A stretch of 64,000 nucleotides of DNA, taken from NCBI GenBank assembly GCA_963693365.1, contig CAVNZM010000015.1, positions 1,302,001 through 1,366,000 of the forward strand, written 5' to 3'. The translations under genes and the position numbers were made by a program. This DNA is from Amoebidium appalachense (Eukaryota; Protista; Ichthyosporea). The notes beneath the pieces are model-generated. The model did no database searches, was not told where the DNA came from, and was given only the letters and a program-made list of their open reading frames with translations. This document shows, piece by piece, positions 1 to 64,000 of this stretch (the first letter of the stretch is position 1; the number at the start of each line of letters is the position of its first letter).

Positions 1-200
1 ATTTAACTTAAGTCCCTATAAGATCGAAATTACGGGTTGCAACGATGGTGCGCCTTTAACCAATCGTCTTTTTATCTGTATTAATCGAATCACTAAGAAT
101 TATTTAAAACTATATTTGGTAATCTCGCGCTGAACTATCTTGCACCCAAACAAACTTTCGACGTTCCCGCATGTCCGGTTGGATCACAGGCTTGTGTCAC

Positions 201-2541
<2,341 letters not shown>

Positions 2542-2546
2542 GAAAG

Positions 2547-2580
<34 letters not shown>

Positions 2581-2759
2581 AACTGCCGATTGTGTTTTTC
2601 GTTTTTATCCCCCCCCCCCCCCCCCCCCAAAAAAAAAAAAAAAAAAAAAGACTCTTTGAGTATGTGTACCGTAGGGCAGGCTTGGGGTAGGGGGTGGGGT
2701 GGGGTGGGGGTTGGGGGAGATTGATATCAAGATAAATGTTAGAGGGAAAGAAAAAGGGA

Positions 2760-3490
<731 letters not shown>

Positions 3491-3650
3491 TTGTAACGAT
3501 TTAACAAACTCCAGGAGCACATTTATTTATCTCATTCATTATGACTTCTACATACATACTATATTTTGTGTATAAATAAGTAATTCTTCTGCAAGCAGGG
3601 TGGAGTTGGGTGGCCAAGGCATGCCGCCGCCGCTGGGGCAAGGTGTGTAA

Positions 3651-3770
3651 CCTGTTATGGTTAGCCACCTGCCAAATAAGGCGCGCAAAATGGCTAATTG
3701 TGATTGGTGAACCAGGATCACTTTTTTAACCCATGGTATGTAGAGTCCGCAGCTAAGATTACCAAAGGAT
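3651..3770 (+). promoter_or_regulatory. Upstream block shared by all three secreted-protein paralogues
   Basis: TTATGG-x-TA-x-CCACCT...TGATTGG (reverse CCAAT)...CCCATGGTATG...TCC-x-CAG-x-TAAGATTA recurs at about 9851-9960 and 18187-18302. May reflect duplication rather than function. Confidence 0.35.
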
Positions 3771-4113
3771 GCCACGACCAAGATTTTCCTATAGGAGCTA
3801 TTGTAGCACTCCTTTCACGGATTATTTATCGACAGACCAACACGCTGTTATCAGAGTTTCGGATACTTAGAGACACAGACGTCGGCATGCACATATGCCT
3901 GGGATGAAAAAATATCAAAACAATGGCATCGCATGACAAACCATTCTGATAAGATTTTTAAACCAAACAATCTTATTTGTGGAAAATAGAGGATAAAATC
4001 TCGCCACACTAAACAAACGCGTCTTTTTTTCACACATCGCACTGTCGCAAGTAGCACGTAGGGCACGTAACACGTAACTCCATCCATGCCACTCCATTTA
4101 CCGTAGTCGCACG

Positions 4114-5226
4114 ATGCTTCCGCGCCTTCTGGCGGTTTTCGCCGCCGTGATTGCGGGCACACAGACCGCGTCAGCGACCACGTGCAAAGACCAATGCGCC
4201 CTCCTGCAGAGCAAGCACCCCTGGGCGGACTGTGCGGCCCAGTGCACGTCCACGCCCAAGATGTGCGTCGGCATCTGCGGCTTTAACGTGGCTGGCCTGC
4301 AGGCCCGCGACAAGAACTTCAAGTTCACCCCCACCCAGGTCAGAGCAATCAAGCAGTGCACCTCCACCGCATGCAGCAGCAAGAAACACAAAGCATACTA
4401 TGGTAAGGCAGTGCCTATTTACCGCCCCGCACGCCGGAAGTCCCACTATCTATGGCCACGGGACGCCGATGCCTATGATGGTTATCTCGACAGGCCCCTC
4501 GTCGACCATAGTGCAGTTGCCAAGCATTTTGGGGAGGGTATTGCCATTATAGGCAAGGCCGTGGCGCGGCGCTCGGCTGAACTCGCTGAGGTCCGTGCGG
4601 CGGCGGTGGAAGGGGGCAAAACTGCGGGTGTCCGAAGAGACTCGTCTTATTATCCGTATGTGGGCGGCGGAACTGCCCTCCCCCCCCTGAACTCAAATTC
4701 TGTTCCCTACACTGGTGCCACCACGACTAACCCGGGCACCTACACTGGTGTTAACTCTGGCCTGCAGCCCTATCAGCCCTACACTGGTATTAACACTGGC
4801 CCGACGCCCTACACGAGTATTAACACTGGCCCGGCTCCTGATACTGGTGCCACCTCTAGCACACTCACTCGGAGAGCCACGAAGGCAGCTGCAGGCCTCT
4901 ATGGAGACGCTGCACTCTCTTCCTTGTTCCCCGACGTCATTTTCCCCTACGCTGGTATCAACACTGGCCCGGAACGCCCCATTGAGAGAACCCGTGTAAA
5001 TGGTCGCATCCCTCCCATGGACTACTACAGTGGTGCCATCATTGGTGTCGGGCCCATGCAGAGAGTCTCACCGGGAATCGATGATGATAACCTTCCGCAC
5101 CCCATCATAGGAACTGCCGCGGCGCTGCCTCTGAAGGCGCGCTATTATGGAGGGCGACGACATGGCAAGCGTCGCCTTCGCAAGAACCGCAATAATCTGG
5201 GCAAAAAGTCTGACGATGAATGGTAG
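4114..5226 (+). CDS. Secreted Cys-rich precursor-like protein, paralogue 1 (370 aa, intronless), unknown family
   Basis: Open GC-rich ORF without microsatellites. Signal peptide MLPRLLAVFAAVIAGTQTASA; 8-Cys module (CX3C x3, CX4C); basic Tyr-rich linker; PYTG(V/I)NTGP repeats; basic C-terminus ending DDEW. Close paralogues at 10310 and 18747. Confidence 0.85.
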   Translation: MLPRLLAVFAAVIAGTQTASATTCKDQCALLQSKHPWADCAAQCTSTPKMCVGICGFNVAGLQARDKNFKFTPTQVRAIKQCTSTACSSKKHKAYYGKAVPIYRPARRKSHYLWPRDADAYDGYLDRPLVDHSAVAKHFGEGIAIIGKAVARRSAELAEVRAAAVEGGKTAGVRRDSSYYPYVGGGTALPPLNSNSVPYTGATTTNPGTYTGVNSGLQPYQPYTGINTGPTPYTSINTGPAPDTGATSSTLTRRATKAAAGLYGDAALSSLFPDVIFPYAGINTGPERPIERTRVNGRIPPMDYYSGAIIGVGPMQRVSPGIDDDNLPHPIIGTAAALPLKARYYGGRRHGKRRLRKNRNNLGKKSDDEW

Positions 5227-5747
5227 TGGTTGTGGGGATAAAAAGAACACAAGCTACTTTTAAGGCCTTAAATTTACTGACCCACGGGAAGACCCGCGTG
5301 ATCACTCGAGGTGTTCTGTAGGTGCAGTTTCAGTTGAATTGTACCAGGCTGAATTTACGGACATAACTTGAAATTAAAAGTGGGTGACGAAGCGAATGGT
5401 TATATATGTCTAATTCGTCTATAATGTTTTGTTATAGTATTACATGTTTATGAGTTCCAAATATTTATCATGGTACCGTAATGTTCCTCCGCAAATTGGT
5501 GGGTTTCAAAGATGGTATAGTTGTCACATAGTATGGTATGGATGGTGCTTGTAAGTGGAAGAGCATTGCTATGAAATACAAGTGCCATGGACTCCTATGA
5601 CAATAGTTTTGGTAGTGAATCTAACAAAACCGTTTTCGCCACTGAAAGAGGCCACGGAAATTTCATTCACACATGTGCAGCTCCTGAGACTTTGTACACG
5701 TATTCGGGTCACGGTGTATGCACATAAACACGCACACACAGTCTGAT

Positions 5748-5788
<41 letters not shown>

Positions 5789-6429
5789 CACACACACCAT
5801 GACGCATGCACACACGTACGCACATCATTGGCAAAACACACACACACACACACATGCGCCCCGCACACGCGTGCACGTGCGCCCACACACACACACACAC
5901 ACACACAGACACACACACACAGACACATACACACACACACACACAGACACATACACACACACACACACACCGCACCCTGCACGGTAGCGTGCACACATGT
6001 GCTTGCGTGCGCACATGTGCGTGCGTGGGCACATACAAACACCGTGGCACACACAAACGTCTTTACAAACGTCTCCTCAAGAATAGCCTATCTGCTCATT
6101 TAGATTTACTAAACAAACCTACGTGCACTATTGCTATTATAACGGCCCCAGTCTGAATCGAAAGGGCCCTGGTCGACTTACGCCCACCCATCTTTGTGGT
6201 GCCGCGGCCCCGCTAACCCTCCCCAGAATTAAATCCCCCCTCCCCCTCCCCCCCCCCCCCCCCCCCGCTCCCCTCCTTCACCTGCGCAGAAAACCCTTTC
6301 CCATTCACACACACACAACAGCACATACCGGTTTCCACACATGCCACACACAAACACACACACACACACGTGAAGCATACACAAAAACACACAACACACA
6401 CACACACACATACACACGCACACACACAA

Positions 6430-6527
6430 ACACAATTTTCACACGTACATACTGCTTTGCACACTGAGCCGAACACCCACTTTCAACGGTTCAGTTTATT
6501 ACACACACACACACACACACACGTGCG

Positions 6528-6570
<43 letters not shown>

Positions 6571-6577
6571 ACACACG

Positions 6578-6630
<53 letters not shown>

Positions 6631-6647
6631 TTCACACGTACATACTG

Positions 6648-6702
<55 letters not shown>

Positions 6703-6803
6703 CAAACACAATTTTCACACGTACATATGGCTTTGCACACTGATCCGAACACCCACTTTCAACGGTTGTTTATTACACACACACACACACACACACGTGC
6801 GCG

Positions 6804-6850
<47 letters not shown>

Positions 6851-6930
6851 ACACACGCACACACACTTTTCACACGTACATACTGCTTTGCACACTGAGC
6901 CACACACCCACTTTCAACGGTTCAGTTTAA
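6430..6930. repeat. Higher-order tandem repeat: TTTTCACACGTACATA(C)TG(G)CTTTGCACAC unit x4 interleaved with (CA)n
   Basis: Unit at about 6435, 6628, 6711 and 6866; three copies are followed by CCACTTTCAACGGTT. Confidence 0.85.
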
Positions 6931-7089
6931 CACACACACACGGACACACACACACACACACACACACACATGCACACATACACACACGTGCGCGCACACA
7001 CACACACACACACGCACATACACACACACACAAACAAAAACATACACGCACAGACACACCACACACACACACGCACACACACTCCCACC

Positions 7090-7201
<112 letters not shown>

Positions 7202-7689
7202 AAAAAGAGGGGGGGGGGGGGAGAGGGGGGCCGCAGCTAAATATCACACAATAAATTAACGGTGGAAAAGGGATTCTGAAGCGTTTGTGAGGATTGACGA
7301 GGGCAAAATTTCTGGCCAACTTACACCTTCAAAAGACTCACTCACTCCACCTCCCCCCCCCCCCCCCCCCCCAAAAAAAAAGAAATAAAAAAAAATAAAA
7401 AAATAGCATTCTCACGCAAAGCTTTCTAACCAAATACACGGCGTTGAAAATGCATTGACAGTGAAAGCGAAACTGCAAATACGAATTGGAATACTATGGG
7501 AGCAAGTAACCAAGACACTGAATCAGGTAAATAATAAGGGACGCGAATTGCTGGCATGAATGCATCCGATAAGAAATACGAAAAACCATACATAAACGAC
7601 GAACGAGAACCAATTCACCCAAAATATAAAAGAATAAAGAGACATGGAGACAGGCCTAAGCGTAATCATGTGAACATCTTGCGTCAGCC

Positions 7690-7855
7690 AATTAGCAGCC
7701 ACCGATGCATCTAGCTGTCATTTCATTGGTTACGCTCGTGTGTGTTCTCCGGCCATCTGTATACGTAGAAATGCCGTTGCCAATGGTAGCACCAACTTGC
7801 CGGTAGGTGCGCATGATTTACGGCGAACCGCTGGAAGTAGCTCTGATTGCGGCAG
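7690..7855 (-). pseudogene. Duplicated dead copy of the ATAD5 terminal exon
   Basis: Aligns with 22493-22649: CRNQSYFQRFAVNHAHLP is identical, then a 1-nt frameshift, then GATIGNGISTYTDGRRTHTSVTNEMTARCIGGC*. Acceptor mutated cag>cgg. Confidence 0.85.
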
Positions 7856-8357
7856 CCGGAGGGAGACAACCTTGACGCAGTGACTTTTTTTTTTTCTCCC
7901 CTTATTTTTGGGGGCATGCATATATGGGGGGTGGTGGTCGTGCCGGGGGGGGGAGGGGGGGAGGGGGGGGGGAGGGGAGGGGCGGATGGGGATGAGGGCC
8001 GGGGGAGGGGAAGGGGAAGGGGGGGGGGGGGGGGGGAGGAGGGGGGAGGATGGGAAATGACCGGGATATAGGGGAGAGGGAAAGGACGGAAGAGAGGTGG
8101 GCAAGAGAGGGACAAGGAGAGGTGAGGGCGGGGAGGGGGGGGGAGGCGGGGGACCGGGAGCAGAAGATTGCGGCGGTAGAGAGGGGGGAGGGAGGGAGGG
8201 GGTGAGGGAGGGAGGGAGGGAGGGGGGAGCGACAGATATGGATGGGGCTGGGGGGTGAGAGAGAGGGAGAGAGGAGGGGGGAGGAGGTTGGGGGGGAAGG
8301 GGGAGAGAGATAAAGAGAGCCTCAAATAGGGCTCGAGTGAGACAGAGACAGAGAGAT

Positions 8358-8404
<47 letters not shown>

Positions 8405-8407
8405 AAT

Positions 8408-8449
<42 letters not shown>

Positions 8450-8539
8450 AGTGGAGAAAAGGGTCTCGAACACTGAAAGAGAAACGATGGGGAGTTTAGG
8501 GTGCCAAGGGGGGGGGGGGGGGGGTAGAAAGGAGAGATG

Positions 8540-8640
8540 GCAGGCGGGGTTTAGGTATGTTTAGGTATCAGTTCCGAACCCAAACCACGGCAACTTTTGA
8601 TTGGTCGTCGTTTCAGCCAACCACTTATTTGATTGGATAA
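8540..8640 (-). pseudogene. Degenerate fragment of the ATAD5 penultimate exon
   Basis: GCAGGCGGGGTTT...ACGGC...GATTGGT...TTTTGATTGGAT matches 23964-24052. Confidence 0.65.
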
Positions 8641-8772
8641 TCTGCATACTAAACATTCAAAGACTACAAAGCACAATTCTAACTATTTAATGAATCCCCC
8701 CCCCCCCCCCCCCCTATCACACACACACACACACTTTTACACCATCATCGCCTCCCCCCCACTAACCCCACT

Positions 8773-8805
<33 letters not shown>

Positions 8806-10309
8806 CCCCGCCGAGTCCCCCAAACTTATATGCATATGTACATGTACTGCGCCCTCCGGCCGGTGCCATATGATCGTGACGGTCAAGTAGACGCTGGCTA
8901 TTTCCTTTTGCTCTCCTTTTCCTCCCCTTCCCCCCCCTCCCCCCCCCCCCTCTCCCCCCGGGGCCCCTCCACCCCCCCCCCCCTCCCCCTTTGTTTGGTA
9001 AAAAGAAAACAATCAAACTGCTACACGTGAACCCCATCTTAACGGCCGGCGCTAGCCTGAGCATGCCACCTGTCGGTCGTTGGTCGTGGCGTGCACGGTG
9101 GCACTGCAGTGGCACAGGTGCACATCATGCCATTATTGGCAACTTGCCAATGTACCGCCAGAGATCTCGAGATTCGCCCGTGTGACGCGGGCGCCCATGG
9201 AGCCATCACCTCTAATATTTTGTATGTGTAGGTGCTGTGTACTCATAGACCAAGTTACCAGCACTATGTAGTTGAGTTTGGGAGACTATTGAGTTTGTGT
9301 TTGCCATTCAGTCACGGAGTTTCGAGGGCCGGGTCCGGAGGGTCGGGGTCCGTTCAGCCGCTGGGCGGAACACAGCTTTATCCTCTGGTATGCGATTGTG
9401 TGGACGCCTTGCCAGTGCCACCATGCAACTTGTTTTGCAGACACTGCAAAGCACACGTGCCCTTTCAGTTGGGCGTTCTAAAAGCATTTCAAGTTGGAGA
9501 ATGGCATTGTTTTTTTCAACGCCTAGGCATTATTAAGTTTAGAATAACGTGGTTGTTACAGTAAACAATACCTGTCTTTTTATTCATCCCTGTACATTTG
9601 TATATATATGTAGACCGGGTCCTGTAGATTCCTGTCGTGGCCCCACATTCCCGAGGTAACAACTTCACAAGGCTCTTCACAAGCTCATTTTATACCGATG
9701 TTACATTCACAAAAGATCATTTTTTCTGTCACTAATATATGTTACCTAAATGCTTATGTTCGAGTTTACTATCATCAGAAATTGGTTTGTAGAAAGAACA
9801 GTCCTGCAGGCATCATGCCAGTAACTGGCTGTTAAACTGTGATTACTACTAACCTTTTATGGTTAACCACCTACCAAATATAGCGCGTAGATAAAACCGA
9901 CTAATTATGATTGGTAATTTTTAGCCCATGGTATGCATGCAAATCCGCAGTTAAGATTACGTGCAATGACGACATTTGTTTTTATTGTTTGTTTTGCGGT
10001 ACATGTGCACCCCATTTTACCTATATTGCTTATCTTTTGAAGTTTGTGATTAAAAAAAGGAACACGCTATAATCGGATACTCTGAGTTCAGAACACAGAC
10101 GCCGAACTGTAAACACCGAAGCAAATTACTTTATTCCTGACACAGAGTTGGAAGATTTTCGACCAAAACAATCTTACTTGTGGACAAATGGGTTTATAAG
10201 CTCGAAACATCAAACAATCTGTTCATTTGACCATTCAGATCGCAACACAAACAATCACGGTCGACCTCCAACACCACTTTACACAGGTTGCCTAACACTT
10301 ACCCGCACG

Positions 10310-11590
10310 ATGCTTCCGCGCCTTCTGGCGGTTTTCGCCGCCGTGCTTGCGGGCACACAGACCGCATCAGCCACCACGTGCAAAGACCAATGCGCCCTCC
10401 TGCAGAGTAAACAGCCCTGGCCGGACTGTGCGGCCCAGTGCACGTCCACGCCCAAGATGTGCGTCGGTATCTGCGGCTTCAACGTGGCTGGCCTGCAGGC
10501 CCGCGACAAGAACTTCAAGTTCACCCGCTCCCAGGTCGGAGCAATCAAGCAGTGTACCTCCACCGCGTGCAACTTCAAGAAGCCCAAAGCCTACTATGGA
10601 AAGGCAGCGCCTATTTACCGCCCCGCCCGCCGTAAGTCCTACTATGCGGAGCCGCGGGCCCGGTATGATGCAGCTGCCAAGCAGTTTGGGGAGGGCATTG
10701 CAGCCATCATCGGTATCATAGGCGAGGCAATAATGGGCGGGGCTGAAGTTGCCGAGGTCGGTGCGGTGGCGGCAGAGGGGGCCGAGATGGCCGGTGAGGT
10801 GAGTGAGATCGCCGGTGAGGTGGGCGGCCTTACCGAGGGCGGGGCCGAGGGCTTCGTTGATTCAGCAGAGGGTTTGCGTCCGGGCGAAGCTGGCCTAGAG
10901 AATGGTGCATCTGAGATGGGGGCCAGGGACGTCCAAGAAATCACAATGGAGGAATTGGCCCGCGGTGGCAGCCCCCAGGAGATATCGGAGCGCATAGCAA
11001 ACCGCATGGCTGGGGAGATTTCGGGTGATGTTCCGGGTCTTGAAGAAGAATCGGGCTCCATAATATCAGAAGGGGAACGACCCGCCGAAGTGGGAGCGGA
11101 CTCCGGCTGGTATGAGCCCAGGGATATTCAATCCGTCATGCAGGAGGCAATGGCCGAGGGAGGGTCACCCCAAGAAATAACGCAGCGTATAACGGAACGG
11201 ATGACAGAAATCGCACAAGAGGCGGCACAGCCTAGGTTCGGCGCGGCTGGCGTCGGTGGTAAAAATCTCAACTGGGACGATATGGGTGTAGTTATTACGG
11301 GCCCTCCCTCCATCTCGAGTAATACTCTTCCCTACGGCATCGGCCCTGTTCTCCCCCCCCGGGACTCCATTGTTCCCTACACTGGTGTTAACACTGGCCC
11401 GGGGCCCATCGAAAGAACCTCGGGAGTCGATGAAGATGAATTTCCGTACGTCGAGCCAATCATAGGAACTGCGATTCCTCCAAAGGCGCGTTATGGTGAT
11501 GAAGGTCAACGACAGAACAATGCAAAGTTTCAGCGCCGACTTCGCAAGAACCGTAACAATCTGCATAAGAAATATGAGGATGAGTGGTAG
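10310..11590 (+). CDS. Secreted Cys-rich precursor-like protein, paralogue 2 (426 aa, intronless)
   Basis: True start ATG at 10310, matching paralogue 1 (the TTG-start extension in the track is not supported). Same signal peptide and 8-Cys module; acidic Gly/Ala/Glu-rich middle with two GGSPQEI repeats; C-terminus RRLRKNRNNLHKKYEDEW. Confidence 0.88.
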   Translation: MLPRLLAVFAAVLAGTQTASATTCKDQCALLQSKQPWPDCAAQCTSTPKMCVGICGFNVAGLQARDKNFKFTRSQVGAIKQCTSTACNFKKPKAYYGKAAPIYRPARRKSYYAEPRARYDAAAKQFGEGIAAIIGIIGEAIMGGAEVAEVGAVAAEGAEMAGEVSEIAGEVGGLTEGGAEGFVDSAEGLRPGEAGLENGASEMGARDVQEITMEELARGGSPQEISERIANRMAGEISGDVPGLEEESGSIISEGERPAEVGADSGWYEPRDIQSVMQEAMAEGGSPQEITQRITERMTEIAQEAAQPRFGAAGVGGKNLNWDDMGVVITGPPSISSNTLPYGIGPVLPPRDSIVPYTGVNTGPGPIERTSGVDEDEFPYVEPIIGTAIPPKARYGDEGQRQNNAKFQRRLRKNRNNLHKKYEDEW

Positions 11591-11922
11591 GGTGTAAAAA
11601 TGATTATCTTCACTATAACTAAGTATATCATATGTAACCTATTCCGGTGTCCATAGTGTTCTTTTTGTCGCAAATTCGATTCCAAGTAGGCGATGTATGA
11701 GCAACATTTTTTTTGAAGGCAGTGGGATCACGTATCATTACTTGGTTGATTAGAAGTGATCAATTATGTGCGGCCCACGGAGCCTTAATAAAGGAAGGTG
11801 CGTGAATCTAATAATAACAAAATTGTGTGACTCAAGGCTGTGAAGGTTCAATTTCACATGTGCCGCTCGTAATACATGACACACCATTAGTGTCCGGGCT
11901 TTAAGTTTAAAGGATGGTATGC

Positions 11923-11987
<65 letters not shown>

Positions 11988-12006
11988 CCCCACACACAAA
12001 CAACAC

Positions 12007-12056
<50 letters not shown>

Positions 12057-12237
12057 ACACACACACCTACACTCATGAGTCTTCTCTGCTCATTTGAATA
12101 TAAACAAATCAAGGCTTTACGTGCCTGATCGATTCATAAAGGTGTACATGTGAAATCAGAATTGAAAGTTCCCTGATCGATTACGTCCACCAATCTTTAT
12201 AGTGCCGCGGCACCTCTAACCCTCCCCCTTGGAGCTG

Positions 12238-12275
<38 letters not shown>

Positions 12276-12388
12276 CCCTCCCGCCTTCCCCCCTCCCCTC
12301 CCCCCCTCCCCTCTTGGCGCCCCGCCGAAAACTCTATCCCAGCTGAACACACAACCCACACCACAGCACCGTGATGCCGAATCGGATG

Positions 12389-12449
<61 letters not shown>

Positions 12450-12451
<2 letters not shown>

Positions 12452-12626
12452 GTGACACACACACACACACACACACACACACGCCTACACACGCACACAC
12501 ACACACAAACGCACACACACACACACACACACACGCATACACAAACACACACACACCCATTAAATTAGTCACAAACAGAAACACAATCGCCCCCATGAAA
12601 GCGCACGCGCACACACACGCACACAT

Positions 12627-12673
<47 letters not shown>

Positions 12674-12851
12674 GTGACACACACACACACACACACACAC
12701 ACACGCCTACACACGCACACACACACACAAACGCCCACACACACACACACACACACGCATACACAAACACACACACACCCATTAAATTAGTCACAAACAG
12801 AAACACAATCGCCCCCATGAAAGCGCGCGCACACACACACGCACACATACG

Positions 12852-12892
<41 letters not shown>

Positions 12893-12935
12893 TTTTAGGC
12901 ACAAACAGAAACACAAACGCCCCCATGCAGGCGTG
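12450..12935. repeat. ~220 bp tandem duplication built on (CA)n
   Basis: CCATTAAATTAGTCACAAACAGAAACACAATCGCCCCCATGAAAGCGC at about 12557 and 12779; partial third copy near 12900. Confidence 0.85.
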
Positions 12936-12972
12936 TGCACACAAACACACACACACACATACCCACAAACAC

Positions 12973-13027
<55 letters not shown>

Positions 13028-13114
13028 TTTCACGTCTACATACTGGCAGCTTTGCCCAGTGTCACACGCACTTGAGCGCGGGCACACACAGGCATACACG
13101 TGGAACACCGCGCG

Positions 13115-13194
<80 letters not shown>

Positions 13195-13465
13195 CACACC
13201 CACACCCACACCAACACACCCACCCACCCACCCACGCAGGCCCACACATGCACACCCACACACCTACACACACACACACACACACACACACTCTCTCTCT
13301 CTCTCTCTCTCTCACACACACGCGCGCACACACACACACGCACACACACATCCACGCCCACCCACCCACACACACCCTCTCTCCCTCCCTCGACACACAC
13401 CTCCCTCCCTCCCTCCCTCCCTCTCTCTCTCTCCCCCCCCCATCCCCCCCCCCCCCCCCCCCCCT

Positions 13466-13539
<74 letters not shown>

Positions 13540-14034
13540 CCCCCCCCCCCCCCTCCCCCTTCTCTATCACATAATAAGGAGTGTTGCAGCCAAACATCAC
13601 AGTGACTTGATGAATCAAACGTGGAGACAGGGTTCTAAGGTGTTAATGTAGATTTACGAAAGCAAAATTTCTGGCCAAATTACACCTGCGAGTGACGGGC
13701 CCCACTACCACCACACACACAGAGAGAAATTTTCTATCCAATATTCAAGTCTTAAGCTTAATTAATGCATTGGTAGTCAAACGGACACTGAAAGGAAGAT
13801 TTAGAATCATGGGGGAAAAAAAAAGACTCATGACCGAGGAAACAAGGGAAGCTATGCTCATGCATCCAAAAAAGGAAAGGAAAAAGCGAAAAAATCAAAA
13901 TCGAAACCAAATCTCTCAAAGAGCGAGAGACAAAACAAAGAAAAACGACAAATGAAAACCAAATCACCCCCAGAGTAAACAGACGAAAAAAGCACCAAGC
14001 GCGATCTGTGCATGCACATCTTGAGCCCACCTTA

Positions 14035-14370
<336 letters not shown>

Positions 14371-14522
14371 TATCATTGACCCTGCAGTCGATCGCGGAGA
14401 CTGCACCGTGACTACAAATATTTTCGTTCTATAAGGCTAGATTTGCCCCCCCCCCCCCCCCCCCCCCTCCAATACCTCCCCCCCCCCACGGGCATCCCCC
14501 CCCCTCCCCCCTCTCCCTCCCT

Positions 14523-14626
<104 letters not shown>

Positions 14627-14670
14627 ACATACACAACACACGCCGTCACGCACACAGTGTCACGCGCGCG

Positions 14671-14723
<53 letters not shown>

Positions 14724-14824
14724 TTGCTGTACACGTGTATACGTAGATGCATGGCAAGTGTAGTTTGTGTCTGTTTGTGTTTAGCTTTGTGTTCGTGTGT
14801 GCTCTTTTTCTTCTTTCCCCCTCT

Positions 14825-14894
<70 letters not shown>

Positions 14895-15220
14895 TCTTCT
14901 TTCGTGTGATCGTGTGCACAGATATTAGTGTAGATCTGTGTACACGGCTGGGCCACCTGGCCCCGTAGATCTGGTCCTTAGATATTTGTGATAAAAGTGA
15001 ACGAGCAGACATATCTTGGAATTCGAGTGAATGTCTCGTTTGCATTGTTTGTCTTATCTTGTTTGCCTTAGCTGATTGGTTCTGTGTTGTGTCATGCCGT
15101 GTGATACGTGCCAGGTTTGTCTGTCTCACGTGTCACGTGTCTGTGGTTTTCAAGCGGGAGGAGGCAGCGATGACAGACGAAGATCCACCGAGTGGCATTG
15201 CGGTGAGGTGATTGGTTATT

Positions 15221-15299
15221 TGTCATGCATTAGTTGTGTTGGATTGCTGGTTTCCTTCTGTTTACAAGACAGATGCTTTACCATTAAGCTACACGTAAC
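15221..15299 (-). pseudogene. trnT-UGU: tRNA-Thr(TGT)-like, T-arm degenerate
   Basis: Minus strand: TA GCTT AATGGTA AAGC A TCTGT CT-TGT-AA ACAGA. D arm and anticodon arm pair perfectly; T arm is unrecognisable. Confidence 0.65.
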
Positions 15300-15313
15300 A
15301 CTAGCCATATATA

Positions 15314-15387
15314 AGTTGATAGTAGGACTTCAACCTACAACCAGTGCATTAGAAGTGTACTGCTCTATCCTATTGAGCTATATCAAT
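15314..15387 (-). tRNA. trnR-UCU: tRNA-Arg(TCT), slightly degenerate
   Basis: ATTGATA TA GCTC AATAGGATA GAGC A GTACA CT-TCT-AA TGCAC TGGTT GTAGG TTGAAGT CCTAC TATCAAC. Full cloverleaf with two stem mismatches, T-loop TTG instead of TTC, no encoded CCA. Confidence 0.8.
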
Positions 15388-15401
15388 TACCTTTGGTGTA
15401 A

Positions 15402-15474
15402 TAGGGATTGCAGGACTTGAACCTACAGCCGTAATCTTATAAGGAGTATGCTCTACCAATTAAGTTAAATACCT
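15402..15474 (-). tRNA. trnI-UAU: tRNA-Ile(TAT), intronless, slightly degenerate
   Basis: AGGTATT TA ACTT AATTGGTA GAGC A TACTC CT-TAT-AA GATTA CGGCT GTAGG TTCAAGT CCTGC AATCCCT A. Canonical T-loop; single mismatches in the acceptor, D and anticodon stems. Confidence 0.8.
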
Positions 15475-15489
15475 CTATCCTATTCGCAC

Positions 15490-15563
15490 CTTTTCAGATA
15501 GGACTTGGACCGAAAACCATTAACGTGACACGTTAATGCTCTAACCAATTGATCTACTTACAC
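15490..15563 (-). pseudogene. trnD-GUC: tRNA-Asp(GTC)-like, acceptor stem degenerate
   Basis: TA GATC AATTGGTTA GAGC A TTAAC GT-GTC-AC GTTAA TGGTT TTCGG TCCAAGT CCTAT. Perfect anticodon stem; acceptor and T stems eroded. Confidence 0.7.
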
Positions 15564-15992
15564 TATTCTTAATTAACATCGTACTAGATTCCTTACTCCA
15601 TATATAGTTAGTGTAGTTTGGTTTTGATTGCATGTTCTGATTTGGTCAGATTTTGAAGCATTTGATTGGTTACTTCAGTCTGGCTTCAAATTCCAAATGC
15701 ATCGTGGGAACGGGTATAAAAGGGAGTACATGTCGTTTGGATTTCAGTCTTTGGTTTTCGTCTTAGCTTTTGTGTGAGTAGCTGGCATCAGAGGCAAAGG
15801 GATTTGTAGAGTTAGTTGGTTGAACTAAGTTTGGTGGTGCTAGTGTAAAAGCGCACAAACTAGTTGCCTTAGCTAGCTGTCCTTTTTCCTGTTGATTTAC
15901 CCGCCCTCCCAGCCCTGTTGTGGGGATAGATCAAGGGGTGTCCTTGGCCATTGCGCGTTAGTTTAGGGACACTGTTTCCTTCTTTAGGGTAG

Positions 15993-16032
<40 letters not shown>

Positions 16033-16033
16033 A

Positions 16034-16086
<53 letters not shown>

Positions 16087-16899
16087 GCACACACACACAC
16101 AGTACGTGCACTAACATGCACGCACACACACCATAGTTTTCATGGTTCGCTAGATGTCAATTAACTGTTATTCGTACATACTCTTTTAGAGTATTTAGTT
16201 TTATTCAAAAAAATAAACTCCCGTACTTGCTTCTGATTTCATGTCCATGAGTCTCGATGAGCCACGACGGTAGCGAGAAATGGTCTTGCCTCCAGCACGT
16301 GTTTTCCCCGTGTTTTTGTTTTATCAGGAACTCACGGACCTAGCTTGGATCGTTTCTAGTTGCTTTTATCTTGTGGTATGTTCTTTATCGGCTCTGGCAT
16401 GCATCCGACGCCAGAAGTAGTTTCCTATTGGTCGTTAGTGGATTTAGATGTTTGATATCTAACGTAGCGCGAGTTCGAGTTCGTATCAACGAGTAAATAT
16501 ATTTGTAGTTAGATTTCAGTAATGAAATTAATATAAATATATGTACGAGTTGTACAAGTGAGAGATAAATAATAGTTTATTATTTCTGAGCTGTCTTATT
16601 ATTTTTCATGTTGTGAGAGAGTTGTTTTAGCTGAATAGCGTGGTTTCTATTTTTAACGTCTGGTATGTACACGGATGCCAAAGCTAGTTTGTGATTGGCT
16701 GTCGTGTCAAGATGTCATAGACGTTGAACCGTGCCCTGCAGAGAAAAAGGTCGTCGTCGTCGAGTAATGAATTCAGTTGTTGTTTGCTATGAATCGTGTT
16801 ACAACTCCGTCTACAGTCTCTCATGTGTGTTCCTCTGTTGTGTTCCGTCACAACAACACTGTGCACTCTGTTAGGTACCGCTCAGTCACATAGTATTCT

Positions 16900-17150
<251 letters not shown>

Positions 17151-18318
17151 CCACCACCACCACCGTGACCACTCTCCCCTTCCCCCCCCCCCCCCCCATC
17201 GCCCTCCCCCTCCCCTCCCCCCTCCCCCCAACCCCCCAACCCCCCTCCCCCCCCCCCCCCCCCCCCCCCCCCCCCTTCCCCTTTTCTCTTTTTTTGTGAA
17301 AAGAAAATAATCAAAACGCGCCACGTGCCGCACACCTGTCAAGGCTACTAGAGTACAACTGTGCCCTGCGCATCATCACCGTACGCGTCTGGCTGTCGCG
17401 GAGTCAGGACACACTATTGTACACATGCAGAAGAATGGCTGCTGCTAACTAACTCATGATATGGGCATCCTCGTGAGCCCGTCAACAGAGCCTTCAAAAG
17501 TTTGTATATGTAGGTGCTAGACTAAGTTTTGCAGCTCAAGTCAAGCTTGCAGAACGAGTTTGGGAGGCTATGTACCGAGTCAGTGTGTTTGCCGTTCAGT
17601 TGAGGTACATGTGAGCATCGGATTACGAAGGGCTGGACTGTAGTGTTGGGGCCGTTCGGCGGAACACAGCTTTATCCTCTGGTATACGATCGCGTCACTT
17701 CGCGCGGACGCCTGCCAGTCATAAGTGCCGCCAAACAAACAACGCACAGTATACGACGGCACACATGCCCTTTCATATGGACGTTGTCAGAAGCGTTTCG
17801 AATTGAAGGAAGTCATTGCCTTTTCAACGGCCAGAAATATATACAATGAACAATGTTGGGCTTTATTTCATTTCAGTACAGACAGAGTCAGAAGAGAAGT
17901 TGTCTATTTCGAGCTCCCAGCCTCTCCCGACCTGCGCAGGAATTCCGGAACTTCGGAAGGTTGTTTCGTAGGCACTGCACATGCATTCGAGTAACAGCCG
18001 AGCAAGCTCAGTTTGTAACGATGTTACATACGCAGGAAAGCACGTTTTCTGTCGTTAAAACATATGTTTTCTAAAAGCTTATGAAGTACTATATTGTTTT
18101 GTGGAAACTATAGTCCTGCAGGCAGCGCCGTGGCCGTTTACTGGCTTTCAAAGCTGGATTCCTGCGTTCAGAAAGGTGAAAATACCAACCTTTTATGGCT
18201 AGCCACCTGCCATATATAGCGCATGGATAAAACGGACAATTTTGATTGGAGAACATCAACAGATTTTTACCCCATGGTATGGCTAATCCACAGTTAAGAT
18301 TATTGCAGTGTGTATGTA

Positions 18319-18410
18319 CCCCCCCATACCTGAGACCCCCCCCCCATACCTGAGACCCCCCCATACCTGAGACTGGTTCTCTTTGCCTCGAGTAAACAGC
18401 GTAAACCCCC
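18319..18410 (-). mobile_element. Short 5'-truncated retro-type insertion with tandem tail (TCTCAGGTATG-Gn)x3 and 7-bp TSD
   Basis: GTATGTA flanks both ends (18312-18318, 18411-18417). Absent from the homologous upstream region of paralogue 2. Same core sequence at 62731-62789. Confidence 0.75.
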
Positions 18411-18746
18411 GTATGTATTTGTATGTTTTGCGGTGCATGTGCAGCACAAATTACCCATAGCACTCGTTTCAAAGTTGAATAGTCTACCCAAAAACACGTT
18501 ATAATCCGAAACTTCGAATTTAGGACACAGACGCCCAATTGTAAACATCGAAGCAAGTGGCTTCATTACTGACACAGAGTTGGAAGAAAGTTATAAACCA
18601 AACAATCGTATTTGTGGACAATGAGTATCGAAACTCATTACCGCAAACGAAGGCATTCATGCGACCGTTCAGATCGCAATTCAAAGTAAGGTCGACGTCC
18701 CACGCACCTTCTCAAAGGTTTCCTATCACTAGTACTTGTTCGCACG

Positions 18747-19912
18747 ATGCTTCCGCGTCTTCTGGCGTTTTTCGCCGCCGTGCTTGCGTGCACACAGACC
18801 GCGTCAGCGACCACATGCACAGAGCAAGCACCCCTGGGCGGACTGTGCGGCCCAGTGCACGTCCACGCCCAAGATGTGCTTCGGCATCTGCGGCTTCAAC
18901 GTGGCTGGCTTGCAGGCCCCCGCGACAAGAACTTCAAGTTCACCCGCCCCCAGGCCGCAGCAGTCAAGCAGTGCACCTCCACCGCGTGCAACAGCAAGAA
19001 AAAGCCCAAAGCCTACTATGGCAAGAAAGCGCCTATTTACCGCCCCGCCCGCCGTAAGTCCTACTATGCGGAGCCGCGGGCCTGGTATGATGCAACTGCC
19101 AAGCAGTTTGGGGAGGGCATTGCAGCTATCATTGGCACCATAGGCGAGGCAATAGCGGGCGGGGCTGAGGCCGGGGCGGCGGCGGCAGGGGGGGCCGAGA
19201 TTGCCGGTGAAGTCGGTGGCATTGCCGAGGGCGGGGCAGAGGGCTTCGCAGATTCTGCAGAGGGTTTGCGTCCAAACCAAGGTGGCCTACAATACGGTGG
19301 ATCTGAGTCAGCTGCCAGGGACATCCAAGAAGCCACGATGGAGGAATTGGCGCGGGGTGGCAGCCCCCAGGAGATATCACGGCGCTTAGCAAACCGCTTG
19401 GCTGGGGAGATTGCGTTCGACATCCGGAAGTGGAACGACCCCCCGAAACGGGAGCGGAATCCGCGGGAAGGTATGAGCCCACTGATATCCAATCGGTCGT
19501 GGAGGGAGCAATGGCTCAAGGCGGGTCACTCCCAGAAATAGCGCAGCGTATAACGCAAGAGCTAGCAAACCGCTTGCAACTGGGGAGATTGCGTTCGACA
19601 TCCCGGGCCTGGAAGAGCCGGAAGTGGAACGACCCCCCGAAACGGGAGCGGAATCCGCGGGAAGGTATGAGCCCACTGATATCCAATCGGTCGTGGAGGG
19701 AGCAATGGATCAAGGAGGGTCGAGTCTCCCAGAAATTGTGCAGCGTATAACGCAAGAGCTGGGCGCGATGGCCGAAGTCTTGGCGCCAAAGCCTAACAGC
19801 GGTGGAAAAAGCTTCGCCTGGGGCGAGGTGCATGGATTTGGGAAATACAGGCCCCGGCCCCATTACTCCAGACAACGCTTACCCTTTTCCCTATGGCATT
19901 GGCCCTGTTCCC

Positions 19913-19947
<35 letters not shown>

Positions 19948-20165
19948 ACTCCATTGTTCCCTACACCATGGCGTTCATGGCCCGGGGCCCATCGAGAGAA
20001 CCTCGGGAGTCATAGATGATGAATTTCCGTACGTCGAGCCAATGATAGGAGCATTGAATTCCTCCAAAGGCGCGCTATGGTGATCATGACTCCGGGGCGA
20101 CGACAGAACCGCCGCATTCGCAAGAACCGCAATTATCTGCGCAAGAATATGAGGATGAGTGGTAG
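18747..20165 (+). pseudogene. Secreted Cys-rich precursor-like gene, paralogue 3, frameshifted
   Basis: 20-nt deletion after TTC and a +2 insertion near 18917 (net in-frame); further frameshifts near 19425 and 19578; internal ~190 bp duplication; C32 expansion 19914-19945; ends ...YEDEW* at 20165. Confidence 0.85.
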
Positions 20166-20959
20166 GGCCCTGAGCGTCGGGTTAAGAGAATCTTAACTGT
20201 ATAACTGAATATATATATATTGTAGATATACCGGAGGTCTTTATAGGTGCACCCTCGGTTGAGATTCAAATATTCGAATACTGTGCTCCGCTCTGAAATT
20301 TAACACTAGGGTAGCGGGACACAGCAGTTGTACACATATTTATGAGTTGCAACTAATAGACCTTTCATGTACGGTAATGTTCTTCGGCTTAATGGTGGTG
20401 GGTTTGTATATCATGGCCCGGATGCTTGGAAGAGCTATACGCATGAGTGCCAAAACCTCCAATAATTATGATGATTTTGGTAGTAGATTTAATAAAACCA
20501 TATCGCCCTATGGTGGTCGAGTCACAGCATATGCACATGAACACGCACACTGTACACCGTCCTTGGCACACACACACACGCATACCACACACACACGCAC
20601 ACACACACGCACACACGCACACACGCACACACGCACACACACACGCTCGCACACGCACAGTGATCACACACACGCACACGCACGCGCACGCACACACAAA
20701 CACATGCACACACACAATATCCTATGTGTGTTGTGGAAGGGCCTGATCGGCCTACGTCCACACATTTTGGTTGGGGGGAGGGGGGGGGGGGAGGGGGGAA
20801 GGAAGAGGGGGGGAGAGGGGGGGGGTGGGGTGGGGGGGGGGGGGGGGGGGGGGGGGGCACACGGAATCCACATCCACCCCTGCGCACACAACACAGCACA
20901 TACCGGCCCCCACCCACACCGCACATACAAACACAAACACAAACACAAACACAAACACA

Positions 20960-20993
<34 letters not shown>

Positions 20994-21133
20994 ACACACA
21001 CGATTTCACACGATTTCACACGAACATGCAGCTTTGCATAAACACAACCACCGTTTTGGCAAGCCCCACGCAACCGCGCGCACCCAAACACACATACACA
21101 TCCTCCCACGTACTTACAACCTTGCACACCGTT

Positions 21134-21203
<70 letters not shown>

Positions 21204-21258
21204 TCACACACACATACTGCGGAAGGCTGCATGCTGTGTCACTCATGTGCGCACGCTG

Positions 21259-21316
<58 letters not shown>

Positions 21317-21372
21317 AAGACACAGACAGACACAGACACAGATACGCACACACAGGTACAGGTACACTCACA

Positions 21373-21417
<45 letters not shown>

Positions 21418-22167
21418 AAGACACAGACAGACACAGGCACAGATACGCACACACAGGTACAGGTACACTCACACTCACACACACACACACACACACACAC
21501 CCTCGCGCGCGCACACACACACAGTGACACAGTTACACACACACTTGCACTTATACATTTTTTCTATTTCTTTTTGAGATCATACCGGCAGCCTTTCATC
21601 ACCTCAGAAACTTTTCGTGCAGCTATCCTCTAAAGTTAACATCTGGCTTGTCTAGATGATTACCAGACAGTTGATCAGAATTTTTTACTTGTTTCCCCAA
21701 TACAGCCAAGAAAAACGTAACATAGATATGCAAGTTTATTTAAGATACCCATTAAACCGCATATTTCACGTTCTGCGAAACCATCCCCGTAATCAAGCAT
21801 CTGTTATCCCGTTTACCTTAGAGAATTCTCGGGACAAGTACTTGTATTATAGTGGGCCACTCCTTTGATTATCCTTAATCTGGCAAGGTCTTAAAATGGG
21901 TTCCGGATCCGGATCTGAAAAGATGTGGGCAAAACCAACGTAGCATATCACACCGTGAAATGCAAACATAGACCGTAAGTGTTGCTACATTACAACGACA
22001 CAGAATCCTTTTCCACGCTCAGATACGAGTTTAAGACTAAAATCTTTCTCGAAGACCATCCAAAACACTGAAATAATATAGACTGCCGCAGCCAAACTCC
22101 ACACGATGAACTAACAGTGAAAAAAGAGAGAGCAAAATGTATACACCAACATTTACTTTCGTTGGAG

Positions 22168-22203
<36 letters not shown>

Positions 22204-22492
22204 CCCCGGGGACCCACCCATCCACCCACCCTTCGCCAGCTCTCCCATCCCAGAAAGGTCCTACCCAATAATGGAGCACGGTTTTCAGTAGTAGAGACGG
22301 AAATTATGACTTCCAAGGAAAGATTGGGCAAAGAAGGGAAAAGGTGTTCAGGCGTCTAAAACGAAAAACCGAAAATGAAACAGCGAAAAAAAAGAAAATC
22401 GAAAATCCAAATCGCGAAGATGTTAAGATAGAGACAAAAAAAATGGGAAAATGGCCACAAGCGCAAACATGCGCACATCTTGCCTTAACTAA

Positions 22493-41179
<18,687 letters not shown>

Positions 41180-41456
41180 GAATTTCCCGTGAAGATTCTT
41201 AAAGTTCCTCCCATAAATGTGTTTTGCCGGTGCAAGTACCTGCTTGCGATGGGGAAAAAAAAAAAGGAAGATTTGTAAGCACGAGAGGGTTTGGAAGCAA
41301 TAGCAACGCTTTCCAACATACACACACACCAAAATGAATGGAGAGAGAAACAGACACATACTCACATTTTCAAGCACACACATGCTCATACACACACATG
41401 CAAAAGTGTGCTCACAGGTTCGTTCAGATTGGCACTTCCACATAAGAGAACACACA

Positions 41457-41492
<36 letters not shown>

Positions 41493-41788
41493 CACACACA
41501 TACACACTCTCACTCACACGCACTCCCAGACACAAACTCGCTCACACGCTCCCCCCACCACCACACACACATACACACGCACACACACACACATACCCAA
41601 CACACTTGCTCCCTCCCTCATGCTCACACACGCGCACACAGAAACACCCACAAACACACACACATTCACTCACTCACTCACTCACTCACTCACTCACACA
41701 TACAAAAGCACACCCACACAGGCACACACACAGGCACACACGTATACATGCATGCACGCACGCGTGCGCGCGCACACACGCGCACGCG

Positions 41789-41828
<40 letters not shown>

Positions 41829-42056
41829 TGCACGCACATACACGCAGGCGCGGGCGCACACACACACTCACACTCACACACACATACACGCACACACACA
41901 CAAACACGCACAATCGACAAACACAGAATCTTAAACAAGACATATATGCACACGCACACCTACAGACACACAGGCAAGTACGCACGCAAACAGCAATGCA
42001 CTGCATACCCAAACAATCACATCCCCCCCCTCCCCCCCCTCCTCCCCCCCCCCCTC

Positions 42057-42091
<35 letters not shown>

Positions 42092-42321
42092 GGACACCCA
42101 GACAAACAGGCAAAAACTCACACAGACACACAGACACAAACACGCAGACATACATACAGACAGAGAGAGAGACACAGAGACACAGACACACAGACATACA
42201 CACACACCCACACACACACACTAACACACACACGTGCACACAACAGGCACAAGCACAGCATAAGCATGCACAGAAGCGCCAGACCAATTCACCACAAACT
42301 CACCATGCACATCAAAAAAAG

Positions 42322-42421
<100 letters not shown>

Positions 42422-42508
42422 GCACACGCACACACGCACACGCACACGCACACACGCACGCACATGCACACACACGCACACACACACACGTGTACACACG
42501 ACACTTAC

Positions 42509-42780
42509 CAGCTATTCCTACTATCTATCTGATGTATAAAGCCATAAACATGTAGTAGCCAAACCGAGCAAACACACGATACATCGGCGTCCGGCTGTCC
42601 GTGATATATCAGCTCTTCGTGCTGGTCAACGTCCCTAGATAACCTCTACAGCCCTTTCATTATTATTATCTGATTGCTTGTTTTCTCAAAAGTTTGTATT
42701 GGCGTTTCCAAAAATATGTGTCAAACAATACCAAACACACGCAAACACTATTTACAGGCAGTGATAATGTTTTTGGTTTT
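42509..42780 (-). other. Probable 5' UTR exon of ATAD5
   Basis: Strong donor CTG|gtaagt at 42509/42508, acceptor at 41240/41239, lies just downstream of the promoter motifs. 5' boundary unknown. Confidence 0.5.
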
Positions 42781-42818
42781 CTGGCCTGGCCCGCCGGGGA
42801 GGTTACGTCCTGAAGCAG

Positions 42819-42892
42819 TTCGCGCCAAAACTGACCGGAACGCTGGCTGATTGGCTCTATTGTAATCCAATCATGTATCGGCAGTGACGTCA
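42819..42892 (-). promoter_or_regulatory. ATAD5 promoter: E2F site, two CCAAT boxes, CRE
   Basis: TTTTGGCGCGAA on minus (42819-42830); GATTGG 42849-42854; CCAATC 42867-42872; TGACGTCA 42885-42892. Confidence 0.65.
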
Positions 42893-43749
42893 GTTGTGGA
42901 ATGCCAGCTTGAAGCCTTGCCGTTTAGCACGGCCCTCTGAAAGCCAGCCCCAGCCTCAGAAAAGAAAAACTTGAATAAAAAGAAAAGAAAAAAAAATGGA
43001 TTTAACAGCATTTGAAGTTATATATCCACCAGAATACGTATCCATGGCTAAGGTACCACGGCATATGCCGCTTGAAGTCAACACACTGTGGGTCATATAA
43101 TATGTAATACATCTGCAATCCTTTCTGACTCCTCCACCCCTCCTCCCACCCCCCTCCCCCGGCCCCCGCCCCCTCCCGGCCCCCTCCCCGCTGCCCCCCC
43201 CCCCCCCCCCCCCCCCCGCCCGCCCCCCCCCCCACACACACACACACACACACGTGTACACACACACGTCGCCTTCGTTACCTCCGCTGTCGGAGCACAG
43301 CTGAAGCGCCTGGCGTTGTTGCGGATAGAAGAATGTCTTTCCAAGATCGTTAAGTTCGCACTTTTTTTTTCTCCCTTGGTCGTGCGCGTGTGTATACGCT
43401 TGGTGGTGGTGGTAACAGTGGTGGAATATCTGTGTGCGTTTTTTTTTTTTTTTTTTTGTGCGTGTGCGTGTGTGGGTGGGTGGGTGTGGGGGGGGGCGGG
43501 GGGGGGGGGGGGGGGGGGCTCTGTTTTTGACGGTGTGATCGTGTTTTGAGTTTCAGAATGTGTGTAAATTGGTGCTCCCCGACCAGAAAAGGAGATGACA
43601 AGCCAACTAGTGGCACAAGTACCGTAGATTGAGCTATGCACAACTGCTTGTTCACAGGTTCTCAGGTCGAAAGCCAAGAACATAGCACATGTCAAAGTGA
43701 CGGCCACTGAATTATGCAAAATATCCATCCCCCCTCCCCCTCCCCCCCC

Positions 43750-44174
<425 letters not shown>

Positions 44175-44471
44175 CCCACCCACGGCCCACCCCTACCCTT
44201 CGTTCTCCCATCCCCATCGATCTCCGCCGGTTGACTTCGGCATGGGAAACGCCTGGATGAAATGGGCCAACGAATTCATGCCCTGGTGTTTGGTGCTTGC
44301 CAAAGGTCGTGTTTAAGCCACACCAGTGCTGACGTTGTGAGAAAGGAGGGGACTAAGGGGAAAAGAAAAGGGGAAGCAAAAGTCTGATGTTCGGCGCGGC
44401 AGTGTTTGTTGGTGCACCGCTCCCCCTATACTCATTCTTATAATTGATTGGATTGTCGCGCATCAAGGTTT

Positions 44472-44734
44472 ATCCCCCAACACCCTATTCGATGGTGGGG
44501 CGTTTCTGAAGTGGCTTGTTTTCACCTCATTGATGTCTGATCAAAAACTACTATAAGAATATCAAAACCCAGACTTAAAACGCTTTGCTAAATGAAACAA
44601 ATTCTAAAATTACTATATAAACATAAATGTTTAATTGTGGTGAATTATCTTGATTGTTTTTGGCTTTTGAAAATTCTACTCGAGAAAAAGTAGCCAAGAA
44701 TAGACACGCCCCACATACCAGAGGGTTGAGGGAT
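44472..44734. mobile_element. Possible old MITE with decayed ~50 bp inverted ends
   Basis: ATCCCCCAAC...GTGGGGCGTTTCT...TGGCT versus the reverse complement of AGCCA...AGACACGCCCCAC...GTTGAGGGAT; AT-rich core. Confidence 0.35.
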
Positions 44735-45129
44735 CCCTGAGGCTTTTGAAGCACCCAAACACAACTGAAACACCTCAGGTGCTTTCATGGTTGCTTACTG
44801 ATCGATGGTTGAAAGGAATCGACATGGATAGACTTTATAAATATTACATACACATATCATGAAGTTAATAAGATATCTTTATGGATTTCAGACATCTTCG
44901 CTATGCCTGCATGCTCTTTAGTAAAAGGTGCGAATATTCGTCAACCTTTGTACTAATCGCACGCTTTTACCCAACCACAATCCTAAGTGCAACCGAGTTG
45001 CAGAGAATTTCACCCCAATATACCGCTAACACGAGTAATTCTGTGTTTCTCTCTTGCTATTTTTTGCTTTACGCATGCATCCAAATCGTTCCAATCTATA
45101 CCTCATCCGGTCGCATTGGTCGCCCAGCG

Positions 45130-51273
<6,144 letters not shown>

Positions 51274-51341
51274 CCGCCTCACTTTTTATCTCCACCCCCC
51301 CCCCCTTCTCCCCCCCCCCCCCCCAGCCCTCCCCCCTTCCT

Positions 51342-51405
<64 letters not shown>

Positions 51406-52262
51406 TTGATTTACAGTCTTTGTGCGCTTTCTATGCTTTTTTAATACCGTTTTGTTCCTTGGGGGCCCCCATAGGTGTCCCTTTTTTTGGCTTAGATGCA
51501 TTGGGTACAAGTTGGCCGTCGTTAACATCTACGTCGTGCTCTACTGTATCCAACCCTCTTCACCTTTAATGTTTCCCTTCCCCCCCCCCCCTCCCCCCTC
51601 CCCCCCCCCCCCCCCCCCCCCCCCCCAACACACACACACACACACACCATTCACCCAAACCTCAATCTTTTATGGCTTTGGCGGTTTTTACAAGGTTATA
51701 TGACACCGGGTGTGATGTGCAGCTGCTTGAATTGAAAGGGTCAATAATTTGGCCTAAAAGAAACCTTCTTTAACAGAATTAATTAACGATACCTGCACAG
51801 GCTTACACTTGTCACCTTCATGGTGATGACTGCCCTGTTGTTTTAAATGCAATTACAAGAGTAAGATATGTTTTATGATCCCCCCCCCGCCTCCCTCCCC
51901 GGCCGGGGGCCCATCTTTACACTGAGAATGTACTGTTGTTTGCCTCACAAACTTATGTGTTGGTTATGATATTTCCTAAGGCCATAATCATAAGGTGAAG
52001 GTTATCCTAGTGCCCTATTGGAAAAATGTTCACCGCGAGAATGTAAATTATTTCCGGCTGGTATATTGATCCGTAGTACGTAATAACGGAGTTAACCGTT
52101 ATATGTGCTGCAAACTCAGCAAATGTATTCATATTACGGTGCGCAAGTGAGTGTGTCTGAATGTGTGTGTGTGCGCGCACGCTCGTGTGTACATGTGTGT
52201 GTGTGTGTGTGTGTGTATGTGTGTGTGTGTGTGTGCGCGCGCGCGCGCGCGCGATCGCGCAG

Positions 52263-52879
52263 TGTCGTTGCCGAAACTATTCCTTCCGGCGCAAAGTGTA
52301 CCGTTGATCCCGACGCGACGACAGGTGTTACGATTGTGGTGCTGACGCGTGTACTGTACGGCCTTCAGTTTCAAACGTGAATTTCGGCTACGTCCGCCCG
52401 TCTGTTGCGCAAAAGGGCAGTATCTCCGGACGGATTTTCGAAGACATCAACAGCCTGTAACCTTTTTTGTCCTTATGCAACACATGATGTTTGCCGGACA
52501 TCTCAGTCATCATCTGTTTGTACGTAATAGTACTGTACGTAATAGTACCGTACGCGTGGTAGTACGTGCGTCAGGCCAATACAAACAATATCATTAATTT
52601 ATTATCTGCCAAGCGCGGTAAGCTTACTAAAGCGATTATTGTGATGCAAGAATCGGATTAAGCACAGCAAAAACGCTACTATGGGCCACATAAGCTTGAG
52701 ATTTCTGATGCATTGTGAGTCCTTTTAGTGTATGTACACTGTATACAACACGTAGTGATCATGATGACGGTACACTACTACCAGTGGCGCCATAATACCA
52801 CACGTTGAAAGGCGCTATGGAACTGGTGCACGCGTGGTGGTAGGGGGAGAGGAGATACGGTTGCGGTGGTGGTGGTGAT

Positions 52880-52932
<53 letters not shown>

Positions 52933-53376
52933 TTACGAATATGTTGTCGGCGGAAGCCCACTTACGATTAACGCTTGACCCGTTACGATTCGTTTCAAGC
53001 CGGTACGAATAAGTTCGCGGACCCCAGCCCATGGACCCCAGCATGGCCATGGCATCAACGGGGGGTTTACACACTTTTTATTGCGTGGACATTACCGGAG
53101 GCCCAGCCACATTCGACGGCCTACTGCGTTTTCCAGCACAGCCAATCAAATGCAGCCAGTGACATATGTACATGCTAGGCAACAATGAGCGCCATCGTAG
53201 TATCTGACACCCCTATTACATATTATGGGGATTTGCTTGCGGGAGACGACGAGGGTCTCCCGGGCGTCACCGTGCGATTGGTCAGTGTGTCATCCAATCA
53301 GGTCCTTGCCTCTCTAATCACGAACGATTCCGGTGAATACCAGTTTGTGGGTGGTGGCCCCGAATGGGGTGGTTGA
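52263..53376 (+). pseudogene. Relics of SdrD B-like / Cna-B (prealbumin-like fold) repeats
   Basis: 53185-53376 DEGLPGVTVRLVSVSSNQVLASLITNDSGEYQF resembles the N-half of the repeat. 52263-52391 VVAETIPSGAKCTVDPDATTGVTIVVL, then a frameshift, then SVSNVNFGY resembles the C-half. Recognised by motif recall only. Confidence 0.6.
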
Positions 53377-53532
53377 GCCAGATATGACATTAAGGCCTTA
53401 ATTGCATGGATCCACTGGAAGCCAGCCAGCCAGATCAGGAGGGGGTGGACTTTGGGTATGCATTTTCGGAGCCAGGTGCCTATTAATAGATGTGTGATGC
53501 TAATATTAGATAGGTACCTATTTAATTTATTG

Positions 53533-54128
53533 AGCCCCGGTGACACCCCGAATATGACGTTTAACGTCATACACACTTTTCGGTGACCATATTTCCAAAC
53601 GACGGCATGCTATGTCTACTTATGTGAAGAAGAAAAGTTAGGAATGGTAGTTAACAATACGCTACATAATTTTTTTATGGGTGTATATGTCTATTTTACA
53701 AAGGTTTTATATGATCGTCCCGAGAGAGGTCGCCCTTTAAAAACGTCATACAAAAGCGTCATTCAACTCCGGCCGCGTTTCATAATTGATCTAAAAATAG
53801 CGCAACAGATGACGGACCGCTGCGGCAGATGGATCCATGTCATTTCTAATAGTAAATCGAGGATTGAACATAGCATGACCTCGCCGAAAATGTGCTTTTC
53901 ACACACATGAATTATACGTCTAAATAGAGATATATGTTTCCTAGCCTTAGACAAATTTTGAGCTCCTTGCCATCTTTTTTGTGTGTTTTCTGACTGTTTC
54001 TCTGAACCCACTTTTTTGGTGTCCCTGTATGACGTTTTTTGTCATACACGTCTAATTGATCCGAGATTCCGAAATTCCCGGGATACAAAGTGTATGACAA
54101 AAAACGTCATACAAATGTCACTGGGGCT
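53533..54128. mobile_element. MITE / non-autonomous TIR element (~596 bp)
   Basis: TIR AGCCCC(G/A)GTGACA at both ends; subterminal palindromes (G)TATGAC-N7-GTCATAC near 53551, 54027 and 54092; no clean TSD. Confidence 0.8.
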
Positions 54129-54160
54129 AGTGGATGTGCGGTGAGCGTTGTTCATTTGTC

Positions 54161-54530
54161 TCCCCCCCCCCCCCCCCCCCTCCCCGTCCCCCTCCCCTCC
54201 CTCCCCCCCCCCCCTCCCCGTCCCCCGTCCCCCCCCCCCCCCCCGTCCCCCTTCCCCCACCTCCCTCCCCCTCCCCTCCCCGTCCCCCCTCCCCGTCCCC
54301 CTTCCCCCTCCTCCCCCCCCCTCCCCCCCTTCCCCGTCCCCCTTCCCCCTCCTCCCCCCCCCCCCCTCCCCCTCCCCTCCCCGTCCCCCTTCCACCTCCT
54401 CCCCCCCCCCTCCCCCCCTTCCCCGTCCCCCTTCCCCCTCCTCCCCTCCCCCCTCCCCGTCCCCCTTCCCTCCTCCCCCTCCCCCCCCTCCCCCCCCCCC
54501 CCCTCTAGATCCCCCCTCCCCCGGCCCCCT
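54161..54530. repeat. C-rich degenerate CCCCGTCCCC/CCCCT array (G-quadruplex-prone on minus)
   Basis: Seen directly. Confidence 0.85.
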
Positions 54531-54920
54531 TCTCGACCAACCACCAGAACCACCCACCCACCCACCCATCCACGCATTGATGATAACATAGTGGTCATGT
54601 GAGGATGGACTGTCTTTGGTTGACGGCCAATATGGCACCAAAAATAGCAACAAATAGACATATAAGCATACAAACAGTGGAAAATGGAACAAAATCATTA
54701 CTGGATTGTCATAAACAGTGTGGCACCCTCCAACTTTGTCTCTGATCATCCCCCCTCCGCTCCCCCCTCCCCCCCCCCCCTCCTCGGGCACAAACCCTCT
54801 CTTTTCCCTGGGATCTCCCCCCCCCCCCCCCTCCTTCCAATGCCTTATCTCTCCTACGCACTACGTACCCTCTGTCACATCGATGGGCTGCTTGGAGAAC
54901 TGGAGGAGAACGTTTATGGT

Positions 54921-54985
<65 letters not shown>

Positions 54986-55120
54986 CGCGCGCGCGTGCGC
55001 GCGTGTGTATAACAAACTTTCTCTCTCTCTCTCTCTCCCTTTCTTTTTAGACTGCATTTTCTTTCTCCCTTTCTTTTTCTTCTACTTTCCTTTCGTGGAG
55101 GACCGGGCGGTGACGGTGGC

Positions 55121-55270
<150 letters not shown>

Positions 55271-55288
55271 CGTGTGTGTGTGTGTGGC

Positions 55289-55326
<38 letters not shown>

Positions 55327-55383
55327 TGTGTGTGTGTGTGTGTGTGGCGTGTGTGTGTGTGTGTGTGACTGTGTGTGTATGTA

Positions 55384-55473
<90 letters not shown>

Positions 55474-55534
55474 CCGCCTGTGCCTGTGTTTGTCACGGCG
55501 GGTCGTGTGTGTGTGTGTGTGTGTGTGTGTCACG

Positions 55535-55581
<47 letters not shown>

Positions 55582-55890
55582 TACACGCGAATTCGTAGAC
55601 ATAGGCCATCTATGTTTCAGCACGTGCATTCGGACCAAAAAAAATAAATGTACATCTTGCAGGTTTGTGTTCAACCTGAACTTCTTCATACTCATATTCA
55701 AATACCTACTATGGTTTAATATGAAACAAGGAGGGAAAAGACTAATCAAAAGAGCCGAGAAAAGAAAACAGAAACTTTACAGATTACTCGAGGGCAGGTC
55801 AGAAAATACGAATTTCAGATCAGCCTTTACGTAAAAACGAAACAGAAACACTTGAAAATAACAGGAAGCTACTTCAGAAATATATCAGTT

Positions 55891-57606
55891 TCAAAGCCCG
55901 CCCTCCTCTCTCAACCAATTTCGCATAAACCTTACGTTACCCGCACTCTGCGTTGACAGGGGACCGTTTCCAAGTCCGAAAACTTGCACATTCTCCCCTT
56001 TTCCCTCCTCTTTCAAGAAAATCCTATTGTAAGTATAGCACACAATCAAGGAATCCACACAGTAAAGCGTCACCGCAACTCGAACCAACGAAGTCAAACT
56101 AAAAACGTTGAGCCTAAGTTCTGGATGTGCATGCACACTAGAGGCCAAAACTACAAGATATATAGTCAATGAGACAATCACACGAGCATTGCAATACGCA
56201 TCACAAAACTGTAAATCTATCTTGCGCACACCCCTGGAATAATACACCACTAAGGTGAGATACACAACGGAAAATACCCAAAACATCACGTAAAGGGGGT
56301 GTACAGCCTCAATTCCTATGTGAATGTTATCTCCCACCGCTACATTCGAAACATTGGAATAATACGTCAGCCCAACGCTGACAGGCACCATAACGAGAAC
56401 AATCGGGTATAGCTTAAAGTATTCGTAGAAACTACGCATCTCTGTCTCCTTTCGCAAGAAAATTAAAGATAGCAAGCGCTGTCGTTGCACGATAGCTGAA
56501 AACATTGAACTCATGGAAAGATATAAAAGCGGGTTTAAAAACAACACGGTCAAGTTGATTGTGTCGGACATTGAAACAATGTCATCGGGTGTATACTTCG
56601 AGAATTTCCGGGGATCGAACGTGAAAGGACCCAGCTGAAATATGTAATAACCGCACACCAGCACGGAAAACACGAGAGAGAGTACCCCGGAAATGAAATA
56701 TTGTCCCAAAAAGTAACTCCCACGGGATTTTACCATGGGATGTTTTCGGTAGATTACACATATCAACGCTACGCCAAGCAAAATCGCGCCGGCAACGGAA
56801 TTCGCAATAATTGTTGCACGGAAAAAGAAAATTTCCGTTTCCTCCGCCTGGTTCTAATCCCTTGCGATGGACTGCACACTCACCCAAATTATCCGTAAAT
56901 TTGCTGCGGTTTCCGTTGCGTTTTTGCCACCATCGGATAACTCGTTAAATGACCTTAGAATTGTTTGCATTTCCGGCGCAAATCTCCCGAAAATGTGTAT
57001 CCATCCCTTCGTTCCGGTACCGACCAAGACTCCCATTTCGATGCCCAAAAGGAGAATTAGCGTCGTGAAAAACCCCACCCACGTAATTACGTAATATCTC
57101 CGCACTCTCTTTTCATATTCGTCGGGTGTCTCCCTATTGTGCGGTATTGAAGATACCGTTTGTATATCCAACGAATTCCATGAACCCCCGTTGTTTCGTG
57201 GTGCCGGTGGCCTTAAATCTTTCTCTTTAAGGGGCTCTTCCACTCTTCCGGTCGCTAAGGCCACTTCTGGTTGCCGCGGGATTCCATTTCCATTTTGGGA
57301 ACGAGCGAGTTGGTCCTCTGACAAACTGCAGATGAAAACAGGGGTAAGAAACCAGTGGGGAGGGATTGAGCAGGGACATGGAGGGGGGGGGGGGGGGGGG
57401 GGGGGAGAGGTTGAGAGGGAGGGAGGGGGAGGGGGAGGGGGAGTATGCATGTGAGGGGGGAATGGGGGAGGTGAGGGTGGGATGAAGTGTCTGTGTGTGT
57501 GTGTTTGTACATCCTCCTTTCAGTTTTATGTGCTGGCCGGGACCCGGTGTAGGGGCACGTTGATTGTGAGGATAAAGAAAAGTGTGTGTGTGCGTGTATG
57601 AGAGTG

Positions 57607-57647
<41 letters not shown>

Positions 57648-58450
57648 TGGAGACGTTCTAAAGCTCTAACAAAATTGCATTATAAGCCAAAAGGCCCCTG
57701 TGTATTCATCCATGGTCGAATGGGGTGGGGAGGCCACACAGGTGGGAAGCGAGGGAGAAAGGGAGGGGGGGGGGGGGGGGGGGGGAGGTTAGAATTGTGC
57801 GTTATGCTGAGGGAAAACCGTTCAAGTACAAATCAATAGAATGTGGAGGGAGAAAGCAGTCAAGGACGTAAAAACAACGGCCCGTTCGAAAAGGGTGGGC
57901 GGGTGAGCAGGTGGGCGGGCGGGCGGGCGGGTGGTGGTGTTGGTGTTGGTGTTGGTGGGAGTGGTGGTGTGTGTGTGTGTGGGGAGGGGGGGGGGGGGGG
58001 GGGAGGGGAGGGGGGGGGAAGGAGAGGGGGAGAGGTGGGGAGGAAGAAAGGAACAGGCTGCCACGGACAATGAACACCGTGTAGGCCTTTGCATGAAAAC
58101 ATAGCCCCACGTGCACACACATACATGCACACCGGCATTCAAGGACTCGTTGCGACAAAACACAGCGCTCACACATCAACCGCCCACACACGTGCAAAGA
58201 CGTATAAAACATAGACCTCTGAACACTCAGGAAACCTTTGCACACACCGCATGCAGGCACACACGATGCACAGACATTACACTCACTTGCAGGTCTTACA
58301 AGGTTTAGCACACATGTACAAGTTGACAGCGAGAATCAAGCATAGCTACAACACATCCACACTCGTATGTAAAGCGTGCACAGACATCACAATCATGTGG
58401 ATGCACACTTCACAAGAAAACAGAGGTACAAGCACACACACATACACGCG

Positions 58451-58525
<75 letters not shown>

Positions 58526-58531
58526 GCACAG

Positions 58532-58591
<60 letters not shown>

Positions 58592-58764
58592 GCACGCGCG
58601 CACGCGCGCATTCACACACGCACACACATACACACACACACACACACACGCACGCACGCACACGTGCACAAGGTGGTTTGCAGCTACCTTGTTGGTGGTG
58701 AAGTCTGCACACCAGGCCATTCCGAGGATCCCACACCACCATCCAAAGGCCCAGACGTGCTCAT
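55891..58764 (-). CDS. Class C-like (7tm_3-type) GPCR-like membrane protein with an extra N-terminal TM helix
   Basis: Main exon 57325-55891 is one frame broken only by TAG at 56856-56854. Seven hydrophobic segments with loop motifs [11 protein letters not shown] (ICL1), RQRLLSLIF (end of TM3) and RKIDLQFCD (ICL3). Putative first exon 58764-58688 is phase-compatible but tentative. Confidence 0.65.
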
Positions 58765-59258
58765 GTTTGTGGTCGTTGAAGCTCAGGGGGTTGGGGGAAA
58801 GACACGTATACGCCTATGCATGATGAAGTTGTGTTTTGTAGCTAGTGGAGCAATGGTGCAGGTCCGCAGTCCCACTTTTTGGCTATAATGTGTGATGTGC
58901 ACGAGTAACATGGGGTGTGTAGCTAAACTGGGCTCTATGAAGTTGCGGGCCCATCTAGGGCACTTAGAATGTAATTTGGTGTAAAAACAAAGAGAGAAAG
59001 AAAACGAAAATGCTTGAATATGTGACAGGCTTCGCACACTGACACGGTGTAAAGCTTCTGGTAGCTATAGACAAGAGGTGCTAATAGAATGATTTTTTTT
59101 ACCACCACCTGCCTCTAGACCTCTTGCTGAATGTGTGAGAGATAAAATTGAAGGATTGAAGATGAACTACAAAAAAGTTGTCAAGTAAGTAACAATACAG
59201 AATCGTAATACTGACTAGCTAGCTAAAACTATACTATGTTTAGAGAACACCCAAGCTG

Positions 59259-62200
59259 TTGAAGGGTTGTTTCATGATTTTTTCCAGGCTGAAACGAAGC
59301 TATCACAGCCTGCATCATATGCGCGGATTTAGCGGCGCACCGTTTCCAAGAATTCGAGCAGAAGAGTCTACAGTGATTTGCGAAACACAGTTTAAAAACC
59401 ACCACAAATTCAACTCTACATTGGTCGACACATCCACACACCCCGGTTACGCGAAAAACCGAGGCATTATTGTACTTGCCGCACCACACGTGAGAGTGAA
59501 GTGCAAACCGGTAGCAAAAACGGAATTCTCGGTTTCTATAGAGTTTCTTTCTAATGTTTTTACTTTTGTATATTACCCACCATCTATGTCGGTTGTCGAA
59601 TTGACTCACGAGTTGTCACAGTTACCAATGTCCACTGTTATTTTAGGTGATTTTAACACGCGACTCCACCACACAGACACACTGCAAGTGAGTGTCGGGT
59701 ACCCATCTAAGCCCCCGGAGCGTGCTATCCCTTTAGCAAGGTATGTCCAAAGTCACACTTTGCGGTTCCCTCAAATATCCCATGCCCACAACACCGACTG
59801 GGGAGTGGCCTTTTGGCCATCAACCATGTCAAAACTCTCTCTCCCTCCTAACCTCTCTAGGTCATCTGACCACTCTCCTATCCTTTTCCTACCTAAGATC
59901 TCCCTTGATCTGCTCCCCCCTCCCCCTCCCACCTTTCGCCTCCGTCTATCCCAGCTTAAGTCACAGTGGGGTAGAGTTGATGTATGTGTATGCTATGCTA
60001 CGAAACACCCTATATATATGCGCCTATTAGAATCTGCACAAGCCAGGCCAGATTCACATCTCGTACTAGATACATGCACTAACTTTATTGTTGATGATTT
60101 GATAGATCTCGGTGATTATGCTGGCGGTGGTAGGAAGGAATACCCCGATGCTCTCTTGTTACCAAACACCACTCCCGCTAGACTAGGTGAACCCCTGTCT
60201 CAAAAGGAAAGCTTGCGCCGGCTTGCTAGTATGAATCGATTTGGCCCCCCTGCTCGTATTATTGGTGATACCACTGGAGACCCCCTCATAGACTCTGATA
60301 AGTATTTCTCGGAACTGTTTAAAGATAGGACCCCCGCTCAGAAACCTATTGTGTGGCCTGTAGACCCATCTATCCCCATAGAATCGATCCTCCCCTTTTT
60401 CAGTCCCGATGCCATATGGTCTGTGATATCTAGTTATAGCTCTAGTAAGTCTTGTGGACCTGATGGACTCCCTGCTGGGTTTCTTAAAATCCTTGTTCCC
60501 TCCTACCCACAAAAGGAAAGTGATCGTGCTATTAAACCTGATCTTACTATCATGTTAAGCTCTCTCTTTTCTTGGTGTGTTAAATGTGGACATGTCCCGT
60601 CATCTTGGTTAGATACCTTAGTGATCCCCATAGTTAAGAAGGACTCTGAGGGCCCCATATCATCCTTTCGCCCCATTACACTAACCCAGGTTGTTCGTAG
60701 ATTCTTTGAAGCTTGCTTACTTAGGTTATTTGCACATCACCCTAGGTTTCAATCTATTCTTCACATACACCCATGCCAATCCGCTTTTCGTAAAAACAAT
60801 TCATGTTATGTTCAAATAATGGCACTGCACGATTCTATGCAAGTTGGTGCACAATATGTTGGCTTTATTGATTGGAAAACTGCTTACGATTCTGTCTACC
60901 CTGGTCTCCTATGGGAAAAGCTTGCTGCACGGGGTGTACCACACTGCATTGGTGTTCTGTTAGAAGCACTCTTGTCTCAAACCTATGGTAGAGCTGTGGT
61001 TAATGGGCATCTTTCATATGGTTTTGCTCGTACTAGAGGTCTCTTGCAGGGTTCATTGCTTAGCCCCTTTTTGTTTAACCTATTTATAGATGATTTGGCT
61101 GTCAAGATTTACGCCGAAAACGATGACCCTATTAATAACTTTCCGCCTGCACTTCTCTATGCTGATGATCTGTCCCTCCTTGCCCGTACCCCTAGACGCC
61201 TGCAAAGATTGTTCGATGTAGTGTCAGAGTGGTGCAAGGCAAACCTTATGATCCTTAACATAGACAAATGTGGTGTTCTTGTACCTGATATAGCTAACAA
61301 TTTACACACATTTACATTATCATCTAAACCTGTACCTATAGTTCCAGAATACAAATATCTTGGTGTTCCGGTTGATTCTGTTGGTGTTATGTTTCCCCAT
61401 ATGGTCGAAAAGAGGGTAGAGTTGGCTCGTAAGCGGTTAGCTTTCTTCTCGGCTAATATTTTTAAAGACACACCCCTCCATCCTTCTATTAGACTTACAT
61501 TTATTCGCACTTTTGTCTTCCCGGCATGTGAATATGGTTTACCCCTTCTCGCCGCTTGGATCAAGAAAGAGAGAACTAGAGCGCTTAAACCCTTGGCAAA
61601 TTTCCTTGAAGCAGAAGTTGCCTCCTTTCTATCTAACAACTGTTGTAAACCTGGGCCTGTAACGCTCTCGATATATGGTCTGGTCCCAATAGCTGCTAGA
61701 GTATCCTATCTCGCGCTGAAATTCAATAAGCACATAAGCCGCTTAAAGAAGTATTTGCCCTCCCACCCTCTCTTCTCTATCCGACCTGTCCCCTCCTCAC
61801 CTCTCCCCTCTTTCCTCCCCTCTCTCTCCCCTTCTCCCCTGGGCACAAATACAAATAAACCCCGCAATAGTGTGTGTGTGACTTTGGACTGCCACTTACT
61901 TATTAAACATGTACACAATCACAAGATAATCACGCAATATAACAAATGGAAAAAGATACCACACGACACTAGACCCGATGAAAGCATACACCTTGAAAAA
62001 CTAAGCCTTATGTCTCGTTTTATATATACTGACCGCCTCAACCATATTGCCAAATATGGCACTCGCAAGTGTATAACACCTAAATACATATTACCTTCCT
62101 GTAGAACTGGTCTTTCTCTAGCTGATGGTATTATTGATCAATTACCACGCTTTTACTGTACACGTGCTATACAGTGGAGATCTAATAAGTATAAGGTGGC

Positions 62201-62445
62201 ATCATTTGCATGCCCAAACAACACACACACACACCAGTTTAACCGGTCATGTATCGCCAAATGTAGTTTGATAGACCACATAATACCGCAACACACACAC
62301 GTCACATTCACAACAGACACCCAGAAAGATAGCCTACCTGTAAATTACAACATCCTTGATTTTATACTAAACACGCGTAACTACGACCTGTTTATTAGAT
62401 GTATTGATTGGCTTGAGAAACACATCACTACAAAATTATAGCGCA

Positions 62446-62510
<65 letters not shown>

Positions 62511-62542
62511 CCAGCTGATACCGAGTGTCCCGAGGGGAGCCC

Positions 62543-62592
<50 letters not shown>
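59259..62592 (+). mobile_element. Non-LTR retrotransposon (LINE-like)
   Basis: Single long APE-RT ORF, then a short 3' UTR containing (CA)n and an A46 tail (62547-62592). 5' end and TSD not identified. Confidence 0.9.
59274..62441 (+). CDS. APE endonuclease - reverse transcriptase polyprotein (~1055 aa)
   Basis: APE motifs CETQ, ILGDFN, SDHSPI; RT motifs KSCGPDG, FRPITL, Q.AFR, IDWKTAYDSV, GLLQGSLLSPFLFNLFIDDL, LYADD, YKYLGV; C-terminal CPNNTHTHQFNRSCIAKC. First ATG at 59274; no internal stops. Confidence 0.93.
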   Translation: MIFSRLKRSYHSLHHMRGFSGAPFPRIRAEESTVICETQFKNHHKFNSTLVDTSTHPGYAKNRGIIVLAAPHVRVKCKPVAKTEFSVSIEFLSNVFTFVYYPPSMSVVELTHELSQLPMSTVILGDFNTRLHHTDTLQVSVGYPSKPPERAIPLARYVQSHTLRFPQISHAHNTDWGVAFWPSTMSKLSLPPNLSRSSDHSPILFLPKISLDLLPPPPPTFRLRLSQLKSQWGRVDVCVCYATKHPIYMRLLESAQARPDSHLVLDTCTNFIVDDLIDLGDYAGGGRKEYPDALLLPNTTPARLGEPLSQKESLRRLASMNRFGPPARIIGDTTGDPLIDSDKYFSELFKDRTPAQKPIVWPVDPSIPIESILPFFSPDAIWSVISSYSSSKSCGPDGLPAGFLKILVPSYPQKESDRAIKPDLTIMLSSLFSWCVKCGHVPSSWLDTLVIPIVKKDSEGPISSFRPITLTQVVRRFFEACLLRLFAHHPRFQSILHIHPCQSAFRKNNSCYVQIMALHDSMQVGAQYVGFIDWKTAYDSVYPGLLWEKLAARGVPHCIGVLLEALLSQTYGRAVVNGHLSYGFARTRGLLQGSLLSPFLFNLFIDDLAVKIYAENDDPINNFPPALLYADDLSLLARTPRRLQRLFDVVSEWCKANLMILNIDKCGVLVPDIANNLHTFTLSSKPVPIVPEYKYLGVPVDSVGVMFPHMVEKRVELARKRLAFFSANIFKDTPLHPSIRLTFIRTFVFPACEYGLPLLAAWIKKERTRALKPLANFLEAEVASFLSNNCCKPGPVTLSIYGLVPIAARVSYLALKFNKHISRLKKYLPSHPLFSIRPVPSSPLPSFLPSLSPSPLGTNTNKPRNSVCVTLDCHLLIKHVHNHKIITQYNKWKKIPHDTRPDESIHLEKLSLMSRFIYTDRLNHIAKYGTRKCITPKYILPSCRTGLSLADGIIDQLPRFYCTRAIQWRSNKYKVASFACPNNTHTHQFNRSCIAKCSLIDHIIPQHTHVTFTTDTQKDSLPVNYNILDFILNTRNYDLFIRCIDWLEKHITTKL

Positions 62593-62593
<1 letters not shown>

Positions 62594-62730
62594 GGGGAAC
62601 CCCAACTAATTGATTTCTCCTTGTAGTCTTTATGGTGTCTCGTAGAGAAAGTAAACCCTGATATATAGTCACCACCCGACATCTATGTACGTGATCATGA
62701 TATACCGCTGAGGGGATATTCCGAGCAAAA

Positions 62731-62840
62731 CCCCCCCCCCCATACCTGAGACTGGTTCTCTTTGCCTCGAGTAAACAGCGTAAACCCCCAGAAGAGTCTC
62801 TAGATGGCCGTGTTCTGAGTCTCTAGATGGCCGTGGAGCA
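62731..62840 (-). repeat. Second copy of the short interspersed element seen at 18319-18410
   Basis: CCCCCATACCTGAGACTGGTTCTCTTTGCCTCGAGTAAACAGCGTAAACCCCC is identical; followed by a direct repeat GAGTCTCTAGATGGCCGTG x2. Confidence 0.85.
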
Positions 62841-63560
62841 GAACGATCGATACCGGATACCGGGAGAAACCGGGTGCATAACTGTACTGTTGTCATGCCC
62901 GGGTAGAGTTAAAAAACTGGGCCCTAGGTTGATAATATAAAAAGTCTACAAAAAGAACTTTTATAAAAATCGTTGGTGGAGAATATTATACAATAATACA
63001 GTGTAAAAGAATATATGACTATCCATGGCACTGCTGTGGATCATGCAGGCTACATGGACAGAAATCTTACACCCGGCTTTGGTATGCAGAATTTTAATGG
63101 GGCGGCATTCCAATGCGAGCAGTGTGACACCGAAAAAACGATTTTGGGAAAACAAGGTGCGTTTGTGGAGCGCCTTGCTAACCGGCACTCTGCTCGATGT
63201 TTTTTCGTGGTACTATCTAGATCTTTTAGCTGGTAAAGACACTTACACACTCACACATACAAATACACGCACGCCACACACGCAGACGGAAACATGCACA
63301 CGCACACACACACAAACGCACGTACATTTTTGTACACGCCCACACGAGCACGACACGTGACTATAGTATGCACATGCACACACAGGCACACACGCACGAA
63401 TGCACAGGCGCACGCAAAGACGCACACACACGCACACAGACGCAGAATAACTCACACACACATGCATACACGCACGCACGCGCACATGTACAAGCACTTA
63501 CACACAAGAATTCACATGCCTGCACAATGCATGCTCAGCACACATTCACGCACGGGCACA

Positions 63561-63604
<44 letters not shown>

Positions 63605-63774
63605 CACACACACAAAAACTGAACACACTCACACAAAGTCTGATGCAAACACACACAAGCACACACGCACACACGCGACGGTATACGAGCAGGGCTAGAC
63701 CCGTGTGCACAAACACACGGACACACCGTGCCACGCACACGCACATGCACATGGACAGCACACACACACGTACG

Positions 63775-63881
63775 CCTATCCGGATCAATGAAGTAGCACA
63801 GTAACTTATCATCAGAGAATACGGCATCACGAAGTTTGTCAAGGGAACTGAGGGAAACCGGAGAACAAGCAAACAAAGGCA
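63775..63881 (-). other. Probable internal exon of an unidentified minus-strand gene
   Basis: ctttcag| open frame PLFACSPVSLSSLDKLRDAVFSDDKLLCYFIDPDR |gtacgt; partner exons not resolved. Confidence 0.3.
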
Positions 63882-64000
63882 CTGAAAGATGTCATTTAGC
63901 TTAGCTCAGAGCTAATTAGGGGCACCCCACAGTGGCATAGATAAAACAAGGAAATTCAATTATATACACGGGTGATATTCTGCCTGTTTTGTGGAATTCG

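What the first reader, a model, noticed from the sequence alone, without database searches (positions are those of the whole stretch)
15221..15563. Hidden array of four foreign-looking tRNA genes (Asp-GTC, Ile-TAT, Arg-TCT, Thr-TGT)
Seen: four head-to-tail cloverleaves on the minus strand with regular 14-15 nt spacers, AT-rich, no introns, no CCA, no oligo-T terminators between them, and scattered stem-breaking changes. The array sits in a segment missing from the sister duplication units. Known: such tight packing is typical of mitochondrial, bacterial and giant-virus (Nucleocytoviricota) tRNA clusters rather than nuclear Pol III genes; Ile-TAT is rare in bacteria but occurs in giant-virus clusters. 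Inference: a captured viral or mitochondrial fragment, or a tRNA-array module carried by a mobile element. It is invisible in the ORF track.
Basis: partly seen in the sequence, partly recalled or inferred. Interest (0 to 1): 0.78.

Follow-up and report, generated by a model that had tools for sequence, protein, structure and literature searches.

The report
Decayed mitochondrial-type tRNA insert in repeat
A 341-base piece carrying four damaged tRNA genes sits inside a nuclear repeat of the protist Amoebidium; it is likely an ordinary stray fragment of mitochondrial DNA, and its eye-catching "Ile-TAT" gene likely arose from a valine tRNA by one anticodon change.

Summary
The tRNA-like sequences are real. 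Rfam passes 3 of 4 at the gathering score. None is a clean cloverleaf: Thr lacks its 3' half and the "Asp" looks like an Asp/Asn mosaic.

The host is Amoebidium: the window's LINE is 99% identical to a named EukProt protein.

Public contigs show the array is an insertion between two TCC copies in a multicopy repeat. The empty site reaches depth 987 in X1 against 42 for the filled junction, so the repeat does not spread the array.

The same runs hold high-depth, AT-rich tRNA clusters about 92% identical and collinear over Val-Arg. Their letters repair the stems (second tRNA 18/21 to 21/21 pairs). They read TAC (Val) at the "Ile-TAT" position, and a near-identical CAT paralog lies in another cluster. 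A trnM/trnI/trnV recruitment family is reported for Amoebidium's fragmented mtDNA (PMC7027106).

No giant-virus support was found: no collinear viral cluster, no viral Pfam domain in the window, and 37% GC.

Best reading: a decayed NUMT (0.8). The mitochondrial identity of the source is inferred, not aligned to annotated mtDNA. Ordinary.

The parts
15256..15596 (-). 341-bp AT-rich insert carrying the four tRNA-like sequences (likely NUMT)
   Evidence: Joint 15252->15597 'skips 344', 3 letters fitting both sides, in X3, X4 and X17; junction sequences; filled right junction bridged by an identical contig 15535-15633 at depth 42 in X1 (record 7)
15253..15255 (+). left TCC direct repeat (target-site duplication or microhomology)
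   Evidence: junction print; empty-site loose ends after 15255 in X1, X2, X8, X10
15597..15599 (+). right TCC direct repeat
15490..15563 (-). tRNA-Asp(GTC)-like pseudogene, likely a mosaic: middle (15501-15543) matches a high-depth Asp copy; 3' end is collinear with a high-depth tRNA whose upstream letters read as Asn(GTT)
   Evidence: records 16, 17, 11, 12 and loose ends at 15518 and 15543 (read by eye); 15/21 stem pairs; Rfam 22.1 bits
15402..15474 (-). 'Ile(TAT)' pseudogene, likely derived from tRNA-Val(TAC)
   Evidence: Row 15439; stem pairs 18/21 in the window, 21/21 with the collinear high-depth letters
15314..15387 (-). tRNA-Arg(TCT), best-preserved copy, one window-specific anticodon-stem break at 15346
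   Evidence: 19/21 to 20/21 pairs
15256..15305 (-). 5' half of tRNA-Thr(TGT) (acceptor 5' strand, D arm, anticodon arm), cut at the insertion border, with 7 extra bases near 15292-15298
   Evidence: alignment; table 4 ('15291 left out 7') and loose ends before 15255; sequence print
15143..15252 (.). left part of the interrupted multicopy nuclear repeat
   Evidence: X17 record 8 (2545 nt) covers 15143-15252 then 15597-15705; depth 987, 115, 10.5 and 86 in X1, X2, X10, X8
15600..15900 (.). right part of the interrupted repeat (outer end approximate; family not identified)
   Evidence: depth profile and records 8, 28, 29

Best explanation
This is likely a NUMT: a 341-bp piece of a tRNA cluster inferred to come from Amoebidium's multi-chromosome mitochondrial genome, inserted between two TCC copies in one copy of a nuclear repeat and now decaying. 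Shown: it is an insertion at a defined site, with empty sites at about 20 times the depth of the filled junction in X1. Shown: closely related, better-paired tRNA clusters exist at high depth in the same organisms' runs, and they read Val(TAC) where the window reads TAT. Inferred: those clusters are mitochondrial. Inferred: the piece entered during double-strand-break repair by end joining, leaving a 3-bp repeat and a truncated Thr. Inferred: the Asp/Asn mosaic arose by recombination between look-alike tRNA genes, before or during capture. Inferred: the nuclear copy makes no working tRNA.
For: Host: LINE ORF 99% identical over 66% of the query to P0001, labelled Amoebidium parasiticum in EukProt. 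Insertion: joint skipping 344 in 3 of 4 runs (X1 shows it as loose ends); empty-site loose ends in 4 of 4 runs. Source: contigs collinear over 15314-15518 with 16 other letters in 205 in X2 (depth 85) and X10; X1 record 6 at depth 391, against 42 and 58 for window-like contigs. Summed depth over the array against a low-depth flank: about 8,600x in X3, 740x in X4, 6x in X1. X2 and X3 are listed as the same sample, yet cluster-to-repeat depth is 0.74 in X2 and about 300 in X3 (170,426/558), so the source does not scale with nuclear repeats. Decay direction: source letters repair stems (18 to 21 of 21; 19 to 20 of 21). Anticodon: in X1, X2 and X10 the depth not reading TAC (1009, 72.4, 19) equals the depth reading CAT; X8 and X17 are all TAC. 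Literature: A. parasiticum mtDNA is over 200 kb in several hundred linear chromosomes with at least 25 tRNAs, and recruitment is suggested among trnM, trnI, trnV, trnT, trnA (PMC7027106, passages). Demosponge mtDNA encodes bacterial-like tRNAs including trnR(ucu) (PMC2444032, passages).
Against: No annotated Amoebidium mtDNA could be aligned and no laid contig links the clusters to a mitochondrial protein or rRNA gene, so 'mitochondrial' is indirect. In X1, X2 and X10 the cluster-to-repeat depth ratios are similar (0.40-0.74 and 0.63-1.81), which a nuclear multicopy source would also give. Library types are not on record, and the tool warns that summed depth is no copy number. No single high-depth contig spans all four tRNAs in the window's order; the one collinear over Val-Arg has Asn upstream and does not continue into Thr. 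No high-depth source was laid on 15565-15596. A third Val/Met-like paralog in records 12 and 17 is listed with 0 other letters. I read this as an overlap artefact, so its anticodon is unknown and could be TAT.
Confidence: 0.8

Rival explanations
1. The high-depth clusters are themselves nuclear and multicopy (older amplified NUMTs or a tRNA-array repeat), and the window's insert is a secondary copy of them.
For: Cluster depth follows the nuclear repeat within about 2-3x in X1, X2 and X10. Other low-depth contigs share the Asp-mosaic-Val arrangement: X1 record 5 (134 nt, depth 65, 13 other letters) and X3 records 18 and 19 (depth 8-10). The high-depth Arg also seems to keep a 1:72 mismatch and an odd T loop (no rows at those places).
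Against: In X3 and X4 the clusters exceed the repeat by about two orders of magnitude while X3 records 18 and 19 stay at flank depth. The high-depth Val copy pairs 21 of 21. This reading still needs a mitochondrial or bacterial-type ancestor.
Confidence: 0.09
2. The insert is a relic of a giant virus or another persistent extrachromosomal element that carries AT-rich tRNA clusters.
For: Amoebidium carries many giant-virus insertions (PMC11244446, passages). Depth that varies strongly between runs would also fit a replicating virus. Tupanvirus and Yasminevirus do cluster tRNAs (PMC11946776, passages).
Against: 5 exact-pattern scans of 2.9 million viral contigs: 4 found nothing and 1 found 2 loci. 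These match only Arg, 87% over 61 nt, in a different gene order. No viral Pfam domain among 52 non-repetitive frames of 90 aa or more in the window. The viruses reported in Amoebidium are near Medusavirus and Clandestinovirus; medusavirus tRNAs average 63% GC and are dispersed, against 37% GC and tight packing here. 'tRNA' occurs 0 times in the main text of PMC11244446. The TAT anticodon that prompted the idea is absent from the collinear source copies.
Confidence: 0.06
3. The insert and its high-depth relatives come from a bacterial endosymbiont or culture companion.
For: The tRNAs look bacterial in type and are tightly packed, and best phage-database hits are bacterial-type tRNAs at 73-84% over short stretches.
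Against: 0 exact matches for two motifs in 185,579 bacterial and archaeal genomes. The source has near-identical Val and Met paralogs and tRNAs in several different contexts, which fits the reported mtDNA better.
Confidence: 0.03
4. The array is a functional or actively mobilised nuclear tRNA module carried by the surrounding element.
For: It lies inside a multicopy element. Arg still passes ARAGORN.
Against: Filled junction depth 42 against 987 for the repeat in X1. Window-specific changes break stems. Thr is truncated. Three of four sequences fold no better than shuffles (z 0.82, 0.35, 0.23); the first has z -2.29 but not as a cloverleaf (folding alone is a weak test for tRNAs).
Confidence: 0.02

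Closest known systems
NUMTs (nuclear mitochondrial DNA segments) and nuclear mitochondrial-tRNA lookalikes (PMC4189335, PMC7722341; search listing and start of abstract only)
   Same: Short organelle-type fragment at single-copy depth, sharp junctions with a 3-bp repeat, cut through a gene, stem-breaking decay relative to a high-depth source.
   Different: The source genome is split into hundreds of chromosomes, and the insert is a mosaic of at least two source clusters rather than one collinear stretch. It sits in an intergenic repeat; no host intron around it was seen.
Amoebidium parasiticum mitochondrial tRNA clusters (GenBank AF538045/AF538046) and the trnM/trnI/trnV/trnT/trnA recruitment family (PMC7027106, passages; Burger 2003 and Lavrov & Lang 2005 known only through citing papers)
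   Same: Same genus; clustered AT-rich tRNAs; near-identical Val(TAC) and CAT-anticodon paralogs seen in the high-depth contigs.
   Different: Sequences could not be compared directly. The window copy is decayed, reads TAT, and its Asp-Val-Arg-Thr order was not found on one high-depth contig.
Giant endogenous viral elements (GEVEs) of Amoebidium (PMC11244446, passages)
   Same: Foreign DNA inserted in the same genus.
   Different: GEVEs are gene-bearing regions from a Medusavirus/Clandestinovirus-related lineage. This is 341 bp with no protein gene, no viral marker nearby, and AT-rich tRNAs.

Membership tests
NUMT | Lies in nuclear DNA | tested here: met
   Flanked by microsatellites, a nuclear repeat, a spliced CH-domain gene and a LINE; filled junction at single-copy-like depth 42 in X1
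NUMT | Is an insertion with an empty site | tested here: met
   Joint 15252->15597 in X3, X4, X17; empty-site loose ends in X1, X2, X8, X10. These are empty paralogous repeat copies, not necessarily the orthologous allele.
NUMT | Homologous to a higher-copy sequence of the same organism and decayed relative to it | tested here: met
   16 other letters in 205 against contigs at 391 (X1) and 85 (X2); stems repaired by source letters
NUMT | That source is the organism's mitochondrial DNA (alignment to annotated mtDNA or linkage to mitochondrial genes) | not testable with these tools
   No genome held; no mtDNA collection; only indirect signs (depth behaviour, Val/Met paralogs, literature)
NUMT | Collinear with one source stretch over the whole length | tested here: inconclusive
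   Collinear over 15314-15518 only; Asp middle and Thr match other contigs; piece tables were cut (898 and 50 pieces not shown)
Giant endogenous viral element (Nucleocytoviricota) | Viral marker or virus-type protein genes in or beside the insert | tested here: not met
   No protein gene in the 341 bp; 0 viral Pfam families among 52 frames scanned; frames under 90 aa and repetitive frames were not scanned
Giant endogenous viral element (Nucleocytoviricota) | Sequence similarity to viral tRNA clusters | tested here: not met
   4 of 5 viral scans empty; the fifth gave 2 loci matching Arg only, in another order. Exact-match scans are insensitive to distant relatives.
Functional tRNA gene cluster | Intact cloverleaves | tested here: not met
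   15/21, 18/21 and 19/21 stem pairs; Thr lacks T arm and 3' acceptor strand
Functional tRNA gene cluster | Mature tRNA made from this locus | not testable with these tools
   Only contigs were available; no raw RNA reads
tRNA-Ile(UAU) gene | TAT anticodon present in the intact source gene | tested here: not met
   Collinear copies read TAC; the remainder reads CAT in X1, X2, X10. One further paralog has hidden letters, and 8,500 of 143,128 depth in X3 is unresolved.
Mobile-element cargo | Filled element amplified to many copies | tested here: not met
   Depth 42 across the filled right junction against 987 on the repeat in X1; the other three runs of that call had no cover there

The most novel reading that the evidence does not exclude
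The insert and its low-depth sister copies preserve a mitochondrial chromosome arrangement (Asp/Asn hybrid, then a TAT-anticodon gene, Arg, Thr) that recombination among Amoebidium's hundreds of mitochondrial chromosomes has since broken up, with TAT a once-real Val-to-Ile(UAU) recruitment rather than nuclear decay. A bolder, less likely form: the high-depth clusters belong to an unrecognised persistent element of Amoebidium.
Probability: 0.12. Interest if true: 0.45.

Novelty: new member of a known kind. Interest (0 to 1): 0.15.

Why it matters
As a NUMT it matters little: such fragments are common in eukaryotic nuclei (general knowledge). It has two modest uses. It warns that a rare anticodon in a decayed copy can falsely suggest a giant-virus origin in a genome that does hold many viral insertions. 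It also points to public contigs from which the partly sequenced, fragmented Amoebidium mtDNA, its Val/Met/Ile recruitment family and inter-chromosome recombination could be studied. My one search for 'NUMT' with 'ichthyosporea' listed 3 papers, none on Amoebidium NUMTs by title or start of abstract; that is not proof that none is in print.

Tried and rejected
No whole genome is held, so copies elsewhere in the assembly could not be counted. Multi-tRNA patterns found nothing in viral contigs or metagenomes. The Arg motif gave 2 viral loci and 1 metagenome locus with the same unrelated tRNA set and 0 in bacterial and archaeal genomes. Thr, Val/Met/Ile and Asp motifs gave 0. Distant blastn against phages gave 308 records, none covering 80% of the query, best 14%. 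No RNA holder was listed; X17 is only guessed to be RNA, so expression was not assessed. I laid 7 of the 24 listed runs (X1 twice). No cover of 15575-15625 in X2, X8 and X10 is not taken as evidence. Homology searches with the duplicated neighbour gene and the first CH exon found nothing. Repeat search in 14890-15975 and 16125-16900 gave no terminal repeats that would name the host element. Burger et al. 2003 is not held. The supplement of PMC7027106 is a slide file that cannot be read here and may hold tRNA data bearing on the Ile anticodon. 'Amoebidium' + 'uau' + 'mitochondrial tRNA' gave 0 papers. Earlier findings: nothing by place, sequence or the first word search; the second word search listed 8 unrelated findings, not used. 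I rejected the literal reading of '0 other letters' for the third paralog: depth is counted once per record at overlapped places (row 15406), and the same pattern appears for other overlapping pieces (X1 record 4 and X4 record 27).

Full report
Observation. The minus strand of 15229-15563 holds four tRNA-like sequences. Rfam gives RF00005 hits of 56.9, 47.7 and 33.9 bits for Arg, 'Ile' and Thr, and 22.1 bits (below the gathering score of 29) for Asp; these three are the only gathering-level Rfam hits in the whole window. ARAGORN finds Arg and Ile by default and adds Thr in mitochondrial mode. 0 of 500 shuffles of the region gave a tRNA call. The array is therefore real, but none of the four is a perfect cloverleaf: 15, 18 and 19 of 21 stem positions pair in the first three, and Thr has only D and anticodon arms. 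The stretch from 14369 to 17289 has no counterpart between the matching anchors of sister unit 1.

Host. The window is microsatellite-rich eukaryotic DNA with a spliced calponin-homology gene and an intact LINE ORF. The LINE protein is 99% identical over 66% of its length to P0001, which EukProt labels Amoebidium parasiticum. I take the host to be Amoebidium (Ichthyosporea) and leave the species open.

The array is an insertion in a repeat. No genome was held, so I used public runs: 24 listed, 7 laid, all as contigs. In X3, X4 and X17 a joint skips 344 bases from 15252 to 15597 with 3 letters fitting either side; X1, X2, X8 and X10 show the same empty site as loose ends. Both junctions carry TCC, so the insert proper is 15256-15596. 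In X1 the repeat has depth 987 and a contig identical to the window bridges the filled right junction at depth 42. X1 may be the window's own source material, so this shows the junction is in reads but is not independent support. The element is not spreading the array.

A high-depth source exists. Contigs collinear over 15314-15518 differ at 16 of 205 letters in X2 (896 nt, depth 85) and X10 (923 nt); the matching X1 piece has depth 391. A second cluster (X2 846 nt, X10 852 nt, X1 depth 1009) holds the Asp arm, a paralog with anticodon CAT and a third paralog whose letters the table hides. Summed depth over the array is about 8,600 times a low-depth flank in X3, 740 times in X4 and 6 times in X1. 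X2 and X3 are listed as one sample but differ about 400-fold in cluster-to-repeat depth (0.74, against 170,426/558). That fits organelle DNA whose yield depends on the library. Against this, the ratios in X1, X2 and X10 are similar to each other, library types are unknown, and the tool warns that summed depth is no copy number.

'Ile-TAT' is likely a mutated Val-TAC. At 15439, the third anticodon base, contigs reading TAC make up 1540 of 2549 depth in X1, 152 of 224 in X2, 41 of 60 in X10 and 131 of 131 in X8, and 134,628 of 143,128 in X3, 131,574 of 131,619 in X4 and 126 of 126 in X17. In X1, X2 and X10 the remainder equals the depth of the CAT paralog. The source letters also take this gene from 18 to 21 of 21 pairs and Arg from 19 to 20, which sets the direction of change: the window copy is the decayed one. 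Both spacers beside the gene are collinear with the Val cluster. Near-identical Val and Met genes are what PMC7027106 describes for A. parasiticum mtDNA (recruitment among trnM, trnI, trnV, trnT, trnA; passages). The hidden third paralog could be a true TAT gene; this stays open.

The insert is a mosaic. Upstream of Val, the collinear high-depth contig continues into letters that read by eye as tRNA-Asn(GTT), while the window's GTC arm matches the other cluster (loose ends and records 16, 17). The first tRNA thus likely joins an Asp middle to an Asn 3' end, which explains why collinear letters do not repair it (15 of 21 either way). Low-depth contigs with the same Asp-Val arrangement exist (X1 record 5; X3 records 18 and 19), so there are probably sister nuclear copies. 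Arg-Thr adjacency without the window's 7 extra bases appears at depth 4967 in X4 and 78 in X1. Thr stops at the junction, and other contigs continue there with T-arm-like letters.

Viral and bacterial origins. Of 5 exact-pattern scans of viral contigs, 4 were empty and 1 gave two loci that share only Arg, at 87% over 61 nt, in another order. Two scans of bacterial and archaeal genomes were empty. No viral Pfam family appeared among 52 frames of the window. The viruses reported in this genus are near Medusavirus and Clandestinovirus; medusavirus tRNAs average 63% GC and are dispersed (PMC11946776, passages), while this insert is 37% GC. Exact scans miss distant relatives, so these are weak negatives.

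Mechanism. Most likely a fragment of a mitochondrial tRNA cluster was captured at a break in one repeat copy and joined by end-joining repair (inferred from the 3-bp repeat and the cut gene; general knowledge of NUMT formation), then decayed by point changes. It is predicted to be silent and functionless. The step I could not test is direct alignment to annotated mtDNA.

Verdict. Real feature, ordinary class: a likely NUMT (0.8), new member of a known kind, interest 0.15. Papers were read as passages (PMC4558845, PMC7027106, PMC11244446, PMC4860592, PMC8303319, PMC11286789, PMC2518934, PMC11946776, PMC3268669, PMC2444032) or search listings. Burger 2003 and Lavrov & Lang 2005 were not seen, and an unreadable supplement may bear on the Ile anticodon.

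Noticed in passing
window 15314-15387 and its high-depth relatives: The high-depth Arg(TCT) copies seem to keep the window's mismatch at acceptor pair 1:72 and a G in place of the usual T-loop C (no difference rows at these places). They may be degenerate themselves or need 5' acceptor-stem editing, as recalled for Acanthamoeba and chytrid mitochondria.
   Followed up: no
window 4114-5226, 10307-11590, 18747-20167: Three tandem single-exon paralogs with a signal-peptide-like start and a Cys-rich N-terminal part; no Pfam family and no homolog at E <= 0.001 for the second copy. The third copy is broken by frameshifts and an internal duplication near 19387-19760.
   Followed up: partly
window 59259-62441 (+): Open 1060-aa LINE-type reverse transcriptase ORF, 99% identical to a transcript-derived EukProt protein; next relatives are at 46% and 34%. 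Likely a young, lineage-specific family.
   Followed up: partly
window 45130-48050 (+): Spliced gene with tandem calponin-homology exons (filamin or alpha-actinin type, recalled label), with microsatellite-filled introns.
   Followed up: no
window 15143-15252 and 15597-15900: Unidentified multicopy repeat; a 2545-nt contig of X17 ends in it and continues past 15705 into unrelated letters, so it may be the terminal part of a larger element.
   Followed up: partly
runs X8 and X17 over window 15319-15518: A more diverged version of the Asn-Val-Arg cluster (27 other letters in 165; 30 in 200) at depth 80-90, sharing changes between the two runs: a second paralogous cluster.
   Followed up: no
runs X1, X2, X10 over window 15255-15294: The Thr D and anticodon arm has higher depth than any full cluster (249 against 4-19 in X10; 204 against 72-85 in X2), so it may be repeated on several source molecules.
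   Followed up: no
L001 857-933, L002 4810-4886, L003 5857-5933: Related viral or metagenome contigs carry a tRNA with a CTA anticodon (ARAGORN 'Pyl'), possibly an amber suppressor of a recoded phage.
   Followed up: no
window 30274-30747 (-): Weak sub-cutoff AAA ATPase Pfam hit (E 0.0094), possibly an exon of a host gene.
   Followed up: no
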